From the IMG/VR virus record IMGVR_UViG_3300050821_003950, positions 1 through 64,000 of that record: 64,000 bases of DNA, one strand, 5' to 3'. This DNA comes from a virus. Shown here in pieces: positions 1 to 64,000 of the stretch. How positions within the stretch are numbered: position 1 is the first letter of the stretch; every line of letters begins with the position of its first letter. Position numbers and translations under genes: made by a program. The notes below the pieces were generated by a model, which saw only the letters and a list, made by a program, of their open reading frames with translations, was not told where the DNA came from and did no database searches.

Positions 1-536
1 GCCACGACGCCGGCACCCCTCCCCCGCCCCCGGACGCCGGCCACGACAGCGCGCCCCCGAAGGACGCGGGGCACCCCGCCGACGCCGGCCACGACAGCGC
101 CCCGCCCCCTCCCCCGGACACGGGCGCGCCCGTCGCCGTCGACCTCACGGCGGGCATGTGGACCGCGGGCATCATGAGCGGCTCGCTGTTCATCCCCGAG
201 TCAGGATCGGTCACCGGGTTCAGCGGGTGGAGCGAAGACGTCGTCGCGGGCACGAGCGGATCGTGTCAGACGAACGCATCGAGCCCCGTCGACATCGAGT
301 ACGTGCCGAGCCCGGCGCTCGCCGGGACGTGCGTGATGACCTACGTGATCACCGCGGGCGCGAGCGTCACGATCTACAGCGGCGGCGCGGCCGTCGCGCC
401 TTCCTCGACGACGGGCTCGGGCACCGACGTCGACCCCTACGTCGTCACCTTCGTCGCGGCGGGAAGCCCCTCGATGGTTTTCGCGAGTGCGGATAAGCTC
501 TACGTCGACGTGATGTCGCTCACCGAGGCACCATGA
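1..536 (+). CDS. 5'-truncated Pro/Asp-Ala-Gly repeat protein (myxobacterial lipoprotein-like linker + beta-rich domain)
   Basis: Frame open from position 3: HDAGTPPPPPDAGHDSAPPKDAGHPADAGHDSAPPPPPDTG..., continuing into ORF 156..536. Confidence 0.7.
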   Translation, partial: HDAGTPPPPPDAGHDSAPPKDAGHPADAGHDSAPPPPPDTGAPVAVDLTAGMWTAGIMSGSLFIPESGSVTGFSGWSEDVVAGTSGSCQTNASSPVDIEYVPSPALAGTCVMTYVITAGASVTIYSGGAAVAPSSTTGSGTDVDPYVVTFVAAGSPSMVFASADKLYVDVMSLTEAP

Positions 537-889
537 GAGATCCGCAGATCGACGTCGACGCCATGCGCGCGCGCATCGTGCGAGCGTGCGACGAGGTCGG
601 CTTCCCCAAGCCCACGCCCGACGACACATTGCCCGAGTGGGCGGACGACTCGCTCGACAACGTCTTGCAGCGCGGCGCGAAGCGATGGCAGAGCGCGCAC
701 GCGCACGTGATCGACGCCTACGAGGCCGCGATGGTCGGCAACGAGGACGTCTTGCGCCGATGCCTCGTGCTCGCGCGCGACCTCGCCAAGAGCGCGCCGA
801 AGTGCGAGTGCGACCCGAAGAAGCTCCCGCACCGCGTCGAAGGCGGGATCAACCGATGGTGCGTCGTCTGCGGCGGGCGCGCGTCGTGA
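533..889 (+). CDS. hypothetical protein with C-terminal CxC...CxxC Zn ribbon
   Basis: ATGA overlap with upstream stop; CECD...WCVVCGG. Confidence 0.6.
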   Translation: MRDPQIDVDAMRARIVRACDEVGFPKPTPDDTLPEWADDSLDNVLQRGAKRWQSAHAHVIDAYEAAMVGNEDVLRRCLVLARDLAKSAPKCECDPKKLPHRVEGGINRWCVVCGGRAS

Positions 890-1049
890 GATACCGCTAC
901 TTCGCCACGCTCAGCATGGGCTCGATGACGTTCGGTTTTCTCGTCGGCCGCTACTTGGCCCTCGATCTCTCCGTGGACCTTCCTCGCGATGTTCTCGATC
1001 CACTTGTTCGCCGCTCTCTCCTAGAGCGCGCGGGCCTTCTGAAGCGCTC

Positions 1050-1571
1050 ATGAAAATCCAACCCGAAGCCGTCTCGACCGCGAGCGCGAACGCCACGCTC
1101 GAACGTCCCGAAGAAGGCGCGCCGTGGACGCCGTGCTCGTGCGTCGAACACCCCGACCTCCCCAAGAGCGTGACGTGCGCGCTCTGCAAGGGGCTCGGGC
1201 TCACGCTCCCGGCCGACTGGCTCGGCTCCGTATGGTCGATCCTCTTCATGCTCCCCGCCGAGAGCTTCGGCGTTCGCACGCCCGAGAAGTTCCTCGATCT
1301 CGTGCTCGGTCAGGTCTACCCCGACGGCGGCTACCGCGTGCTCCCCTGCGAGCATCCGAAGTTCGCCGAGGCCGTGAAGTTCGTCGACGCGCAGCTCTCG
1401 AAGGAGTCGATCGAACACGCGCTCGACGACGCGGCGCGCGGCGTCTTCAGGATCCGATCGACGGAAGGCACGACAGTCGGAGACCCGAAGACGCGGCCGA
1501 TGCTCGTGCGGCACTTGCGCCCGCTGCTCTTAGAGAAGATGCCGCCCGCGCGCGCATCGAAGACGCCCTAG
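1050..1571 (+). CDS. hypothetical protein (Cys-rich N-terminus)
   Basis: Good codon bias; CSC...CALCKG. Confidence 0.55.
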   Translation: MKIQPEAVSTASANATLERPEEGAPWTPCSCVEHPDLPKSVTCALCKGLGLTLPADWLGSVWSILFMLPAESFGVRTPEKFLDLVLGQVYPDGGYRVLPCEHPKFAEAVKFVDAQLSKESIEHALDDAARGVFRIRSTEGTTVGDPKTRPMLVRHLRPLLLEKMPPARASKTP

Positions 1572-1866
1572 TTTTCAGGCGGTAGCGGCGGCTACTTGCA
1601 GACCGCACGCGCCTCGGGCGTAGCGCGGACCCCTTGTTTTACGCTGGACGCGCGTTGCGCTGCGCTCGTGTGCGCGATGCACGTTTTTCATCTCGCGAAG
1701 ATCGCTCGATCTTTCCGCGGCCGAACGTCTAAGTGGTGACAAAAGCTTGACCTTCGTGTGGCTCATGCGGCAGTGTCTTTTGCCGCAACGGTCCCCCGCG
1801 TGGCAACGGAGCCGCACGGAACCGCTGTTCAACAAGGGACGTTTGTCCATTGAAAGAGGCCACGAC

Positions 1867-2631
1867 ATGACGACGATGGATCAGGCAAGGAAGAGGGCGG
1901 AAGAGGCGGGCTCGGGCGGGATCTTCATTCGACTCGCGGACGACGGCGACAAGTTCGTCGGCGCGTTCCTCGGCGGCGACGACGGCGTGCACGTGCGCGA
2001 GCTGGTCTGGGACAAGGCGCAAGACACCTACCGCGATCACACGCCGGCCGACGAAGCCGCGGGCGTGAAGCCGACGCCGAAGTTTTCGATGAACGTCTAC
2101 GTGCCCGCCGAGAAGTGCGTGAAGGTCTTCGAGATGACCGCGCCGACGTTCAAGGACTTGTGCGCGATCAAGGACAAGTACAAGGGGCTCGACACCTACT
2201 ACTTCGAGGTCACGCGCAACGGCAAGAAGGGGAACACGAAGACGACCTACCGGATCCTCCCCGAGACGCTCATCCCCGACGCCGACAAGGCGGCGATCAA
2301 GGGGATGAAGCTGCACGACTTGAAGAAAGCCGCGAACAGCGGCGACGCGTCGACCGATTTGTCGAGCCACGAGAAGGGCACCGCCAACGGCGCCACGAAC
2401 GGCACCGCCGCGGCTCCCGCGGGCGCGGCCGAGGTCGTCGACGGCGAGACCGCGCTCGCGATCGTGACGCGTCTGAAGGCGCTCTCGAAAGAGAAGATCG
2501 ACGCCTTCCTCGTGAAGTTCCAGATCAAGACGATCAAGGCTCTGCCGAAGGCGAGCGTCCCCGCGGCGCTCGAAATGCTCGACACGCTCGAAGGCAAGGC
2601 GCCCGCGGTCGAAGACCCGCTCGCTCTGTAA
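1867..2631 (+). CDS. phage single-stranded DNA-binding protein-like
   Basis: GAGG RBS before ATG 1867; GGIFIRLADDGDK, FSMNVY, FEVTRNGKKGNTKTTY pattern of OB-fold phage SSBs; acidic/hydrophobic tail; first gene of replication operon. Confidence 0.6.
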   Translation: MTTMDQARKRAEEAGSGGIFIRLADDGDKFVGAFLGGDDGVHVRELVWDKAQDTYRDHTPADEAAGVKPTPKFSMNVYVPAEKCVKVFEMTAPTFKDLCAIKDKYKGLDTYYFEVTRNGKKGNTKTTYRILPETLIPDADKAAIKGMKLHDLKKAANSGDASTDLSSHEKGTANGATNGTAAAPAGAAEVVDGETALAIVTRLKALSKEKIDAFLVKFQIKTIKALPKASVPAALEMLDTLEGKAPAVEDPLAL

Positions 2632-2641
2632 GGCCCCGACC

Positions 2642-4783
2642 ATGGGAGAGGGAGAGATCCCCTCCCGCGATCGGTACATCGACGCCGTCTTCGAGTCGGG
2701 CGGCTACCTGTCTCGCGTCTTCCCCGGCTACAAGCCGCGGGCGGGACAGGTAGCGCTCGCTCGCGCCGTCGACCATTCGATCGCGGAGAGGACGCACCTA
2801 CTGGCCGAGGGGCCGACGGGCACGGGCAAGTCGCTCGCCTACGCCGTCCCCGCTTCCTACTACGCATGGTCGACGGGGCGCCCGGTCGTCATCGTCACCG
2901 CGAACATCGCCCTGCAAGAGCAGATCGTGAACAAGGATCTGCCGCTGCTCCAATCGATCGCGCCGTGGCCCTTCACCTTCGCGCTCATGAAGGGAAGGAA
3001 CAACTACCTTTGCGAAGACAAGCGCGCGACCTTCGCCGCGAACAAGTTCGCGAACTACGGTCAGGGCGGCTTCGGCTTCGAGCGCTCGGAAGAAGAGCGA
3101 CGGCAGCTCAAGATCGTGGGCGATTGGGCCGACGAGTGCCACGCCGCGGGACCGCTCGAAGAGAGCGGCGACGTGAGCGATCTTCCCTTCGTGCCCATGC
3201 CGCACGTCTGGAAAAACTTCTCGGTCTCGGCCGACGAGTGCAAGAAGAACCATTGCAAGTTCCGCGACGGGTGCTTCGCGAACGCGGCTTTCGATCGTGC
3301 GCGCACGGCGAAGGTCGTCGTCACGAACTATCACCTTCTCTTCGCTCACCTCTCGGTCTTCCTCTCGACCGGGATCGACATCGTGCTTCCTCCCTTCGAG
3401 GTCGCCGTGCTCGACGAGGCGCACAAGGCGGCCGACATCGCGCGCGACTTCTTCGGGTTCAAGATCACTCAAGAGGTCTGCAAGCGGCTCGGTCGGAAGA
3501 TCGGACGCGAAGACGCGCGCGTGCAGGAAGCGATCGATCGCGGATCGACCTACTTCTTCCATTCGATGCTGAACCTCCGACACGACCCCAAGCGCTACAA
3601 GGCGCGCATCACGGGCGACTTCATCTTCGACGAGACCGACTCATGGTCGCAGCTCAAAGACGCGCTCGGCGCCGCGTGCGGGATCTTCGAGCTTCGATGT
3701 CAGAAGGCGAGCGCGGCCTACGAGGCGATCCGCACGAACGGCGGCGGGCTCTCGAAGGAAGCGGACGACGCGCTCGACGAGGTCGGCGAAGCCGAGCGCG
3801 ATCGTGATCGTTGTCTCGAAGTGTCCGGTCAGCTCGCGCAGGCGATGGATCCTCGAAACAATCTCTCGAACGTCTTCTTTCTCGAAGAGGATGAGAAGGG
3901 TCGCGTCACCGTCAGCTCGAAACTGATCTACGCGAGCGAGGTGCTAGAGCCTGCTCTCTTCAACAAGGAAGCGCGGAGCCGCGGCCCCGACGGCTCGACC
4001 ATCATCGGGAACCCCGTCACCGTGATCTGCACGTCGGCGACGCTCGCGACCAACGGCACGAGCTTCGACTACGTCGCGGCCGAGATGGGCGTCCCGAAGG
4101 GCTATCACGAGCTTGTCGCTCAGTCCCCCTTCGATTGGCCGCGTCAGTGTCTTTTCATCGTTCCGAGCGACATGCCGAACCCGCAAGATGAAGAGTTCAA
4201 GGATGCAGTCGCGCGCACGGTCGAGAAGACGGTGCTCCTCGCGGGCGGGCGCACGCTCGCCCTCTTCACGAGCAATCGCGTCTTGAACCATACCTACGAC
4301 ACGATCGTCGGCGCGTGCAGGCGCAACCGGATCACGCTGCTCAAGCAAGGCGACGCGCCGCGCATGAAGCTCATCGAGCAATTCAAGGCCGACGTGTCGA
4401 GCGTGCTGCTCGGGACCGAGAGTTTTTGGGCGGGCGTCGACGTGCCCGGCGAAGCGTGCTCGGTCGTCATCATCGATCGTCTTCCGTTTCCGACGCCCGA
4501 CGATCCCGTGCTCGACGTGCTGAGCGCGGCCGATGACAAGTGGTTCTTCCGTTACAGTGTGCCGAGAGCGATGATCGCGTTCAAGCAAGGCTTCGGCCGC
4601 TTGATCCGATCGACCAGCGACAAGGGCGTTGTCGTATGTCTCGATCAGCGTCTTGCCACGAAACGATACGGTCGCGACTTCTTGAGAAGTCTTCCGCCCG
4701 TTCCGAAATCGACTCGACTCGAAGCTCTCGTCGACTGGCTCAAACAACCTCTTCCAATGGAAGAGGCATGGGACGCGCTATGA
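2642..4783 (+). CDS. dinG: DinG/YoaA-family ATP-dependent DNA helicase
   Basis: Q motif (RAGQ), EGPTGTGKSLAY, KGRNNYLC Fe-S cysteines, DEAH, TSATL, FWAGVDVPG, QGFGRLIR. Confidence 0.93.
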   Translation: MGEGEIPSRDRYIDAVFESGGYLSRVFPGYKPRAGQVALARAVDHSIAERTHLLAEGPTGTGKSLAYAVPASYYAWSTGRPVVIVTANIALQEQIVNKDLPLLQSIAPWPFTFALMKGRNNYLCEDKRATFAANKFANYGQGGFGFERSEEERRQLKIVGDWADECHAAGPLEESGDVSDLPFVPMPHVWKNFSVSADECKKNHCKFRDGCFANAAFDRARTAKVVVTNYHLLFAHLSVFLSTGIDIVLPPFEVAVLDEAHKAADIARDFFGFKITQEVCKRLGRKIGREDARVQEAIDRGSTYFFHSMLNLRHDPKRYKARITGDFIFDETDSWSQLKDALGAACGIFELRCQKASAAYEAIRTNGGGLSKEADDALDEVGEAERDRDRCLEVSGQLAQAMDPRNNLSNVFFLEEDEKGRVTVSSKLIYASEVLEPALFNKEARSRGPDGSTIIGNPVTVICTSATLATNGTSFDYVAAEMGVPKGYHELVAQSPFDWPRQCLFIVPSDMPNPQDEEFKDAVARTVEKTVLLAGGRTLALFTSNRVLNHTYDTIVGACRRNRITLLKQGDAPRMKLIEQFKADVSSVLLGTESFWAGVDVPGEACSVVIIDRLPFPTPDDPVLDVLSAADDKWFFRYSVPRAMIAFKQGFGRLIRSTSDKGVVVCLDQRLATKRYGRDFLRSLPPVPKSTRLEALVDWLKQPLPMEEAWDAL

Positions 4784-5283
4784 TTACCGACGAATGGCTA
4801 GCCGGTTTCTGCGACGGCGAGAGCTGCATGATGCTCGTCCGATGCGGCGGAACGAAAACAAGACGAGGACTCTGGCAGCCGCTCTTTCGTGTCAACCTAC
4901 GAGACGATGACGGGGATTTACTGCACGCGATTCGCGAGCACGTCGAGGTTGGGTCCCTTTTCAATCAACCCGTTCATCCAACCCATGCACGAAACTCAAA
5001 TCCGCAACGAGCGTGGCAAGTCAGCGGGCGAGCCTGCGCGAAGATCGTAGAGATTCTTGATCGAGCCCCACTGCGATCGAAGAAGCGTTTTGAATATCCG
5101 ATCTGGCGCGAGGCGGTTCTACTCTATGTCGCCAATCGCGGAGCACACGGAAACGCGCAAACGAAAGCGTCGCTAGCTGCGTTGAATGCTCGTGATGAGC
5201 TGATGGGAGTGCTTCACGATCGGCTCGTCGAGATCCGAAAATACTCGGGGTCGCGAACAGAGGAAGCATGGGACGCTCTATGA
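4780..5283 (+). CDS. LAGLIDADG homing endonuclease (single motif)
   Basis: WLAGFCDGESC motif, PLRSKK...W; lower GC than flanks; ATGA-coupled. Confidence 0.85.
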   Translation: MITDEWLAGFCDGESCMMLVRCGGTKTRRGLWQPLFRVNLRDDDGDLLHAIREHVEVGSLFNQPVHPTHARNSNPQRAWQVSGRACAKIVEILDRAPLRSKKRFEYPIWREAVLLYVANRGAHGNAQTKASLAALNARDELMGVLHDRLVEIRKYSGSRTEEAWDAL

Positions 5284-5603
5284 AGCTGCGCGGGCTCTCG
5301 ACACGCGCGATCAACGCACTGCTCGCCGCTTGCCACGGCTGGCCCATCGACAGCAACCGTCTCGGCTCGCTCACCGCGGACATGCGAGCGCGCACGCCGG
5401 CCGAGATGCTCGCCAAGCTTGAAACGGCGCGGCTCGTGCGCCCGTGGGTGAGCATTCGCACGATGCTCCTCGCGACGAAGGGTTGCGGCATGAATACGCT
5501 TTACGAGATCGCGCAGTGGATGGGTGGCGAGACTCGTGACGCGATGCTTCGCACGAAGGCGCACGTCTGCGTCTGCCGCTCGTGCGACAAGAGGATGCCG
5601 TGA
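5280..5603 (+). CDS. hypothetical protein (weak RNA polymerase alpha-CTD-like HhH)
   Basis: LSTRAINAL...LLATKGCGMNTLYEI resembles alpha-CTD helix-hairpin-helix; C-terminal CxCxxC. Confidence 0.45.
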   Translation: MKLRGLSTRAINALLAACHGWPIDSNRLGSLTADMRARTPAEMLAKLETARLVRPWVSIRTMLLATKGCGMNTLYEIAQWMGGETRDAMLRTKAHVCVCRSCDKRMP

Positions 5604-6094
5604 AAGTCGTGTGGCTCGCGGTCCCCGAGTTCCCAGGCTACGCCGTCTCGAACACGGGGCTCGTGCTCCGCACCGTCGACGGCGTGATCCTCGCGCAGCG
5701 TCCGAACCACGGCGGCTACCTGCGCGTCGTCCTCTGGCGCGGCGGCAAGCCGACGCACCGACGCGTGCACGCGCTCGTGCTCGAAGCGTTCAAGGGGCCG
5801 AGGCCGAGCCCGCGCGAACACGGCGCGCACGCCCCCGACCGCTCGAAGCTGAACAACACGATCGCGAATCTCCGATGGGCGACGCCCGAAGAGAACGAGG
5901 CCGACAAGAAGGCGCACGGCACGCACAAAGGCGGCGGCAAGGTGAAGCCGCTCACCGACTTCGAGGTCGACCGAGTTCGCTTGTGGCACGCGGGCGGCGC
6001 GAGCCTCGCCTCGATCGCCTCGCGGCTCGGCGTGCACCGCTCGACCATCTCGCGCGCGGTGCGCGGGCTGCATCACAAGCCGAGGGCCGCATGA
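5600..6094 (+). CDS. NUMOD4/HNH homing endonuclease with C-terminal HTH
   Basis: WLAVPEFPGYAVSNTG, VHALVLEAF, H...NNTIANLRWAT..EN. Confidence 0.88.
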   Translation: MKVVWLAVPEFPGYAVSNTGLVLRTVDGVILAQRPNHGGYLRVVLWRGGKPTHRRVHALVLEAFKGPRPSPREHGAHAPDRSKLNNTIANLRWATPEENEADKKAHGTHKGGGKVKPLTDFEVDRVRLWHAGGASLASIASRLGVHRSTISRAVRGLHHKPRAA

Positions 6095-6846
6095 CCGACG
6101 GGATCCTTCTGCCCGGATGGGACTGCGCGCAGTGTCGAGCATTCAACGGCACCGCGAAGGAAGACTTGCAGACGTGCCGATGTTGCGGCGCGCCGAGGCC
6201 GAAGAAGACGCCCGAGGGCGTGACCTGCGAGAAGCACGGGGACAACTGCCCCCTCTACCAAGGATGGGACATGCGCCGAGTCGTGCTCGAATCTCCTTTC
6301 GCTGGCGACGTCGAGGCAAACATCGCCTATGCGCGCGCCTGCATTCGCGACTGTCTCTTGCGCGGCGACGCGCCGATCGCGAGTCACCTTCTCTTCACGC
6401 AACCCGGCATCCTGCGCGACGGCGTCATCGAAGAGAGATCGCTCGGCATGCGCGCGGGCTTCGCGTGGACGAGACAAGCCGAGGCCGTCGTCGTCTACAC
6501 CGATCGCGGGATCTCGTCGGGCATGAAGTCGGGCATCGGGCGGGCGCAGAAGATGGGCGTCCCCGTCGAGTACCGCAAGCTCGGCGCGGGCGCGACGCTC
6601 GTGGACGTGTTCGCCGCAGAAGCGAGCGCGAACGACACCGACGCCGACCTGACGCCCGCGATCCTCGCCTCGATGCTCGTGACCGTCGGCGTCGACGTCA
6701 CGCCGATCGAGCTTGTCGAGGTGCTGCAAGGTCACGAAGACGTGCTGATGGCCGCGGCGTGGGCGCGAGCAACGCACAAGAAGAACCAAGGCGACGCGAG
6801 CGTCGTCGTCCCCGACCCGCCCGAGTGGCTCAAGGCGCACGTATGA
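6091..6846 (+). CDS. Zn-finger + nucleoside 2-deoxyribosyltransferase-like (DUF4406-like) domain protein
   Basis: WDCAQC...CRCC; VVLESPFAGDVEANIAYAR...PIASHLLF...VVVYTDRGISSGM. Confidence 0.6.
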   Translation: MTDGILLPGWDCAQCRAFNGTAKEDLQTCRCCGAPRPKKTPEGVTCEKHGDNCPLYQGWDMRRVVLESPFAGDVEANIAYARACIRDCLLRGDAPIASHLLFTQPGILRDGVIEERSLGMRAGFAWTRQAEAVVVYTDRGISSGMKSGIGRAQKMGVPVEYRKLGAGATLVDVFAAEASANDTDADLTPAILASMLVTVGVDVTPIELVEVLQGHEDVLMAAAWARATHKKNQGDASVVVPDPPEWLKAHV

Positions 6847-8657
6847 TCAACGGCGTTCCCACGCTGCTCGACCTTCCGATCTGGGAGGAGCTTGTTCCGC
6901 ATTTGAAGATGACGAGCTTCAAAGAGGACAAGTATGTGCGCGTCGACTTCTCGCCGTTGCCCGCAGAGCTGGCGACGCGAGCGCTCGCCGTCGTCGTGTC
7001 CTGTATCTCGTGCGCGCGAATCATCCATCCCATGCGCTCTCGAAAAAAGTCGACGCGCTCACGCATCGCCGGCACGCCGATCGAGAGTGGACTCTTTCAC
7101 ACGGCGACGTGCATGCAGAAAGAAAACTCCGGGTGTTGCCGCACGCACGTCGCGCGCGAGTATCGCGCTCGGTTTCGTGATCTCTACTGGAAAGGAACGG
7201 ACCCCATGAGTCACCACGCGAACGTCATCGTTGCCGATCCCCCTTGGCCCTTCGGCGACAAGCTCCCCGGCCCCGGCCGCGGCGCCGAGAAGCACTACAA
7301 GGTGATGACGATCGACGAGATCAAGAGCTACCTCGACGTCGGGCCGCTGAAAGGGCTCGTCGAAGACGATGCGATGCTCGTCCTCTGGCGCGTGGGCTCG
7401 CAGCAACAAGAGGCACTCGACGTCGTCAAAGCGTGGGGTTTCGTCGTCAAGAGCGAGATCGTGTGGGTGAAGACGAAGAAGGGCACGCCTGACGACGAGA
7501 GCGACGAGGCGATGGACGATCCCAAGTCGACCAAGATCGGGATGGGCCACTACGTCAGGAACGAGCACGAGATCGCGCTCGTCTGCACGCGCGGCAAGTT
7601 CAAGGTGGCCGATCGTGGCGTGCGCTCGACCTTCCGCGCTCCGCTCGGCGAACACTCCGAGAAGCCTGCGAAGTTCTTCGAGCTGATCGAAAGGCTGGCG
7701 GGGGAGGGGCGAAAAGGCCACATGGTCGAATTGTTCGCGAGAAAAATCCGGCCGGGTTGGCACGTGATGGGCGATGAGATCCCATCGGGCTACGCGTGGA
7801 CGCCGGCCGGCAATACCTCAAGTGAGGTATTAGCGGCCCCCGGGACAAACACTTTACCGCTCGGCGCGAAGGTCCCGCCCGAGGCGTGGGGGCTCATGTC
7901 GATATGGGACAGGGCGAAATTCCGCGCCCATGCCTACGACCCCGAGGTCGACGGGCGCCCCGACAGCGACGAGGCGGCCGAAGAGGCGATCGTGCGGGAG
8001 ATGGTGAAGGCTCCGAAGGCTGCGCGCAAGCCGCGGAAGAAGAAGGGCGATCACCCGCAACAAGAGACCGACGAGCAGATCCGCGCCGAGCTGGCGAAGG
8101 CTCCGGTCTCTGCGCATCACGAGGTGCCGCCCGCGAAGACGAGCGGCGCAGCCGAGGCGCAGTCCAAGGCGGCAGTTCCGCACACGAACGGCACGAACGG
8201 CACCGTGAAATACTCGCTCAGCGACGAGACCGCCCGAGCGCTCTACGTCGAGCGCGCCGTGACCGAGAAGCTACTCTCGCCGCAAGAGGCGAAGAACACG
8301 GCCGAAGGCTGGATCCTCTTGCAGTCGCGCGCGCCCTCGGGATGGTTCGATCGCGACCCGTTCGGCGACGCCGTCAAACCGCCGCCCACGACCTCGAACG
8401 TCGACACGGACTTCGGCAGTCTCGCGACCGAGCTGACGAGCGCGGGCGCGCCGATCAGCATCGTCACCCTCGCGGGCCTGACGCCCATGAAGCGTCACGT
8501 CCTGCGCGCGTGGCTCGACAACGAGAAGGGCAACCTCGACAGCTTGCCCGAATGGTGGCGCGACGCCGTCGGGTGGGGACCGAAGCTCGCCGACACGTGG
8601 AGCGCGGCGCGCACGCGGCTCGCGAAGTGGGAAGAGAGCGACGAGGCAACGGTGTGA
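6843..8657 (+). CDS. MT-A70-family N6-adenine methyltransferase with N- and C-terminal extensions (internal start at 7206 possible)
   Basis: VIVADPPW, LVLW, WGF...IVWVK, GMGHYVRNEHE, HSEKP, VELFAR...GW...GDE. Confidence 0.88.
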   Translation: MINGVPTLLDLPIWEELVPHLKMTSFKEDKYVRVDFSPLPAELATRALAVVVSCISCARIIHPMRSRKKSTRSRIAGTPIESGLFHTATCMQKENSGCCRTHVAREYRARFRDLYWKGTDPMSHHANVIVADPPWPFGDKLPGPGRGAEKHYKVMTIDEIKSYLDVGPLKGLVEDDAMLVLWRVGSQQQEALDVVKAWGFVVKSEIVWVKTKKGTPDDESDEAMDDPKSTKIGMGHYVRNEHEIALVCTRGKFKVADRGVRSTFRAPLGEHSEKPAKFFELIERLAGEGRKGHMVELFARKIRPGWHVMGDEIPSGYAWTPAGNTSSEVLAAPGTNTLPLGAKVPPEAWGLMSIWDRAKFRAHAYDPEVDGRPDSDEAAEEAIVREMVKAPKAARKPRKKKGDHPQQETDEQIRAELAKAPVSAHHEVPPAKTSGAAEAQSKAAVPHTNGTNGTVKYSLSDETARALYVERAVTEKLLSPQEAKNTAEGWILLQSRAPSGWFDRDPFGDAVKPPPTTSNVDTDFGSLATELTSAGAPISIVTLAGLTPMKRHVLRAWLDNEKGNLDSLPEWWRDAVGWGPKLADTWSAARTRLAKWEESDEATV

Positions 8658-8670
8658 AAGGAGAAGGGCC

Positions 8671-8925
8671 ATGGAAGAGACATTCGATTTCGGTGAAGCG
8701 ATCAAGAGACTGAAGGCCGGCTCGCGTGTCGCGCGCGCAGGTTGGAACGGTAAGGGCATGTGGATCGTCCTGATCAAGCCCGGCAACGCGATGCACACGT
8801 CGGCCGCGGAGAAGTACCCGATGCAAGAGTGCATCGGCATGAAGAACGCGCAGGAAGAGATGCAGCCGGGATGGCTCGCGAGTCAGCTCGATATGCTCGC
8901 CGAGGACTGGACCGAGGTGAAGTGA
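8671..8925 (+). CDS. DUF2829 protein (Tad2-like anti-defence sponge family)
   Basis: FDFGEAIKRLKAG.RVARAGWNGKGMWI...GWLASQLDMLAEDW signature. Confidence 0.85.
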   Translation: MEETFDFGEAIKRLKAGSRVARAGWNGKGMWIVLIKPGNAMHTSAAEKYPMQECIGMKNAQEEMQPGWLASQLDMLAEDWTEVK

Positions 8926-9033
8926 GCAAGCGCGCCGCTCCGTGGACCCCGCAACGGTTCCGCTGGGCGGCGCGCATGTGGTTTCTGCTCGTCGAGGCGA
9001 GAGCCTACACCGAACGAGAAAGAGAAAAACGCG

Positions 9034-9234
9034 ATGGTCGAGATCGAGTCAGGATTCAGCGAGACCGCGAGCGCGCGGCGTGCCGTCGAAGACGATCGAA
9101 AGAGGGCGAAGAAATACCTCTTGCGTCGCTACATGGAGATTTGGACGTTGCAGAATTGCGTCGACGTCCCAACGATGCAGACGCTCGCTGATGACGTTGC
9201 CAACGGCAAGCACGCGGACGAGAAACTCGAATGA
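9034..9234 (+). CDS. hypothetical protein
   Basis: Short ORF coupled to next gene by ATGA. Confidence 0.45.
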   Translation: MVEIESGFSETASARRAVEDDRKRAKKYLLRRYMEIWTLQNCVDVPTMQTLADDVANGKHADEKLE

Positions 9235-10640
9235 CCGAGCTGCGACAGATCCGTGCGAGGGCCGACGGTGAGATCGTGCTCTACGATCTCCCCGCGAAGA
9301 CGCTCGAACGCCTAACGCTCAAGCTCTCGCTCACAAATCCGAAATACGCGGCGCTCAAGCAATTCAACCGCTTCACGGGGACCGAGCCCGAGAGGATCTA
9401 CAGCGCGGTCGAGATGCCCGACGGATCGCTTCACTGCCCCCGCGGCGCCTTCGGTCTCATTCGCGAGGAGTGCTTCAAGGATGGGCTCGTGCCCAAGATC
9501 GAGATCGATGAGCGCGCCGACGGGACATCGATCACGATCGTCAAGCGCGACTACCTCCCGCCGCGCGACTACCAAGCGCAGGGCGTCGACGAGATTCTGC
9601 GAAAGCTGCAAGGGCTGATCGTGCTTCCGTGCGGCACCGGCAAGACGAAGCTCGGCGGCTACGCGATCCTCGCGGTCAAGCGCACGACGCTCGTGATCGT
9701 GCACACGACCGATCTCGCCGATCAGTGGCTCGAAGACTTGCGATCGTTCGGCATCGAAGCGGGGCTCGTGGGCGCGGGCAAGACGAGCCTCGGTCACGAA
9801 GTCGTCGTCGGCATCGTCGACAGCGTCGTCGACGCGCTCGAAACGATGCCCGAGTGGGGCAAGCGTTTCGGGATGGTGCTCGTCGACGAGTGCCACCATA
9901 CGCCGGCCGCGACGTTTCAACGTGCCTTGCGTCTGCTCCCCGCTCGACGCCGCGTCGGACTCACCGCCACGCCCGAGCGCGAAGATTCGCTGACGTGGCT
10001 CGTCGGTTGGAGCTTCGGCCCGACGCTCCTAGAGCGCTCGACGATCGAGATGATCAAGCTCGGCTACCTCATGCCCGCCAAGATCGAGATCGTGCACACG
10101 GGGTGGACGTGGACCTACGACGGCCCCGAGAAGAAGCGACTCGCCACGCTCGAAAAGGACATCGCCGAGGACATCTCGCGCAACGCGATGATCGCCGACC
10201 GCGTCGCCGTCGAGGCGAAGACCGGCGAGACGTGCCTCGTGCTCGCTCGCACGCGCGCGCACTGCAAAGAGCTGGCGGAGATGATCTGCGCGCGAGGCGT
10301 CGAGGCGCACGCAGTCACCGGACGCTCGAAGAAGAAGGATCGGCGAAGCTCGATCGGGGCTCTGCGCGCGGGCGATCTGCCCGTCATGGTCGCGACGTCG
10401 CTCGCCGATGAGGGGCTTGACCTTCCGCGGCTCTCGTACATCGCGCTCGCGAGCCCGCAACGAGCCCGCGGCGTCACGATCCAACGGCTCGGCCGCTTGC
10501 TGCGTCTCTGGAAAGGGAAGAAGCCGAAGCTCGCCGACTTCGTCGACGACGAGGTCGAGACCCTCGCGAGCCGCGCGAGCGAACGCCGACGCGTCTACAA
10601 AGAGACGGGGCTATTGGAGCCGAGCGCGAGGACGACATGA
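9231..10640 (+). CDS. superfamily II DEAD/DEAH helicase (UvsW/ResIII-like)
   Basis: RDYQ, LPCGTGKT, VDECHH, GLTATPER, EGLDLP, QRLGRLLR. Confidence 0.92.
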   Translation: MTELRQIRARADGEIVLYDLPAKTLERLTLKLSLTNPKYAALKQFNRFTGTEPERIYSAVEMPDGSLHCPRGAFGLIREECFKDGLVPKIEIDERADGTSITIVKRDYLPPRDYQAQGVDEILRKLQGLIVLPCGTGKTKLGGYAILAVKRTTLVIVHTTDLADQWLEDLRSFGIEAGLVGAGKTSLGHEVVVGIVDSVVDALETMPEWGKRFGMVLVDECHHTPAATFQRALRLLPARRRVGLTATPEREDSLTWLVGWSFGPTLLERSTIEMIKLGYLMPAKIEIVHTGWTWTYDGPEKKRLATLEKDIAEDISRNAMIADRVAVEAKTGETCLVLARTRAHCKELAEMICARGVEAHAVTGRSKKKDRRSSIGALRAGDLPVMVATSLADEGLDLPRLSYIALASPQRARGVTIQRLGRLLRLWKGKKPKLADFVDDEVETLASRASERRRVYKETGLLEPSARTT

Positions 10641-11710
10641 CCACTATCTCGATCGATGTCGCTAGAGGGATGGTTGAAAGGTTGAAGCGCCTTGAAAAAC
10701 ATCGACTCGATGGCTTTCTCGATCACTTCATCTACCAAAGAGGTCTACGGAGAATTTTGGATCTGCCCGTCGAGTTGCTCGACTCGGCCATGAAGAATCT
10801 TGAAGCTCTAGAGAAAGGGCCGATCAACTCATTTGGCGAATGTCCACACGACACCGATGCTTGCAAAGAATGCAACGAGTGGGTGCACAACAGATGTCGT
10901 GTTTGCGAGCATCGAACAGATATCCTCTTACCTCTCGCGACCGCCGAGGAGGCGATCCTACGGATGCCTGATCCGCGAGAGTACAAGAAAATTCAGAACG
11001 TCAGTCTATACACGCGCGGCATTGGACAACACGGCGAAAACGGCGGCGAGTTGATTCCATGGGACAAGGTTGCCGAGCTAGGCCCAATCAACGCGTATCG
11101 AGGACTCTGCTCTTTCAGGATCTATCCGTGGGGAGAGATGCAGCGCTTCATGCGTAGCGTTTCTCTTCGCTATCAGTGCATTTGTGCCGAACATCTCGGC
11201 GTCATGCCTCGGGCTCTGTTCTGTCCGCCCATTGGAGACATGCAACTAGGCAACATGATGCCCTATGGGATGGTGACTGGAAAAACCGTGCTGAGCTGGC
11301 ACAAGGTCGGCACGCTGATCAATATCGATCGCAGTCTTCCGAACACTATCGAAGAGTACCATCTACGGGTCGAGATCACGGCGCGCGAACGCGCGCACGA
11401 AAGTCGCTACAACAGTGAGCAAGACTGGTATGGGCAACTTCAAAGCGTGCGTAGAGACGGCGATGCGTGGTGGGACATCTACAATCTCTACCTGCGTTCG
11501 CCTGAATGGAAAGCGAAACGTGAAGAGGTCAAGGCGCGCGCTCGTAACCGATGCGAGATTTGCGGGCGCACACCCGGTTACGGCTGGAAACCGCGCGGCT
11601 ATCAAGTGCATCACGAGACGTATGTACGTGCCGGCGCAGAGCTTCTAAGCGATCTTCTCTACCTCTGCGGTCGATGTCATGACCGCGAAGACGAGCGCAG
11701 GCGCCGATGA
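10637..11710 (+). CDS. HNH endonuclease domain protein (low GC)
   Basis: C-terminal YLRSPEWK..R...RCEICG...VHH.TY...LLYLCGRCH; markedly lower GC than flanks. Confidence 0.8.
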   Translation: MTTISIDVARGMVERLKRLEKHRLDGFLDHFIYQRGLRRILDLPVELLDSAMKNLEALEKGPINSFGECPHDTDACKECNEWVHNRCRVCEHRTDILLPLATAEEAILRMPDPREYKKIQNVSLYTRGIGQHGENGGELIPWDKVAELGPINAYRGLCSFRIYPWGEMQRFMRSVSLRYQCICAEHLGVMPRALFCPPIGDMQLGNMMPYGMVTGKTVLSWHKVGTLINIDRSLPNTIEEYHLRVEITARERAHESRYNSEQDWYGQLQSVRRDGDAWWDIYNLYLRSPEWKAKREEVKARARNRCEICGRTPGYGWKPRGYQVHHETYVRAGAELLSDLLYLCGRCHDREDERRRR

Positions 11711-12003
11711 TGGCCGCCGTCCTACGTCACTGGTCTTTCGACCTTCCGCCGACCGTGCGTGCGCTCGGCGAGCGCATCGCGCGCGAACACGGCAAGACAT
11801 TCGCGGCGCTTGTGAGCGGAACCGGCACGCGCTCGAAGACGATCGCGCTCGCTCGTCACCGCTGGATCGCGATCACGAAGTGGACGCTCGGGCTCTCGTA
11901 CCCCGAGGCGGGCCGCATGTTCGGGCTCGATCACACCACGGTCATCAGCGCGTGCAAGAAGATCGAAGCGCTGCTCGCCGAAGAGTGGAGGGCCACGCCG
12001 TGA
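11707..12003 (+). CDS. DnaA C-terminal (domain IV) HTH-like protein
   Basis: IALARH...LGLSYPEAGRMFGLDHTTVISACKKIE matches DnaA domain IV signature. Confidence 0.8.
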   Translation: MMAAVLRHWSFDLPPTVRALGERIAREHGKTFAALVSGTGTRSKTIALARHRWIAITKWTLGLSYPEAGRMFGLDHTTVISACKKIEALLAEEWRATP

Positions 12004-13268
12004 GCGACGTCAGCCCCGAGGCGAAAGCCGCATGGGAAGCCTACGAGAAGGAAGTCAGGGACGCGTGCCACGCGCCCGGCGCTCTCGCGCGCTACGTGCG
12101 ATCCTGCAACCCCGAAGGCATCGTCGAAGACGGCCCCGACGCCTTCCACTGCCGATCGCCCATCCGTCGAAACAAACACTCTAGCAACTTCTACGTGTAC
12201 CCCGGCGATCGTGGATACAACGACTTCGGCTCGCACGAGGGCGGCGACATGCTCGCCTTCATCCGTCGCCTTTGGAACCTTACGAGCTACCGCGACGTGC
12301 TCGACAAGGCGGCCGTCGCGCTCGGGATCCCGACGTGGGAGGAGAGGAAGGGCGCCTTCCTCACGAACGGCGCTTCGCACGAGAGCGTCGAGACGCTGCT
12401 CGCGCGCTTCTCGGGCGAGTACGTCGACGAGGCGCGCGTGTTCGATTGCTGCACGTGGCTCGCGAACCTCTGCGCGTCGATCCTCCCCGAGTCAGCGCGC
12501 GCGCACCTCCGCGAACACTACGGAATGACCGACGAGTACATCACGCTCGAACGCGTGGGCTACGTCCCGCCCGCCTTGTGGGAACTGGTCAAGCATCCCC
12601 CGCAAGAGTGCCCCTACGACACGAAGACGCTTCTCTCGACGGGTTGGTTTTGGGCCGAGCACGGGCATTGCGAGCCCGGCGCGGGCAAGGTCGAGGCGGT
12701 CTTCGCGGACCGGATCGTCTTTCAATACTGGAAAGATTCGAGCGCCCGCTACACGATCGCGCGCAAGTGGTTCGGCGGGCTGACCGAGGCCGACCTCTCG
12801 CCCGAGTGGGTGAAGCGTCACCCGTGGGAAGCGGGCAAATACAAGAAGCTCCCGACGCGCGACGCGGTCAAGCGTCCCTACGTCTCGCCCTTCATCACGA
12901 ACACGATCCTTTGGGGCGAGGACTGTCTTCGGCTCGCTCGCGGGGGCTGCGTCATCGTCACCGAGGGCATCACCGACGCGATGATCCTCTCGATGCTCGG
13001 CTTCCTCGTGATCTCGCCCGTCACCGTCGCCTTCGCCGCGCACGACATCGAGCACGTCGTCGACTTGCTGCGCCGCGTGCAGCCTCGCCGCGTGATCCTC
13101 TGCAACGACAGCGAGGCGAGCGGCGCGGGCCTCAAGGGTGCGATGAAGATGGCCGAGACGCTTTGGAGCGCGGGCTACAAGGCTGCGATCGCGAAGCTCG
13201 TGCGCCCCGAGGGCACCGAGAAGATCGACGTGAACGAGTTCGTGACGCGAGTGATGAGGGCCACATGA
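12000..13268 (+). CDS. DnaG-like DNA primase (Zn-binding-like + Toprim)
   Basis: DFGSHEGGD, RIVF, KYKKL, IVTEGITDAM, LCNDSE..G..GA, KIDVNEF. Confidence 0.85.
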   Translation: MSDVSPEAKAAWEAYEKEVRDACHAPGALARYVRSCNPEGIVEDGPDAFHCRSPIRRNKHSSNFYVYPGDRGYNDFGSHEGGDMLAFIRRLWNLTSYRDVLDKAAVALGIPTWEERKGAFLTNGASHESVETLLARFSGEYVDEARVFDCCTWLANLCASILPESARAHLREHYGMTDEYITLERVGYVPPALWELVKHPPQECPYDTKTLLSTGWFWAEHGHCEPGAGKVEAVFADRIVFQYWKDSSARYTIARKWFGGLTEADLSPEWVKRHPWEAGKYKKLPTRDAVKRPYVSPFITNTILWGEDCLRLARGGCVIVTEGITDAMILSMLGFLVISPVTVAFAAHDIEHVVDLLRRVQPRRVILCNDSEASGAGLKGAMKMAETLWSAGYKAAIAKLVRPEGTEKIDVNEFVTRVMRAT

Positions 13269-13477
13269 CGACATCGAAAGACGACGAATACATGAAGGCA
13301 CTACAGAAACCACTGAGGGAAGACGTGCGCTTCGGTGACGGGTGGACGGCTGGCTTCGATTGCGTCGTAAGGTGGCTCGAAGGTCCCGAGGCGAACGCGA
13401 TCGCGAGAGCGACACCGTCCCCTCTCGATGTTCCGCGCGCACTGGCGACCGCATTGCGTACCGCGCAGAAAGGATAA
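13265..13477 (+). CDS. small hypothetical protein between primase and helicase
   Basis: ATGA-coupled 70-aa ORF MTTSKDDEY...; lower GC. Confidence 0.5.
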   Translation: MTTSKDDEYMKALQKPLREDVRFGDGWTAGFDCVVRWLEGPEANAIARATPSPLDVPRALATALRTAQKG

Positions 13478-13480
13478 ACC

Positions 13481-15751
13481 GTGTCCACGCAAGAAGAGAG
13501 GGAAGCCGCGGGCCGAGCCGCGTTCCAAGCCGTGATCGACGCGGCGCTCGACTGGCCCGTGTTCCTCGCGTCGACGATGCCGAAGGATCCGAACGATCCC
13601 GAGGTGACGGAACGGATCAAGAAGCTCGCGGCGCTCGCGCTGCGACTGAACCCGCTCGAACGCCGGAACACGATCGAGTCGGTCTTCCGATACAACCGCG
13701 GCATCCCGCGCGCGCCCGCCCGCAAGATGTTCGACGACGAGATCAAACGGCTCGAAGGCGAGGCCGAGGCGACCGCCGCCAGTGCAGAGAGCGAAGCTCG
13801 GGGCAAGAGGCGGCAGTCCGCAGTCGGCGACGAGATGCGCGGGCACGTGTTCACGAAATCGAACGGGTGCATCTACCGGAAGAGTGCGATCGGCGCCGAG
13901 GAGCGCGTGACGAGCTTCTCGCTCGTGCCGACGCATCGCATCGCGAAAGACGGCGAGGTCGACGACTGGATCCGATGCCGGATCGAGATCCCCTACGAAG
14001 GCTTCGACGCCGGCACCGAGGGCGCGCCGCTCGTGCAGGTCTACGACGCCGCGTTCCCCTTTCCGCCGAAGGCGTTCACCTCGCGGCACGCGTTCAAGTC
14101 GATCATGCCCAACGAGTGCGCGGGCTCGCCGAGCGACGACGACGTGCAGGGCATCAAAGAGATGTTCAAGCGCGACTACGGGCTCTCGTCTTTGCCGCGC
14201 TTGCAGTCGACCAACGTGCTCGGGCGCCACATGGTCGGCGGCTCGCCGCGCTTCGTGCGCTCCGAGGGCACGATCGGCCCCGATGGGCAGTGGATGGAGA
14301 CGGCTGATCTTACCTACCTCTACGGCGACGGCGTCGGCTCGACGTCGACGCTCGCGAGCAAGATGCCCGGCCGAAAGGACGCGCGGCCGGCGCTCGACTC
14401 GCCCGAGCTGCGCGAGCTGGCGCGGGCCGCGCTCGCGGACGTGATGCGCCTGAACCGGGGCGAGGACATGGCCGCGCTCGTCGGCTGGCACTTCGCGGCG
14501 CTCGTGGCTCCCGCGATCCGCTTGAAGCTCGCGGGCGCGCCGATCCTGAACGTGGTGGGGAGCGCGCAGGCGGGCAAGAGTTCGCTCGCGGGCCGGATCC
14601 TCTGGCCGATGTTCGCGGGCGCGCGCGCCGACGGCGAGCTGATGTCGTGGAAGGGGACGCGCTTTACCATGGCGAAGGAGATCGCCTCGTGCAACGCGCT
14701 CGCGCTTTGCTGGGACGAGAACCGGGAGGGCAGCTCGCCCGGCATGCAGAAGACGCACGCGGAGTTCTACGACATGCTGCGCGGCAGCTACACGAAGGAG
14801 GTCGTCACCCGCGGCAATCAGGACAAGACGATCACGCTCTACGTGCTCCAAGCGCTCTCGAACGTGAACGGCGAGACGCGCATCGCGGGCGATCAGGCGC
14901 TCGTCGAGCGGTGCGTGTTCGTCGTGCTCGATGGCAACTGGCTCGCGCAGCATCCCGAGTGCCGCGCGGCCTACGACCGGATGACAGCGCTCGATCTGGC
15001 GGCGCTCGGCCCCTTCATGCAGGCGTGGACGATGCGCCTCGACGTGGCCGCGGCGCTCGCCGAGGCGCGCGAGATGGTCGGGACCGCCCTGAAGCGGCTC
15101 GGGCGCGCCGGGCGGCTCACGACGCGCGCCGTCGCGAACGTCGAATGGGTGGCGACCGGGATCGTGATGTTCAATCGGCTGGCCGACGAGCTGAGCGTCG
15201 CGACGCCCGCGGTCGAGTTCGTCTCGACGGTCGACCGGATGGTGCGCGAGATGTTCGAGGAGGACCAGGGCGCGAGCCGGGCGACGCTGCACGGAGCCGA
15301 GGGGCGCGTGCGAACGAACGTCGACGCGGCGCTCGTGGAGTGGTCGACCATGGCCACGGGGGGCGAGCTGAAAGAGGGCCGGGACTTCGTCTGGGTCGAT
15401 CGCGCCGAGGGTCTGCGGCTCTGTCTATCGCTCTCGCAGATCATGGGCCGCTGGCTCACGTGGCGGCTCTCGCAGGGGCGCAGCGGGCCGCCCGTGGGGC
15501 AAGCCGACCTGTACCGGAAAGCGTGCGAGATGGTCGCCGCGGGCGGCAGCTACGTGACGGGGGCCGACCGGAAGACGCGCGCCCCGTTCGACGACGGGCG
15601 AAGGCGGTGCCTCGAAGTCGACCCCGCGAAGATCCCCGACTCGCTGGACGTCGACTCGTTCCCGCGGAACGAACTGAAGACGCACGGCGGGCAGCGAGAG
15701 CAGCTCTCGACGCAAGAGCTGCTCGACCGTTTCGGCAAGAAGACGAATTGA
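13481..15751 (+). CDS. primase-associated P-loop helicase/ATPase (DUF927-like)
   Basis: Walker A VVGSAQAGKSS, Walker B LCWDE, NVNGE, ALVERC. Confidence 0.75.
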   Translation: MSTQEEREAAGRAAFQAVIDAALDWPVFLASTMPKDPNDPEVTERIKKLAALALRLNPLERRNTIESVFRYNRGIPRAPARKMFDDEIKRLEGEAEATAASAESEARGKRRQSAVGDEMRGHVFTKSNGCIYRKSAIGAEERVTSFSLVPTHRIAKDGEVDDWIRCRIEIPYEGFDAGTEGAPLVQVYDAAFPFPPKAFTSRHAFKSIMPNECAGSPSDDDVQGIKEMFKRDYGLSSLPRLQSTNVLGRHMVGGSPRFVRSEGTIGPDGQWMETADLTYLYGDGVGSTSTLASKMPGRKDARPALDSPELRELARAALADVMRLNRGEDMAALVGWHFAALVAPAIRLKLAGAPILNVVGSAQAGKSSLAGRILWPMFAGARADGELMSWKGTRFTMAKEIASCNALALCWDENREGSSPGMQKTHAEFYDMLRGSYTKEVVTRGNQDKTITLYVLQALSNVNGETRIAGDQALVERCVFVVLDGNWLAQHPECRAAYDRMTALDLAALGPFMQAWTMRLDVAAALAEAREMVGTALKRLGRAGRLTTRAVANVEWVATGIVMFNRLADELSVATPAVEFVSTVDRMVREMFEEDQGASRATLHGAEGRVRTNVDAALVEWSTMATGGELKEGRDFVWVDRAEGLRLCLSLSQIMGRWLTWRLSQGRSGPPVGQADLYRKACEMVAAGGSYVTGADRKTRAPFDDGRRRCLEVDPAKIPDSLDVDSFPRNELKTHGGQREQLSTQELLDRFGKKTN

Positions 15752-15754
15752 GAA

Positions 15755-16126
15755 AACGCGCCACTTGCTCCACTTGAGATCGCTAGCGCATGACTGACAC
15801 TAATTCCGCCATGACTCGAACCCGAAAAACGCGCCACTTGCGCCACTTGCTAGCGAGTGCGCCACTTGCTCGCGTAACATCGCGAGATCGTTGTAAGTGG
15901 GCAAGTGGCGCGCACCACTTGGATCATGAGAGCCCCCTCAGAGAGTCACCTCTCTCGAAGGGCTATTGATCCCACTGTCATAGCCCCCTCTCTCGATGCT
16001 CGCCTTCTATAGAGATCATGATCGAAATATGATCCACTTGATCCACTTGCTACCTATCGAGCCGAAACTGTTGAAAAAAGTGCGCGCCACTTGTGCGCGC
16101 CACTTGGAGCCACTTGATCCACTTGC
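15755..16126. repeat. CCACTTG iteron-like repeat cluster, candidate replication origin
   Basis: 12 direct copies of CCACTTG (15761, 15770, 15834, 15843, 15862, 15915, 16034, 16043, 16087, 16100, 16110, 16119) plus inverted copies at 15902 and 15894 (imperfect); non-coding and AT-richer. Confidence 0.8.
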
Positions 16127-16171
16127 CCCAAGCCGACGGGAGCCGTCCCCTGCGACAGAATGTGAGACGTC

Positions 16172-16999
16172 ATGGCCGTGAAAATCGACAACGACGAGCC
16201 GAATCCGTTCGAGGGATTCGAGGATGCGCCCGCGAAGACGAAGCCGTCATCCCCGGTTGCCCCTTCCGCCCTCGAAGCTCTCCGCACTCCCGCGCAGGCG
16301 GCCCCTCGCCCCGAGACGCCCTACGTGCCCGGCGACCCCCTGACCCTCACGCCCTCGACGCCGAAGCCGTCCCGAGCCCGGGAGCGCGCAGCGCTGGCCT
16401 ACCGCGCGACCCTCTCCCGCGACGACGCGGTCATCGTCGACGTCGCCCCCGGCGACCCCATCCCCATCATCGATCCCCTGCGCGTCGCTGAGCTGGCGGC
16501 GACGTGCAGCGAAGTACGTCTCGCGACCGCCGACCTCGGGGATGTCTTCCTCGTCGCGAAGCGGACCGACAGGCATCGCACCGAGCTGACCTTCGACGAC
16601 GCCGCGCTCTTGACCACGATCGTCGCGACGTTCCCGGGATCAAGGTTGATCGGGATCCGATCCCCTAGGGATCAAAGCGCCCACGGGAATCCCGAGAACA
16701 AACACTCTGACGCGCATGGAGGACCCCTCGACGCGTCGACGGATGGAGGGCCGAATAGGACCGACTGGCCGCCCGAAACGAACCCCAAGCGAACCCAAAG
16801 CGAACACGCGGCGAACCCCGTCGCGATCGGCGCAGCCGAGGCCGCAGTCAAGCAGTCCGCAGTCGACAGTCGGCTCGGGCTCAAGGTCATGTGTTGGGGC
16901 TGCGACCTTCGCGAAGTCGCGGAGCCCGGCGCGCTCTGCGAGAACTGCGACGACAAGATCGAAACCCCGCCGAGTGATGACGAGGAGTGGGCTCGATGA
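16172..16999 (+). CDS. hypothetical protein with C-terminal CxxC...CxxC
   Basis: ORF track; ATGA-coupled to next gene. Confidence 0.6.
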   Translation: MAVKIDNDEPNPFEGFEDAPAKTKPSSPVAPSALEALRTPAQAAPRPETPYVPGDPLTLTPSTPKPSRARERAALAYRATLSRDDAVIVDVAPGDPIPIIDPLRVAELAATCSEVRLATADLGDVFLVAKRTDRHRTELTFDDAALLTTIVATFPGSRLIGIRSPRDQSAHGNPENKHSDAHGGPLDASTDGGPNRTDWPPETNPKRTQSEHAANPVAIGAAEAAVKQSAVDSRLGLKVMCWGCDLREVAEPGALCENCDDKIETPPSDDEEWAR

Positions 17000-17613
17000 G
17001 CGGAGGTTTCAACTACACGATCCCGATGCGCTCGCGCGATCTCGTCTTCGTCGACTGCGAGACAACAGGGCTCGATCATCACGTGCACGAGATCATCGAG
17101 TGGGCTGCGATCCGCATGTCGCCCGACCTTCAGATCGAGCGCGGACGCGTCGACATGCGGTGCGTGATGCAGTGGCCCGAGCGAGCCGAGAAGGAAGCGC
17201 TAGAGATCAACGGCTACAGCCGCGAGGCTTGGTTCGACGCGAAGCCGATCCGGCTGATGCTGTTCGAGCATGGCAAGCTCATCGAAGACGGCGAAGCGCT
17301 CACCGTCGGCCATAACGCGCGCTTCGATCTCGACTTTCTCGAAGAAGCGTACCGCCGCGAGTCGATGACGATGCCGCGCATGAAGTACGTGCTCGACACG
17401 GCGTCGATGGCTTGGCCGCTCGTCGTGCACGGGCACCTCGAATGGTTGCGGCTCGAAACCATGTGCAGCAAGTATGGCGTCACGAACGACGGCAAGCATC
17501 GAGCGCTCGCCGACGTGATGCGAATGATCCGCGTGTACGCGAAGCTTGTCGGCGTGAAAGAGCCGCGCTTCGGCCGACGAATCGAAGACAACGAACCGGA
17601 GTGGGCAAGATGA
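16996..17613 (+). CDS. DEDDh 3'-5' exonuclease (DnaQ/oligoribonuclease-like)
   Basis: FVDCETTGLD, VGHNARFDLDFL, LDT, HRALAD. Confidence 0.92.
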   Translation: MSGGFNYTIPMRSRDLVFVDCETTGLDHHVHEIIEWAAIRMSPDLQIERGRVDMRCVMQWPERAEKEALEINGYSREAWFDAKPIRLMLFEHGKLIEDGEALTVGHNARFDLDFLEEAYRRESMTMPRMKYVLDTASMAWPLVVHGHLEWLRLETMCSKYGVTNDGKHRALADVMRMIRVYAKLVGVKEPRFGRRIEDNEPEWAR

Positions 17614-18932
17614 CGACGACGACGGAAGAAGCTCTCGCGATCGAGTTCAAGAACGAACACCTCTCGGTCTCGCGCTTGAAGCTCTACGAGCAATGCGAGC
17701 TGAGTTTCGCGATGCGCTACGTGTTCCCCAAGGGCGACGAGGAGCCGCGCGGCGTGGCCGCCGACTTCGGCGTCGTGCTGCACGCGGCGCTCGAAGCGGT
17801 CTACCTCTGGATCGTGCGCGAGGAGTACGCCGGGCGCTTCCCCGACGACAAGCTGATGGCCTGCTACCGCGACGCGTTCCAAGCGAGCGGACTCGTCGGC
17901 GTCGCGCTCTACCAGGAAGGTTTGCAGATCCTTCGGACCTACGCGCGCACGCACGACGTCGTCGATCACATGACGATCCTCGCGGTCGAGCGCGAGTTCA
18001 ATCTCGACGTCGGCGGCTTCGTCGTGAACGGCTACATCGATCGCGTCGACAAGCTCGCGGACGACTGGATCGCGATCGTTGACTACAAGAGCAACCGCAA
18101 CCTGTTCACGCGCGACGATCTCGACACCGATCTTCAAATGTCGGTCTACGGGCTCGTCGCGCGCACGCTCTGGCCATGGGCGAAGCGTTTCTCTTTCGTC
18201 TTTCACATGCTGCGTCACGACACGCATCAGGGCACCGAGCGCACGTCGAGGGAGATCGACGACGCGGCCGGCTACATCGTCGCGCTTGGCAAGCGCACCG
18301 AGCAACCGCGCAAGGCGCACGAGTGGAAGCCGCAGCTAAACGCGAACTGCTCCTATTGCGACTACCGCCGACGTTGCCCGCTCTACGAGAAGATTCTCGC
18401 GGGCGGACACGAGGTCACGAAGGTCGCGAACACGGCCGACTTCGGCGAGGTCGCCGACAAGCGCGAAGAGCTGCACAAGCTCGCGAAGGTGCTCTACGCG
18501 CGCAAGAGCGAGCTGGACAAGCTGATCAAGGCGAAGCTCGATCGCGAGGGCGAGTTCGACGCGGGCGGCTATCACTACCGCTACGTGTCGGGAGGATTCT
18601 CGACGACGATCCAACCGTCGAGCGTGATGCGTGTCTTCGGCGAGCTTGGCATCCCGCCCGAAGAGACGGCGAAGCGCGTGCTCCGCGTCGACAACGATGC
18701 GCTCGAAGCGTTCCGCGTCGCCGTGATCGATACGCTCGACCGACCGAAGGCGCTCATTCTGAACGCGACGCTGCAAGGCATCAGCGACAAGACGCCGAAC
18801 ACGCCGCGGCTCGACTCGCACGCGATCAAGACGGCGAAGAAGGTGCACGACTCCGACGTTGCCAACGAGGCAAAAACCGCCGTGAAGGAAGCGGCGAAGC
18901 GTGATAGGAAAACGAAAGGAGCAACGCCGTGA
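17610..18932 (+). CDS. PD-(D/E)XK nuclease (RecB/Cas4-like)
   Basis: LSVSRLKLYEQC, FG...HAALE, GYIDRVD...IVDYKS, QMSVY, CSYCDYRRRCP. Confidence 0.9.
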   Translation: MTTTTEEALAIEFKNEHLSVSRLKLYEQCELSFAMRYVFPKGDEEPRGVAADFGVVLHAALEAVYLWIVREEYAGRFPDDKLMACYRDAFQASGLVGVALYQEGLQILRTYARTHDVVDHMTILAVEREFNLDVGGFVVNGYIDRVDKLADDWIAIVDYKSNRNLFTRDDLDTDLQMSVYGLVARTLWPWAKRFSFVFHMLRHDTHQGTERTSREIDDAAGYIVALGKRTEQPRKAHEWKPQLNANCSYCDYRRRCPLYEKILAGGHEVTKVANTADFGEVADKREELHKLAKVLYARKSELDKLIKAKLDREGEFDAGGYHYRYVSGGFSTTIQPSSVMRVFGELGIPPEETAKRVLRVDNDALEAFRVAVIDTLDRPKALILNATLQGISDKTPNTPRLDSHAIKTAKKVHDSDVANEAKTAVKEAAKRDRKTKGATP

Positions 18933-19222
18933 AACTTGGTCCCTTGCTACGAGAGTCGCGCCTCGCCGCGGGCCTTTCGCTCGCGACGACCGCGATGCGC
19001 GTGAAGTGCTCGCCGTCCTACCTCTGCCGAATCGAGCAAGGCGATCGATCGCGCCGGCCGTCGACGCGACTGCTCTCGCGGCTCGCGCTCGTGCTGAACA
19101 TCGACGCCGACGTGATCTTCGTCGCGGCCGAGCGTGTGCCGGCCGACCTCGTGAAGTTCATCTTGTCGACGCCCGAGGCGCTCGTGAGGCTGCGAAAGCT
19201 TCAACGTGCGGCGGCAGCATGA
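18929..19222 (+). CDS. XRE-family HTH transcriptional regulator
   Basis: LRESRLAAGLSL...SPSYLCRIEQG...PS...LSRLA. Confidence 0.85.
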   Translation: MKLGPLLRESRLAAGLSLATTAMRVKCSPSYLCRIEQGDRSRRPSTRLLSRLALVLNIDADVIFVAAERVPADLVKFILSTPEALVRLRKLQRAAAA

Positions 19223-19689
19223 GCGACAAGAAAGACGACGTCGGCGGCCGGTTCGTCGTCGTGCCCGTCGTGATGCTCGGCTGCGCGCCGTGCACGCCGG
19301 ATCCGAACAGTTCGACACCATCTTCGGGAAGAAGCAAGTCGTCGGCGAGGCGTAGCGTGAGCGCGTGGGACGATGCGAAAGCGCGCGCCGGGTGCGGCCG
19401 ACACGACGCCGACGTCGAGCTTCTGACGAGGCTGATCGATGATCACTGGCACGAGCTGCAAGAGTGGGAAGGGAACGCGTTCACCGACATGTTCGACGCG
19501 CTCGAAGCGGGTCAGGGCGAGCTAACCGACAAGCAACGATCGCGCGTGCGAGAAGCCGCCGAGCGTGTCGGCGCCACCATCGAATACGAGAACTTGATCA
19601 GCACGGGACAGGTACCGCGTGGGCGCGAGGTCGAGATGCTCGTGAAAGACAAACCTCTTCGACCGCCCACGAGAAAGCCTTCCGAATGA
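19219..19689 (+). CDS. hypothetical protein
   Basis: ATGA-coupled; alternative GTG start at 19357. Confidence 0.45.
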   Translation: MSDKKDDVGGRFVVVPVVMLGCAPCTPDPNSSTPSSGRSKSSARRSVSAWDDAKARAGCGRHDADVELLTRLIDDHWHELQEWEGNAFTDMFDALEAGQGELTDKQRSRVREAAERVGATIEYENLISTGQVPRGREVEMLVKDKPLRPPTRKPSE

Positions 19690-20240
19690 TCAAGATCGTT
19701 TGCCTCGATCCCGGGTTCTCAAGCATCGGCTACGCGCGCATGATCATTCCGCCGCGCGGGAGCGCGTGGGTCGAGATGTTCGGCGTGTTCCACACGTTCA
19801 AGAGCGACAAGAAGCAAAAGGTGCTCGCGACCGAGGACAATGCGAAGCGCACGATCGAGATCGCGACGTTTCTACGAAAGCTCGCGACGGGTGGCGAAGG
19901 TCGTGCGATCGCGATCGCGACCGAGGCGATGTCGTGGCCGCGTAACGCGAGCGTGAGCGCGAAAGTCGGGCTCGGGTGGGGCGCGATCTGTTCGCTCTCG
20001 GAAGCGTCGGGGCTCCCGCTGATGCAGACGTCGCCGAAGGATTTGAAACGCGCGCTCTGCGGTACGGGCAGCGCGACGAAGGAAGAAGTGCAAGAGGCCG
20101 TCGAGAAGCTCTATCCCGAGACGAAGACGATGCGCCGCGAGATCAAGGCGAGCGATTGGGAACATTGCTTCGACGCCGTCGCCGTCGGTCACGTCGCGCT
20201 CGGATCCGACGTCGTGAAGATGACTCGGCGGGCGGCATGA
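19686..20240 (+). CDS. RuvC-like Holliday junction resolvase
   Basis: IVCLDPGFSSIGYA, IATE, PKDLK...GTGSATKEEV, HCFDAVAV. Confidence 0.88.
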   Translation: MIKIVCLDPGFSSIGYARMIIPPRGSAWVEMFGVFHTFKSDKKQKVLATEDNAKRTIEIATFLRKLATGGEGRAIAIATEAMSWPRNASVSAKVGLGWGAICSLSEASGLPLMQTSPKDLKRALCGTGSATKEEVQEAVEKLYPETKTMRREIKASDWEHCFDAVAVGHVALGSDVVKMTRRAA

Positions 20241-20761
20241 GCGTCGCGATCCGAAAAGCGATCGACGAGGCGCTCGATAAGCTCGAACCTGACGCCGTGC
20301 TCGCGGTCGCGTGGCTCGCCGATCGGCTGCTCATGGGACAGCGCTACTACGGGAAGATCGACATCGCGACCGACCCGCGCGATTGGGTCACCGAGCGGCG
20401 CGACGAGATCGGCGACCTCTTGGTCTACTCGGCCTTCGAGGAACTGAAGCGCTCGCTCGCCGAGGCCGCCAAGAATCGACCGCCGCTCGACGACGTCGCG
20501 CCGGCTGACGCGTTGCCGGTCAAGTGTTCGTGGGCGTCGTGTCAGAAGTTCGCCTCGCGTGGCCGCTTCTGCGAGCCGCACGCGAAGCAAGCTGACGACG
20601 AGGCGCTCGCACGGTTCGCGCTCGGCTCCGAGGCTCCCACGCGGTCTACCGTGTCGATTCGCGGGCCGGTCACGTTCGGCTGCGAGTGCGTGCCGCGCGA
20701 GCTGCGCTCCGAGAAGGGCCTTCGCTGCGCGACGTGCTCGACGCTCGTGCGGATCGGCTAG
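20237..20761 (+). CDS. hypothetical protein (helical GxxxYG...DW...DExxDxxVY domain + Cys motifs)
   Basis: ATGA-coupled; possibly all-alpha NTP-pyrophosphatase-like (weak). Confidence 0.5.
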   Translation: MSVAIRKAIDEALDKLEPDAVLAVAWLADRLLMGQRYYGKIDIATDPRDWVTERRDEIGDLLVYSAFEELKRSLAEAAKNRPPLDDVAPADALPVKCSWASCQKFASRGRFCEPHAKQADDEALARFALGSEAPTRSTVSIRGPVTFGCECVPRELRSEKGLRCATCSTLVRIG

Positions 20762-20794
20762 CTTCGAGTTGTAGGTCGACTTACAATGATCGGC

Positions 20795-21484
20795 ATGACC
20801 GCGGACACCGAAGACCTACTTCGACTTTGGCGCGGCGGCGCGACGAGTACAACGTCAGTCGAGTCAAAGCCGCGAAAGCGTGGGAGTAAGAACCCGTTGA
20901 TCGATTGGACGCTCGCGGAGCGTCTCTACGTCGAGGGTGAGCTTGAAGGTGAGGCCGAGCACACCCGTCGTGTCTACCCTACGCGTGCAACGATCGCGCG
21001 CCGCGCGGGAACGACACAAGCGTCGCTCGATCAGTACGTGCGCGCGCATAAGTGGTTCGACAAGAGAGAGGAATTTCAGAAGGTCAATGCGATCATACCA
21101 GTCGTCGCAGCGGCGCCCTCGACGACTGGCGCGCTCCGAGCTGCGCGTCGTAAGCCGGCCGCGCGGACCCGAGGGGAAGCCGAGGGGATCCTCGTGGCCT
21201 ACATCGACCTATTCGCCGAGGCGGTCGAGAAGCGAACACTGAAGCACGAGAGCGTTCACGACCTCGACAAAGCCGTGCGCCTACTCGCCTACGTGCGGGG
21301 GCAAGCCGAGAGCATCAAAGCCACGCACGCGACCGTGACGCTCGACGTGATGATGCAACGCCACGCCGGACAGCGGGCCGCAGCGCATGCGCGCATCGAC
21401 GACGAGGTCGCGGGCGTACTCACGCAAGGCGACGTCGTAGACGCCGTGGGCGTGCCCGTGGAGGAGCCCGAGACCGCGGCGTGA
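20795..21484 (+). CDS. putative terminase small subunit (N-terminal HTH)
   Basis: IDWTLAERLYVEG...TIARRAG...KW..KR pattern typical of TerS N-termini; helical C-terminal half. Confidence 0.5.
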   Translation: MTADTEDLLRLWRGGATSTTSVESKPRKRGSKNPLIDWTLAERLYVEGELEGEAEHTRRVYPTRATIARRAGTTQASLDQYVRAHKWFDKREEFQKVNAIIPVVAAAPSTTGALRAARRKPAARTRGEAEGILVAYIDLFAEAVEKRTLKHESVHDLDKAVRLLAYVRGQAESIKATHATVTLDVMMQRHAGQRAAAHARIDDEVAGVLTQGDVVDAVGVPVEEPETAA

Positions 21485-21791
21485 GCTTCCGCTACCGTGG
21501 GGAAGCGGTAACTCGTCGAGGGGTGGGCTAGTGAAGTCGCGAGGTTGCGAGGGGCTCGGGGGGTGTGCGGCGGGACAACTCTTTCCGCTTTCGTAGGCCC
21601 CGCCCTCGACAAGCTGCTCGCCGCGAGGGGCTCAGGTGTTCGAGGGGGCTGTTCGAGGTGCCTCGGGATGCCGGCGCCTACGTCGAGGCCTACGTCGAGG
21701 GGGCCGATGGGGGTACCCCTACGACACGATTTTCGGGTCGAGCCGGCCGCTGCTACTTGCCCGAGAAATTCGCGGCGGCGCGGCGTAACAC

Positions 21792-21820
21792 TTGACGATG
21801 TCAGACGCGACGAGTACACG
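21792..21820 (+). promoter_or_regulatory. sigma70-like promoter for RHH operon
   Basis: TTGACG-17 nt-TACACG just upstream of ATG 21828; overlapping TGAC-gat-GTCA inverted repeat. Confidence 0.45.
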
Positions 21821-21827
21821 TCGGACT

Positions 21828-22028
21828 ATGGTGGCAAAGCAACAGACAACGAAGCGACGGCCGCCCCCCGAGGGGCTCCCCCGAGTCATCTTCGTGCGCG
21901 TGAACGACGACCTGATCGCGCGCCTCGATGCCTACGCTGAGGTCGAGACGAAGAAGCTCCACGGTCGGATCGTCACTCGCAGTGACGCGGTTCGCGAGCT
22001 GCTCTACACGGCGCTCGCGCTCACATGA
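21828..22028 (+). CDS. ribbon-helix-helix regulator
   Basis: VIFVRVNDDLIARLDAYA...TRSDAVRELL. Confidence 0.8.
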   Translation: MVAKQQTTKRRPPPEGLPRVIFVRVNDDLIARLDAYAEVETKKLHGRIVTRSDAVRELLYTALALT

Positions 22029-22639
22029 CCGTTCACTTGCTGCATGAGGGCCGCACGCTCTGCGGTTCGCCGTCGGGGATCCCGAAAGACTGGCCCGACG
22101 GTCACCGTTGGATGTCGATCGCCGAGCACAAGATGATGCTCGACAAGGCCGGCGCCTCCCGCGTGGACTGCGACTCGTGCCTCTTCGTTGCCTTCGGCTG
22201 CAAGCGCACGTGTGAAGGCGGGCGCGGCACGTGCGAGTGCACTGCGCCCGGCGAGTGCAAGGTGCTCGATCTCGAAGGCGGCGCGAAGGTGTTCAACGTC
22301 GAGGCGGTCATGCGCGATCGACGCGCGCGACTCTCTGAGAAGTTCCACGAGGCGGGGATTCGCTCTCCGCTGTTCCCGACGATGCACGACGAGCTGCTCG
22401 CGAACGTGCGCGTGGAGCGACGTCCGCGCGATGAGGATCTCGCATCGTGGTTCCGGGGCGTCTTGAGTTCGGCCGTCGAGTGTCCCATCCCCGAGGTGAC
22501 GCTCGTGCAGCACGACGCGAGCGGCAAAGAGACTGCCCGCTATCGGCTGACGAATGTGACCGGGCTTCCGAGCCGACTCTTCGACGAGAACGTGGTCATC
22601 GAGGCCGACGAGGTCGCGGTCGTGGAGAAGAAGCCGTGA
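22025..22639 (+). CDS. hypothetical protein with Cys-rich N-terminus and tail-tube (gp19)-like C-terminal segment
   Basis: LASWF...EVTLVQHDASGKETARYRLTNV...IEADEVAV. Confidence 0.45.
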   Translation: MTVHLLHEGRTLCGSPSGIPKDWPDGHRWMSIAEHKMMLDKAGASRVDCDSCLFVAFGCKRTCEGGRGTCECTAPGECKVLDLEGGAKVFNVEAVMRDRRARLSEKFHEAGIRSPLFPTMHDELLANVRVERRPRDEDLASWFRGVLSSAVECPIPEVTLVQHDASGKETARYRLTNVTGLPSRLFDENVVIEADEVAVVEKKP

Positions 22640-23355
22640 CCGACGCGGTTCTCGAAACGACTTGCGCGCATTTCGTCCGCGCCTTCGGCGCCGTCGCCTT
22701 CGCGATGAGCGACGACGAGACGCGGCTCCCCTACTACGCGGTGAACGTCACGGCCGACTCGATGAGGACGATGCTCGAAGCGACGAACGGCCACGTCTTC
22801 GCCCGCTGGACGATCTGCGAGGGCATCGAACAGAAGGACTTCGATCGCAGCGGGACCGAGCCGGGGAGCCGTTGGATTCAGGGCGGCCGGGGAGCGCAGT
22901 TCATGATCCCCGCCCCCGCGGTCCGCAAGGCGATCAGCGCGGCGCGCCGATGGGGCGGGCCGATCGTGGACGTCTTCGAGGGCGAGATCGGGATCCCGGG
23001 CATGATGGCCGCGACGGGTTCGATCACGTGGGACCCGCCGATGTATTCCGAGAGCACGATCGGCGGCAAGGTCTTCCCCGCGAAGCGCGTCGAGTTTCCC
23101 TACTCGCTCCGTCTCTGGCCCGACCCGAACCGCGCGCCCGAGCAAGAGGTTCCGCTCTCGACCGAGTACATGGTCAAGGTCGCGCAGGCGTTCAAGCACG
23201 CCTATGAGCGGCCGAAGAAGAAGCACAAGCGCGAGAGCGCGGCGCCGACGTGGCCGACGATCGAGATGAACTACGGCGCGGCGCTCGACCCGATCGTCTT
23301 CCGAAGCCACGACGTGCCCGCCCTAACCTTCCTCGTGATGCCGTGTCGGAAGTGA
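22636..23355 (+). CDS. DNA polymerase III beta-clamp-like protein (truncated)
   Basis: VAFAMSDDETR, LEATNGH, FP, LTFLVMPCR correspond to the second and third domains of DnaN. Confidence 0.7.
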   Translation: MTDAVLETTCAHFVRAFGAVAFAMSDDETRLPYYAVNVTADSMRTMLEATNGHVFARWTICEGIEQKDFDRSGTEPGSRWIQGGRGAQFMIPAPAVRKAISAARRWGGPIVDVFEGEIGIPGMMAATGSITWDPPMYSESTIGGKVFPAKRVEFPYSLRLWPDPNRAPEQEVPLSTEYMVKVAQAFKHAYERPKKKHKRESAAPTWPTIEMNYGAALDPIVFRSHDVPALTFLVMPCRK

Positions 23356-23371
23356 TGAGGGAGAGACGACG

Positions 23372-23572
23372 ATGATTCAGGTTCGAGAGCTGCGAGTCGT
23401 GAGGAAGTCGGACGGCGAGGTCGTGCACCGCGTGAAGCTCGCCGCGGGCAAGAGCGAGAGCCAAGTCGCGCGCTGCAAGCGCGGCATGGAGATCAACCTC
23501 GACACGAAGCACTACAAGATCGTCGACAGCGCCGACGTCGAGGCCGAGGCGCGGCGAGCGGGCGCGCGATGA
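23372..23572 (+). CDS. hypothetical protein
   Basis: GGAG RBS; coupled to next ORF. Confidence 0.55.
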   Translation: MIQVRELRVVRKSDGEVVHRVKLAAGKSESQVARCKRGMEINLDTKHYKIVDSADVEAEARRAGAR

Positions 23573-23835
23573 CGCAGCGGCAGAAGACGCGCCCGAGCAA
23601 GGCGACCGTCGAGACGTTCAAGAAGGACGTCGACGGCGCGCTCGACAAGACGAACTTCCGCGATTTCGCGCGGCGCACGATCGACAGCTACGCCGCGAAG
23701 GGGATGCTCCTCGATGCGATCTTGTGGGGTCAGATCATCGGCCACTACGAGAACGCTCTCGACGAAGGCTGTCCCGAATGCAGCGCGCAAGAGGAAGCGG
23801 CCCGAGCGATCGCGAAGCGAGACAAGAGGCCATGA
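23569..23835 (+). CDS. hypothetical protein
   Basis: ATGA-coupled. Confidence 0.55.
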   Translation: MTQRQKTRPSKATVETFKKDVDGALDKTNFRDFARRTIDSYAAKGMLLDAILWGQIIGHYENALDEGCPECSAQEEAARAIAKRDKRP

Positions 23836-24939
23836 GCGAAGCGCGCCGGGCTCTGCTCCTCCGAGCGGCCGACCTCTACGCCTACGAGTCGAGTCGCGCG
23901 TTCCTCTTGCGCGTCAAGCTCGTCGGATGGAAGCCGGCCTTCTGCGGTCTCTGCGACGACTGGACCGATCAGTCGCTCATGGCGTTCGGCCTTCAGGCGT
24001 GGACGTCGGTGCGCGAGAAGTACACGAGGAAGCACGGCGTCGCTCCCGACTTGCAGCACATGCAGGACGGGATCGTCATGGGCACGCGCGAAATCTACAA
24101 GTCGTCGAGCGGCAGCAAGCGCGAGGCCGCGGTGACGCTCTCGCTCTTCGCGATCACGTGGGCGTCGCACGCGTTTCAGAAGATCATCACGAGCCACACC
24201 TACGCGAGCGCGCTCATGTGCTCCGACGCGCCGCGCGAGGTGCTCGCCGACATGGAAGTGCCGTGGCTCGCGTTCGAGGTCGTGATCCCGAATGGGATCC
24301 TGACGTTCGGGAAGGTCGACTACACGCGCGCGCTCGTGACGCTGCTCCCCGAGCCCGTCTTAGGTCTCGACGGCGGCGACGATGACACGCGCGACCCGGC
24401 CTACTTGGCGTGCGGCGCGACGCTCGTGCTCTACGACCCGCTCGGCTGGCCCGAGCGAGGACGGGCGGATCGTCGTGCACCGCAACCGCTCGCTCGTCGA
24501 CCTTCTCTTCGAGGAACCGGACGAGTGGCTCGGGCACGTCGTGAACAACCCGCCCCCGCGTTCGACGAAGTGCCTCGTGCTCGCGAAGCGACTGATCGCC
24601 GGGCTCATCCTCTCGATGAGCAACGCGGACAACTTCAAGAGCCGCTCGGTCCCCGCGCGCAACGGGACGAAGAAGCGCGAGGCGGGCGTCGAGCCCGCGC
24701 ACCGCGTGACCATGATCGGGCGGCCGATCTCGATCGACTGCCGCGCGAGCGTCCGCACGTACCTCGAAGGCACGTCGAAGAAGCACGCCCCGCCGAGCGT
24801 GCAGACTCTCGTTCGAGGGCATCACAAGCGGCAAGTGATCGGCGTCGGCCGGCGCAACCGCAAAGTGATCTGGGTCGAGCCCTACTGGCGCGGTCCCGAG
24901 GACGCGCCCATCCTCACGAAGCCGAAGAGGGTCGCGTGA
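23832..24939 (+). pseudogene. frameshifted phage protein with C-terminal VRGHHKRQ..G.GR..RK.IW.EPYWRG motif
   Basis: Coding-like frame from ATG 23832 degrades after LYDPL (~24445); the +1 frame continues GPSEDGRIVV... to the conserved-looking C-terminal motif and stop at 24939. Confidence 0.6.
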
Positions 24940-25151
24940 GACGCGCCGCGCTCTACCTGATGCTGCTCGCGACCGCCTGCGCGCAGCGCCCCCCGGTGCC
25001 GCCGCAAGAGCCGCTCGCGTCGCTCTGCGCGTGCCGAGCGATCTGCGCGCCCGACGGCTACGTGTGGACGCTCGTGTGGATGGGACCGACCGACGGGGGA
25101 CGGTGTACGTGCTCGCGACTGTCATACGTAAGAGGAGCCAATGACGACTAA
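24936..25151 (+). CDS. small Cys-rich lipoprotein
   Basis: RRAALYLMLLATAC lipobox; CACRAIC...CTC. Confidence 0.55.
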   Translation: MRRAALYLMLLATACAQRPPVPPQEPLASLCACRAICAPDGYVWTLVWMGPTDGGRCTCSRLSYVRGANDD

Positions 25152-25716
25152 AGAGGAAACTCGGTTCAACTGGCGGGCGACGCTGATGCAGCTCTCGACT
25201 TTGCCTATGTCACCATCGTCACTCAAAGCTCGCCTCGTCAATTCTCTCGCGGAATACATCGAGGGCCTCGAACGGAGCCTCGCGAGCCGCGAGCGCGTCA
25301 TCGACAGCGTCGAGCGCGCGGTGAAGAAAGAGGCAACTCGGGTTCGCGAGGTCACGGCGCGGTTCCACGTCGGGCACGGGCTCGACATCGAGGTCGAGCG
25401 CGAGGACACCGCATGGTTCGAGGACATCGCCTCGCGCGCGCAGAGGGGCCGCGTGCGCCTCGGCCTTCGGCCGAAGCCGCAGCCCGAGAAGTTCGACGTC
25501 ATCTTCGTCGGCTTCGAGGACGTAAAGCCGAGCGAGGAAGACCTCAAGCCCGGCGACTGGATCGGGACGGTGCACCTCGAAGGTTTCGACGGCGTGCAGC
25601 CCGCGGCGCGGTTCCTTGTGCTCTCCGAACAGCGGATCGGGCCGAAGGACGGTCACCTCTGTTCGGAGGTCACGGGCATCGACAAGGATCCTCTCGCGCA
25701 CGAGAGCCGCGGATGA
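25141..25716 (+). CDS. hypothetical protein
   Basis: AGGAG RBS before ATG. Confidence 0.6.
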   Translation: MTTKEETRFNWRATLMQLSTLPMSPSSLKARLVNSLAEYIEGLERSLASRERVIDSVERAVKKEATRVREVTARFHVGHGLDIEVEREDTAWFEDIASRAQRGRVRLGLRPKPQPEKFDVIFVGFEDVKPSEEDLKPGDWIGTVHLEGFDGVQPAARFLVLSEQRIGPKDGHLCSEVTGIDKDPLAHESRG

Positions 25717-25922
25717 GGCGCCAAGAATTTCGCAACGCGGGCTCGGGAGCCTACATCCTCGTCTACCAACGACCGGGCGAGCAACCGATGCTCGACTTCA
25801 ACTTCTTCGACGGCGATCGCGAGGTCGACGAGGCGAAGAAACTCGGCGAGCTGGTCGAGCGCGCTCTCGTGCAGGTCGAGGCGTGGCGAAACAATCCAGA
25901 AACAAAGGAAAAGAACCCATGA
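25713..25922 (+). CDS. hypothetical protein
   Basis: ATGA-coupled on both sides. Confidence 0.5.
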   Translation: MRRQEFRNAGSGAYILVYQRPGEQPMLDFNFFDGDREVDEAKKLGELVERALVQVEAWRNNPETKEKNP

Positions 25923-26272
25923 GTCCGAGAGCGAGCGCGATGCAGGTCTTCCACGTCTACAGGTTCACCACGACCGTCAACGGCGCGAGCGTCCCCGGCG
26001 AGTCGTTTCGATGGGAGGGGCGCGATCTGATCTTCACGCGAGCGATGGCACCCGATCGTCCGCAGCTCATCGACGAGGTCAAGAAGATGGGCACGGTCGA
26101 CATCCGCGTGGCTCTCATCTCGCGGTGCGACGACGGGACGAAGGCGGCAGAATGGAAGCTCAAGTTCTCGCGCGTCGTGAATCGAGGCTTCGATTTTCTG
26201 CACTCGGCGAAGGACGACATCGTTCGCGAGGCGGTCGCGTTCCTCGATGCCGAGATGGTGAAGGCGTCATGA
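25919..26272 (+). CDS. hypothetical protein (weak tail-tube-like beta motif)
   Basis: VALISRCDDGTKAAEWKLKF; ATGA-coupled. Confidence 0.5.
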   Translation: MSPRASAMQVFHVYRFTTTVNGASVPGESFRWEGRDLIFTRAMAPDRPQLIDEVKKMGTVDIRVALISRCDDGTKAAEWKLKFSRVVNRGFDFLHSAKDDIVREAVAFLDAEMVKAS

Positions 26273-27249
26273 GCAACACTTCCACGATCCCCGCCCCCGA
26301 GGCGCCCCCCGACGTCGAGTTCGAGATGCGCGTGCTCACGGACGGCAAGGTCGGGCTCCGCGTGCCCGACGCGAACGAGGCCGCGATCAAGTGGGTCCGC
26401 GGGATGCTCTCGTGGCTCAAGGCCGACGACCCGCCCGAGAAGATCACGCTCCGCAAGCTCGGCGTCGGGCCGACCGGGGGGATACAGGTCTTCCCGCTCG
26501 GCGTGATGCAGGAAGCGCACAAGGGCGATCTCGTGCTCGAAGGGATCGACTGTCTGCACGAGGGACAGCCCGGGGATGGTCACTGGTACGTGACGCTCAA
26601 GGTGCGGAGCGCGACGACGTACAAGGGCGACGCCGCGCCCGATTCGACGGCCGACCTCACGCCCGCCGAGGCGGCGAACGATACGCACGCGTGTCCGAAC
26701 TGCGGGTGGCCGCGCTCGGCGCCGACGGTGAAGGATCTGCTCGCGGCGATCGCCGACGGACGGATCTTGGCGTTCTCGAAGTCGACGCCGCGCGGAGTGG
26801 CGATCACCTTCCGCGATTCGCTCGACGCGCCGACGGAGCAAGTCACCGTCCACGCGAAGGACGACAAGGACTCGCCCGCGGCTCCCCCGCCCCCGATCCC
26901 ACCCTCGCCCGCGAAGCGTGCGCCCGGGGCACGCCGGCCGCTACTCGTGTCGCCGACCATCACGACGAAGCCCGAAGAGGTGTCCGAGAACAGCCTACGC
27001 GTGCAGCTCGTCTCGATTCTGACCGAGGAGTACGAGCGCCCGGCGACGGCCGAGACGTTCAAAGAGCGGATCTTCGCTCGCATTCTCGCGCTCGTCGATC
27101 CGGTCTCGGCGTCGAAGGCGCAAGCGCACATGAAAGCCGACTGGTTCGTCGGTCAGTGCTTGAAGGTGTTCGACCGGAAGAGGATGGACAGGCAAGACAT
27201 CGTCGACCTCGTCGACTCGATTGCGACCGGGAAGGGCATGCGCGGCTAG
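26269..27249 (+). CDS. hypothetical protein
   Basis: ATGA-coupled; CPNC motif and Pro-rich linker. Confidence 0.6.
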   Translation: MSNTSTIPAPEAPPDVEFEMRVLTDGKVGLRVPDANEAAIKWVRGMLSWLKADDPPEKITLRKLGVGPTGGIQVFPLGVMQEAHKGDLVLEGIDCLHEGQPGDGHWYVTLKVRSATTYKGDAAPDSTADLTPAEAANDTHACPNCGWPRSAPTVKDLLAAIADGRILAFSKSTPRGVAITFRDSLDAPTEQVTVHAKDDKDSPAAPPPPIPPSPAKRAPGARRPLLVSPTITTKPEEVSENSLRVQLVSILTEEYERPATAETFKERIFARILALVDPVSASKAQAHMKADWFVGQCLKVFDRKRMDRQDIVDLVDSIATGKGMRG

Positions 27250-27287
27250 TCCCGAAAGTGCGCGCGATTCAGAGGAGGACGAGGGCG

Positions 27288-27656
27288 ATGCCGCTAGAAC
27301 ACTGCACCTGTGGAACGACTCGGCACAAGACGGGAGGTGTCTACGAATGTCTTGGCCTGGACGGGCTTGCGCACAGGGTGACGTGCTGGTCTATCTCCGG
27401 CGACGACATCCTTCCGTGTAACGAATGCGGCGAGTGGAAACCGCGCGCCACGGGTCATACCGGATGGGACTGCGTTCGCTTTCTGCGTAAGGATCGAGAC
27501 CGCGCCGTCGAGCTGATTCGCGGGCTCAATCCGCGAGCCCGGTTCAGGATGAACCCGGCAATCACCAGCATCACCGCAGCTGCGCACTACCTAGACGAGG
27601 TGGATGCGCGCAAAGGTGTGAAGCCGCCACCGAAGAAGTCGAAGATCGGCGCGTGA
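27288..27656 (+). CDS. Cys-rich hypothetical protein (cassette 1)
   Basis: AGGAGG RBS in repeat; lower GC. Confidence 0.65.
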   Translation: MPLEHCTCGTTRHKTGGVYECLGLDGLAHRVTCWSISGDDILPCNECGEWKPRATGHTGWDCVRFLRKDRDRAVELIRGLNPRARFRMNPAITSITAAAHYLDEVDARKGVKPPPKKSKIGA

Positions 27657-27685
27657 CCGTGCGCGCGATTCAGAGGAGGTAGCCG

Positions 27686-27898
27686 ATGAGCTACGGAGAG
27701 TCAGGACCTTGGGGCGTGTGGATCACCAAGGACGGGGAAGGCCGCTGGTATGAACACCATTGCGGAGGAGCGAATCCGTATGAGGAGGATCACGCGCGTG
27801 CGCTCGCAGACACCCTCAACCGTGCCGGAACGATCGGTAAGTGCGAGGCTCGACCGCTTGTGTGGTCGCAGTCGAAAAACGGGTTCGTGGCGCGCTGA
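27686..27898 (+). CDS. hypothetical protein (cassette 2)
   Basis: AGGAGG RBS in repeat; lower GC. Confidence 0.65.
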   Translation: MSYGESGPWGVWITKDGEGRWYEHHCGGANPYEEDHARALADTLNRAGTIGKCEARPLVWSQSKNGFVAR

Positions 27899-27939
27899 GC
27901 GTGCGCGCGATTCAGACCAACACGAAGGAGAGGTGACAC

Positions 27940-28176
27940 ATGGGACCAGGAAGAGAAGAGTACGTGATGCTTTCGTCGGCGATCATCTTGGCCGGGATCC
28001 CGGCCAGCGTGGACGACAAGATCGCAGTGAAGAAAGCCGTCGACCGAGCGAAGCTGCTCGCCGATAGGTTGAACGTCCCCGAGGACCCGTATGAGGAGCG
28101 GCAGCGTCGCGACGAGGCGCGCCGGCAGAGCGAGCGCAACACCGAGCCCGGCAAGCCGATCGTCCCCCCGGCATGA
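27940..28176 (+). CDS. hypothetical protein
   Basis: GGAGAGGTG RBS after third repeat. Confidence 0.6.
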   Translation: MGPGREEYVMLSSAIILAGIPASVDDKIAVKKAVDRAKLLADRLNVPEDPYEERQRRDEARRQSERNTEPGKPIVPPA

Positions 28177-28290
28177 GCAACGTCTCGCCCTACTGCCCGT
28201 TCTGCGCGCGCACGCTCGGCTCGAACAAGCTCTGCCGCAACTGTCTACGTTTCGCGCAGGCGGTCGCGAGCGCGCCGACCTTCGCGCAGC

Positions 28291-28731
28291 TTAGAGAGAG
28301 TCGTAAGAGCGGAGTTTCGCTTGTGCCTGAAGCGGCGGCGCAGCGGGCGGCGGCGTCGCGGTCGGCGCCGCGTGGACCTTTACAACGACGGGCGCGCCGG
28401 CATCCCGAGGACGAGCCGGGGCCGCGATGAAGGGCTCGGACGCGCCGGCATCGACGACCACGGGCACGACGACGGCTTCATGCTCTTTCATGTAGCTCTC
28501 GAACCACGCGCGTTGCGCCTCGATCGCTTCGTGGTTGCGGCGCGCGTTCTCTTGCTCGGTCTCGATCGCCTTGCTCGATTCGGTGTAGCTCGCGCGGGCG
28601 CCGCTCTCGCGGAGCGCGACGACGAGCCCCGTGATCGCGACGACGAGCGCGGCCCACCCCTTGAGGTCGACGAGCTTGGAGAACAGGATCGGGTGCTTCT
28701 CGCGGAGCGACGGCGGCGGCGGGTCGGACAT
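28291..28731 (-). CDS. membrane protein with TM helix, coiled coil and DAG/Pro-rich tail
   Basis: MSDPPPP...GWAALVVAITGLVVAL...VDAG...RDAG; lone minus-strand gene. Confidence 0.6.
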   Translation of the reverse strand: MSDPPPPSLREKHPILFSKLVDLKGWAALVVAITGLVVALRESGARASYTESSKAIETEQENARRNHEAIEAQRAWFESYMKEHEAVVVPVVVDAGASEPFIAAPARPRDAGAPVVVKVHAAPTATPPPAAPPLQAQAKLRSYDSL

Positions 28732-28826
28732 GATCGCCAGTGTCGCAGAGAACGCGGCCCCCGGGCAACGCCCTGGCAGATCCACGCGGGGCCGCACTTC
28801 TTCCTTGTGCGCGAGAGCGATTCGGA

Positions 28827-28855
28827 TTGCATCTATGACACGACCGACATACAGA
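28827..28855 (+). promoter_or_regulatory. sigma70-like promoter with operator-like inverted repeat in spacer
   Basis: TTGCAT-17 nt-TACAGA; TATGAC-N6-GACATA overlaps. Confidence 0.45.
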
Positions 28856-28866
28856 AAGAGGGCGCC

Positions 28867-29202
28867 ATGGGAGACGGAAGGTTCATCGGTTCGGACGAGG
28901 CTGTCCCCGCGGAGCGACAGCACGAGAAGCCATGCGGTGACTGTCCGTTCGCGCGCAAGTCGATCGCGGGCTGGCTCGGCGACGGCGACGTCGAGAGCTG
29001 GCTCGCGGACGTGGGCGGCGAGACGCAAATCAACTGTCACACGCTGATCGGTCCGCAGTGCGCGGGCGCCGCGATCTATCGCAGGAACACGTGCAAGAGC
29101 CCGAGGAAGCCGACGCTGCTCCTCTTGCCTCGCGACACGGTTCTTGTTTTCGCGAACGCGAGAGAGTTCGCCGCGCATCACTCGAACCCGGGGCGCCGAT
29201 GA
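28867..29202 (+). CDS. Cys-rich phage protein (PCxxCPF...CH...CAG)
   Basis: KPCGDCPFARKSIAGWLG...CH...QCAGA. Confidence 0.65.
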   Translation: MGDGRFIGSDEAVPAERQHEKPCGDCPFARKSIAGWLGDGDVESWLADVGGETQINCHTLIGPQCAGAAIYRRNTCKSPRKPTLLLLPRDTVLVFANAREFAAHHSNPGRR

Positions 29203-29642
29203 ATCTCGATCGCGAGCTGCGCCCGCTTCCGCCCGAGGTCGACGGCGACGAGCGCACTCTCGCCGACCTCACGTCGCGGAGCCCGCGCGGCGTCGTCTAC
29301 CAAGCGCTCTTGAAGAAGTACCGCACGCCGCGCACGACGCGGCGCCCCGACATCGTCGGCATGGACGTGTTCGAGGACAACGCGCCGGACTGGCTTTGGA
29401 TGCTCGCGAAGGACATCCTCGAACACACGGGCTACGAGGACGATCTCGGCATGTCGCTCCTCGTCGAAGCGATCACGTGGGTCGAGCTGGGCGACGAGGT
29501 CGCGCGCTCGGCGCGTCTGCGCGACCCGCGGACGCGCGCGAGCGTCGGGCGCGTCGAGGACGCGGCGTACATCGCCGAGATGCGCCGCTTTCTGAAGGCG
29601 GCTTATTTGGAACCGAAGTATCTAGCGAAAGAGAAGAGGTAG
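29199..29642 (+). CDS. hypothetical protein
   Basis: ATGA-coupled. Confidence 0.55.
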   Translation: MNLDRELRPLPPEVDGDERTLADLTSRSPRGVVYQALLKKYRTPRTTRRPDIVGMDVFEDNAPDWLWMLAKDILEHTGYEDDLGMSLLVEAITWVELGDEVARSARLRDPRTRASVGRVEDAAYIAEMRRFLKAAYLEPKYLAKEKR

Positions 29643-29645
29643 ACC

Positions 29646-30170
29646 ATGTTCTCGTACACGCAACTCCAAGCCGAATCGAAAGAGTGGGTCGCGCACAACT
29701 TCAAGAACCGCCACCCGCTCGAACCCGTGCTCGGGCTGTTCGAGGAAATCGGCGAGCTGCACGAGCACAACGACCCGCCCGAGGAAGCCGACGCGATCGC
29801 CGACATCACGATCTTCGCGGCCGACGCCTGCAACGGCTACGGGCTGAACCTCGGCGCGATCGTCAAGGAAGCGAGCGAGAGATCGGCGCTCACGCAATCG
29901 ATCATCGTCACGATGGGCAAGCTCGCGCACCATGCGCTCAAGGACAAGCAAGACATCCGCGGCACGCACGAGGAGCACGTGACGGCGATCGGCGAGCAGC
30001 TCGTGTGCCTCTTCGAGCACGTGCACGCGTGGTCGCGTGCGCGCGGGATCGTGCTCCTCCCGCTCGTCGAGACGACATGGAAGAAGGTCGTCCAGAAACG
30101 AGACTGGCGCCCGCCCGTTGGTCACACGACGGTCGACGGACCCGATCCTCTCCGCGCTTCGACGCGATGA
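29646..30170 (+). CDS. MazG-like nucleotide pyrophosphohydrolase
   Basis: LQ....W...NF, LGLFEEIGEL, EEADAIAD, W.KV..RDW; internal half-duplication. Confidence 0.75.
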   Translation: MFSYTQLQAESKEWVAHNFKNRHPLEPVLGLFEEIGELHEHNDPPEEADAIADITIFAADACNGYGLNLGAIVKEASERSALTQSIIVTMGKLAHHALKDKQDIRGTHEEHVTAIGEQLVCLFEHVHAWSRARGIVLLPLVETTWKKVVQKRDWRPPVGHTTVDGPDPLRASTR

Positions 30171-30538
30171 AGCCGTCCGAGCTGGACGTGTCGGCGAACA
30201 CGATCGTTCGCCGGCTCGTCCGCGAGGCGGTCGCGCAGCTCAGCCGTGAGCTTGTCGTGACCCTTCGAGGTCGTCAGGATATGAATCGCAGGACGGCGAC
30301 GATCCACCCCGACGCCGAAGCAAGAAGAGAATCGGAGGTTCGGATCGATGCCTACGAAAACGCAATCGGCGACCTCGCGCGCATCGGCGCCGACGTCGGA
30401 AGAATCGAGCGAGACGTCGTCGAAAGAATCCGAGAAGGCGGCGGCGAAGAAGCCGAAGCTCCCGCCCCCGGCGAATGCGTGGGACGCGTGCGTGAGGATC
30501 CTAGAGACGCTCCCCTCGACGGAGACGTCCACGGTTGA
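30167..30538 (+). CDS. hypothetical protein
   Basis: ATGA-coupled. Confidence 0.45.
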   Translation: MKPSELDVSANTIVRRLVREAVAQLSRELVVTLRGRQDMNRRTATIHPDAEARRESEVRIDAYENAIGDLARIGADVGRIERDVVERIREGGGEEAEAPAPGECVGRVREDPRDAPLDGDVHG

Positions 30539-30736
30539 TCCGCTGACGCACGTGCGGACGTTCTTGCAGCTCGTTGGCGCAGCGCTCGCGAAGAAGGACG
30601 GCTCGCGCTCGACGGACTGGTCCGTCTACTGCGAGAAGCACATGCGAAACGTCGGCGTGCGCTTCATGCTCCGACGGCCCGACGGGACCGAGGTTGACTT
30701 GCAGAAAATTCCCGGCACCCTCGAAGCGATCGTCGC

Positions 30737-30961
30737 ATGGCAACCCTGACCCGCGCTCAGTACCTTCAGGTCCGCGCCGAGCTGCGCACGCTCGCCACGG
30801 TCGCGAAGAATCTCCCGCACGGCGACGTGCTCGCCACGATCGACCAAGCGCTCGCCGAGGGGCCGGCGAAGAACCCGAAAATGTGGACCGAGGGAGGGGC
30901 GCAGCTACAGAAGGACCGGGAGTTCGTCGCGCACATCGCCGACTTCGTGAAGAAGGTCTGA
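30737..30961 (+). CDS. hypothetical protein
   Basis: Good codon bias. Confidence 0.5.
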   Translation: MATLTRAQYLQVRAELRTLATVAKNLPHGDVLATIDQALAEGPAKNPKMWTEGGAQLQKDREFVAHIADFVKKV

Positions 30962-31123
30962 TCCTCTCATGGAGCCGTGGATGGTGGCGTCGGCCGTGAC
31001 CGCGCTGACGGTGTTCGTCGTCGGCGTCTACCTTCGTCGGCGCGAGATCGCGCGCGAGAAGCGAGTGCGGAACGGGCGGCGCAGGACGTTGCACTGAGAG
31101 CCGTTAGACAGTACGGTCATAGC

Positions 31124-31627
31124 GTGAAAAAGAAGAAGACGAAGCCGGCGCCCGAGATCAAGTCGACCGCCGACGACTTGAGCGCCCCCGATCGCGCATG
31201 GGCCGAGTCGATCGCGACGCTCGAAGGGTGCCCGCTGCACGAAGCCGAGAAGCGCGTGCGGCGCATTCGCTACGACAAGCCGCTCGAAGAGAAGCTTCAC
31301 GAGGTCGCGCGCGAGCTGGGTCCGAACGTCGTCATCACGAACATCGAGCGCACGGGGCCGACCATGCAGGACGTGAACGTGTACGTGGTGCCCGCGCCCG
31401 TCGAGGCCGTGCGGTTCTTGAACGGGCTCCCCGCCGACAAGCCGTCGATGCTCCGAAATTCTCAGCAAGAGATGGCGAACCTGAAGGCGCAGGCGCACGC
31501 GCGCGCGGTCATGCGCCGCGACGTGACGACGTTCGAGCTGCGCCACGCGTTCGGCCCGGCGAGGACCGCGATCAGCTCGGGCGTGCTCCGCGACATAGTC
31601 GATCCGAATTGGGGTAAGCCGTCATGA
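31124..31627 (+). CDS. hypothetical protein
   Basis: GTG start just after TTGCAC-17 nt-TACGGT promoter-like element (31089-31117). Confidence 0.55.
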   Translation: MKKKKTKPAPEIKSTADDLSAPDRAWAESIATLEGCPLHEAEKRVRRIRYDKPLEEKLHEVARELGPNVVITNIERTGPTMQDVNVYVVPAPVEAVRFLNGLPADKPSMLRNSQQEMANLKAQAHARAVMRRDVTTFELRHAFGPARTAISSGVLRDIVDPNWGKPS

Positions 31628-32091
31628 GCACGTGGGAAGAAGCCGCGGCCCGAGCGTTCGACGCGTCGCTTCCGACGGGCGTGGTCCCGCCCCCGGTCGA
31701 CGAGCGGCAGCGGGCGATCGACCGAGCGATCGCGACCGCGCCCCCCGAGGCCGACGACGCGCCGGCCGAACACGCCCCCCGCCCGCCGCTCATCGTCGTC
31801 GACCACTTCAACCTGAACATGATCGACATGAGCGCCGACGGCGCGTGTCTGCTCGTGCAGCAACTCACACGCTCCGAGGCGATGAGCTTGGTTCGCAAGC
31901 ACAACCCGCCGATCGTCACCTTCAACGAGCGCGACCTCGGCGATCTCGAAAAGGACTTGCAGCTCGACCCTTTGCCACGCCCGAACCTGCGCTACGGGAC
32001 CCGGCTCCTCGTGCGGTCTGCCCCCCGTTGGAATGACGTCCGATGGTTCCTCGTCGAGTACAGCGCCGACGGTAACGGCGTCTGCCCCTGA
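31624..32091 (+). CDS. hypothetical protein
   Basis: ATGA-coupled. Confidence 0.5.
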   Translation: MSTWEEAAARAFDASLPTGVVPPPVDERQRAIDRAIATAPPEADDAPAEHAPRPPLIVVDHFNLNMIDMSADGACLLVQQLTRSEAMSLVRKHNPPIVTFNERDLGDLEKDLQLDPLPRPNLRYGTRLLVRSAPRWNDVRWFLVEYSADGNGVCP

Positions 32092-32136
32092 CGCTTGAGA
32101 TTGTTCGGCGGTTCGGCGCGCGGTAGAGTCGAGGAG

Positions 32137-32376
32137 ATGTCGACCGAGCCCGAGGCCGAAGGCGGTCATCTAGACGACTTGCCTCGTGAGGATCGGATCT
32201 ACGCCGCGCTCCTCAAGCTCTCGGCCGAGGTGCTCGACGTTCGAGCGATGCTCGTCCCCGTCAAGCGATGGGAGACGATCGCGATCATCGTCCTCTCTTC
32301 TTTCATCGGCGGCGTCGTCACGAACATCGTCTTCTATCTCTTGGGACTCGGCACCGTCGTCGGTTTTCACCGATGA
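32137..32376 (+). CDS. small membrane protein (holin-like topology possible)
   Basis: GAGGAG RBS; C-terminal TM helix. Confidence 0.5.
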   Translation: MSTEPEAEGGHLDDLPREDRIYAALLKLSAEVLDVRAMLVPVKRWETIAIIVLSSFIGGVVTNIVFYLLGLGTVVGFHR

Positions 32377-32392
32377 AGAAGGGAGCGTCGTC

Positions 32393-32788
32393 ATGATCTG
32401 GGCTGCGATTGTCGTTTGGGCCATTCTCGCGGGAGCGCTCGCAGTGTTCGCGACGCATTGGGTGACGAAGCGCGATCAGGCGCGCAGGCTGCGAGCCTAC
32501 AAAGAGATCCTCGACGAGAAGGGTGTCGCCGTGAAGCCGGGCGAGCCGATCAAGCGAGCGCTCCTCCGCGCGCGCCGGCAAGAGATCGGCGTCGTGTCGC
32601 GCCCCCCGCCCGACTTCGCACGCTCCGTCTTGCAGCGTCCCAAGAGCCGGCCGGACATTCAGCTCGACACGCGCCACGTCAGCGGGCACACGCCGGCATC
32701 GCATCCGGGCTTCGAGGCGGTGCGCCCGCGCGCGGGGCTGATCATGCCCCCGGCGATCCCGCGCCCGTCGACGCACCGCAAGGCGTGA
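32393..32788 (+). CDS. membrane-anchored hypothetical protein
   Basis: N-terminal TM helix MIWAAIVVWAILAGALAVF. Confidence 0.5.
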   Translation: MIWAAIVVWAILAGALAVFATHWVTKRDQARRLRAYKEILDEKGVAVKPGEPIKRALLRARRQEIGVVSRPPPDFARSVLQRPKSRPDIQLDTRHVSGHTPASHPGFEAVRPRAGLIMPPAIPRPSTHRKA

Positions 32789-32789
32789 C

Positions 32790-33152
32790 GTGCTGACCCG
32801 GATCGAGCCCGTCGTCTATCAGGGCGCGGTAGGCCCCGAGACGCTGCAAGTGCAGATCGCGCAGGGCGACGCGCTCGTCGATCTCACGACGGTCACGTCG
32901 GCGTCGCTGCTCGTGCAGCTTCCGAACGGGAAAGAGACGACGTGGACGGCCGTGATCGCCGCGGGTCCGATCCCGCCCGCGCCGACAACGACCCTCCTGA
33001 CGCTCCTCCACGCCTTCGTGGCGGGCGACGTCGACGCGGTCGGTCCCTACGTGGCGGTCGCCGTCTTGAGCGTCCCCGGGGGCACCGTGAGGAGCAAGCC
33101 GCAGAGGTTCAAGGTCGTCGACAAATTCGCGATCGACCGCGTGTTCGACTGA
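32790..33152 (+). CDS. putative virion protein (BppU N-terminal-like)
   Basis: YQG...LQVQI...VDLT.V...HAFVAGDVDAVGPY pattern. Confidence 0.55.
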   Translation: MLTRIEPVVYQGAVGPETLQVQIAQGDALVDLTTVTSASLLVQLPNGKETTWTAVIAAGPIPPAPTTTLLTLLHAFVAGDVDAVGPYVAVAVLSVPGGTVRSKPQRFKVVDKFAIDRVFD

Positions 33153-33192
33153 AGGTCTGTTCAATCTAGAAAGTCGCGGATAAGCTGCGCTC

Positions 33193-33534
33193 ATGGCAGT
33201 GACACCCGAGCCCGCGTCCCCGCCGAAGGCCGCTTCGTCGAAGCCGGTTCTTCCCTTCACGATGAAGATCCGAAGCGTGCGCCGCGGCCCGGTCGCGCTC
33301 GAAGTGGACGCGGTCGTGACGGATGCCGAGGGTAAATCCGTCTCGTCCGAGTCGGTTACGATGCACCCCAAGGCGAACGCCGCGGCCGTGTGCGCGATGC
33401 TTCAGAACCACGTGACGGTGCTCGCGCAGTCGATGCACCGTCGAGGGGTAGCGATCATGGCCGCGGCGAGCGGCGAGCCGGAAGACGACGGCGATCTCGT
33501 CGGTCAAGAGTTCGTCGGGAGCGTCGTCACATGA
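33193..33534 (+). CDS. hypothetical protein
   Basis: Follows late-promoter-like motif. Confidence 0.55.
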   Translation: MAVTPEPASPPKAASSKPVLPFTMKIRSVRRGPVALEVDAVVTDAEGKSVSSESVTMHPKANAAAVCAMLQNHVTVLAQSMHRRGVAIMAAASGEPEDDGDLVGQEFVGSVVT

Positions 33535-34574
33535 GCACGAGACTGTTCGTCCCCGCCGAAAGGCGCATCCTTCGGGTCCCCGCTCGCTACCTCGCGCGCG
33601 AGGCGCTGCGAAGGATGAACGAAGAGGAGCGCCGACTTCCTCGTCGCGTGCGGCGCGATCGCGAGCGCTCGTGCGGTATGGCCGCGCGCCTCTTCGATCA
33701 CGGACGCGACGGCTTCAACACGAAGCTCTTGAGCTGGACTGGCGACACGCAAAAGGCGCTCTTGCTCGACATGACCGTCGCCGGGACGTGGATGAAGCCG
33801 CTCACGGGCGGCGTCACGAACGCGAGCCCCGCCGTCTACACCATCGCGACGCACGGCTACTCGAACGGCGATCTCGTCGTGGTGACGGGTGTGCTCGGCA
33901 ACCTCTCGGCGAATCAGACCGGACTCGTCACGAACGCGACGACGAACACGTTTCAGCTCACGACGCTCGAAGGTCAGGTCATCGCGGGCTCGGGCGCGTA
34001 CATCTCGGGCGGCTACACGGTCAACCTGACGCAAGCGACGTTCGTGTCGGACGTGCTCGGCACTCGCGTCGGCGTCGACCCGACGATCGCGGGCACGACG
34101 TCGAGCAAGGGCGTCGCGAACGCGACGAGCCCCGTGACGTGGCTCACGGTCCCCGCGGGCAACCCTGCGCAGGCGGTGTGCCTGTACGATGCCGCGGGCG
34201 GCACGGACGGAACGAACCGGCTCATCGGCTGGCAAGACGGAAAGATCAGGGTCATCACGGTCGGCGACTCGCCGTCGACGTCGACGTCGATCAAGTGCCA
34301 GCCTCTTCGCGCGCAGCTATGGGACGGCGTGACTGGTGTGGCGCCCGTGCTCTGGTTCTCGAACGGCTTCTCGGCGACGCTCAGTGCGGCGGCGAACCAA
34401 GGCGCGGACTCGATCGCGGTCGTGTCGACGGGGCACGACATCCCCGACTTGCAGACGGCCGAGGGCATCGACTTCGGCGGCGGGCTCCCGGTCACGCCGT
34501 CGGGCGGAAACATCGCGTTCAACATCGGCGTGATCTACGCCCCGCTCTCGCCGACGGGTCTCTACGAGCTGTAA
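33531..34574 (+). CDS. virion structural protein with E1 FCCH-like beta insertion (start may be 33678)
   Basis: MAARLFDHGRDGF...W..DT.KALL; TNASPAV.T...HGYSNGD.V...GV.G; GGLPVTPSGGNI. Confidence 0.65.
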   Translation: MSTRLFVPAERRILRVPARYLAREALRRMNEEERRLPRRVRRDRERSCGMAARLFDHGRDGFNTKLLSWTGDTQKALLLDMTVAGTWMKPLTGGVTNASPAVYTIATHGYSNGDLVVVTGVLGNLSANQTGLVTNATTNTFQLTTLEGQVIAGSGAYISGGYTVNLTQATFVSDVLGTRVGVDPTIAGTTSSKGVANATSPVTWLTVPAGNPAQAVCLYDAAGGTDGTNRLIGWQDGKIRVITVGDSPSTSTSIKCQPLRAQLWDGVTGVAPVLWFSNGFSATLSAAANQGADSIAVVSTGHDIPDLQTAEGIDFGGGLPVTPSGGNIAFNIGVIYAPLSPTGLYEL

Positions 34575-34586
34575 GGTAGGGCTCTC

Positions 34587-35048
34587 GTGCCCACCCACGG
34601 CGACCGAGTCAAGGAAACCACTGCGACCGTAGGCACGGGTCCGTTCACGCTCGGCGGCGCGGTCGTCGGCTATCAGGCGCTCTCGAATTGCTTCGCCGAT
34701 CAGGACATCGGCTACTTCTGCGCGACCGACGGGACGAATTGGGAAGTCTTCCAGGGGACGTTCACCCTCGGATCGGACACGCTCTCGCGCGACACGGTCG
34801 TTGCTAGCTCGAACGCGGGAGCGCTCGTCAACTTCCCGGGACCGTCGACCACGGTGTTCAACACGTACCCGGCGACGGCCGCGACGGGCATGGTGAAGAG
34901 GTCGATCGCGACGCAGAGCACGAACCAACCGCAGAACGTGATCCGCATCGCGCAGGACGACAATATGCTGTTCTTTCAAGACCTCGTCATGAACGGCACG
35001 GCCGAGGTCGTAGCTTGGGGGTCTTCCGAGCTGGTAGGGTTGCACTGA
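34587..35048 (+). CDS. tail-fibre-associated protein
   Basis: DRVKETT.T.GTG..TLGGAV.GYQ...WEV..GT...LSR..V.ASSN.G.LVNF, a common phage tail-region family. Confidence 0.7.
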   Translation: MPTHGDRVKETTATVGTGPFTLGGAVVGYQALSNCFADQDIGYFCATDGTNWEVFQGTFTLGSDTLSRDTVVASSNAGALVNFPGPSTTVFNTYPATAATGMVKRSIATQSTNQPQNVIRIAQDDNMLFFQDLVMNGTAEVVAWGSSELVGLH

Positions 35049-37330
35049 TGGCACGAGCGACACTAGCGACTGAAGCGCGAGCGGCCGTCCCCACGCCGGG
35101 CGCGGGCTTCGAGCGACTCTTCTTCGACAGCACCTACGCGGGCGCCGATCCCGTCATCCGGTACATGAGCCCGGACGGGACGATCACGACGCCGGTTCTT
35201 CAGAAGGGTCGACTCTTCGTCAATCCGATCGTCGACTACGGTTGCAAGTTCGATCATCGAGTCGTCTTCGACGGCGCGACGACGGGCGGGACTGGAATCA
35301 TCACGAGCCCGACGGCGAACTTCACGTCGGCGGACATCGGCAAGAGGATCGTTCTCACGGCAGCGGGGGCCGGCGCGTCGCCGAACATCGCGCCCTACGT
35401 CGGCACGATCACGAGTCTCAACTCGAACTCGTCGGCGAACGTGACGCCGAACACGACGACGACAGCGGTGACGAAGGGTCTTCAGATCCACACCGACGAT
35501 CTCACGGCGTGGACGAACCTGATCAACGACGTCAACAATTCGCCGTACCCCGGCGCCGTGATCCAGATGGAGGCCGCGCAGGTCAACGCTTTCGGGACGT
35601 CGGGCTTCACGAACCGATCGGGCGTCTCGGCGTTCCTTCCGCAGATCACGAAGCAAGTGCGGTTCGAGGGGATTTGCGGCGGCCACACGGCGGACATCGG
35701 CGACTACACGAAAGTCGGCGGCTCGTGCATCGCCTACGTCGGGACGACCGTGGACTCGGGCGTTCCCTTCGGCGCGCTCATGACGATCGCTCCCGCGGTC
35801 GGCGTCGCGAACCAAGCGCTCAAGCAAGTGACGGCGAACCACTTTTGGCTCGACTGCCGAAACGGCGACGGTCCCGCGGCCCTCAAGGGTTTGCGAATGG
35901 CGTCGTGTCACGGGTTCTCGTTCGACGACGTCTTCGTCATGGACTGCTCCGCGATCGCCTACCACTTCGGCGTCGTCGGCCCCGGGCTCGCGGTTCCGAA
36001 CGCCGGATCGCTCGGCGAGGCGAAGGACTGCACGCGCGGGATGGCGCGGAACATCAGCGCTCGCATCCTCGAAGCGCCGGCTCAAGGCGTGACGTCGGCT
36101 CCGACGACGACGACCTCGGCGATCACGCTCTCGACGACGGGGCAGTCGCTTACGCTCGCGGCGGCGAACGGGCTAACGACGAGCGGATACATTTGGGTGA
36201 TGACGACGATCGGGATCCCGGTCCTCGTCAACTACACGGGCGGCGGCGGGACGACGACGCTCACCGGCTGCACGGTCGACGCGACGGACGCAGCGGCGGG
36301 CGTCTACACGACGGTCAGCGGATCGAATGTCGTGCAAGCCTTCCCCGGCAACGCGTGCGCTTTCATGTTCGACGGCGACACGACCGCGAACATGAATCTG
36401 AGCCATTTCGACGGCGTCATCATCTCGCATGGCTCGACGTGGGGACCGGCTGCGATCGAGTATCGCGACTGCGACTCGATCGACATGCAGAATCCCGTCA
36501 TCAATGGCGGGAGCAACGCCGCGACGAACGCGATCAACCGGGTCACGAAGCCGGGCGTCCGACTGAACGGTCACTCGGTCACGACGCTCCACGCGCGGAA
36601 CAATGTCTTCCACGGCGGCACCGCGGGCGCTGGCGGCGTGTCGAACATGGGCGTGAACAACGCGGGCGCGCTCTTGGCGATCCAAGCCCAAGCGAACTAT
36701 TGGGAAGATTACCAGATGGCGAATGGGGAGCCGCTCCCCACGGTCGAGGGGAACAGCTTCTTCTCGTGGAACCCGAACGGCGGTTTGTCGGTCGGCCCTC
36801 TCGGCGCGCCCGTGGGCGTAGCAACGGCGGGTCAAGCGATCGCCGCGGCGACGCTCTCGCTCATTACGGGGACGCTCATCGCGATCCCGCCGCAAGGGTT
36901 TCAGATCGGGATGACGCTCCGGTTCACGGTCCACGCGTCGAAGACGGCGGCGGGAGTGGCGGCGCGCACCTTCTTCATCCGTATCGGCACGACGGGGACG
37001 ACGGCCGACGCGGTCGTCGCCACCATCACGTCCGCGCTCGGCACGGCCGCGGCGGACAATGGCGTGTTCGTCTTCACGCTCACGATCGTCGGACCGCTCG
37101 GCGCCGCGTGCGCTGCGCTCGCCGAAATGTGGATGACTCACAATCTGGCCGCGACGGGATTCTGTACGCTCCCGAGCGAGGTGCTCGTGTCGGGCTCGGG
37201 CGTCGTCATGGCGACGTTCAACTCGACGACGGCGCAGCAATTCATCAGTCTCTCGGTCACGACGGGCACGTCCGAGGCGCTGACGATCTGGCAAGCTTCG
37301 GTCGAGTGCGTGAAGCCCGCGAACCCGTGA
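35048..37330 (+). CDS. tail fibre/tailspike (beta-helix-like)
   Basis: DYG...D...TDD..AW glycoside-hydrolase-type N-terminal motif; Thr/Gly/Ala-rich. Confidence 0.7.
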   Translation: MARATLATEARAAVPTPGAGFERLFFDSTYAGADPVIRYMSPDGTITTPVLQKGRLFVNPIVDYGCKFDHRVVFDGATTGGTGIITSPTANFTSADIGKRIVLTAAGAGASPNIAPYVGTITSLNSNSSANVTPNTTTTAVTKGLQIHTDDLTAWTNLINDVNNSPYPGAVIQMEAAQVNAFGTSGFTNRSGVSAFLPQITKQVRFEGICGGHTADIGDYTKVGGSCIAYVGTTVDSGVPFGALMTIAPAVGVANQALKQVTANHFWLDCRNGDGPAALKGLRMASCHGFSFDDVFVMDCSAIAYHFGVVGPGLAVPNAGSLGEAKDCTRGMARNISARILEAPAQGVTSAPTTTTSAITLSTTGQSLTLAAANGLTTSGYIWVMTTIGIPVLVNYTGGGGTTTLTGCTVDATDAAAGVYTTVSGSNVVQAFPGNACAFMFDGDTTANMNLSHFDGVIISHGSTWGPAAIEYRDCDSIDMQNPVINGGSNAATNAINRVTKPGVRLNGHSVTTLHARNNVFHGGTAGAGGVSNMGVNNAGALLAIQAQANYWEDYQMANGEPLPTVEGNSFFSWNPNGGLSVGPLGAPVGVATAGQAIAAATLSLITGTLIAIPPQGFQIGMTLRFTVHASKTAAGVAARTFFIRIGTTGTTADAVVATITSALGTAAADNGVFVFTLTIVGPLGAACAALAEMWMTHNLAATGFCTLPSEVLVSGSGVVMATFNSTTAQQFISLSVTTGTSEALTIWQASVECVKPANP

Positions 37331-37338
37331 GGTAGCTC

Positions 37339-39672
37339 GTGTTCGGCTTCGATGCCTTCGACGAAGATCCGTTTGACGGGCTCCCGGCGACAGGCGGAAC
37401 GATCACGCTCTCGCCCGCGGGTATCGCGAGCGACGAGGCGATCTCACCCCTGGTCATGGCGCTCGTCTGCGCGCCCGCGGGCATCGACTCGGCCGAGAAG
37501 CTCGCTCCCGCGAACGTGGCCGATTTCCTCGCCTTCTATCCGATCTCAAGCGAAGAGAGGATCGGTGCGCCGAACATCGGGCCGACGCTCTCGATCTCGG
37601 GCATCGCGAGCGAAGAGAAGGCCGGCGCGGCGAACGTGGGGCCGTCGATCTTGCTCTCGGGCATCCCGACGGCCGAGACGATCAGTCCTTCGAGTCTGAC
37701 GACGGCGCTGTCCCCGAGCGGCATCGCGAGCGACGAGAAATTCGGCGCGCCGAACATCGGCCCCGTTGTCACCGGGACGATTGCGAGCGACGAGAAGATC
37801 GCGGGTTCCTCTCTTTCTGATCTGCTCACCCCCGCGGGCATCGCGTCGAGCGAGACGTTCTCCCCTCCCGATGTCGGGCCAGTTCTCGCGCCCGCTGGCA
37901 TCGCGTCGAGCGAAGCGCTCCCGCCTGCGGGCGTCTACAGCCCGATTACCGGGACGATCGCGAGCGACGAGGCGCTCGCTCCCGTCGACGTTGGACCGGC
38001 ACTCTCTCCCGCGGGCATCGCGACTGCGGAGTCGGTCTCGCCCGAGACGAACACGATCTCGCTTTCGCCGAGCGGCATTGCGCCGGCAGAGGTGCTCGGT
38101 CCCGCGAACTTGGGACCGGCGCTCTCGATTGCTGGCATCGCGAGCAGTGAAGCGGTCTCGCCCTCTGCGCTCACGGCGACGGGGACCATTCCAGGGATCG
38201 CGTCGAGCGAAGCGCTCTCTCCCGCGAAGGTGGGTCCTGTCATGAGCGGGACGATCGCGAGCAACGAATCGCAGAGCGCGCGAAACTCGCCCTCGGGTCT
38301 CACGACGACGATCGCCCCTACGGGGATCGCGTCGGACGAAGCGGTTTCGCCCCCCGCGGGGACGCAGAGCTTGAACATCAGCGGCATCGACTCGGACGAG
38401 GCTCTCGCGCCCGCGATCGTGAGCCCGATCGTGAGCGGCACGATTGCGAGCGAAGAAATCATGAGCGCGTCGGCGCTGACGGCAATCGTGGCTCTCCCCG
38501 GGATCCCGAGCGGCGAAGTGTTTTCGCCCCCGAACATCGGTCCCGTCGTCACCGGGACGATTGCGAGCGACGAGAAGCTAGGCCCGTCGACGTTGGGCCC
38601 GGTCATCGCTCCCGCGGGCATTGCCTCGGCCGAGTCGCACGCGCCCCCGGACGTCGGCCCTGTCATCGCTCCCGCGGGGATCTCGACGGCCGAAGCGGTC
38701 TCGCCCCCGGCGCTCACGTCTACGCTCTCGCCGAGCGGTATTGCGCCGGCCGAGGTGTTCGGTCCGCAGATGACGCTTAGGGTGGCGACGCTCACCGGAA
38801 TTTCGAGCGACGAGAAGCTCGGCAGCGTGACGGAGACGACGACGATCGCCCCCGCTGGCGTCGCATCGAGCGAAGCGGTCTCGCCCCCGGCGCTCACAAT
38901 GACGGCGACTCTTCCCGGTATCGCATCGAGCGAAGCTCTGTCTGGCGCGACCGTCTACAAGCCGATCACCGGGACGATCGCGAGCGACGAGGCGTTCGCG
39001 CCCGTGCGCTCGACCTTCACGCTCGCGCCGAGCGGCATCGCGTCGGCCGAGGCCGTCGGGACGTCGAACGTCGGTCCTGCGCTCGCGCCCGCGGGCATCG
39101 CTTCGGCCGAGGCGCTCGTGTCCGCGCAGCTCAGCATGACGATCGCTCCCGCGGGCATCGCCGCGGGCGAGGCGATCGCGGCTCCCCGGGCGACCGTGTT
39201 CATCTCGCCGGCCGGCATCGGGACCGGGGAAGCTTTCCCGGGGGTGCTCGTCTACTGGCCCCTCGGCGGCACGATCGCGAGCGACGAGGTCATCGGCGGC
39301 GGCGGTAGGTTCACGGTCGAGTATCTGATCATCTACACATTCCGGGTGCGCCTCGACGCGCCGATCTTCGCGCTCCCCCTCGTCGCTCCCCGGGTGCTCG
39401 CGGCGCTCGAAGCCCCCGTAGCGGACCCGCCCGTCGACGCGCCTGTCCTGCGCGCGACGGTCGACGCTCCCGGGGTTGAGGTAACTCTCGCGCAGGCCCG
39501 GATCATGGCCGCCGTCGAGTCAGGCGGCCCGCTGACGACCTCGCTCGAAGCGTTCGACGCCTTGCCCGTCGAGCTTGGCGCGCCCCTTCTGAGGGCGACG
39601 GTTCACGACGCTCCCGCGGTCATCGAGACCGAGCTGTCATCGCCCCCGGCCCTCGTCACCGAGATCGAGTAG
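37339..39672 (+). CDS. repetitive virion protein with many ~20-aa GIASxE repeats
   Basis: MFGFDAF N-terminus; tandem P(A/S)GIAS(S/D)E(A/K) units; second LxAP repeat at C-terminus. Confidence 0.75.
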   Translation: MFGFDAFDEDPFDGLPATGGTITLSPAGIASDEAISPLVMALVCAPAGIDSAEKLAPANVADFLAFYPISSEERIGAPNIGPTLSISGIASEEKAGAANVGPSILLSGIPTAETISPSSLTTALSPSGIASDEKFGAPNIGPVVTGTIASDEKIAGSSLSDLLTPAGIASSETFSPPDVGPVLAPAGIASSEALPPAGVYSPITGTIASDEALAPVDVGPALSPAGIATAESVSPETNTISLSPSGIAPAEVLGPANLGPALSIAGIASSEAVSPSALTATGTIPGIASSEALSPAKVGPVMSGTIASNESQSARNSPSGLTTTIAPTGIASDEAVSPPAGTQSLNISGIDSDEALAPAIVSPIVSGTIASEEIMSASALTAIVALPGIPSGEVFSPPNIGPVVTGTIASDEKLGPSTLGPVIAPAGIASAESHAPPDVGPVIAPAGISTAEAVSPPALTSTLSPSGIAPAEVFGPQMTLRVATLTGISSDEKLGSVTETTTIAPAGVASSEAVSPPALTMTATLPGIASSEALSGATVYKPITGTIASDEAFAPVRSTFTLAPSGIASAEAVGTSNVGPALAPAGIASAEALVSAQLSMTIAPAGIAAGEAIAAPRATVFISPAGIGTGEAFPGVLVYWPLGGTIASDEVIGGGGRFTVEYLIIYTFRVRLDAPIFALPLVAPRVLAALEAPVADPPVDAPVLRATVDAPGVEVTLAQARIMAAVESGGPLTTSLEAFDALPVELGAPLLRATVHDAPAVIETELSSPPALVTEIE

Positions 39673-40016
39673 GATGGTCGCGGGCCGTCGGCGAGGTTGC
39701 GGTGACCGTCGAGGCGCGCGCTCTTTCGAGTCGCTGCGCGGCGCGGCGCCGGGCGATGTCGGCGGCCCGTTTGATCTCAGTGACGAGCGAATGACTCGGG
39801 AATGATATTCGGCGGTTCTCTCGGTGGTTCGCGGGACGGCGCAGGAACATCCACACTTAGAATCGTAACTCTATGAAACTGCGTCTATGACAGTACCGGC
39901 TAGAACGTAGAAAGTGTTTGTATCGGGGGCCTTTTCGGTCTGGAACATTGCGGAGTCATTGGGGAGTCATTGGGATCTACTCACCGGGTGAGGATCATCC
40001 TCACCGAGTGAGGACT

Positions 40017-40313
40017 TCAGTTCGCGAGCCGACGTCGGAGAGCATCGGCCTTCGCCTGCGCGCTCGCGTCGCCGTGCTGCACGCCCCAAGCGGCGAGCGC
40101 TTGGCAGAGCGCGGACTCGGCGGTCACGGCGCGCACCTTCACGCGCTCGTTCCCTCCGTGGAGCGTGACGTAGAAGACCGTCAGCCCGTCGTCCGAGAAG
40201 CCGTGGCATTCGAGGTGCGCGCAAGGCGGCTTCGGAACGCACGACGCCCACGGGAAGCGCCGCGCGAGCTTCGTGCACTCGTCGCCCGTCAACGTGTACG
40301 TGAGCGTCAGCAT
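40017..40313 (-). CDS. hypothetical protein
   Basis: Start overlaps recombinase stop (ATGCTGA). Confidence 0.5.
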
Positions 40314-40921
40314 GGGAGAGACCTTACCGCGAGAAAGACGTCCTCGTCGCTCGGGCTCGTGTAGATCATCGTCGAGTGGATCGACTTGTGGCGCGCGACG
40401 CGCTGCACGAGTCGGATGTCCTTGGTCGCGCGGTAGAGGTTCGAGAGCGCGGTGTGACGGAGACAGTGGAAGTGCAGCTTTCTCTCGAAGCGCGCCTCGA
40501 CTTGCCAGTGACGGAAAATCTGGCGCAGTCGGCGCGGCGTGAGGTGCCCGCCTTGCCGCGAGTGAAAGAGCGCGCCCGCGTCTTCGATCGGGTCGCCCTC
40601 GCTCCGTTTCCAGCGCAGGAACTTTTCGAGCTTGTAGCGTAGGGCGTCGGGCAAGATCGTTTCCTGCGAGGCGAAGTCGAGGTTCGAGCGTTTGAAGACG
40701 CGGAGCGGGAAGCGGCGGCGGATGTTTCCCTTCTCGTCGCGAACGTCGCCGACGGAGAGCGCCGCGATCTCGTGCTCGCGCAGCCCCGTCCCGAGCGCGA
40801 CCGAGAAGATGACATGATCGCGGAAGCCGTCTTTGTGCTCGCCCGTCGTCTTGAGGAGCGCGACCTGTTCGTCGTGCGTGAGCGTGTTCGGTGGTTTTCG
40901 GATCGAGTCGACGTAGCTCAT
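40307..40921 (-). CDS. tyrosine recombinase, catalytic domain only (XerC/D/FimB-like)
   Basis: TGLREHE (R), K, HCLRH (HxxR), RH, TMIY (Y); 204 aa with no arm-binding N-domain. Confidence 0.92.
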
Positions 40922-40931
40922 CGGGGTCCTT

Positions 40932-41300
40932 TCAGCACGGCAGTTTTCGGACAGCGTTCACGAGTTCATCGGACTCGAAGACGACGCGCGACTTCAGCGT
41001 CACTCGGATCGGGTTCGCTCGGCCCTGATTGAGCAGCTTCTCGCCGCGTCTACGGTACGATTTGATCTTCGCTCTTTCGATCCGGCAACCGTCGTGGACG
41101 TTGTCGGCGTGTCCGATGGCGCGAATGATGGGTCGAAGCCCGTGTGCGGCAAGCTCTCTGAACCATCTTTCGAGAGCCCGCGTCGACGAGGCGAGGTGTC
41201 CGTAGAGCCGATCTTTTAGACTGCGCGCGGTACAGCCGACGTAGCGCACGCGTCGCGTTCTCGGGTCAACGAGTACGTAGATCGTGACGTCGTATGTCAT
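40932..41300 (-). CDS. GIY-YIG endonuclease
   Basis: TIYVLVDPR...RYVGCT...R...H...E...LLN. Confidence 0.8.
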
Positions 41301-41377
41301 CACTGGCAATGTATCAAAGCGGAAACTGAAGTCAAGCGGCGTGCACGACGAACGCGCTTGGGATAGGCTGCGAAGCG

Positions 41378-42859
41378 ATGGAGCAGACGCAAGCGGTCGC
41401 CGACCCGGCGCGGCGCATTCAGACGCTCATCGTCGTGAAGCGGACCGAGGCCGAGTTTCAGGATTGGATTGCGACCGAGCCCGGGTTCTTGACGACCTTC
41501 GGGTCCTACGACGAGGAGCCGATTCAGCTCGAACCCTATCAGCTCGCCTTCATGAGCTGCGACGCGCCCTTCCGCAGCGTCGAGAAGTCGCGGCAAGTCG
41601 GCTACTCGTGGATGTTCGCGGGCGAGACGCTCGCGCGCTCGCACCTTCGCGATCAGTACACGGGGATCTTCGTCTCGTACAATCTCGCCGACGCGAAGGA
41701 GAAGATCGCCTACGTGCAGCAAATGCACGAAGAGCTTCCTCTCGAATTTCAGAAGAAGAAGGTCACCGACTCGAAGCTAGAGATCGCGTTCCAATCGAAC
41801 GGCGCGCACCGTCGCGTCTCGCGCATCATCTCGAACCCGAGCAAGGCGCCCCGAGGAAAGAAGGGCGACATCTATCTCGACGAGCTGGCGCACTGCTCCA
41901 ACGACAAGGAAATCTACAAGGGCTCGACTGCGCTGATCATCCGTGCGACTGGCTCTCAGCTCACCGTGTGCTCGTCGCCGCTCGGCCGCCGCGGCGTGTT
42001 CTGGGAGATCGCGCGCCAAGAGATCAAGCCCTATCCCGGCTACTGGCGGCAAGCGGTGCCGTGGTGGCTCTGCTCGATCATGTGCAAGGACATCGTCCTC
42101 GCCTCGCGCGAAGCGCCGAAGATGCAGACGGCCGATCGTGTCGCGCGCTTCGGCACGAAGAAGATCAAAGACCAGTTCGAGGCGCTGCTCATCGAGGACT
42201 TTCAGGAAGAGTTCGAGTGCGTCTACTCCGACGAGACGCTGACCTTCTTCCCCTACGAGCTGATCATCCCGTGCACCGATCCCGATGCCGAGCTTTGCGA
42301 AGACTTCGCCGACGTGAGGAAGAAGGCGAAGGGTCGGCTCGTGGCCGCCTACGACGTCGGCCGCAAGCGAGACCGATCCGAGCTGACGATCTGGGACGAT
42401 CGCGACTACGAGATCGAGATGATGCTCGCGCGCACTTACGAGCGCACTCCGTTCGCCGATCAGAAGAACGACCTCATCGCCATGATGACGATCCTCCCGA
42501 TCGCGCGGCTCTCGATCGACAACACCGGGATCGGAATGAATTTGGCCGAGGACGTCGAGGCCGAGTTCCCCGCCGCGGTCGTGCGCGAGGACTTCACGTC
42601 GGCGGTCAAAGAGGTGTGGTGCACCGACTTCAAGATCGGCTTGCAGAAGAAGCGGATCAAGATGCCGCGCGAGCGCGACCTCATCGCGCAGATCCATTCG
42701 ATCAAGAAGAACGTCACGCCGGGCGGCCGAGTGACCTTCGACGCCGAGCGCGACGCGAAGGGGCACGCGGATAAGTTCTGGTCCTGCGCGATGGCGTGCC
42801 GTAAAGAGAGGGGCGAGCTGCAAGTCGAGAGCAGTGTTCGCGCGCGCGTGTTCGGATGA
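41378..42859 (+). CDS. terL: terminase large subunit (Mu gp28/terminase_6-like)
   Basis: KSRQVGYSW, YLDE, SSP.G, F.EEFEC, YDVGRKRD, IDNTGIG, HADKFW. Confidence 0.93.
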   Translation: MEQTQAVADPARRIQTLIVVKRTEAEFQDWIATEPGFLTTFGSYDEEPIQLEPYQLAFMSCDAPFRSVEKSRQVGYSWMFAGETLARSHLRDQYTGIFVSYNLADAKEKIAYVQQMHEELPLEFQKKKVTDSKLEIAFQSNGAHRRVSRIISNPSKAPRGKKGDIYLDELAHCSNDKEIYKGSTALIIRATGSQLTVCSSPLGRRGVFWEIARQEIKPYPGYWRQAVPWWLCSIMCKDIVLASREAPKMQTADRVARFGTKKIKDQFEALLIEDFQEEFECVYSDETLTFFPYELIIPCTDPDAELCEDFADVRKKAKGRLVAAYDVGRKRDRSELTIWDDRDYEIEMMLARTYERTPFADQKNDLIAMMTILPIARLSIDNTGIGMNLAEDVEAEFPAAVVREDFTSAVKEVWCTDFKIGLQKKRIKMPRERDLIAQIHSIKKNVTPGGRVTFDAERDAKGHADKFWSCAMACRKERGELQVESSVRARVFG

Positions 42860-43074
42860 GTGCTAACGCCCCCAAGCTCGCCGCGGCTCGGCAGTCGGAG
42901 CCCGAGACCGAAGAGGTCATCGATCGCAAGCGGGCCGAGGGGCTCGCGCGCGTGGGTCGGCTCATCGCGCGGTTGCAGTCGAGCGGCTACTACGGCAAGG
43001 TGACCGTCTCGATGCAGAACGGCAAGGTCGTCGAGGTGCGGACTGAACAAGTGCTCGGGCTCGCCGATTTCTAG
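42856..43074 (+). CDS. small DUF2292-like protein
   Basis: YYGKVTVSMQNGKVVEVRTEQ. Confidence 0.6.
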   Translation: MSANAPKLAAARQSEPETEEVIDRKRAEGLARVGRLIARLQSSGYYGKVTVSMQNGKVVEVRTEQVLGLADF

Positions 43075-43080
43075 GATAGG

Positions 43081-43410
43081 ATGGGCGCGATGGGACCGCA
43101 GACTTGGACCGTGAAGCTCTTCGAGGCGCGCACGTCCGTCGAGTTCTCGAAGACGAAGAAGGCGGCCGATCCGATCGAGACCTTCGGCGTGTCGGCGGCC
43201 GGGTCCGATGCAGCGAAAGCCGCGGCGCGGTCGTGGCTCAAGTCACGCGGTCACACGGTGCGGACGATCGGCGTGTCGGCGTCGAAGGACGATAAGCGAA
43301 CCCTGATCGTCTACGTGAAAGCCGGCTCGGGTTCGGAGTCGCGCGCGTTCCTGGCCGCGCAGGCGGCGAAGAGAGTACCCCACGGACTGCCCCCGAAGAG
43401 GACCGCATGA
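43081..43410 (+). CDS. hypothetical protein
   Basis: ORF in head module. Confidence 0.5.
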   Translation: MGAMGPQTWTVKLFEARTSVEFSKTKKAADPIETFGVSAAGSDAAKAAARSWLKSRGHTVRTIGVSASKDDKRTLIVYVKAGSGSESRAFLAAQAAKRVPHGLPPKRTA

Positions 43411-43805
43411 AACGACAGTCGCAGCAAATCGCGCCGCTCCCGAACATCGCCTACAACGCGGGCGGCGGGACGATCAACGCGCCCGCGGCGGGCTCGACGA
43501 GCACACCTCTCGACGTCAGCCCCGGGCGTGACGGGTTCTCGTTGCAGGTCGAGGCGCCCGGCGCGTCTTCGACGTTCGCCGTCGACGGCTCGCTCGACGA
43601 GGGCAAGACGTGGGTGGATCTCTCGTCGTCGATGACGAATCTCGGCGCGGCCGACGCGGTCATCACGCCACCCATCGCCGCGGCGGGCATCTACCAGTTC
43701 CCGCACAACTTCCCCGGTATGGCGCGAGTGCGATGCCTCGTCGTCACGGGCAGTACGCCGGGCAGCGCGTATCTGAGCTTCCAAGACTCGCGAGTCTCTC
43801 AGTAA
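43407..43805 (+). CDS. putative virion beta-sandwich protein
   Basis: VDGSLDEGKTW motif common in phage decoration proteins. Confidence 0.55.
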   Translation: MKRQSQQIAPLPNIAYNAGGGTINAPAAGSTSTPLDVSPGRDGFSLQVEAPGASSTFAVDGSLDEGKTWVDLSSSMTNLGAADAVITPPIAAAGIYQFPHNFPGMARVRCLVVTGSTPGSAYLSFQDSRVSQ

Positions 43806-43814
43806 AGGCCGCAC

Positions 43815-45782
43815 GTGGCGGCTCGCACCTCGCTCCCGAACGCGCGCGAAGTCTCCAAGGGCTTCGACGCGATGGTCGCCGACGTCCACGCGCGCGTGAT
43901 CGAAGCTCGCACGCTCACGACGGCGGACGCGATCATGCACGGCGCGACGGGGCCGATGGTCGTCGCGAAGGCGGGCGGCATCGGCGAGCCCGACGAGAGC
44001 ACGGGAACGAACCAAGTCACCCGCGACGACTACGCGACCGCGTTCACGAACCTCGGCGCGATCGACCCGGTCTACGACCCCGAGATGCTCGCGCTGCTCT
44101 TCGAGCATTCGAACAGCCTTCGGCAGAACGTCGACTCTTACGCGGTGAACATCGAAGGCTTCGGTCATCGCTTCGACCCGCTCTTCGACCTCTCGGCCAA
44201 GAACATCGATCAGCGACTCGGCGACGCAATCTTCACCGATCGTCAGCGCGCGCTCGACGAGGCGGCCGAGCCGACGGACGCGAAGTACCCGACGCCCGAA
44301 GAGATCGCCGAGAAGAAGAAGGAGATCGAACGCATCATGCGGATGGAGAAAATCCGCCTGACGCACTTCTTCGAGTATTGCTCGCCCGACACGAGCTTCG
44401 TCACCCTGCGCAAAAAGACGCGTCAGGATCTCGAAGTGATGGGGAACGCCTATTGGGAGATCCTCCGCAACCGCGGCGGGCAGATCGTTCAGTTCGTCTA
44501 CATGGCGGGCTTCACGATGCGACTGCTCCCGCTCGACATGGATCCCGTCGTCGTCTCGCACAAGATCCGCGTGAGCGATCTTTCCTTCGACGAGGTCACC
44601 TATTCGACGCGGCTTCGCCGCTACGTGCAGGTCGTCGAGGGGCGCGCGGTCTTCTTCAAAGAGCTGGGCGATCCGCGCATCATCTCGTCGCAGAGCGGCG
44701 CCGTGTTCAACGATCTTGATCAGCTCGCGCGCATCGAGCCGAATGTGCGGCCCGCGAACGAGCTTCTGCACTTTCGGATTCACTCGCCTCGCTCGCCCTA
44801 CGGCGTGCCGCGATGGATCGGCAACCTTCTCGCGGTCATCGGCTCGCGCCAAGCCGAAGAGGTGAACTTCAACTACTTCGAGAACAAGAGCGTCCCGCCG
44901 CTCGCGATCCTCGTCTCGGGCGGGCGCATGTCGCAGTCGTCCGTCGACCGCGTGACCGACTACATCGAGGCGAACCTCAAGGGGAAGCGCAACTTCCACA
45001 AGATCCTAGTTCTCGAAGCCGAGGCGGCGACGGGCGGCAAGGCGAGCGACGCGAACACCGCGAAGATGAAGATCGCGATCCAACCGCTCACCGGGGCGCA
45101 GCACACCGACGCGCTCTTTCAGAATTACGACGAGCGGAACATCGACAAGGTCGGGCAGAGCTTCCGACTCCCGCGCATGCTCCGCGGCGACATCCGAGAC
45201 TTCAACCGCTCGACGGCGGACGCCGCGCTCGTGTTCGCCGAGATGCAGGTCTTCGAGCCCGAGCGTCAAGAGTTCGACTTCATCCTGAACCGCAAGATCC
45301 TCTCAATGATCGGCGTCCGATTCTGGCGGCTCGTCTCGCTCGCGCCCGTGATGCGCGACCCGGTCGCCATGGCGGCGATCCTGAAAGACCTCGCGAACGC
45401 GGGCGTGCTCATGCCCGAGGAGTCGCGCGAGCTGGCGGGCGACGTCTTCAATCGCGAGTTCAAGCATCTCGGCGCGGACTGGACGAAGCAACCGATCGCG
45501 CTCAGCGTGGCGGGCGTGCCCGTGCAGCGCGAAGGCGTGACGCCCGAGCCTACGGGACCGAGAGAGCCGACCGACGAGCAAGGATGGGGCGAAGACGAGA
45601 TCGCGCCCGATCTGCACGAGGGGCAAGGCATCGAAGCGCGACTTCGTAAGAGCTTCAAGGGCGCGCGTCTGCGCGAGGTGCGAAAGCTCCTCGCGATGCG
45701 AAAGGCGCTCAAGCTCGTCGCGCACGACGAGTGGATCGCTCGGCTCACGGCGGAAGCCAAGAGCGACGCTGCCGCGGAGTAA
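43815..45782 (+). CDS. portal protein (PBSX-like)
   Basis: GNAYWEI.RN, ELLHF, YGVPRW, YFEN..VP, FRLP...G. Confidence 0.9.
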   Translation: MAARTSLPNAREVSKGFDAMVADVHARVIEARTLTTADAIMHGATGPMVVAKAGGIGEPDESTGTNQVTRDDYATAFTNLGAIDPVYDPEMLALLFEHSNSLRQNVDSYAVNIEGFGHRFDPLFDLSAKNIDQRLGDAIFTDRQRALDEAAEPTDAKYPTPEEIAEKKKEIERIMRMEKIRLTHFFEYCSPDTSFVTLRKKTRQDLEVMGNAYWEILRNRGGQIVQFVYMAGFTMRLLPLDMDPVVVSHKIRVSDLSFDEVTYSTRLRRYVQVVEGRAVFFKELGDPRIISSQSGAVFNDLDQLARIEPNVRPANELLHFRIHSPRSPYGVPRWIGNLLAVIGSRQAEEVNFNYFENKSVPPLAILVSGGRMSQSSVDRVTDYIEANLKGKRNFHKILVLEAEAATGGKASDANTAKMKIAIQPLTGAQHTDALFQNYDERNIDKVGQSFRLPRMLRGDIRDFNRSTADAALVFAEMQVFEPERQEFDFILNRKILSMIGVRFWRLVSLAPVMRDPVAMAAILKDLANAGVLMPEESRELAGDVFNREFKHLGADWTKQPIALSVAGVPVQREGVTPEPTGPREPTDEQGWGEDEIAPDLHEGQGIEARLRKSFKGARLREVRKLLAMRKALKLVAHDEWIARLTAEAKSDAAAE

Positions 45783-45786
45783 GCCC

Positions 45787-46059
45787 GTGCGCGTCAAGCG
45801 CTGCTACATGAAGTGCGCGCTCCGTCTCGCCGCGTGCGAGGTGAAGCGGATCCCGGTGAAGAACCTGCTCATCTTGAGCGGCTACTACGTCGGATGTCCC
45901 GCGTGCGGACGATCGATGACGGTCTCGACGACGCGCGCGCCCATCGTTGAAGAGGGGCTCGACCCGGGCGAGACGCCGCTCTTGTCGCTCGGCCCCGTTC
46001 CGTGCGAATCGTGCGGAGTCGTGTTCAAGATCCTCCGAGACGAGGTGTCCCTTGTTTGA
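45787..46059 (+). CDS. Zn-ribbon protein
   Basis: CPACG...CESCG. Confidence 0.55.
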   Translation: MRVKRCYMKCALRLAACEVKRIPVKNLLILSGYYVGCPACGRSMTVSTTRAPIVEEGLDPGETPLLSLGPVPCESCGVVFKILRDEVSLV

Positions 46060-49000
46060 GCTGTACGACGAGGGCGTCGTCGCGATCGACTACATCTTGA
46101 AGGACGCGCTTCACTACGAGGTCAGGAAGGCGCTCGACCCGCTGAACGCGCACCACTTCGAGATCCTGACGAAGTCGATCGCGCAGTCACTCAAGGGCCA
46201 CGTGATCCCCGTCGAGGACGGCGCGCTCAAGAAGGCGATGAACGTGCTCGATGCGAAGTGGACCGAGATGACGCCCGCGGCGCGCGGCAAGCTGCTCGGC
46301 GTCGCGTCGAGCTACCTCGGCGCTCCGGTCGCGCACGCGGTCATGCCGAAGATCGAACAGACGCTCAAGTTCGCCGGGAAGGATCTCGTCGAGGACACGA
46401 AGAAGAGTTCGATCCACACCTACGATCTCAAGATTTCGCCGAGCCTGACCGCGCACGACGATCTCACGTTGTCGAGCCTGATCACCTCGAACGGCAACTA
46501 CATCCGAGATCAGTACGGCAAGCGCTCCGAAGCGTTCAGCTTGAAGGCGAAGGGCGTCGTCGCGAACGGGATCTCGAAGGGGCTCGGTTCGTCCGACATC
46601 ACCGAGGATCTCGTCAAAGAGCTGGGCGACGCGCAGCGCGGGCGCGGCTATTGGGACATGATCGCGATGGTGTTCGCGAACCGCGCGCGGACGACGACGC
46701 AACTGCTCTCGTATCATGAGGCGGGGATCACCTCGTACCTATGGGAGAGCGTGCTCGACGAGGCGACGAGCGATCAGTGTCGCTTCATGCACGGCCGTCG
46801 GTTCAGCATGAAGAAGGCGGTCGCCTCGATCGACAAGGTCGACGCGCTCAAGAACCCGGAAGAGATCGAACAGATTCAACCGTTCCTCTCGGTCGGCAAC
46901 CATCCTGACGGCGGTAAGGGCATCTACTACGACCGCGGCAACGGCGGCGGGCGCGCGTTCGTGACGCAGATCACGAGCAGCGCCGTCGGCTTCAAAGACG
47001 ACACCGGAAGCTACTCGCACATGGGGACGGACGAGTCGCTCGAAGATCAAGGGCTGCACATGCCGCCGATCCACGGACGGTGCCGTTCGACGGTCATCCC
47101 GACCGAGAGCGCGACGTCGCCGGGCGGCGCTCCCCCCGAGCCCGTCGAGGAGCCCGCGGCGCCCCCGCCCCCGCCGAAACTCTCGGGCGGTGCGAAGAAA
47201 GCGGCAGCTCTCGCGCAGCTCGCCGACGTGAATCAAGGCGGCGAGGTCGACTCGTCGAAGTTCTTCGCGAATCACTCCGACGAGATCGACTACCTCGATC
47301 ACCCGATCTTCTCGGTCAATAGCAAGGCGAATTGGGAAGCGAACAAGGTCTCGAAGAAGCCGAACATCGACGACCTCACCTCGACGACGCCGAGCTTCGA
47401 CGCCGACAAGGTCGAGACGTACATCAAAAAGCCGACCGCGCTCGACAAGGCGAAGAAGCCGCAGGTCGTCAAATTCAAGGGGCAGTTCTTGATCCTGTCC
47501 GGGCACGAGCAGATCGCCGCGCAAAAGCTGATGGGGCAGAAGAAGGCTTACGTCGACTTCGTCGACCTCGACAAGCCGACGAAGTCGGGGCTCGTCGTCT
47601 CGCCCGTGGAGCCCGAGCCCCCCGAGACTTCGCTCGCGCACGTCATCACGCCCGTCGAGCCCGAGCCCCCCGCTCCTCCCCCGCCGCTCGCGCCCGCGCT
47701 CGTGCACACGAACCCGAGGGCAGCGGACCCCGAGTACCTGCGCGCCGAGGGCGTGAACATCTTGGGAGAGAAGACCGGCGACGCACGCGGCTCGAACAAG
47801 GGCGGCTTCTACACCGGCAAGGACGGCGTCGCGCGCTACGTGAAGTTCTACGAGGACCACTCGCAGGCGTGGAGCGAGCATCTCGCGAACTCGATCTATG
47901 CCGACCTCGGCCACGCGGCGCCCGAGTCGACGGTGTTCGAGCACGACGGAAAGATCGGCTACGCGTCCGAGATCGTCGCGGGCAAGACGTTGAAGGAAGC
48001 GATGAAGGGGACCGCTGCCGAAACGGTGAAGTACGCGAAAAAGATCATGAGCGGGTTCGCCGCGGACGTCCTCGTCGGAAATTGGGACGTCGTCGGGCTC
48101 GACTACGACAACGTCATGGTGACGAACGCGGGGCAAGTGCTGCGCATCGACAACGGCGGATCGTTCCTCATGCGCGCGAAGGCGGGACGAAAGCCCCCGG
48201 GCGTGCTGAACGACATCACCGAGTGGGACAAGTTCATCGACGCCGGGGTGAACCCTTCCTACTCGACGGTCGCCGGGTTCGCGGGCGTGCACGCCGCGGG
48301 CGAGTTCACCGACGAGATGAAGAAGCAAGTCATCGCCGAGATCGGGAAGATCATGGCGCTGCGCGACGCGCACGGCGGGTGGAAAGGCTACGTCGAGAAC
48401 GTGGCTCCCGGGATCCCGTGGGCCGACAAGAACCTGATCGTCACCATGCTCGAATCGCGAACGAACCGACTTGAGATCAAGGCCGAGGAGTTGAAGCGGC
48501 CCGCGCCGGCCGATCGCGAGCAACCGATCATCGGTCATCTTCCCGTCAAGAAACTTCCGCCCGGTCGGATGCCGATGCCGCTCCCCGAAGGGCACACGGA
48601 CAGTTACAAATGGGACGAGATCGCGCGCTCGCGTTTTCGCGGTGCCCCCGGTCAGGACGGCGTCACGGTGTTCACCGGGAACACCTACGGGATGATCCGA
48701 GCCCACGAGCAAGGGCACGAGAAGTTCGAGGGGTCGTCGATCACTAGCTCAGCGAAGAAGGCGGCGAGCGACATCGAGAAATTCTTCAAGGCTGCGAAGC
48801 CGTCGCCGGGCACCACGGTCTACCGCGGGATCCATAACAAGAAGCTCTACGAGAACGGCCGCGAGATCGAGACGCTCTCGAACGAGAAGATGCAGGCGCT
48901 CCTCGATCGAGAGTTCGTCGAGATGTCGGCGACGTCGTCGACGTCGTGGTCGCCGTCGACCGCGTTCAGCTTCGGGAACATCGACGAGTCGTCGGGCGGC

Positions 49001-49264
49001 TACGATAGCAAGATGAACCGCGTCCTCTTCGTCATGAAGCAAAAGTCGGGCGTGTGCGTGAAGCCGATCTCGCGGTCGGACAGCGAGAATGAGTTCCTTC
49101 TCAAGCAGGGGACGACGTTCAAGATCACCGATCGCTATCGGATCCCGAATCAGAAAAACGTGCTCGTGATCGAGTGCGAGGAAGTGCCCAAGAAACAGCC
49201 CGAGCCGAAGACGTGGAAGCGGTATGACGCCACTGGCACACGAGGCGAAGAAGGGTTACAATAG
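46052..49264 (+). CDS. MuF (SPP1 gp7-like) minor head protein fused to ParB-like, kinase-like and ADP-ribosyltransferase domains
   Basis: MuF: W.SVLDE.TS..C..MHGR, PPIHGRCRS; kinase-like: GSN.GG.Y, YVK, E.LA..IY, NWD, N, RIDNGG; ART: VYRG, STS, ENEFLL. Confidence 0.85.
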   Translation: MFELYDEGVVAIDYILKDALHYEVRKALDPLNAHHFEILTKSIAQSLKGHVIPVEDGALKKAMNVLDAKWTEMTPAARGKLLGVASSYLGAPVAHAVMPKIEQTLKFAGKDLVEDTKKSSIHTYDLKISPSLTAHDDLTLSSLITSNGNYIRDQYGKRSEAFSLKAKGVVANGISKGLGSSDITEDLVKELGDAQRGRGYWDMIAMVFANRARTTTQLLSYHEAGITSYLWESVLDEATSDQCRFMHGRRFSMKKAVASIDKVDALKNPEEIEQIQPFLSVGNHPDGGKGIYYDRGNGGGRAFVTQITSSAVGFKDDTGSYSHMGTDESLEDQGLHMPPIHGRCRSTVIPTESATSPGGAPPEPVEEPAAPPPPPKLSGGAKKAAALAQLADVNQGGEVDSSKFFANHSDEIDYLDHPIFSVNSKANWEANKVSKKPNIDDLTSTTPSFDADKVETYIKKPTALDKAKKPQVVKFKGQFLILSGHEQIAAQKLMGQKKAYVDFVDLDKPTKSGLVVSPVEPEPPETSLAHVITPVEPEPPAPPPPLAPALVHTNPRAADPEYLRAEGVNILGEKTGDARGSNKGGFYTGKDGVARYVKFYEDHSQAWSEHLANSIYADLGHAAPESTVFEHDGKIGYASEIVAGKTLKEAMKGTAAETVKYAKKIMSGFAADVLVGNWDVVGLDYDNVMVTNAGQVLRIDNGGSFLMRAKAGRKPPGVLNDITEWDKFIDAGVNPSYSTVAGFAGVHAAGEFTDEMKKQVIAEIGKIMALRDAHGGWKGYVENVAPGIPWADKNLIVTMLESRTNRLEIKAEELKRPAPADREQPIIGHLPVKKLPPGRMPMPLPEGHTDSYKWDEIARSRFRGAPGQDGVTVFTGNTYGMIRAHEQGHEKFEGSSITSSAKKAASDIEKFFKAAKPSPGTTVYRGIHNKKLYENGREIETLSNEKMQALLDREFVEMSATSSTSWSPSTAFSFGNIDESSGGYDSKMNRVLFVMKQKSGVCVKPISRSDSENEFLLKQGTTFKITDRYRIPNQKNVLVIECEEVPKKQPEPKTWKRYDATGTRGEEGLQ

Positions 49265-49268
49265 AGAC

Positions 49269-49487
49269 ATGACCACTAGGAGCGACGAGACGGCCGACGG
49301 CTACAAGCTCCCGAGGTACGGCAAGCTTCGCGGGAAGCGTGTGCTCCTCAAGGACGCGCCTGACCGGCTCTCGGCGAGCGATCTCGGCGAGGTGACGGCG
49401 ATGGTCGACGGGAAGAGGATCCGACCTTGGCGTTTCTCGTCTGACGGCTCCGAGGTCAAGGTTCTCGACGACCGGGTCCTGATCTGA
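49269..49487 (+). CDS. small protein downstream of MuF-toxin (immunity candidate)
   Basis: Position only. Confidence 0.4.
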   Translation: MTTRSDETADGYKLPRYGKLRGKRVLLKDAPDRLSASDLGEVTAMVDGKRIRPWRFSSDGSEVKVLDDRVLI

Positions 49488-49544
49488 AAGTAAAGCGGTA
49501 GCTCGGGCTGTTCAATCGCCCGGGAGCGGGATAGGCTCCCCTGC

Positions 49545-49868
49545 ATGGCGTCGGTCGTCACGTCCACACCGGGCACGTTCGCGAAGCTCGTCGAAGAGGG
49601 ACAGGTCGGTCGCGTCACGCTCGCGATCGAGGACGCGATCTCGAAGTCGTTCGAGACCCACCCGATGCGTCAGGGCGTCACGGGGATCACGTCCTCCGAG
49701 GTGAAGCGCCGGTTCGATCTATGCGCCTCGGTCTTCGTCGCGCTCCGCGGGGACATGAAGTGGAGCGTCGCGCGCGCGTGCGACCATCTCGCGCTCTACT
49801 TGAAGGACGAGCTTGACGGCGTCGACTGGAAACCGAACGTCCGCAAGTGTTGGATGCCGGGGGACTGA
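49545..49868 (+). CDS. hypothetical protein
   Basis: Follows late-promoter-like motif. Confidence 0.55.
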   Translation: MASVVTSTPGTFAKLVEEGQVGRVTLAIEDAISKSFETHPMRQGVTGITSSEVKRRFDLCASVFVALRGDMKWSVARACDHLALYLKDELDGVDWKPNVRKCWMPGD

Positions 49869-49871
49869 GCG

Positions 49872-50957
49872 ATGGCCGAATGGTCGACCGCCTACGTGAA
49901 CAACCTCCCCGACTCGTCGTTTCTCTTCATCGAGGGCGGCGGCGAGAAGGACGAAGAGGGCAAGACGAAGCCGCGCTCGCTTCGGCATCTCCCGTGGAAG
50001 GACGCCGACGGTAAGGTCGACGACGCGCACGCGCACAACGCGCTTTCGAGAATCCCGCAGACGGACGGGCTCTCGGCTGATAGAAAGTCATCGCTACAGG
50101 ACAAGGTTCGTCGAGCCCTCGGCATCGACACGGAGAAAGACATGAGCACGATCAAGGACACGCTGGCGAAGATCGAGACGCTTCTCGGTGCGACCGTGGG
50201 GCTGACGAAGTCGGTCGAGTTCACGCCGGCCGAGTTCGTCGTGTACGCGCACGAGCAGATCGCGAAGGCCGCGACCGAGAAGGGCGAGCAGTCGACCAAG
50301 CGACTGAAGGCGCTCTACAACGCGGTCGTCGTGTTCAAGGACAACTACGTCGACGGCGAGAGCGAGAGCGTGAAGGTTCCGATCACGTGGCCCGACACGA
50401 CCGCGATGGACGAGAAGTCGAATCAGCTCACCGATCCCGCGAAGTCGGTCACGCAACCGAAACAGACCGCGTTCGCGACTGGTTTCGTCGCGAAGGTCGA
50501 CGCGCTCAAGAGTGCGATCGAAGAGCTGAAGGCGGCGGCGGTCGACGAGCCCGAGGACGAAGAGACCAAGGCCAAGAAGGCGGCCGAGGAAGAGGAAGAC
50601 AAGAAGGCGCAGAAGGCGCTCGAAGACGCGGGGCTGACCGAGGCGGCGAAGCGCCTCTTCGCGAAGGCGAAGGGAAAGAAGGAGTGGGGCAGCGACGCCG
50701 CGGGGGCGAGTGCTCCCGAAGCCGCGGGTCCCGCCGCGCCGAAACCGCCGAAGAAGCCGACGCCCCCGGGCGAGTCGCCCGAGGCGACCGATACGAAGGC
50801 GAAGAAGGGCGACGAGGTCGTCACGAAGGGCATCGACGTCGCGCCGGACGGCACCGTGTGGCCGGGCGACTTGAACACGCCCGAGTTCGTGAAGGACGGC
50901 ACGGTCCCCACGGCGAAATCGTTGGAGTGGGGTAGCGACACGCCGGCCGGCAAGTGA
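49872..50957 (+). CDS. head-associated protein (N-terminal NxLPDSxF...RHLP domain + scaffold-like region)
   Basis: AYVNNLPDSSF...RHLP..D..G..D..H..NALSR; acidic/Lys-rich segment shared with 54791 protein. Confidence 0.6.
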   Translation: MAEWSTAYVNNLPDSSFLFIEGGGEKDEEGKTKPRSLRHLPWKDADGKVDDAHAHNALSRIPQTDGLSADRKSSLQDKVRRALGIDTEKDMSTIKDTLAKIETLLGATVGLTKSVEFTPAEFVVYAHEQIAKAATEKGEQSTKRLKALYNAVVVFKDNYVDGESESVKVPITWPDTTAMDEKSNQLTDPAKSVTQPKQTAFATGFVAKVDALKSAIEELKAAAVDEPEDEETKAKKAAEEEEDKKAQKALEDAGLTEAAKRLFAKAKGKKEWGSDAAGASAPEAAGPAAPKPPKKPTPPGESPEATDTKAKKGDEVVTKGIDVAPDGTVWPGDLNTPEFVKDGTVPTAKSLEWGSDTPAGK

Positions 50958-50969
50958 TCGGGGGTCTTC

Positions 50970-53900
50970 ATGAAGGCCGACGACACGGCGACCCCGCGAC
51001 GCCGCGGCGAGTCGGATCCTGAAGAGAGGATCGTCTCGCGCGAGAAGGACGAAGTCGGCGTCGAGAAAGTTCAGCCCGTCGGGATCTTCGGATACTCGGC
51101 GGGCAAGAGCTTGATCGCGAAGCGACTGGTCAAGCTCTTTCCCGCGCACGACACCTACGTCGAGCCGTTCGCGGGCTCGGCGGCGCTCTTCTTCGCGAAG
51201 ACCGAGGCGCCCGTCGAGGTGCTGAACGATCAAGATGCCGACGTGATGTTCGCCTACAAGGCGATCCAGAAACTCTCGAAGGACGAGCTAGCGAAGTTCG
51301 CGTCGAAGGATTGGGGCGGCTCGCCCGAGCTGTTCAAGAAGCTCCAAGGAAGCGCACCGACCGACAAGCTCGATCGGCTGCACAAGTTCCTCTACGTGAT
51401 GCACTTCACGTTCGGGAAGAGGAAGAACGGGCTCTTTCGATCCGACGGCGTCGGACGCGTGTGCAAGGCGCCTGCGCGCGTCGCGAACCTGCAAGCTCGT
51501 CTGAAGCACGCGAAGATTTTGTGCGGCGACTACGAGAAGGCGATCAAGGGCTACGACAGCAAGAGCGCCTTCCACTTCCTCGATCCTCCCTACGCGGGCT
51601 CGCATGCGTGGGGCGAGATCGGCGAGAAGGGATTCGACGAGGCGCGCTTCCGTAAGGTGCTCGAAGGGATCAAGGGACGGTTCCTTCTCACCTACGGCAC
51701 GACGGGCAAGCTCGACACGTCGGGGTTCGAGGTCAAGAGGATGCGCCAAGTTCGCAACGTGCGCCGCGGGCTCGGCGACACGAACGGCAAGGCGAACCTG
51801 ACGCACTTGATCGTCTCGAACTTCAAGGTCGCCGCGAAGTCGCTCGGCTCGGACGTCGAGCTGGACGACGTGATGCAGATCGTCGACGTCGGCCCCGAGG
51901 GCGAGCACGTGATGATGACGGGATCGCAGACGACCGTGAGTGTCCCCGAGCAGCTCGCGCCTGCGCGCAAGTGGGAGCACGAGAACGACTTGCTCGCGTA
52001 TCCCGCCGAGGTCGGCGCCGTGAAGAGCGACATCCGGCTTCGCTTCCTCGACAAGCGCGTCGAGATGGACTTCGTCGTCCCGATGAACGACACCACGATC
52101 GGGTGGACGCTCGACGTGCAGCGCGCCGAGTTGAACCAACCGCCCGAGCTGGTCATCAAGAATTTCTCGTTCGAGGGGTCGCGGTTCTTTTGGCCGCTGA
52201 CGAAGGGCGTGATCGCCTTCGAGACGCCGAGCGAATCGATCGCGACCGACGTTGCGAAGTTCGACGAGCCGCTCGTCGAGTTCGGACTTCAGACCGAGAC
52301 GAGCCACGAGTATTTCATCTCGAAGAGCGGCGAGTGCGCGGGACAGCTCACGCTCGGGCGCGACGCGGATCGGTTTCCTCCGCTCTTCGATACGCACCCT
52401 TGGCTCGCGACGTACATCGACACAAAATTCATCCCGAACGCCGTCCTCAAGGGCGCGCCGATGCCACCTGACGGCGTGAGCGCGCTTCCTCTCGTTCTCG
52501 AAAAAGCGATCCCGGTCGAGTTCCGATATTGGGAGAGGAAGGGCGACGAGGCGCGCGAGTGCCGCGATGCGCTCATCGCGTCCGGGTTCTTCGAGTCAAC
52601 GATGATGGCCCCGGTCGACGGCGAGCTTGCCCCGGTCGTCGAGAGCTTCAAGCTGTTCGAGCCCGTCGAGACTGCCGAGCCCGTGAGTGAGTGGCCGCTC
52701 TACAAGGCCGCGTCGCTCCTCCGCGACGGCGAGTCGCTCGTCGAGGTGTTCTCGCCCGGCCCCGATGCGATCGCGAAAGCGGCGGGCTCGGGCCGAGTCG
52801 TCTACATCGACGCGGGCGACGTGAACGACGGCGCGCTCGGTGTGCTCGCGAAGTCTCTCGGCACGTCGGCCGACGAGTACATCGTTACGTCCGTCGCGAG
52901 CAGCGAGGCGCACGCCGCGCTCGCGAAGCTCGGCCGCGTGTTCCAATTTCGTCCGGGCGAAGGAGTCGGCGCCGATGCCGTCAAACGTCTTTTCGTCGCA
53001 AGTTTCGGTGTTCGCGGGGACGATATTCTCTGGCTCGACAAGGGGGACGTCCCGAGTCCGACCTACCCTAACGATCCGCGTAAGCCGAAGCTTCGCGAAT
53101 ACACGACCCCGAGCGATGACTCTCCCGACCTTGGAAAAGCTGACGGGAAACATCCTGGCGCACCGGCAGACGATGACACCGTCCGAAGTGTCGTGCATCT
53201 CGCGGACACGATCGGCGACAATCTTGCGCACGCGCGCGCGCACGTGGAGTCCGTCGTCACGTGCAAGGATCTAGACGCGGCACATTGGAACGGCTCGCAC
53301 GCGGCGAAACATCTCGGCGAAGCGGCCGATCACGCGAAGCGGCTCGGCGAGCATATCAACAAACACCCCGAGATGGCCGCGGAGTGGCGGCGGCTCGGCT
53401 CGCTCGATCCGTATCCGCTCCCGTCGACGGCGAAGTTCGCGCTCGCCTCGAAGGCGGCGAAAGAGAAGACGCCGCGCGGCATGCTCGAAGGCTTCGGCCC
53501 GCCGAACGAGTGGAGCGGCTACATCGGCATGGCTCTCGGTCCCGAGCGACGCAAGACGCTCCGCGAGACGTGGGACGCGCTCACGGCCGAAGAGAAGGCG
53601 AAGGTGCAAGCCGCGTTTCAGGCGAGCTTCGAGAAAGCCGAGTTCAACAACCCCGACCCGGGCGGCCCCGGCGATCGCAAGCAACCGCGCGAGCTGGACA
53701 AGGGCACGGGCGACGCGACGTTTCAGACGGGCGAAGCGGGACGGTTGCAGCCCGCGGTTCAATTCGATGTCGCCGGCAACCCGAAGGTGCGCGAGCGCGA
53801 CCACGAGCGCTCACTGAAGATCGTCAAGGCTGACGACTCGGAAGAACACTACGTGCTCGGCATCGTGCTCGAACCCGACGTCGTCGACGCTCAGAAGGAC

Positions 53901-54638
53901 ATCTACTCGTCGACCGAGGTTCGCGACGCGTGCCACAAGTACATGAGCGAGTTTCAGAACAGCGGACTCATGCACAAGGAGATCGTGAACGGGAAGGTCG
54001 TGCTCCTAGAGTGCTATCTCGCACCGTGCGATTTCAGCGTCGGCGATCAGCACGTGAAAAAGGGGACGTGGATGCAAGCGGTCCGCGTGAAGGACGCGAA
54101 GCTTTGGGACGACGTGAAGAAGGGCGCGCTCACCGGCTTCTCGATCGGCGGCAGCGCGAACCGTCAGCCCGACCCGAAGGCGAACCGGAAGTATCTCGCG
54201 CGTAAAGAGAGCGCCGAGAAGAAGATCGCGTTCCAAGGGATCCCGATCCACGTCGACCGCCCGAAGGGCAGTGTTCAGATGGGCGTTGACGCGAAGGGCA
54301 ACGAGTGGAAGCGCGAGTACAAAACCGACTACGGGTTCATCCCTCGCACGAAGGGCGGCGACGGTGAGGGGCTCGACGTCTTCGTCGGCCCGAACAACAA
54401 TTCGCCGTTCGCCTATTGGGTGACGCAGCACAACGACGAGGGCGAGTTCGACGAGTACAAGCTGTTCCTCGGCTACGATTCGCAGGCGGAAGCGAAGAAG
54501 GCTTACGAGGATCACATTCCGAAGAAATACTTCGGCGGCATGCGCGAGGGGACGATCCATCAGATCAAAGCGCTCTTGAACCAAGAGCCGAAAGAGCCGC
54601 TCTCGAAGGCCGTCCGGCTCATGCTCGACGCCGGCTGA
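50970..54638 (+). CDS. fusion: Dam-like (D12) DNA adenine methyltransferase + XkdF-like prohead protease + inorganic pyrophosphatase-like domain
   Basis: MTase: GY.AGK, YVEPFAGSAA, LND, FLDPPY; XkdF: VLG.VLEPD..D...D, MH, GTW, W..VK.G.LTGFSIGG; PPase-like: PKGS, DYGFI..T...DG..LDVFVG, FDEYK..LG. Confidence 0.85.
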   Translation: MKADDTATPRRRGESDPEERIVSREKDEVGVEKVQPVGIFGYSAGKSLIAKRLVKLFPAHDTYVEPFAGSAALFFAKTEAPVEVLNDQDADVMFAYKAIQKLSKDELAKFASKDWGGSPELFKKLQGSAPTDKLDRLHKFLYVMHFTFGKRKNGLFRSDGVGRVCKAPARVANLQARLKHAKILCGDYEKAIKGYDSKSAFHFLDPPYAGSHAWGEIGEKGFDEARFRKVLEGIKGRFLLTYGTTGKLDTSGFEVKRMRQVRNVRRGLGDTNGKANLTHLIVSNFKVAAKSLGSDVELDDVMQIVDVGPEGEHVMMTGSQTTVSVPEQLAPARKWEHENDLLAYPAEVGAVKSDIRLRFLDKRVEMDFVVPMNDTTIGWTLDVQRAELNQPPELVIKNFSFEGSRFFWPLTKGVIAFETPSESIATDVAKFDEPLVEFGLQTETSHEYFISKSGECAGQLTLGRDADRFPPLFDTHPWLATYIDTKFIPNAVLKGAPMPPDGVSALPLVLEKAIPVEFRYWERKGDEARECRDALIASGFFESTMMAPVDGELAPVVESFKLFEPVETAEPVSEWPLYKAASLLRDGESLVEVFSPGPDAIAKAAGSGRVVYIDAGDVNDGALGVLAKSLGTSADEYIVTSVASSEAHAALAKLGRVFQFRPGEGVGADAVKRLFVASFGVRGDDILWLDKGDVPSPTYPNDPRKPKLREYTTPSDDSPDLGKADGKHPGAPADDDTVRSVVHLADTIGDNLAHARAHVESVVTCKDLDAAHWNGSHAAKHLGEAADHAKRLGEHINKHPEMAAEWRRLGSLDPYPLPSTAKFALASKAAKEKTPRGMLEGFGPPNEWSGYIGMALGPERRKTLRETWDALTAEEKAKVQAAFQASFEKAEFNNPDPGGPGDRKQPRELDKGTGDATFQTGEAGRLQPAVQFDVAGNPKVRERDHERSLKIVKADDSEEHYVLGIVLEPDVVDAQKDIYSSTEVRDACHKYMSEFQNSGLMHKEIVNGKVVLLECYLAPCDFSVGDQHVKKGTWMQAVRVKDAKLWDDVKKGALTGFSIGGSANRQPDPKANRKYLARKESAEKKIAFQGIPIHVDRPKGSVQMGVDAKGNEWKREYKTDYGFIPRTKGGDGEGLDVFVGPNNNSPFAYWVTQHNDEGEFDEYKLFLGYDSQAEAKKAYEDHIPKKYFGGMREGTIHQIKALLNQEPKEPLSKAVRLMLDAG

Positions 54639-54648
54639 AATTCGAGGA

Positions 54649-54678
54649 TTGACACGGCGCGTCCGCGCCTGTCAGAAT
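54649..54678 (+). promoter_or_regulatory. sigma70-like promoter of scaffold/capsid operon
   Basis: TTGACA-18 nt-CAGAAT. Confidence 0.55.
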
Positions 54679-54790
54679 TGCGCACGTAGGCCGACCTTCG
54701 GGTCGCCGGGTTGCTGAGAGTTCTCATGCCCGGGACGGAAACGCAGCACGCGTTTCGGTTCCGGGCATTTTGCATTTGAGGTCGCGAAAC

Positions 54791-55858
54791 ATGGCCGACG
54801 CAGCGGAAGGCGTTCATCGACTGAAAGACATCCTCGTCGAAGAGGTGTCTCTCGTCGATCGCGCCGCGAACAAGCGTCGGTTCCTAGTCGTCAAGCGTGA
54901 GGGTGGCGAGATGAGCGAGCTGCGTTCCAACGGTCGGGGCGGATTCACTCGGGTCATGAAGGCCGACGACACCGACGACGAAGAGACCAAGGCGCGCAAG
55001 GCGGCCGAGGAAGCCGAAAAGGCGAAGGGTAAGCCCTTCCCCGGCGCAGCGAAGCCGTTCGGCAAGCCCGGCGAGGGCGAGCCTCCGAAGAAGGACGACG
55101 AGGACGATGAGGAGACGAAGGCGAAGAAGGCGGCCGAGAAGGAAGAGGACGAGAAGGCTTTGAAGGTTCTCGAAGCCGCGGGCCTCACCGAAGCCGCGAA
55201 GCGTCTCGGCAAGGCCGACCCGCAAGGGATGAAGCTCGCGAAGGAAGTGTCGAGTCTCGCCGACGCGCTCACGAAGGTCGCCGAGGATCTCAAGGGCGAG
55301 GAAGAGGACGAGCCGTCCGACGTCCACATGAAGAAGATCCTCGCGGCCCACAAGAAGATGGGCGCCATGTGCGACAAGTACATGCGCAAGGTCGGCAAGG
55401 CGGCGATCGAAAAGGTCGGCGCGAAGATGGCCGGCGCTCGGCTGAACGCGTTCAAGGAAGCGCTCGGCAACCTTCAGTCGATCCTCTCCGAGCTGATGGA
55501 GACGCCGGGGAGCGTGAAAGAGCACGCGGCCGACCCGGGCGATCCGACCATGCCCGCGAAGGGCTTCAAGGCTTCCAACCCGAGCGACGCGCCGACGAAT
55601 GCGATGGGCGAGGCCGCGGTCAAGGCCATGCTCGAAAAGGTCATGAGCGACGTCGTCGAGCCGCTCGTCGAGGCGAACAAGAACCTCGTCGCTCGTCTCT
55701 CGAAGGTCGAGAAGGGCGTCGTCCCGAGCAACTCGATCCCGGTCGAGAAGCGCGGCGGCGGTCCACGCGGCGGTGCGGGGATCGCGTGGCCGATGGACAT
55801 GAACGAGCCCGTGAAGGGCGACGTGAAAAAGAGCGAGAGCTTCTTCGACGTCGACTGA
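54791..55858 (+). CDS. capsid scaffold/protease-associated protein
   Basis: RLKDI.VEEVSLVDRAAN...F.VVK N-terminus; charged coiled coil; directly upstream of MCP. Confidence 0.75.
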   Translation: MADAAEGVHRLKDILVEEVSLVDRAANKRRFLVVKREGGEMSELRSNGRGGFTRVMKADDTDDEETKARKAAEEAEKAKGKPFPGAAKPFGKPGEGEPPKKDDEDDEETKAKKAAEKEEDEKALKVLEAAGLTEAAKRLGKADPQGMKLAKEVSSLADALTKVAEDLKGEEEDEPSDVHMKKILAAHKKMGAMCDKYMRKVGKAAIEKVGAKMAGARLNAFKEALGNLQSILSELMETPGSVKEHAADPGDPTMPAKGFKASNPSDAPTNAMGEAAVKAMLEKVMSDVVEPLVEANKNLVARLSKVEKGVVPSNSIPVEKRGGGPRGGAGIAWPMDMNEPVKGDVKKSESFFDVD

Positions 55859-55924
55859 TCGGCGAGCGACGAAGACACGAGATCCGAAACCGAGTCAGAC
55901 GCGAGAGAACAGGGAGAGAGAACG

Positions 55925-56887
55925 ATGGGAACGGTTGCCGCTGGAATCCTCGACAACAACACGATTCTTCAGAAGGCGGATCTCGCGCTCTCGGACATCA
56001 CGACCGACGGCGGACTTTTGCAGCCTGCGCAGGCGCAGAAGTTCATGCGGATCCTCATCAAAGAGGCCGTCGTGATGAAGCTCGCCACGGTCGTCCCGAT
56101 GCGCAGCCCGAAGCAGCTCATCGAGAAGATCCAGTTCGGCGAGCGCATCTTGCACGCCGGCACCGAGGCGACCGCGCTCGCCGTCGGGGACCGTTCGAAG
56201 CCCGACACCGAAGAGGTCGAGCTGAACGCTCAGCTCTTCAAGGCCGAGGTGCGGTTGAACAACGAGGTGCTCGAAGACTCGATCGAGCGCGGCCAGCTTC
56301 GTCAGACGATCATGCAGCTCATGGCCGAGCGCATCGCGACGGATATGGACGAGTGCATCGTCCAGTCGAACACCACGTCGACCGATCCGTTCCTCTCACG
56401 TCTGTCCGCGGGCGGGCTCTTTCAACAGAGCGTCTCGCAGGTCGTCGATCAGGCGACGACGTTCACGACGAAGCAGACGTTCCACACCATGATCAAGGCG
56501 ATGCCTTCTCAGTTCCAGCGGAACAAGAAGGATCTTCGCTTCCTCACGTCGATCCAAAGCGAGCTGGACTACCGTGACTCGCTCGGTGAGCGCGCCACGA
56601 TCGGCGGCGACAAGTGGACGACCGAGGACGTGCCCGTGCAGTACGGCGGGATCCCGCTCGTCGGCGTGCCGCTCTTCCCCGAGAACCTCGGCTCCGGTCT
56701 GAACACGACCGACGTGATCCTGACCGACCCGAAGAACATCAACGTCGGGATCTGGCGCAACATCCGCGTCGAGACGGACAAGCTCGTGAGCGAGGGCGTC
56801 CTGATCATCGTCGCGACGCTCCGCTTCGACATGAAGTACGCTCACGAGCCCGCGGTCGTGAAGTCGATCAACGTCCGCATCCAGTAA
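55925..56887 (+). CDS. major capsid protein (HK97 fold, XkdG-like)
   Basis: GGLLQPAQA..F, EVLEDSIE, YGGIP, LTDPKNI..G..R.I..E, RFD. Confidence 0.9.
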   Translation: MGTVAAGILDNNTILQKADLALSDITTDGGLLQPAQAQKFMRILIKEAVVMKLATVVPMRSPKQLIEKIQFGERILHAGTEATALAVGDRSKPDTEEVELNAQLFKAEVRLNNEVLEDSIERGQLRQTIMQLMAERIATDMDECIVQSNTTSTDPFLSRLSAGGLFQQSVSQVVDQATTFTTKQTFHTMIKAMPSQFQRNKKDLRFLTSIQSELDYRDSLGERATIGGDKWTTEDVPVQYGGIPLVGVPLFPENLGSGLNTTDVILTDPKNINVGIWRNIRVETDKLVSEGVLIIVATLRFDMKYAHEPAVVKSINVRIQ

Positions 56888-56953
56888 CGCGGCCCTCGGC
56901 TGCGTCCCCCTCCACCGACGACCAACGACGAGAAGAAGTAGGGAGAAAAGATC

Positions 56954-57688
56954 ATGTCACTCGGCAAGCTCAGCAACGCATCGGCGGCGTCGGTCACGAC
57001 CGGGGCGGCAACCTTCGACCTGCACTTGCTCGCGGGTGCAGAGCTGGATCTTCTCATCGACGGACCGCCCGTCGTCATCTCGCCGACGTACTCGCCGATC
57101 TACGGCGGGAATCTCGTCAGCGTGAAGATCAAGGCGGCCGACTACGCGAGCTTTGCGGCGGCGACGGCGGCCGAGCTGGTCGCGGTCCTGAATCGCGAGC
57201 TGGCCGCGCAGGCGGCAGCGGGTCAGCCCCCGGCCGCGGTCGCGTCGGGGACGTCGACCGTCTCGATCAAGTCGGTCAAGCTCGGACAGAACGCCACGTT
57301 GCAGATCCTTCCGTCGAGCACGCCGGCACTTCTGACGGCGCTCACGCTGACGGCGGGGCTCTACCTCGGGGCGGGGCTCCTCGGGGTCGGCGCGCAGGTC
57401 TCGCCGATTTTCCACGACGTGATGAGCTTCGCTGGCGACAGCTCGTATCCGACGGGCGGATCGCTCGGGTTCGGCGCCGCGGTGAAGTCGTTTTTCGGCG
57501 ACGGTCGGCAAGTGATCGCGGTTCTCGCGCTCGATTGCAACGGCTACATGATCGCCTACGTGCCCGCGACGGACGCGCTCAAGGTGTTCGACGGGGCCGA
57601 CACGACGCCCGATGAGCCGCTCGACGAGGTCGACAACGGGACGAACCTCTCGGGGACGACGTTCAACGTCCTCGTGATCTCGGCCTAA
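56954..57688 (+). CDS. virion structural protein
   Basis: FAGDSSYPTGG...LKVF...EV.NGTNLS motif seen in head-decoration-type proteins. Confidence 0.6.
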   Translation: MSLGKLSNASAASVTTGAATFDLHLLAGAELDLLIDGPPVVISPTYSPIYGGNLVSVKIKAADYASFAAATAAELVAVLNRELAAQAAAGQPPAAVASGTSTVSIKSVKLGQNATLQILPSSTPALLTALTLTAGLYLGAGLLGVGAQVSPIFHDVMSFAGDSSYPTGGSLGFGAAVKSFFGDGRQVIAVLALDCNGYMIAYVPATDALKVFDGADTTPDEPLDEVDNGTNLSGTTFNVLVISA

Positions 57689-57736
57689 GCCGAGGCGCAC
57701 GAGACAAGCGACAAGCGACGACGAGGAGCGATCATC

Positions 57737-58495
57737 ATGGGAACGAGCGTCAACGGAAAGCCGCCCTTCAGCCCGAGCGACGTGCAGCCGATCGCGGGCA
57801 CGGACACGTTCGGATCGGGCGGCAAGAACTTCGCTCCGAATCAGGGCAACCCGTCCGTCGGCGCGGTGCTGCTCGATCTGCTCAAGCGCATCGCTCGCCC
57901 GGTCGCGAACGTGGCCGCGCTGCAAGCCACGGTCGAAGCTGACCGCGCGGACGGGATGCAGATCGTCACGCTCGACACGTACACCCTTTGGGTGTGGAAG
58001 GACGCCGACGCGACCGCGGCCGACGCGAACCATATCGAGCCGACCGACACGTCCGCGGGATCCGGTCTCGGTCGATGGGTGTCCATGGCGGTCAGCTCGG
58101 GTTCGGGTCAGGGCGAGGAGCAGCGCCTCACGATCGACGTTCCGCTCGCCACGATCCAGGCGCAGACGTCGGGCGTCGCCTTCAACCTCGGCGCCGCTCT
58201 CCCCGCGAACGCTCGCGTCTCGGGGACCGAGCTGAACGTGATCGCCACGGTCACGGGCGGCACGATCAGCGCGTGTCACTCGACCGTCCAAGGCGGCACG
58301 GACGCCGCGGGCTCACTGCAAGGCTCGACGGACGTGTTCACGGCGACGGGCACCTTCGACACGGCGGGATCGGATCCCTACGAGTCGCGAGGCGGTCAGC
58401 AACTCAAGATGACGCTCACGAGCGTCGGCGACACGCTCGCGCACGCGACGACCGGGCACCTCTCGGTCGACGTCTTCTACGCGATCGTTCCGTAA
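57737..58495 (+). CDS. virion structural protein
   Basis: Thr/Gly-rich; head module context. Confidence 0.55.
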   Translation: MGTSVNGKPPFSPSDVQPIAGTDTFGSGGKNFAPNQGNPSVGAVLLDLLKRIARPVANVAALQATVEADRADGMQIVTLDTYTLWVWKDADATAADANHIEPTDTSAGSGLGRWVSMAVSSGSGQGEEQRLTIDVPLATIQAQTSGVAFNLGAALPANARVSGTELNVIATVTGGTISACHSTVQGGTDAAGSLQGSTDVFTATGTFDTAGSDPYESRGGQQLKMTLTSVGDTLAHATTGHLSVDVFYAIVP

Positions 58496-58535
58496 CGGGA
58501 TAGACATCACCGTCACTCGTAGCTAGAGTGAGGGC

Positions 58536-59000
58536 ATGTCGACCCCCAAGCCCGCCGCGAAGACCGCCAAGCCGAACACGCGACTCGTTCGCCTCAAGCC
58601 CTACGATCGACGTCGACGCCACGTGATGCGCGTCTACGTGCACGGACCCACGGGGAAGAAGTTCGAGGAGCGGAAAGGCTGGTACAAGGTCGATGCCTCG
58701 CTCGCGAAGTACCTCGGCACCGTGCAGCAAATCGAAGGCGACGAGGACGCTCCGTTCGCCTTCGACGTGTGCTCGGCCGAAGAGGCGAAACGGCTCGACG
58801 AGCGCGAGCGCAGGGTCCGCGTCAAGCGCGCGGAGTCCGACGAGGCGAACGACCTCACGACGGGCGACCTCCACGGCAACCGAAGGCACGCCGGCACGGC
58901 GCGCGAGGCGGCCGAGGATCGTTTCGCAGCTCGGCGCGGGCGGGAGCCCGTCCGGCGCGAGCGCTCGATGCGCGTCGCCGACGCGACCGACGGCGTCTAA
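58536..59000 (+). CDS. hypothetical protein
   Basis: GAGG RBS; head module. Confidence 0.55.
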   Translation: MSTPKPAAKTAKPNTRLVRLKPYDRRRRHVMRVYVHGPTGKKFEERKGWYKVDASLAKYLGTVQQIEGDEDAPFAFDVCSAEEAKRLDERERRVRVKRAESDEANDLTTGDLHGNRRHAGTAREAAEDRFAARRGREPVRRERSMRVADATDGV

Positions 59001-59039
59001 CCTCTGTTCCGGGGAGGATCGCCGTCGTAGGATAGGGGC

Positions 59040-60236
59040 GTGATCTCGCTCGTCCCCGGTCAGGTCTCGAATCCCGAGACGCCTGCGCTCGTCTTCATCT
59101 CGCAGGTCGTCGGGCAAGCCGTGCCCGCGTTCTCGCTTTCGTTTCGGATCCTCGACATCCACACGCCCGACCTCGAAGCGAACCCCGGGGTCCTCTTTGG
59201 GCCGCATACCGTCGACCTCGTCAACGACATCGTCGAAGCGAACACGAGCAACGGCTTCGTCCCCGGGATCGATCAGATGAACCCGACGGCGGGCTTCTAC
59301 GCGGCCGACTGGATGGTCCCGAGCGACTTGCCGCTCGGGAAGTACATGATCGAGTGGACCTACCTTCTGACGAACCCGACGTCGCAATCGCTCTCGTTCT
59401 CGAACAGCGAGAACCCGCCGAGCGGCGTCTTCCGAAAGGTGTTCGAGGTCGTCGCCGCGGGCTCGCTACAAACGAACCTCTCGCTCACGGCGTACAATTC
59501 GCCGCAAGCGCAATACTCGCTCGTGACCGATCTGCGGACCTTCCTCGACTGCGACACGAAGGATTTTTCGGACATCGCGCTCAAGAGGACGATCATCAAA
59601 GCGAGCGCGCTCATCGAGCGCGTGACCGGGCGCTACTTCGAGCCGCGCTTCACGACGCAGCGCCTCGGCGGCAACTCGTCGCGCAAGCTCGAACTCGGTC
59701 CCGCGATCGTGAGCGTGTCGAGCGTAGGCATCGACACCGAGCCCACGCAATCGGGAGACCTCGTCGTCGAGCTGGACTTGCTGCGCATCTACAATCGACA
59801 CCTCGCGCAAGGGATGATCGATCCTGACGACAGGGACAACCCGCTCCTAGAGTTCGTGCACTCGGACGACCTCTACGGGATCCGCTTCATCCCCTTCCGC
59901 GGGATCTCGCTCCGCTCGCTCGCGTGGCCGATCGGTGTTCAGAACATCCACGTCCGCGGCTTCTTCGGCTTCACGGATCCCGACGGCTCGCCGTGGGGAG
60001 AGACGCCCGAACCGATTCAGCACGTGTGCCGATTGATCTGCGCGCGCGAGGTCGGCAAGCCCGGCACCGACAAGCGCGAGGACGCTCAGTGGCGATGGCG
60101 TGTGAAGAGCGAGAAGACGCGCGAGGTCGAGATCCAGATGGTCGAGCCGCGCAAGTGGGGCGAATACTTCGGCGACCCCGAGATCGATTCGATCCTCTCG
60201 TCCTACTTGCGACCCCCGAGGATCGGTGCGGTATGA
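59040..60236 (+). CDS. head-tail adaptor (gp6/gp15-like C-terminal domain)
   Basis: ASALIERVTGRYF, NI.V.G..G, PEPI, G.PEIDSIL..Y. Confidence 0.7.
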   Translation: MISLVPGQVSNPETPALVFISQVVGQAVPAFSLSFRILDIHTPDLEANPGVLFGPHTVDLVNDIVEANTSNGFVPGIDQMNPTAGFYAADWMVPSDLPLGKYMIEWTYLLTNPTSQSLSFSNSENPPSGVFRKVFEVVAAGSLQTNLSLTAYNSPQAQYSLVTDLRTFLDCDTKDFSDIALKRTIIKASALIERVTGRYFEPRFTTQRLGGNSSRKLELGPAIVSVSSVGIDTEPTQSGDLVVELDLLRIYNRHLAQGMIDPDDRDNPLLEFVHSDDLYGIRFIPFRGISLRSLAWPIGVQNIHVRGFFGFTDPDGSPWGETPEPIQHVCRLICAREVGKPGTDKREDAQWRWRVKSEKTREVEIQMVEPRKWGEYFGDPEIDSILSSYLRPPRIGAV

Positions 60237-60484
60237 AGTCGCCCTTCCGTCTCCCGCGCGCCGAGAAGGTCTCGCGCGCGCATGCGCGCACGGACGCGCG
60301 CCGCGCCCGCGCCCGCGCTACGCGCAACGCGCGCAGGCGTGAGGCGCGCGCGCTCGCCCGCGCGAGTGCACCGATCAAGATCAAGAAGTCGCCCGAGGAG
60401 CGCCGCGAACACAAGCGCAAGGCCGATCGGGATCGGCTCGCGAAGAAGAGGGAGCGCCGCGCGCTCGCGTTCGAGGCGGCATGA
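60233..60484 (+). CDS. small Arg/Lys-rich basic protein
   Basis: ATGA-coupled at both ends; highly basic. Confidence 0.5.
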   Translation: MKSPFRLPRAEKVSRAHARTDARRARARATRNARRREARALARASAPIKIKKSPEERREHKRKADRDRLAKKRERRALAFEAA

Positions 60485-60996
60485 GGCCGCGCTTGCATCA
60501 CGCCTTTCTCGTCGAGGTGCGAATGCTCGACGCCGTCGCGACGCGCGCCGCACTCGAACAGTCGACCGACGTGCCCGAGATCACGAGCGGCTACGATGAC
60601 GACTTCAAAGAGATCGTCGTCGTCTCGAACCCGACGCGCACGACCGAGCGGCAAGAACAGGATCCGATTTTGATCCCGTCGCAGATCGAGGACCCGACCT
60701 TCCGCGCGCTGATGCAGATGTCGGCCGGCAATATCCCCGACACGAAGCTAGAGCTTGTTTGGGCGCGCAAGGATTTGGAGTGTCTGTCCCTGATCGTCCC
60801 CGAGACGGGCGTACCCTTGATCCGCGTGAACGACCGCGTCGCCTCGATTCGCGATCGATGCGGGTCGCCCATCATGAGGATCTTCACGCCCCCGGGGCTC
60901 TACGTGACCGACGTGCGGCCGACGTGGGGCATCGCGCAGCGCGGCGACCTCTTCATCGTCACGCTGGACGATCGCGAGCAAGGCGTGCAGCGCTGA
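60481..60996 (+). CDS. head closure/stopper-like protein
   Basis: GYDDDFKE motif; position after adaptor. Confidence 0.55.
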   Translation: MRPRLHHAFLVEVRMLDAVATRAALEQSTDVPEITSGYDDDFKEIVVVSNPTRTTERQEQDPILIPSQIEDPTFRALMQMSAGNIPDTKLELVWARKDLECLSLIVPETGVPLIRVNDRVASIRDRCGSPIMRIFTPPGLYVTDVRPTWGIAQRGDLFIVTLDDREQGVQR

Positions 60997-61631
60997 TGCC
61001 TCTTGAGGGCGATTGGGACAAGGCCGAGAAGGCGCTCGACGGTCTCGGTCCCAAGTTCATGAAGGCGGTGCGGAAGGCGATGCTCGTCGAGGGGCAGACC
61101 TTGCGCGGCGAGGTCGTCAAGGGGCTCGACTCGCAGGCGCCCGCGGGGCAGAGCTTCACGCCGCTCTCTCAGATCACGCTCGCGATGCGACGCTTCGGCG
61201 ATGCGCGAAACTCGTCGTTCAAGGGGAGCAAGGCGCTCATCCGTCGGGCCGACCTCCGCAACGGGATCGTGAGCGTGCAGAAGGGCGACGAAGTGTTTGT
61301 CGGCGTGCTCCGCACGGCGCACTCGAAGACGGGCGAGAGCCTCGTGAACATCGCCGAGGAGCACGAAAACGGAGTCGGCGCGATCGTGGTTCCGATCACG
61401 CCGAAGTCGAGTCGTTACTTTCACGCCGCGCTCGCGGCGGCCGGCATCGAGTCCCCGAAGAGCGATGCGACGGGCGGCGGCGTCGCGATCGCGATCATCC
61501 GAATCCCCGCGCGCCCGTTCCTCGGTCCCGTCTTCGAGAAATTCGCCAAGCCCGAGGACGTGCGCGCGCGCATGTATCACCGAATCTCTAACGAGCTGAA
61601 CCTCGGGGGCGAGGGCGGCGGGCACGAGTAG
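60996..61631 (+). CDS. neck/virion morphogenesis protein (Mu gpG / HK97 gp10-like)
   Basis: PLS..T, KALI...DLRN.I, IA..HE.G, IPARPFL. Confidence 0.75.
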   Translation: MPLEGDWDKAEKALDGLGPKFMKAVRKAMLVEGQTLRGEVVKGLDSQAPAGQSFTPLSQITLAMRRFGDARNSSFKGSKALIRRADLRNGIVSVQKGDEVFVGVLRTAHSKTGESLVNIAEEHENGVGAIVVPITPKSSRYFHAALAAAGIESPKSDATGGGVAIAIIRIPARPFLGPVFEKFAKPEDVRARMYHRISNELNLGGEGGGHE

Positions 61632-62016
61632 GCGGCGGGCGCTCGTCGGCGGCGACGTTCGATTGCAGCCCCTCGCGGAGCATGTGCCATACGTGCCCGT
61701 AGAGGTTCGCGCGCGCGACGCCTTGCGTGCGGTAGACCTCGTTCTTGAAGTTGTCGTATTCGAGATCGCCGGTCACGAAGACCGAGAGCGCGTGACCGAT
61801 CGCGCGCCGCGTGGCGACGAAGCGAAAGCGGTAGTCGGCGTCTTCGGTCTCGACGATGGGGGACGGGGGCTGCACGTCGATGTCGCCGTTCGCGCCCTCG
61901 ATGAAGCTCACGAAGTCGAGGGCATCCCGCGCGACCCGGGCGCGCACGAGGACAAAGTGTTTGTTCTCGCGGTGCGCGACGATGGAGAAAAAACCGAAGG
62001 GGGTGAGAAGCCACAA
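61588..62016 (-). CDS. conserved phage hypothetical protein
   Basis: W..T..GFFSIV...VRAR...DY.FR...Y.NFK; TTG start. Confidence 0.6.
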   Translation of the reverse strand: MWLLTPFGFFSIVAHRENKHFVLVRARVARDALDFVSFIEGANGDIDVQPPSPIVETEDADYRFRFVATRRAIGHALSVFVTGDLEYDNFKNEVYRTQGVARANLYGHVWHMLREGLQSNVAADERPPPTRARRPRPRGSAR

Positions 62017-62020
62017 ATTG

Positions 62021-62197
62021 CTATCCAGCCTTTCGCCGTCGGGTTGCTCGATCGCGCTCGCAGGTACGGCAGAACCGCGAGCCGCGGTAGAATCTCGTGT
62101 TCGATTTCGTGAAGCGATGTCCGCGAAGGCAGGCAAGCGATCCGCTCACGTTGATCGGTCGTTGGATCTCGCCCGGCTTGAGGTGCGCCTTCCACAT
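62021..62197 (-). CDS. small Zn-binding protein (CxxGH...NT...RxCxxC; HNH-associated domain remnant)
   Basis: CLRGHRFTKSNT...RFCRTC. Confidence 0.5.
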   Translation of the reverse strand: MWKAHLKPGEIQRPINVSGSLACLRGHRFTKSNTRFYRGSRFCRTCERDRATRRRKAG

Positions 62198-62199
62198 GA

Positions 62200-63786
62200 T
62201 CAGGACTCGACCTCGGCGTCCGTCTTGCGGCCGACGGGGAGGTAGGTCAGCGGCGCCGGCTTCGATTGGCCCTTGCCGTAGAGCAGCGAGGACACCGAGT
62301 GCTCGATCTCGTCGGCGTTGAAGTCGTCCTGTTCGACCTCGTGCGCGTAGCGCGTGAAGGCGTTCACGACTGCGCCGCGCGAGATTTCCTTGTGACCGTG
62401 CGCCGCGTAGCTCGTGTCCGCTTCCCACATGGTCATGAGCTTGGGGATCGTCTCGTCGCGCCGGCCGCGCACGGGGACAAGCTCGCGCTCGATGATCGAG
62501 TTGAAGATCCCGGGCATCAGCTCGGACACCTTCATCGGCATGTCGTCGGCGCTCACGCCCTCGAAGGGCTGCACGCGGTTGTCATCGGCGGCGTAGTTCC
62601 ACGCGGTGAGGAAGTGCTCCAAGCGGCCGAGCGCGTCCTTCATCCCCTCGGCGAACCGAGTCGCGAGCGCCTCGACGGTGCCCGTGTGGCGCAGCCGGAA
62701 GAGCGGCGTCGACGCGCGGTCGATGATGATCAGGTTCAGGCAAAGGTTCTGAAAGACGAGCGCGTCGCCGACGAGCGAGCCCCCGCCCGTGTCGTCCGTG
62801 CGGACCCGGATGCCCGCCTTGAAGAACTCGCCCGCGACGTAGTCTTTCGGCTGGACGTTGGAGTGAAACTGCACGTCGAAGATCGCGCCGCGGCCGTCGT
62901 AGACGATCCGGCACTTCGCGTCCCGAGGCATCGATCGGTCGAGCGCGCGCGCGACCATGTCGACGTCGAAGTTCGTGTAGCGCTTCGGCGAGACCACGCC
63001 GAAGACCTCGCGCGGCGTCGTCGAGCTGTTCGAGTCGCGCGTGCGCAGGCGCACCGCGCGCGGCTCCCATTTCGCGAGCGCGGCATCGTCGAGCCCGTTG
63101 CGCATCTTGATCTCGCTCTGCCCGAGCGCGGTCATCCAATGGTTCACGTTGATCGCGCGCAGCTCGGGCCAGCATTTCGTCAGGTAGGCCGCGCCCCCGA
63201 TCCCCGAGTGGTAGCCTACGAGCGTCTCGAACGCGCGCTCGGTCACGCTGTAGCGCTTGTCCGGCAGCGCGAGCAGCCCGCCCTTGGTCATGCGGACCGC
63301 GGCGAGCGGCACGATCTCGTCGCTCCGCTTCTCGGCTTCGATCCTCGTGACGAAGTCGGCGCACGCGGGGCCGACCCCGGGGAGCGCGTCGTGTGCTGCG
63401 CGCGAGCGCGCGGCGTTCGCTACGCCCGTCGAGTTCACCATCGTCCCGCGGCGAAAGATCGTCGCCTTCGGGGCGAAGCCCGCGGCGACGGCGGCTTCGA
63501 GGTCGACGATCGAGCGCGCCTCGCCGATGACGTCGTGCCCCTCGCGCTTCGGCTCGAACGTGGGCGTGCTCGGCGCGGCCGAGAGGACGATCGCGCTCGA
63601 CGCCTTGTTCGGCGGCGCGAGGTTGTCGACCTTCGGCGTCCCGCCGTGCTTCGCGACGAGTTCGTCGGCGACGTCGGACCACGTTGCGAGCGTGGCCCAT
63701 CGGGTCTCGCCCCCGAGGGCGATGCGAACGGTCATATCGGGGGACGGCGGCGTGTCTTCGATGCGTGCGGTGTTCTGAGCGGCCAT
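62200..63786 (-). CDS. DUF932-like protein
   Basis: VVS..Y, G......DDTGGGS, LCLN, RH.G, VVNAFT.YAH. Confidence 0.7.
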   Translation of the reverse strand: MAAQNTARIEDTPPSPDMTVRIALGGETRWATLATWSDVADELVAKHGGTPKVDNLAPPNKASSAIVLSAAPSTPTFEPKREGHDVIGEARSIVDLEAAVAAGFAPKATIFRRGTMVNSTGVANAARSRAAHDALPGVGPACADFVTRIEAEKRSDEIVPLAAVRMTKGGLLALPDKRYSVTERAFETLVGYHSGIGGAAYLTKCWPELRAINVNHWMTALGQSEIKMRNGLDDAALAKWEPRAVRLRTRDSNSSTTPREVFGVVSPKRYTNFDVDMVARALDRSMPRDAKCRIVYDGRGAIFDVQFHSNVQPKDYVAGEFFKAGIRVRTDDTGGGSLVGDALVFQNLCLNLIIIDRASTPLFRLRHTGTVEALATRFAEGMKDALGRLEHFLTAWNYAADDNRVQPFEGVSADDMPMKVSELMPGIFNSIIERELVPVRGRRDETIPKLMTMWEADTSYAAHGHKEISRGAVVNAFTRYAHEVEQDDFNADEIEHSVSSLLYGKGQSKPAPLTYLPVGRKTDAEVES

Positions 63787-63830
63787 GGTGGCGATCCTTC
63801 CGGGGGCCTCGCGGCCCCCCGTGTGCGGTC

Positions 63831-64000
63831 CTAGAAGCTCGTGTAGAAGCCCGTGTGATTCGTGAAGACCCGGCGCAGGTCGTCGCAGTAGACGCCCTCG
63901 ATCTCGGCGACGACGGCGACCTTGAAGCTCGGCGCGCGGCCGATCTTGAAGAACGCGACGGTGTAGGTGTCCGACCCGAGGTCGAGCGTCACGCGGACCC
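63831..64000 (-). CDS. partial conserved phage protein
   Basis: ...DTYTV.F...GVYCDDL...F...TGFYTSF stop; start lies beyond window. Confidence 0.55.
   Translation of the reverse strand, partial: VRVTLDLGSDTYTVAFFKIGRAPSFKVAVVAEIEGVYCDDLRRVFTNHTGFYTSF

Follow-up and report, generated by a model that had tools for sequence, protein, structure and literature searches.

The window, by which we mean the whole 64-kb stretch of DNA analysed here, belongs to a 95.6-kb IMG/VR virus record, which is the source of the DinG-like helicase gene discussed below; the features of the locus are collected in Table 1. The helicase gene was assigned by profile searches, with Pfam matches to Helicase_C_2 (7.8e-39), DEAD and ResIII and a PHROG match to PHROG 2488 DNA helicase (6e-58). 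The ORF behind it, which the first-pass annotation had read as a LAGLIDADG gene, is real and intact, matching LAGLIDADG_1 (PF00961) over the full length of the profile (positions 1-102 of 102; E 6.5e-8, 33.8 bits against a cut-off of 23.1). A six-frame search of the record recovered LAGLIDADG_1 at 34.2 bits, and this gene is the only copy there. The motif WLAGFCDGE occupies residues 6-14, with D12, G13 and E14 invariant in an alignment of 13 family members, and all 19 family-invariant residues are present, including the acidic residue of the motif (LAGFCDGE). The family profile matches the I-OnuI, I-AniI and I-PanMI domains in the PDB (1e-15 to 1e-23). Single-motif LAGLIDADG members are expected as homodimers that cleave a long target site-specifically and leave 4-nt 3' overhangs, and by analogy the window enzyme is probably a homodimer as well. 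A pseudo-palindromic signal was sought in three reconstructed target sites, and none rose above shuffles. A longer endonuclease ORF was considered, as the frame is open upstream to a GTG at 4540, and was rejected, the additional part being R/S-rich out-of-frame text unlike the N-termini of the family.

Table 1. Features of the DinG-endonuclease locus (positions in the window).
Feature	Positions	Strand	Basis and remarks
DinG/Rad3-like helicase gene, 713 aa	2642..4783	+	Pfam and PHROG matches; host gene with duplicated end
Last ~51 DinG codons, probable co-converted imported 3' end ("replacement end")	4630..4783	+	GC3 change point
Repeat copy 1: last 7 DinG codons and stop	4760..4783	+	direct read, repeat search; its ATGA holds the endonuclease start
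Free-standing single-motif LAGLIDADG homing endonuclease gene, 167 aa	4780..5283	+	Pfam LAGLIDADG_1
Repeat copy 2: DinG-tail fragment, in frame as endonuclease C-terminus	5260..5283	+	direct read, repeat search
Next gene, 107 aa, no family	5280..5603	+	coupled via ATGA; resident-type composition

The gene following the endonuclease has a GC3 of 0.77-0.90 from its first codons; it gave no Pfam or PHROG match, and a word-based search among 5.8 billion proteins retrieved no homologue. An HNH endonuclease gene with a GC3 of 0.9 lies 300 nt downstream of the LAGLIDADG site, and no flank duplication was found around it. No gene of the RecA, RecT, ERF or SSB families was found in the record, which is 74% complete.

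The end of the DinG gene is duplicated at the end of the endonuclease gene. Copy 1 reads gaa gag gca tgg gac gcg cta tga and copy 2 gag gaa gca tgg gac gct cta tga; 21 of the 24 nt are identical, both copies encode EEAWDAL*, and the three mismatches (repeat positions 3, 6 and 18) all fall on third codon positions and are all silent. The duplication of EEAWDAL* with three silent changes, already described in the first-pass annotation, was thus confirmed by direct reading, by a repeat search, which ranked this pair first among direct repeats (24 nt, 88% identity, spacing 500), and by shuffles, as a degenerate EEAWDAL* pattern has exactly two matches in the 64 kb of the window, whereas 100 shuffles gave an expectation of 0.00. 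The probability that three of three random substitutions in the repeat codons would be silent is 0.009. The similarity between the copies is confined to these 24 nt, with none past either side, and no further fragments of the DinG tail were found downstream of copy 2. Both copies terminate in CTATGA, and the ATGA overlap that had been proposed for each is intact (4780-4783 and 5280-5283): in copy 1 the TGA at 4781-4783 overlaps the ATG of the endonuclease at 4780-4782, and in copy 2 the TGA at 5281-5283 overlaps the ATG of the next ORF at 5280-5282. The upstream copy therefore completes DinG while its ATGA starts the endonuclease, and the downstream copy provides the last residues of the endonuclease while its ATGA starts the next gene.

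From the comparison of homologous proteins, the EEAWDAL tail belongs to DinG and not to the endonuclease family, because the relatives of DinG end in the same or similar residues and the endonuclease family normally stops earlier. DinG homologues at 80-63% identity end in ..AWDAL or ..AWDAP, AWD[AE][LP] is the C-terminal end in more than 30 homologues, and (P)AWDAL, AWDEL and AWDEP occur as variants among the relatives, while in other DinG clades the tip is replaced by ..D(D/E)IPF, which resembles an SSB tail, or by ..EE(I/V)DP(L/F)S. The closest homologue (P0004, 80%) has the C-terminus EEAWDAL, and DinG in the window keeps exactly this tail, in agreement with the earlier proposal that the DinG C-terminus had been rebuilt. 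On the endonuclease side, 11 of the 13 family members stop at R.Y.G.R, 8 residues before the end of the window protein, whose family core ends in ..RKYSGSR and whose last 8 residues, TEEAWDAL, form an added tail. Among the 13 members such extra residues are found only here and in a relative at 72% identity (P0123), which ends in ..ELTSWDAL.

The codon composition sets the end of DinG apart from the remainder of the gene. A change point in third-position GC (GC3) lies inside DinG at about nt 4630 (0.843 before, 0.551 after), with a log-likelihood gain of 35.9 against about 24 at nt 4750, near the gene boundary, and the last 51 DinG codons have a GC3 of 0.49, the lowest of the 50 ORFs in the window (mean 0.867, sd 0.08). 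The endonuclease gene has a GC3 of 0.50-0.67 against about 0.85 genome-wide, and the right-hand change point, at nt 5285, coincides exactly with the end of copy 2, beyond which GC3 returns to 0.86. The final ~150 nt of DinG thus share with the endonuclease gene a low-GC3 composition foreign to the remaining genome, and since it runs from about nt 4630 through the endonuclease, the endonuclease gene probably brought the final ~51 DinG codons with it. By composition only, DinG is thus a 5'/3' chimera with a donor-derived end; at the protein level these codons are 90% identical to P0004. The drop in GC3 within DinG might have another cause, although it is unique among the 50 ORFs.

The composition of the repeat itself deserves a separate remark. 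Of the free codons, 3/5 end in G or C in copy 1 and 2/5 in copy 2, and a likelihood ratio calculated by hand from the GC3 values (about 11) favours the donor type for the codons of copy 2. Copy 2, supposedly the resident one, hence looks donor-like, which fits a donor that already carried both copies.

The distribution of the two genes differs. At least seven DinG homologues of at least 63% identity are on record against a single close endonuclease homologue (P0123), whose data source is not that of the closest DinG, and the distribution of the endonuclease thus appears sporadic. The insert is missing from three relatives at a greater distance (L070, L132 and L071). In two of them (L070 and L132) the AWD tail is kept and overlaps by ATGA or GTGA with unrelated next genes, and in the third (L071) the gene right behind DinG is a DUF7768 gene, which the window has 1.3 kb farther downstream. 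Judging from these sequences, the right flank of DinG is variable between relatives. Single-protein scans of viral contigs retrieved no relatives, and scans based on alignments came no closer than 45% identity for DinG and 43% for the endonuclease. In a metagenome scan, the closest DinG among the matches listed was that of L070 (56%). GenBank phages gave no DNA match, and protein matches of at most 32% for DinG and 34% for the endonuclease. One soil sequencing run contained 9% of the words and, compared with the stretch, gave only two identical 151-nt contigs downstream of the junction, with no joint across the insert, and is uninformative regarding the empty allele or the habitat.

Two other phage loci with endonucleases of the same family, L054 and L062, also present flank duplications, of 22-26 nt, and relatives without the insert exist for both. 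At L054, a 22-nt repeat covers the last codons of the terminase large subunit, with YGGVFA* attached to the gene and YGGVYA* displaced, and both spellings are found in natural insert-free terminase relatives. The endonuclease lies on the opposite strand and reads the host tail antisense; the displaced copy is non-coding, and it differs only by changes that also occur between functional terminase orthologues. At L062, a 26-nt repeat covers the 5' end of the tail-sheath gene, encoding MALAGIET twice with three silent differences. The insert is absent from four relatives at 86% identity, whose corresponding segment aligns to both copies; the two copies are more alike than either is to this empty allele. 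The repeats at the phage loci score 14.5-18.5 against a maximum of 12.5 in 186 shuffles, and when the differences are pooled with those of the window, 8/9 are silent (P about 1e-4). In cellular genomes, by contrast, a flank repeat was seen at none of 37 loci of the family (scores of at most 11). Close relatives of the L062 and L054 endonucleases were sought in IMG/VR, and none were found. Two additional signatures were considered at these loci: co-conversion at L054 was uninformative, the terminase C-termini being variable in all relatives, and the low GC3 at the 5' end of the L062 sheath gene was rejected as a sign of import, since the empty alleles have low GC3 too.

Taken together, we consider it likely that the locus is an end-replacement homing cassette in a phage, working in the manner of the WHO elements of yeasts and the mORFs of fungal mitochondria. 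The endonuclease gene stands directly behind DinG, with one copy of the end attached in frame and one displaced. Because both tail copies keep the ATGA junctions, DinG and the stop/start coupling of the operon are undamaged, and no intron or intein is needed. The enzyme would, by analogy, cut DinG alleles without the insert somewhere in their last ~150 nt. The left end of the break would then invade the donor DinG and copy the donor 3' end (a co-conversion tract of about 4630-4783) together with the endonuclease gene, and the right end would pair with the short DinG-tail fragment behind the endonuclease gene, copy 2 being the proposed right-hand homology arm. Pairing at this fragment would let the cassette enter relatives with a different downstream gene. 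The silent differences would represent the divergence between orthologous tails, each of which was once a real gene end, and they may also shield the occupied allele from cleavage. We infer both the insertion point and the resident copy at the DinG locus. Several observations speak against this reading: with 24 nt, copy 2 is very short for a homology arm, the record yielded no RecA, RecT, ERF or SSB family gene, the reconstructed target sites gave no pseudo-palindromic signal, and the codons of copy 2 look donor-like.

The first-pass annotation had likewise interpreted the gene as a homing element that recodes its target. Its homing part gains from the DinG tail, from the low-GC3 import tract and from the same behaviour at two other phage genes with empty alleles, whereas adaptive recoding for immunity is not supported, the silent differences being equally explained as ordinary divergence between two orthologous tails.

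The first alternative dispenses with a foreign end: the repeat could have arisen on the spot by illegitimate insertion at the overlap between DinG and the next gene, selection having left only silent changes by holding copy 1 for the DinG tip and copy 2 for the start and overlap of the next gene. In its favour, both copies are needed for the expression of three genes, the two copies in the window have similar low-GC3 codons, and the L062 sheath copies resemble each other more than they do the 86% empty allele. Nevertheless, it leaves unexplained the low-GC3 tract that starts about 150 nt inside DinG; selection on the start context predicts no silent-only changes in a peptide that is dispensable to the endonuclease family; and the displaced L054 copy, despite being non-coding, differs only as functional terminase orthologues do. 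We therefore regard on-the-spot duplication as unlikely.

That the endonuclease gene and its repeat are remnants of a past invasion, the enzyme being inactive or immobile in this lineage, also appears rather improbable. The HNH gene downstream indicates that the site may be a graveyard of selfish genes; against this, the LAGLIDADG ORF is full length and keeps every invariant residue, the acidic one of the catalytic motif included, and its GC3 of 0.55 has not drifted towards the 0.85 of the genome, whereas its HNH neighbour stands at 0.9, which argues for a recent arrival.

The shared tail could also be a working peptide, with the AWDAL-type tip as a docking motif of the helicase that the endonuclease has borrowed for the same partner, e.g., the replication/repair machinery. 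The conservation of AWD[AE][LP] in one DinG clade, with clade-specific alternatives elsewhere, suggests a short linear interaction motif, and the C-terminus of P0123 likewise ends in WDAL. In contrast, WDAL* overlaps the start of the next gene, so that nucleotide constraint accounts for its retention, and the four preceding residues differ between the two endonucleases (TEEA vs ELTS). No partner is known, and the other loci share no peptide logic, as the L054 tail is read antisense and L062 duplicates an N-terminus; a borrowed docking peptide is thus very improbable. Finally, even though the window comes from a metagenome assembly and the only public run found holds mere fragments of the stretch, a chance match or an assembly artefact joining two strain variants can be practically dismissed, as shuffled sequence predicts no match at all, the three reading frames are unbroken and joined by ATGA, an assembler would not be misled by a repeat that short (24 nt) and that diverged (three mismatches), and the same architecture recurs in two unrelated contigs (L054 and L062).

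More tentatively, and with the odds somewhat against it, terminus duplication of 22-26 nt could be a general strategy of free-standing phage LAGLIDADG genes and no isolated accident. Both homology arms would then lie inside one conserved gene, which would make the cassette portable across mosaic genomes with differing neighbours, and the strategy would be workable at 3' ends, at 5' ends and on either strand, keeping operons of overlapping genes intact, with the silent differences protecting the occupied allele. On this tentative view, many "odd" short repeats at phage gene ends would be marks of homing, ongoing or past, and where phage genes are otherwise identical but differ sharply at their ends (e.g., terminase L202 vs L203), the ends would be homing footprints.

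On the usual view, a free-standing homing endonuclease requires a gap between genes, or else an intron or intein as shelter. The locus suggests a third route in phages, namely entry at the last (or first) codons of a gene with a spare copy, even where genes overlap. This would explain how selfish nucleases can reside without cost within coupled operons of essential genes (helicase, terminase, tail sheath), as well as the mosaic ends of foreign origin in such genes. For annotation, it would offer a simple signature in the form of a small ORF bracketed by two copies of a gene end that make up a short direct repeat with silent differences; this could help to locate mobile nucleases and their probable target sites and thus raw material for engineered meganucleases. 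A phage description of such an end-duplication layout was sought, and none was found in the literature searched, which is not proof of absence.

Among known systems, the T4-like phages offer free-standing endonucleases with "intronless homing" (SegF, SegG, MobE; reviewed in PMC2988022). As in the window, their genes lie between conserved phage genes; they are sporadic among relatives, as the window gene appears to be, and they spread by double-strand-break repair with co-conversion of flanking markers (PMC2988022), the same logic that we propose here. In contrast, the T4-type genes are GIY-YIG or HNH and occupy intergenic spacers (PMC2988022), whereas the window genes overlap by ATGA without a spacer, and the review describes no duplication of host codons (PMC2988022), whereas 24 nt of host coding sequence are duplicated in the window. 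The window element is therefore not of the T4 type, understood as an own ORF in an intergenic spacer without host duplication.

The mORF gene hybrids of fungal mitochondria, found in Allomyces macrogynus atp6, in Glomus atp6, atp9, cox2 and nad3, in Phlebia cox2 and atp6 and in Ophiostoma rps3 (PMC3630166, PMC4019555), resemble the window in that an endonuclease ORF is placed at the 3' end of a conserved gene whose C-terminal coding segment is present twice. In the mORFs, the host gene runs in frame into the attached copy and the native one has moved downstream, the protein being conserved while the nucleotides differ. Their endonucleases are LAGLIDADG or GIY-YIG, and that of the window is LAGLIDADG_1, of the same Pfam family, with matches to I-OnuI-type rps3-associated enzymes in the PDB. 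The mORFs are organellar, whereas the window is a phage operon with overlapping stop and start codons; unlike in mORFs, the duplication comprises only seven codons and the displaced copy doubles as the endonuclease stop and the start of the next gene, and of the phage analogues one lies at a 5' end (L062) and the other has its endonuclease on the opposite strand (L054).

In Torulaspora and Lachancea yeasts, the WHO elements have FBA1 as their homing target (Coughlan et al. 2020, PMC7282813). In both systems, the endonuclease gene lies directly behind a conserved host gene and no splicing is needed. Each WHO homing event swaps the 3' end of the host gene for the donor version (PMC7282813), which matches our proposal, and a fragment of the host-gene 3' end behind the endonuclease gene serves as the recombination site, a similar fragment being present in the window. 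The 5' and 3' parts of the WHO host gene evolve differently, the counterpart of which is the GC3 break at about nt 4630. The WHO proteins, in contrast, are intein-like (Hint, LAGLIDADG and zinc finger), nuclear and meiotic, whereas the window encodes a 167-aa single-motif LAGLIDADG_1 protein in a phage, and the window has no cluster of older fragments such as the WHO elements show. The displaced WHO fragment measures about 400 nt and decays, while that of the window, with 24 nt, is functional as the C-terminus of the endonuclease and the start codon of the next gene.

The source record is a linear IMG/VR virus of 95.6 kb, estimated to be 74% complete, of which the window covers the first 64 kb, with a GC content of 65%. 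An island of 1.3 kb, formed by a LAGLIDADG gene, an ORFan and an HNH gene, lies between the DinG and DUF7768 genes (table below). The ATG of the LAGLIDADG endonuclease is built from the A of the DinG Leu codon and the TG of the DinG stop. The ORFan retrieved no homologue in a word-based search of 5.8 billion proteins. The HNH gene starts 300 nt past the LAGLIDADG gene and has a resident-like third-position GC (GC3) of 0.9, and no flank duplication was found around it.

Features at the DinG 3' end of the window and terminal repeats at related endonuclease loci
Feature	Position	Strand	Evidence or remark
DinG/Rad3-like helicase, 713 aa	2642-4783	+	Pfam Helicase_C_2, 7.8e-39; PHROGs 'DNA helicase', 6e-58
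Copy 1, DinG 3' terminus	4760-4783		gaa gag gca tgg gac gcg cta tga
LAGLIDADG_1 endonuclease ORF, 167 aa	4780-5283	+	Pfam LAGLIDADG_1, 33.8 bits (cut-off 23.1), whole profile
Copy 2, endonuclease 3' terminus	5260-5283		gag gaa gca tgg gac gct cta tga
ORFan, 107 aa	5280-5603	+	begins in the ATGA ending the endonuclease ORF
Second endonuclease-type gene, 170 aa	5582-6094	+	HNH_3, NUMOD4 and HTH_38
Long overlapping ORFs	6117-8657 and 5524-6846	+	DUF7768 (~6277-6576) and MT-A70 methyltransferase (~7222-7780); gene starts ambiguous
84-aa ORF	8671-8925	+	Tad2-like (Thoeris anti-defence 2) match, E 1.9e-24
L062 repeat, 26 nt	3454-3479 and 4028-4053		three silent differences
L054 terminase end and displaced tail	3441-3462 and 3884-3905		YGGVFA-stop and YGGVYA-stop
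L069 repeat, 18 nt	1765-1782 and 2348-2365		AAAGAAAGGAAAATAATG (endonuclease start) and AAAGAAGGGGAAATAATG (125 nt past its stop)

The DinG and endonuclease genes both end in EEAWDAL, and the two 24-mers encoding this end are the top direct repeat of the region in a repeat search (21/24 identical, spacing 500), with no further similarity beyond their borders. The degenerate pattern for this peptide and stop occurs twice in 64 kb, against an expectation of 0.00, and the differences between the copies are all silent (3/3; P = 0.009 under random substitution). The first-pass annotation, which had reported the same peptide, three silent differences and an ATGA at both ends, was exact in its description. 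The displaced copy 2 provides the last residues and stop of the endonuclease together with the ATG of the downstream ORF and, therefore, the chain of ATGA overlaps across the three genes survives.

DinG homologues found among the 5.8 billion proteins (80, 72, 67, 66, 66 and 63% identity) have C-termini such as ..IEEAWDAL, ..EVAWDAL, ..PEAWDAP and ..PEAWDAI. The tip AWD[AE][LP] is common to more than 30 DinG homologues and is therefore an old conserved trait of this helicase clade. For the endonuclease, 12 relatives were detectable, and R-x-Y-x-G-x-R is the C-terminal end in 11 of the 13 aligned sequences; only the window endonuclease (..RKYSGSR-TEEAWDAL) and its sole close relative, P0123 (72%, ..RKYGGRR-ELTSWDAL), extend eight residues past it. 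Since the tip is conserved in the DinG clade and absent from most endonuclease relatives, the alignments indicate that the endonuclease borrowed its end from DinG, and not the reverse.

Three tip types occur among the DinG homologues P0004-P0059, namely ..AWD[AE][LP], ..D(D/E)IPF, which resembles the bacterial SSB tail, and ..EE(I/V)DP(L/F)S, and these discrete types look like an exchangeable docking motif. No other window protein has a WD[AE]L terminus, and the search for SSB family genes was negative. In addition, many DinG homologues (P0010, P0030, P0032, P0035, P0036, P0045, P0077, P0081 and others) are 850-1130 aa long with intein/Hint-type Pfam domains (PF05203, PF07591, PF14890, PF14528), and this helicase gene is evidently a frequent target for several kinds of selfish element.

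No second LAGLIDADG gene occurs in the record. The endonuclease keeps 19/19 family-invariant residues, including the acidic residue of LAGFCDGE, and I-OnuI, I-AniI and I-PanMI-type enzymes are matched in both domains by the profile of its family. Its GC3 is 0.50-0.67, in contrast to 0.8-0.95 in the flanking genes. In a change-point analysis, GC3 drops from 0.843 to 0.551 near nt 4630, with roughly the last 51 DinG codons on the low side (log-likelihood gain of 35.9, against about 24 for a change at 4750 near the gene boundary), and rises again at nt 5285, directly past copy 2. When the last 51 codons of 50 high-GC3 window ORFs (each at least 150 aa) were compared, DinG had the lowest GC3 (0.49; next lowest 0.73; mean 0.867, sd 0.08). 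Its 3' stretch shows 90% protein identity to the closest DinG, P0004, like the preceding stretch. A co-conversion tract would explain this most simply: the final ~150 nt of DinG with copy 1, the endonuclease gene and, probably, copy 2 would then have arrived together, their source being a relative whose helicase was similar but whose GC3 was lower.

One close homologue was found for the endonuclease and at least seven for DinG, so that most DinG relatives probably lack the insert, the lone endonuclease homologue and the closest DinG coming from different data sources. Three more distantly related loci are insert-free: in L070 (56% identical), DinG ends in ..PPAWDAP with an ATGA overlap with a small membrane-protein gene; in L132, it ends in ..PPAWDEP with a GTGA overlap; and in L071, the DUF7768 gene follows 15 nt after DinG, instead of 1.3 kb downstream as in the window. 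What follows DinG thus differs among relatives, while the tail and the stop/start overlap are conserved.

Direct repeats between both ends of the endonuclease ORF were sought in 31 viral loci with members of the endonuclease family, with 186 shuffles and inverted repeats as controls. Three loci were clear of the controls (shuffle maximum 12.5, inverted-repeat maximum 11): L062 (18.5), the window (16.5) and L054 (14.5). The scores of 37 cellular-genome loci, whose family members are less closely related (23-39% identity), did not exceed 11. In L062, the endonuclease and the tail-sheath gene both begin with MALAGIET, and the sheath starts 10 nt past the endonuclease stop. Four relatives with empty alleles (L191-L194) lack the endonuclease gene but have an 86%-identical sheath gene; the region upstream of that gene aligns with the sequence before copy A of L062, and the start of the gene with both copies. 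The L062 endonuclease uses the native ribosome site and first eight codons of the sheath, whose second codon copy sits behind a new AGGAGG site. The L054 endonuclease is encoded antisense to the terminase large-subunit gene, at the 3' end of that gene, and the displaced tail lies past the endonuclease. The C-terminus of this endonuclease is the last terminase codons read antisense, with the displaced tail 17 nt upstream of its start. The terminases of five empty alleles (L199-L203, 69-72% identity) end in MGGIFA, MGGIYA or MGGVYA and, therefore, the single replacement difference of L054 is a natural variant of functional terminases. Across the three loci, 8/9 copy differences are silent (P about 1e-4). 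Free drift of one copy would give mostly peptide-changing differences; the pattern fits two orthologous gene ends, each presumably in a working gene until recently.

The terminase genes of L202 and L203 (1501-3030) share 95-100% protein identity in 40-residue windows, and their last ~16 residues are strongly diverged (..RRKRIPAAGNMGGIFA versus ..KRRTIPST-PMGGVYA), which may be the footprint of an older end replacement in genomes now without an endonuclease gene. The L069 repeat, scoring 13.0, just over the shuffles, may be a duplicated ribosome site and start, or no more than a pair of similar ribosome sites. Endonuclease relatives also occur in frame inside DNA methylase genes, directly past the DPPY/DPPW motif. 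Mycobacterium phage Wee gp78 (L217, 1318-2991) is one annotated 557-aa CDS with LAGLIDADG_1 at residues 63-160 amid methylase parts, and P0126 and P0131 start with ..ADPPV and ..ADPPW. A Hint (intein) domain was not reported.

Together, the anatomy, the borrowed tail, the GC3 tract, a right flank that varies and the recurrence at loci with empty alleles suggest that the element is probably a phage variant of end-replacement homing. The homing element proposed in the first-pass annotation stands as to its architecture, and its mode of spread as probable. Its recoding of the target, taken as immunity, and the cleavage itself are hypothetical. Following the published model of the yeast WHO elements (PMC7282813), a cut would fall within ~150 nt of the DinG 3' end, the left break end would take up donor sequence starting near nt 4630, and the right break end would pair with the 24-nt tail fragment behind the endonuclease gene, the only sequence right of the break common to relatives. 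However, several points weaken this model: 24 nt is a very short homology arm, the codon choice of copy 2 looks donor-like, no phage recombinase families were found in the record, and no target symmetry was detectable in the three reconstructed sites.

The literature searched yielded no phage description of a terminus-duplicating endonuclease layout. In fungal mitochondrial mORFs, the carboxy-terminal end is also duplicated, the attached end being foreign and the displaced one native (PMC3630166; PMC4019555). In contrast to the known cases, the window duplication spans only seven codons, its displaced copy is functional rather than junk, and related phage loci use the 5' end (L062) or the opposite strand (L054). 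The free-standing genes of the T4 paradigm lie in intergenic spacers without such duplication (PMC2988022), whereas the window element carries one.

What the first reader, a model, noticed from the sequence alone, without database searches (positions are those of the whole stretch)
50970..54638. Dam methylase fused to the prohead protease and a pyrophosphatase: a possible capsid-loaded, self-released DNA-protection polyprotein
Seen: one uninterrupted 1222-aa ORF in the head module, between MuF and scaffold/MCP. It has a complete D12/Dam MTase (~51060-51830; FAGS, DPPY), a long unknown middle, an XkdF-like protease (~53810-54170) and a C-terminal PPase-like domain (~54220-54590). Known: XkdF-like domains are putative capsid maturation proteases, and P1 DarB and polyvalent proteins deliver MTase or PPase domains for antirestriction. 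Inference: fusion to the protease would place the methylase inside the procapsid, where it could methylate DNA during packaging or after ejection, with proteolysis freeing the modules. 'K-A/S' junctions recur before modules (LDKG, LGKA, FEKA, IVKA, AEKK), which may be cleavage sites.
Basis: partly seen in the sequence, partly recalled or inferred. Interest (0 to 1): 0.8.

Follow-up and report, generated by a model that had tools for sequence, protein, structure and literature searches.

The report
Enzyme cargo fused to phage head protease
An uncultured 96-kb soil phage makes its only head-maturation protease as part of a 1222-residue protein that also carries a DNA methylase, two further nucleic-acid-enzyme-like domains and a pyrophosphatase. 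This probably loads these enzymes into the capsid, a design that is widespread in metagenomes but has never been tested.

Summary
Window 50970-54638 (+) is one 1222-aa ORF holding a D12/Dam methyltransferase (FAGS, DPPY), an XkdF-type protease domain and an InPase pyrophosphatase, all far above Pfam cut-offs.

- **The "unknown middle"** resolves into a LigD-3'-phosphoesterase-like barrel, a small Rossmann domain and a variable linker.
- **The fusion is real.** About 27 independent protein clusters share the full architecture. More than 100 viral contigs and prophages, mostly in Myxococcota genomes and MAGs, keep the order portal, MuF, [cargo-XkdF], scaffold, capsid.
- **XkdF is the constant part.** The cargo varies: 1-3 Dam domains, PE-like, InPase, ligase, LigT.
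- **XkdF looks like a working prohead protease.** It is the only protease candidate in the 95.6-kb record, its model best matches T4 gp21, and it keeps invariant His/Ser.

New here:
- The scaffold's conserved N-terminal peptide is the same motif that heads single-chain XkdF proteins. It is predicted to dock on this XkdF domain (ipSAE 0.85; best control 0.00).
- A hydrophobic-x-Lys-Ala-Asp/Glu motif is concentrated in the polyprotein, scaffold and capsid protein.

Best reading (about 0.6): a scaffold-tethered, self-processing capsid cargo loader. Methylation inside the capsid is unsupported. This scan found the same theme in at least 8 other genomes. It is a new variant of polyvalent or internal-protein delivery.

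The parts
50970..54638 (+). Whole polyprotein gene (1222 aa, P0001)
   Evidence: Single ORF. The full-length architecture recurs in about 27 independent clusters.
51081..51866 (+). D12/Dam-type N6-adenine DNA methyltransferase domain (aa 38-299). FAGS lies at 51168-51179 and DPPY at 51582-51593.
   Evidence: Pfam PF02086 at 5.5e-18. phrog_56 and phrog_13242 match aa 38-299. PDB DpnM 2dpm matches at 2.5e-10. The motifs are invariant. It is the only D12 MTase in the 95.6-kb record.
52017..52418 (+). LigD 3'-phosphoesterase-like beta-barrel (aa about 350-483). Catalytic status is unknown.
   Evidence: AF2 model, pLDDT about 90 in this region. VIA match to 3p4h_A: Z 9.1, rmsd 2.6 A over 100 residues. 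Foldseek 3p4h E 3.8e-3, prob 1.0. No Pfam hit even at E<=10. By BLAST matches of the aa 300-570 segment, it is the commonest partner of XkdF among relatives.
52674..53012 (+). Small Rossmann-like domain (aa about 569-681). It may be a degenerate methyltransferase core (V-x-Y-x-DAGD where Dam has DPPY).
   Evidence: VIA matches: 7m6b_A Z 7.7 and 2ore_D (E. coli Dam) Z 7.5. The hhalign comparison with the Dam domain was not significant.
53043..53816 (+). Variable, partly His-rich linker (aa about 692-949) with short conserved motifs (P-S-D-D-x-x-D-L-G-K-A; G-P-P-x-x-W-S-G).
   Evidence: Length and sequence vary between homologues while the short motifs persist or repeat.
53130..53144 (+). Candidate cleavage site L-G-K|A-D (aa 721-725)
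   Evidence: D-L-G-K-[AS] is conserved, and repeated in some homologues. Motif enrichment.
53628..53642 (+). Candidate cleavage site F-E-K|A-E (aa 887-891)
   Evidence: This site is less conserved in the family.
53820..53834 (+). Candidate cleavage site, or N-terminal edge of XkdF: I-V-K|A-D (aa 951-955)
   Evidence: K953 is nearly invariant. The same h-h-K-[AS]-D precedes XkdF in Stenotrophomonas phage Summit and Lactococcus phage 50901.
53817..54164 (+). XkdF-type (Peptidase_S78_2) prohead protease domain (aa 950-1065). Candidate catalytic residues are His1002 (53973-53975) and Ser1058 in G-F-S-I-G-G (54141-54143).
   Evidence: Pfam at 7e-30. It is the only XkdF in the record, and no S78, ClpP or S49 family is present. 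VIA match to T4 gp21 5jbl_A: Z 6.8, rmsd 2.6 A over 90 residues; VZV protease Z 4.1. H1002 and S1058 are invariant.
54216..54572 (+). InPase domain (family I pyrophosphatase of the phage polyvalent-protein type, aa 1083-1201)
   Evidence: Pfam PF18823 at 2.2e-31. AF2 pLDDT 88-98. Foldseek PPases at prob 1.0. Acidic residues are nearly invariant. The domain also sits at the C-terminal end of a 765-aa phage portal sequence, 9b41_L.
54649..54678 (+). Sigma-70-like promoter match between the polyprotein stop and the scaffold gene (weak evidence)
   Evidence: TTGACA-18-CAGAAT with TG, 10 of 12 positions. Two such sites were found in 8.5 kb against 0.5 expected.
54791..55858 (+). Scaffold-like protein (355 aa from the ATG; the ORF opens at TTG 54770)
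   Evidence: Position directly upstream of the MCP and charged, helical composition. phrog_13975.
54812..54898 (+). Scaffold N-terminal docking motif (aa 8-36, V-H-R-L-x-D-I-x-V-E-E-V-S-L-V-D-R-A-A-N-K-R-R-F-L-V-V-K-R)
   Evidence: It is present in all 34 distinct scaffold N-termini taken from related loci; the alignment of 23 of them with the window's has 7 invariant and 11 nearly invariant positions. It matches the N-terminal motif of single-chain XkdF proteins. Predicted to bind XkdF: ipSAE 0.85/0.85/0.83, best control 0.00.
54953..54967 (+). Scaffold candidate cleavage site V-M-K|A-D, just after the docking motif. A second site, L-G-K|A-D, lies at 55205-55219.
55925..56887 (+). Major capsid protein (XkdG-like, HK97 fold). 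Candidate N-terminal cleavage site L-Q-K|A-D at 55967-55981.
   Evidence: phrog_1623 at 2e-85 and Pfam Phage_capsid. The N-terminal h-L-x-K-A-D-L-A-L...G-G-x-L-x-P-A-Q is conserved in most of the 70 distinct relatives' N-termini printed.

Best explanation
The gene encodes a capsid-cargo polyprotein whose anchor is the phage's own prohead protease.

Proposed mechanism:
1. The polyprotein is made late, with the head proteins.
2. Its XkdF domain binds the conserved N-terminal peptide of the scaffolding protein. In single-chain XkdF proteins this peptide is part of the same chain. Here it acts in trans as a tether, and perhaps also as an active-site plug, as the N-terminus of T4 gp21 does.
3. The whole chain is therefore built into the procapsid core together with the scaffold.
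4. After shell completion the Ser/His protease becomes active. It cuts after Lys in hydrophobic-x-Lys|Ala-Asp/Glu sites at three kinds of place:
   - in the scaffold, including a site just behind the tether;
   - at the capsid protein N-terminus;
   - in its own linker.
5. This frees a roughly 80-kDa block (Dam methylase, PE-like and Rossmann-like domains) and an XkdF-InPase piece.
6. Scaffold fragments leave. The enzyme block stays in the head and enters the next host with the DNA, where it protects or services the incoming genome: adenine methylation against restriction, and possibly end processing.

Shown here: the domains, the gene order, the family-wide architecture and the motif distribution.
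Predicted by a model: the XkdF-scaffold docking.
Inferred: incorporation into the capsid, cleavage, ejection, and the time and place of methylation.
For: 1. The ORF and its domains are real.
2. The gene sits in the protease slot of a head module whose order is kept in more than 100 loci: portal, MuF, [cargo-XkdF], scaffold, MCP, adaptor.
3. XkdF is the only protease candidate in the 95.6-kb record.
4. The XkdF model best matches T4 gp21 (Z 6.8, rmsd 2.6 A over 90 residues) and VZV protease. His1002 and Ser1058 are invariant.
5. XkdF is constant while the cargo shuffles between Dam x1-3, PE-like, InPase, ligase and LigT.
6. Of the 150 nearest XkdF representatives, 135 carry at least 100 aa before XkdF and 128 end within 15 aa after it. 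In all, 5171 representatives match at E<=1e-3.
7. The scaffold N-terminal motif equals the cis N-terminal motif of Lactococcus phage 50901 XkdF. It also sits on the scaffold of phage Summit, whose XkdF is a separate gene.
8. The complex model supports binding of that peptide to XkdF, with contacts to the Ser1058 strand. The score is 0.85 and the best of 3 controls is 0.00. This mark was reached by 58 of 80 solved complexes and 2 of 110 mismatched pairs. The runs agree in at least 83% of contacts and the partner pLDDT is at least 56. My own alignments were used.
9. h-x-K-A-[DE] occurs 9 times in 76 ORFs (23,570 aa). Seven of these lie in the polyprotein, scaffold and MCP (binomial P 7e-7, or about 3e-4 after allowing for their 2-fold Lys richness).
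10. The same bias holds in 60 related loci. Motifs per 1000 aa: MCP 4.8, scaffold 0.8 and polyprotein 0.6, against portal 0.08, MuF 0.13 and adaptor 0.
11. The MCP N-terminal K-A-D site is conserved in most of the 70 distinct relatives' N-termini printed.
12. InPase domains are known in virion-associated phage proteins and fused to portals (PMC5512222).
13. The genome shows extreme avoidance of several 6-bp palindromes but carries 1121 GATC sites. That points to strong restriction pressure.
Against: - There are no proteomic, structural or biochemical data for any member, and no cultured phage in the phage collection carries a Dam-XkdF fusion.
- XkdF proteolysis is itself only 'putative' in Pfam, and the fold match is middling (Z below 8).
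- The cut-site motif was defined after looking at the data. The three proteins are Lys-rich. At least one MCP occurrence (aa 104) probably lies inside the fold. The I-V-K-A-D before XkdF is also present in stand-alone XkdF, so it may be structural.
- The docking pass may reflect what the model has learned from single-chain XkdF proteins.
- A methylase needs SAM, and it is hard to see it working in a packed head.
- Methylating 1121 sites after entry would be a race against restriction.
- DNA could equally be methylated in the cytoplasm before packaging.
Confidence: 0.6

Rival explanations
1. Cytoplasmic late methylase. The fusion only couples the amount and timing of the methylase and other enzymes to head assembly. 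The full-length protein, or an autoproteolytic product, modifies replicating or concatemeric DNA before or at packaging. Only the XkdF part ends up in the prohead, and nothing is delivered to the next host.
For: - The enzyme needs SAM and accessible DNA, which the cytoplasm provides.
- It is the only D12 methylase in the record, so it must also serve progeny DNA.
- MTases placed next to packaging genes have been proposed to act during packaging (Iyer et al. 2013, as cited in PMC6536676).
- A split form exists in one relative, 816 aa plus 380 aa with the break in the linker, so covalent linkage is not obligatory.
Against: - It does not explain why unrelated cargo (PE-like, InPase, ligase, LigT, 1-3 Dams) is fused to the same small protease domain in thousands of proteins.
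- It does not explain why linkers carry the motif shared with scaffold and MCP.
- The two readings are not exclusive. The protein may act in the cytoplasm first and be packaged afterwards.
Confidence: 0.22
2. Loaded but not cut. XkdF here is mainly a scaffold-binding adaptor, or a weak or inactive protease. The chain is incorporated whole, and the K-A-D motifs are structural or binding elements rather than cleavage sites.
For: - The docking prediction needs no catalysis.
- The XkdF domain (126 Pfam positions) matches only part of gp21 (chain residues 36-142 of 165) and ends right after the Ser.
- The I-V-K-A-D element belongs to the XkdF domain edge in stand-alone proteins.
- Phage N4 vRNAP is packaged unprocessed (PMC5512222).
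Against: - His1002 and Ser1058 (G-F-S-I-G-G) are invariant across the 27 aligned full-length homologues; S1058 stays nearly invariant and the G-x-[LI]-T-G-F-S-I-G-G block is among the most conserved stretches once cargo-variant homologues are added.
- No other protease is present to remove a 355-aa scaffold.
- The motif sits at the MCP N-terminus, as in many processed capsid proteins.
Confidence: 0.13
3. Assembly or gene-calling artefact. Several separate genes were joined by a mis-assembly or a sequencing error.
For: The record is a metagenomic contig, and no read-level test was possible. Only short Logan contigs from two soil runs matched. One relative is split in the linker.
Against: - The same uninterrupted architecture occurs in about 27 clusters from JGI, ENA, NCBI and Logan assemblies at 32-79% identity. 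L002, at 73%, has the same neighbours.
- Codon-position GC is uniform.
- Domain order variants all keep one ORF.
Confidence: 0.02

Closest known systems
Phage-type polyvalent proteins (Iyer, Burroughs, Anand, de Souza, Aravind 2017, J Bacteriol; PMC5512222)
   Same: - One chain combines disparate enzymes and is encoded beside virion genes.
- It is predicted to be packaged and injected.
- The InPase domain (PF18823) was defined there and noted as fused to a portal.
- An embedded peptidase is proposed to separate the modules.
- Assemblin-like peptidases were noted at the C-termini of some polyvalent proteins.
   Different: - That paper does not use the word XkdF (0 occurrences). The hub peptidase it discusses is the zincin-like MPTase.
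- A scaffold-peptide tether, a Lys|Ala-Asp cut code and LigD-PE-like cargo turned up neither in my term look-ups nor in the peptidase and InPase passages I read.
- Here the peptidase is the phage's own and only maturation protease, sitting in the protease slot.
T4 internal proteins (IPI-III, Alt) with the capsid-targeting sequence, processed by prohead protease gp21 (review PMC9958956)
   Same: - Non-structural proteins are built into the scaffolding core, trimmed by the prohead protease, kept in the head and injected.
- IPI is anti-restriction.
- gp21 is kept inactive by its own N-terminal segment.
- The XkdF model best matches gp21.
   Different: T4 cargo are separate small proteins with a roughly 10-aa N-terminal tag, and the sites are L/I-x-E. 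Here the cargo is covalently fused to the protease itself, the predicted tether is a scaffold peptide binding the protease, and the candidate sites follow Lys.
Canonical XkdF protease-scaffold proteins (B. subtilis PBSX XkdF type; Lactococcus phage 50901 gp34; Stenotrophomonas phage Summit gp3)
   Same: The XkdF domain, the slot between portal/MuF and MCP, and the N-terminal V-S-x-V-D-[KR]-A-A-N-K motif are shared.
   Different: The order in 50901 is motif, XkdF, scaffold, all in one chain. In Summit, XkdF stands alone with the motif on the scaffold. In this window the motif is also on the scaffold, but XkdF carries 949 aa of enzymes before it and an InPase after it.
Phage P1 Dar system (DarB methyltransferase-helicase packaged in the head; PMC9024508, PMC12810830 listed, not read)
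   Same: A DNA methyltransferase is carried in the capsid as anti-restriction cargo. This is my own knowledge; I did not read these papers.
   Different: DarB is a separate giant protein with a helicase. Its loading depends on DarA/Hdf, not on fusion to a protease. No helicase domain is present here.
LigD 3'-phosphoesterase domain (PDB 3p4h, 3n9b)
   Same: The beta-barrel fold matches (Z 9.1 and 7.8).
   Different: There is no sequence-family match. I could not confirm the metal-binding His/Asp set, so activity is unknown.

Membership tests
D12 class N6-adenine DNA methyltransferase (PF02086) | Profile match above the curated cut-off | tested here: met
   66 bits against a cut-off of 22, aa 45-235. 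PDB Dam/DpnM sequence hits range from 2.5e-10 to 1e-6.
D12 class N6-adenine DNA methyltransferase (PF02086) | SAM-binding motif I (F-x-G-x-G type) and catalytic motif IV (D-P-P-Y) | tested here: met
   E-P-F-A-G-S-A-A (F67, G69, S70 invariant) and D205-P-P-Y208 invariant in 27 homologues. Motif I reads G-S-A rather than G-x-G.
D12 class N6-adenine DNA methyltransferase (PF02086) | Methyl transfer to adenine in a defined site | not testable with these tools
   Specificity is unknown. GATC is frequent (1121 sites, observed/expected 1.11), which neither shows nor excludes GATC as the target.
XkdF / Peptidase_S78_2 prohead protease (PF14550) | Profile match above the cut-off | tested here: met
   104 bits against 24; 109 bits in the genome search.
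XkdF / Peptidase_S78_2 prohead protease (PF14550) | Gene in the head module between portal and major capsid protein | tested here: met
   The slot is the same in Lactococcus phage 50901 and phage Summit.
XkdF / Peptidase_S78_2 prohead protease (PF14550) | Assemblin/gp21-like protease fold | tested here: inconclusive
   The best structural match is T4 gp21 5jbl_A (Z 6.8, rmsd 2.6 A, 90 residues), with VZV protease at Z 4.1. The Z is middling and model pLDDT is 68-82.
XkdF / Peptidase_S78_2 prohead protease (PF14550) | Conserved Ser and His nucleophile pair | tested here: met
   H989, H1002 and S1058 are invariant. S1058 aligns near the end of the gp21 match (chain residue about 140). Which His is catalytic is inferred.
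XkdF / Peptidase_S78_2 prohead protease (PF14550) | Proteolysis of scaffold or capsid protein | not testable with these tools
   I found no experimental report for any XkdF.
InPase (PF18823), family I pyrophosphatase of phage polyvalent proteins | Profile match, OB-fold PPase structure and conserved acidic metal ligands | tested here: met
   109 bits against 26.8. Foldseek PPases at prob 1.0 and VIA Z 6.0-6.4. D1120, D1131, D1136, D1161 and E1162 are nearly invariant.
Phage-type polyvalent protein (Iyer et al. 2017) | Two or more unrelated enzymatic domains in one chain, phage-encoded beside virion genes, with an embedded peptidase | tested here: met
   Definition taken from PMC5512222.
Phage-type polyvalent protein (Iyer et al. 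2017) | Packaged in the virion and delivered to the host | not testable with these tools
   Indirect support only.
LigD 3'-phosphoesterase family | Sequence-family membership (Pfam LigD_N type profile) | tested here: not met
   Zero Pfam families at E<=10 for aa 290-700. phmmer against PDB found none at E<=10.
LigD 3'-phosphoesterase family | PE beta-barrel fold | tested here: met
   3p4h_A at Z 9.1, rmsd 2.6 A, 100 of 118 residues; 3n9b_A at Z 7.8.
LigD 3'-phosphoesterase family | Mn-binding His/His/Asp plus Arg/His/Tyr active site | not tested
   No residue-level structural alignment was available. The conserved residues in this domain (R358, W379, R385, R405, H446, E447, Y448, K452) do not obviously spell the known set.
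P1 DarB-like antirestriction protein | Methyltransferase joined to a DExH helicase in a giant head protein | tested here: not met
   There is no helicase domain. phrog_10089 'DarB-like' matches only the InPase part.

The most novel reading that the evidence does not exclude
XkdF plus the scaffold N-terminal peptide form a general, modular capsid-loading device: a split protease/pro-peptide pair. Anything fused upstream of XkdF is carried into the procapsid by docking on the scaffold, released by cleavage after Lys at K|A-D sites, and injected with the genome. Phages across at least several thousand protein clusters would use it to deliver DNA methylases and DNA/RNA end-repair-like enzymes. That would be a pre-emptive genome-protection and repair kit, and a natural platform for packaging foreign proteins in phage heads.
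Probability: 0.45. Interest if true: 0.75.

Novelty: new variant of a known kind. Interest (0 to 1): 0.6.

Why it matters
If the model holds, a large and so far undescribed group of tailed phages loads enzymes into the head by fusing them to the maturation protease. This group includes many prophages in Myxococcota genomes.
- **A concrete loading route.** The tether would be a 30-residue scaffold peptide, a simple and testable mechanism. It would give a mechanism to the 2017 prediction that polyvalent proteins ride in capsids.
- **A new cleavage specificity.** It would define a specificity (after Lys, before Ala-Asp/Glu) for a protease family that has never been assayed.
- **Repair-type cargo.** It would show that DNA methylases and repair-type domains can be part of the injected arsenal.
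- **An engineering handle.** The tether and cut-site pair could also be used to package chosen proteins into phage capsids.

Tried and rejected
- **Read-level check of ORF continuity.** Only two soil-metagenome runs hold small shares (0.07 and 0.06), and they are kept as contigs. A few short pieces are identical to the window, and no piece spans the ORF. No RNA holder is listed. This gives no evidence either way.
- **Megablast of 50000-56000 against cultured phages.** No match.
- **tblastn of a 401-aa Dam-XkdF fusion against cultured phages.** No record has both domains together.
- **Is the Rossmann-like domain a degenerate Dam?** hhalign gave Prob 0.2%, not significant. Only a suggestive alignment of the motif I region remains, so this stays a hint.
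- **Sequence searches for the PE-like domain.** Pfam at E<=10 and PDB phmmer found nothing.
- **BFVD fold search of the middle region.** Only an unnamed 827-aa viral protein (E 1.4e-4), which adds nothing.
- **R-D-x-x-G-[KR]-F junction tag.** This tag was reported by an earlier scan note. It is absent from this head module.
- **DLP5-like phage idea.** The capsid protein is only about 36% identical to the Delepquintavirus phage Summit, so the relationship is distant.
- **Literature.** Searches for a described Dam-XkdF or protease-anchored cargo found none. Subscription journals are not covered.

Full report
**Observation.**
Window 50970-54638 (+) is a single 1222-aa ORF. Its third-position GC (0.85) matches its neighbours.

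Pfam places three domains, all far above the curated cut-offs:
- a D12 methyltransferase at aa 45-235;
- XkdF/Peptidase_S78_2 at aa 950-1065;
- InPase (PF18823) at aa 1083-1201.

PHROGs agree. FAGS (aa 67-70) and DPPY (aa 205-208) are invariant in 27 full-length homologues.

The surrounding genes are as follows:
- portal, 43815-45782;
- a 1105-aa MuF+ADP-ribosyltransferase protein, 45947-49264;
- three ORFs of 87, 107 and 361 aa;
- the polyprotein;
- a 355-aa scaffold-like protein, 54791-55858;
- an XkdG-like HK97-fold capsid protein, 55925-56887;
- a head-tail adaptor further on.

The window is bases 1-64000 of a 95,607-bp linear viral record, with a CheckV completeness estimate of 74%.

**The middle.**
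The family alignment shows two zones between the methylase and XkdF:
- aa 300-690 are conserved;
- aa about 692-949 are a variable linker that keeps a few short motifs.

An AlphaFold model of aa 290-700 (mean pLDDT 78.5) contains two folded domains.
- **A beta-barrel, aa about 350-483.** It matches archaeal and Pseudomonas LigD 3'-phosphoesterase domains: 3p4h_A at Z 9.1, rmsd 2.6 A over 100 residues, and Foldseek prob 1.0.
- **A small Rossmann domain, aa about 569-681.** Its best matches are Dam-type methyltransferases, at Z 7.5-7.7.

Neither domain has a sequence-family hit. I could not confirm the PE catalytic residues. The idea that the Rossmann domain is a dead second Dam (DAGD in place of DPPY) is only a hint.

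**The C-terminal part.**
A model of aa 937-1222 confirms a family I pyrophosphatase fold for InPase.

For XkdF the best structural match is T4 prohead protease gp21: 5jbl_A at Z 6.8, rmsd 2.6 A over 90 residues. VZV protease also appears, at Z 4.1. The Z is middling, so I treat the fold as likely rather than proven.

His989, His1002 and Ser1058 (in G-F-S-I-G-G) are invariant. Ser1058 falls where the gp21 match ends, near gp21 residue 140.

No other common prohead protease family (S78, ClpP, S49) and no second XkdF is found in the record. XkdF is therefore the only candidate maturation protease.

**Is the fusion real and how common is it?**
The word-based protein search returned about 27 clusters with Dam, XkdF and InPase in one protein of 936-1325 aa. 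They come from JGI, ENA, NCBI and Logan assemblies, several on contigs of 78-97 kb.

Mapping the segments of this protein onto all homologues shows that XkdF is the constant part and the cargo is shuffled. The architectures seen include:
- Dam, PE, Rossmann, XkdF, InPase (the type in this window);
- PE, Rossmann, XkdF, InPase;
- PE, InPase, XkdF;
- Dam, Dam, InPase, XkdF;
- Dam x2 or x3, then XkdF;
- chains of up to 2052 aa with LigT and ATP-dependent ligase domains.

An exhaustive phmmer search with the XkdF domain alone found 5171 representative proteins at E<=1e-3. Of the nearest 150:
- 135 have at least 100 aa before XkdF (median 404 aa);
- 128 end within 15 aa after XkdF;
- only 15 have at least 100 aa after XkdF, as this protein does.

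By BLAST matches of the aa 300-570 segment, the PE-like region is the commonest partner.

One relative is split in the linker into 816 aa and 380 aa.

No read-level test was possible. However, independent assemblies at 32-79% identity make an assembly artefact very unlikely.

**Context in relatives.**
tblastn of the window's head proteins against 163 fetched loci shows the same order in more than 100 of them. The order is portal, MuF-type protein, [Dam x1-3 with or without other domains, then XkdF], scaffold, MCP, adaptor. These loci are IMG/VR contigs and prophage-like loci in bacterial genomes.

Most of the bacterial genomes are Myxococcota: Myxococcus, Corallococcus, Archangium and Polyangiaceae.

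The host of the window's phage is unknown. The GC content is 65%. The only sequencing runs holding any of this stretch, at small shares, are soil metagenomes.

No cultured phage in the phage collection has a Dam-XkdF fusion. The capsid protein is distantly related (36-41% identity) to those of Bacillus phage B83, Stenotrophomonas phage Summit and SIO-2-like vibriophages.

**A tether.**
The first 36 or so residues of the scaffold are its best conserved part. The motif V-H-R-L-x-D-I-x-V-E-E-V-S-L-V-D-R-A-A-N-K-R-R-F-L-V-V-K-R is present in all 34 distinct scaffold N-termini taken from relatives, and an alignment of 23 of them with the window's has 7 invariant and 11 nearly invariant positions.

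The same motif opens the single-chain XkdF-scaffold protein of Lactococcus phage 50901, where it directly precedes the XkdF domain. In Stenotrophomonas phage Summit, XkdF is a separate 200-aa gene and the motif sits on the scaffold, as in this window.

I therefore asked whether the peptide binds XkdF in trans. The complex model supports binding but does not show it:
- the score was 0.85, 0.85 and 0.83 in three runs;
- the best of 3 controls scored 0.00;
- this mark was reached by 58 of 80 solved complexes and 2 of 110 mismatched pairs;
- the runs agree in at least 83% of contacts;
- the partner pLDDT is at least 56;
- my own alignments were used, so the calibration holds only roughly.

Scaffold residues 6-35 contact XkdF residues 961-1070, including the Ser1058 strand.

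One caveat applies. Because the motif is part of the same chain in other XkdF proteins, the pass may reflect that learned intramolecular packing. That is also the biological argument for a split pair. The T4 review notes that the N-terminal segment of gp21 blocks its own active site until it is cleaved (PMC9958956). The scaffold peptide may play a similar double role.

**Candidate cut sites.**
The motif hydrophobic-x-K-A-[DE] occurs nine times in 76 predicted ORFs (23,570 aa) of the record. Seven of the nine lie in three adjacent proteins:
- the polyprotein, at aa 721, 887 and 951;
- the scaffold, at aa 55 (just behind the tether) and aa 139;
- the MCP, at aa 15 and 104.

The binomial P is 7e-7. 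These proteins are twice as Lys-rich as the rest, which lowers the significance to roughly 3e-4. The motif was also chosen after inspection. Control motifs with R, G or E substituted show no such bias.

In 60 non-identical related loci the density per 1000 aa is as follows:

| Protein | Motifs per 1000 aa |
|---|---|
| MCP | 4.8 |
| Scaffold | 0.8 |
| Polyprotein | 0.6 |
| MuF | 0.13 |
| Portal | 0.08 |
| Adaptor | 0 |

The MCP N-terminus N-R-T-I-L-E-K-A-D-L-A-L-x-D-L-T-x-G-G-G-x-L-x-P-A-Q is conserved in most of the 70 distinct relatives' N-termini printed.

The linkers of relatives carry P-S-D-D-x-x-D-L-G-K-A-D-F-x-T-G-x-P-G-T-L-Q-P-A-V-Q, sometimes twice. From the K-A-D onward this resembles the MCP N-arm.

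Not every occurrence need be a site:
- MCP aa 104 probably lies inside the fold;
- I-V-K-A-D is also the edge of stand-alone XkdF domains.

The map predicts these products: Dam-PE-Rossmann (aa 1-723, about 80 kDa), linker fragments, and XkdF-InPase (aa 954-1222). No motif separates Dam from the PE-like domain, or XkdF from InPase.

**Mechanism and rivals.**
My best reading (0.6) is a scaffold-tethered, self-processing cargo loader. It works like T4 internal proteins and like the phage polyvalent proteins of Iyer et al. 2017. That paper defined the InPase domain, noted its fusion to a portal, and noted assemblin-like peptidases at the C-termini of some polyvalent proteins.

The sequence of a solved 765-aa phage portal (9b41_L) carries this InPase at residues 629-728. 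In the E217 portal of the same length, only residues 97-528 were built, including a barrel that projects into the head (PMC10329688). The InPase part is therefore beyond the modelled region.

When and where the methylase acts is open. I found no support for methylation inside the capsid.

The rivals are:
- a purely cytoplasmic late methylase (0.22);
- loading without cleavage (0.13);
- an assembly artefact (0.02).

**Comparison and novelty.**
This protein is a member of the D12, XkdF and InPase families by the tests listed above. By definition it is also a phage polyvalent protein. It is not a DarB homologue, and it is not a sequence-family member of LigD PE.

Four things appear undescribed in the searchable literature:
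- XkdF as a general cargo anchor;
- the trans tether on the scaffold;
- the Lys|Ala-Asp code;
- the PE-like cargo.

This scan has noted the same theme on other DNA in at least 8 genomes, and a Lys cut-site code in several. My results agree with those notes and add the tether prediction. I rate it a new variant of a known kind, with interest 0.6.

Noticed in passing
window 45947-49264 (+): A 1105-aa protein combines a MuF domain (aa about 204-294) with a C-terminal ADP-ribosyltransferase exoenzyme domain (PF03496, aa 934-1075). It looks like a MuF-anchored toxin or effector protein, and is a second likely capsid-delivered enzyme in the same head module.
   Followed up: no
window 49872-50957 (+) and 54791-55858 (+): The 361-aa ORF just upstream of the polyprotein shares a 38-aa module with the scaffold at 79% identity (D-E-E-T-K-A-K-K-A-A-E...A-G-L-T-E-A-A-K-R-L; E 1.6e-13). 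Pieces of this ORF also turn up inside the polyprotein linkers of relatives. It may be another scaffold-like or core protein.
   Followed up: partly
whole record G000 (95,607 bp; window = 1-64000): Several 6-bp palindromes are almost completely avoided:
- CTCGAG, 0 observed against 112 expected;
- GAGCTC, 0 against 60;
- CTGCAG, 0 against 29;
- AGATCT, 0 against 28;
- CAGCTG, 1 against 27;
- TTCGAA, 3 against 44;
- GGGCCC, 1 against 16.

GATC, by contrast, is abundant (1121 sites, observed/expected 1.11). This points to strong selection by type II restriction systems.
   Followed up: partly
window 54649-54678 (+): A good sigma-70-like promoter match with an extended -10 element lies in the 132-nt gap between the polyprotein stop and the scaffold gene, next to two inverted repeats. 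It could raise scaffold and capsid expression above that of the polyprotein.
   Followed up: no
relatives P0067/P0068 (same 48.1-kb ENA contig; cluster of P0005): In one close relative the polyprotein is called as two genes. One is 816 aa (Dam, PE, Rossmann) and the other 380 aa (linker, XkdF, InPase), with the split inside the variable linker. This is either a natural split or a frameshift error.
   Followed up: no
L165 (Stenotrophomonas phage Summit) 1993-3195: In this cultured Delepquintavirus a ParB-like nuclease domain protein sits between the portal and the stand-alone XkdF. That is the slot where the window has fused cargo, so adjacent cargo genes may be the unfused state.
   Followed up: no
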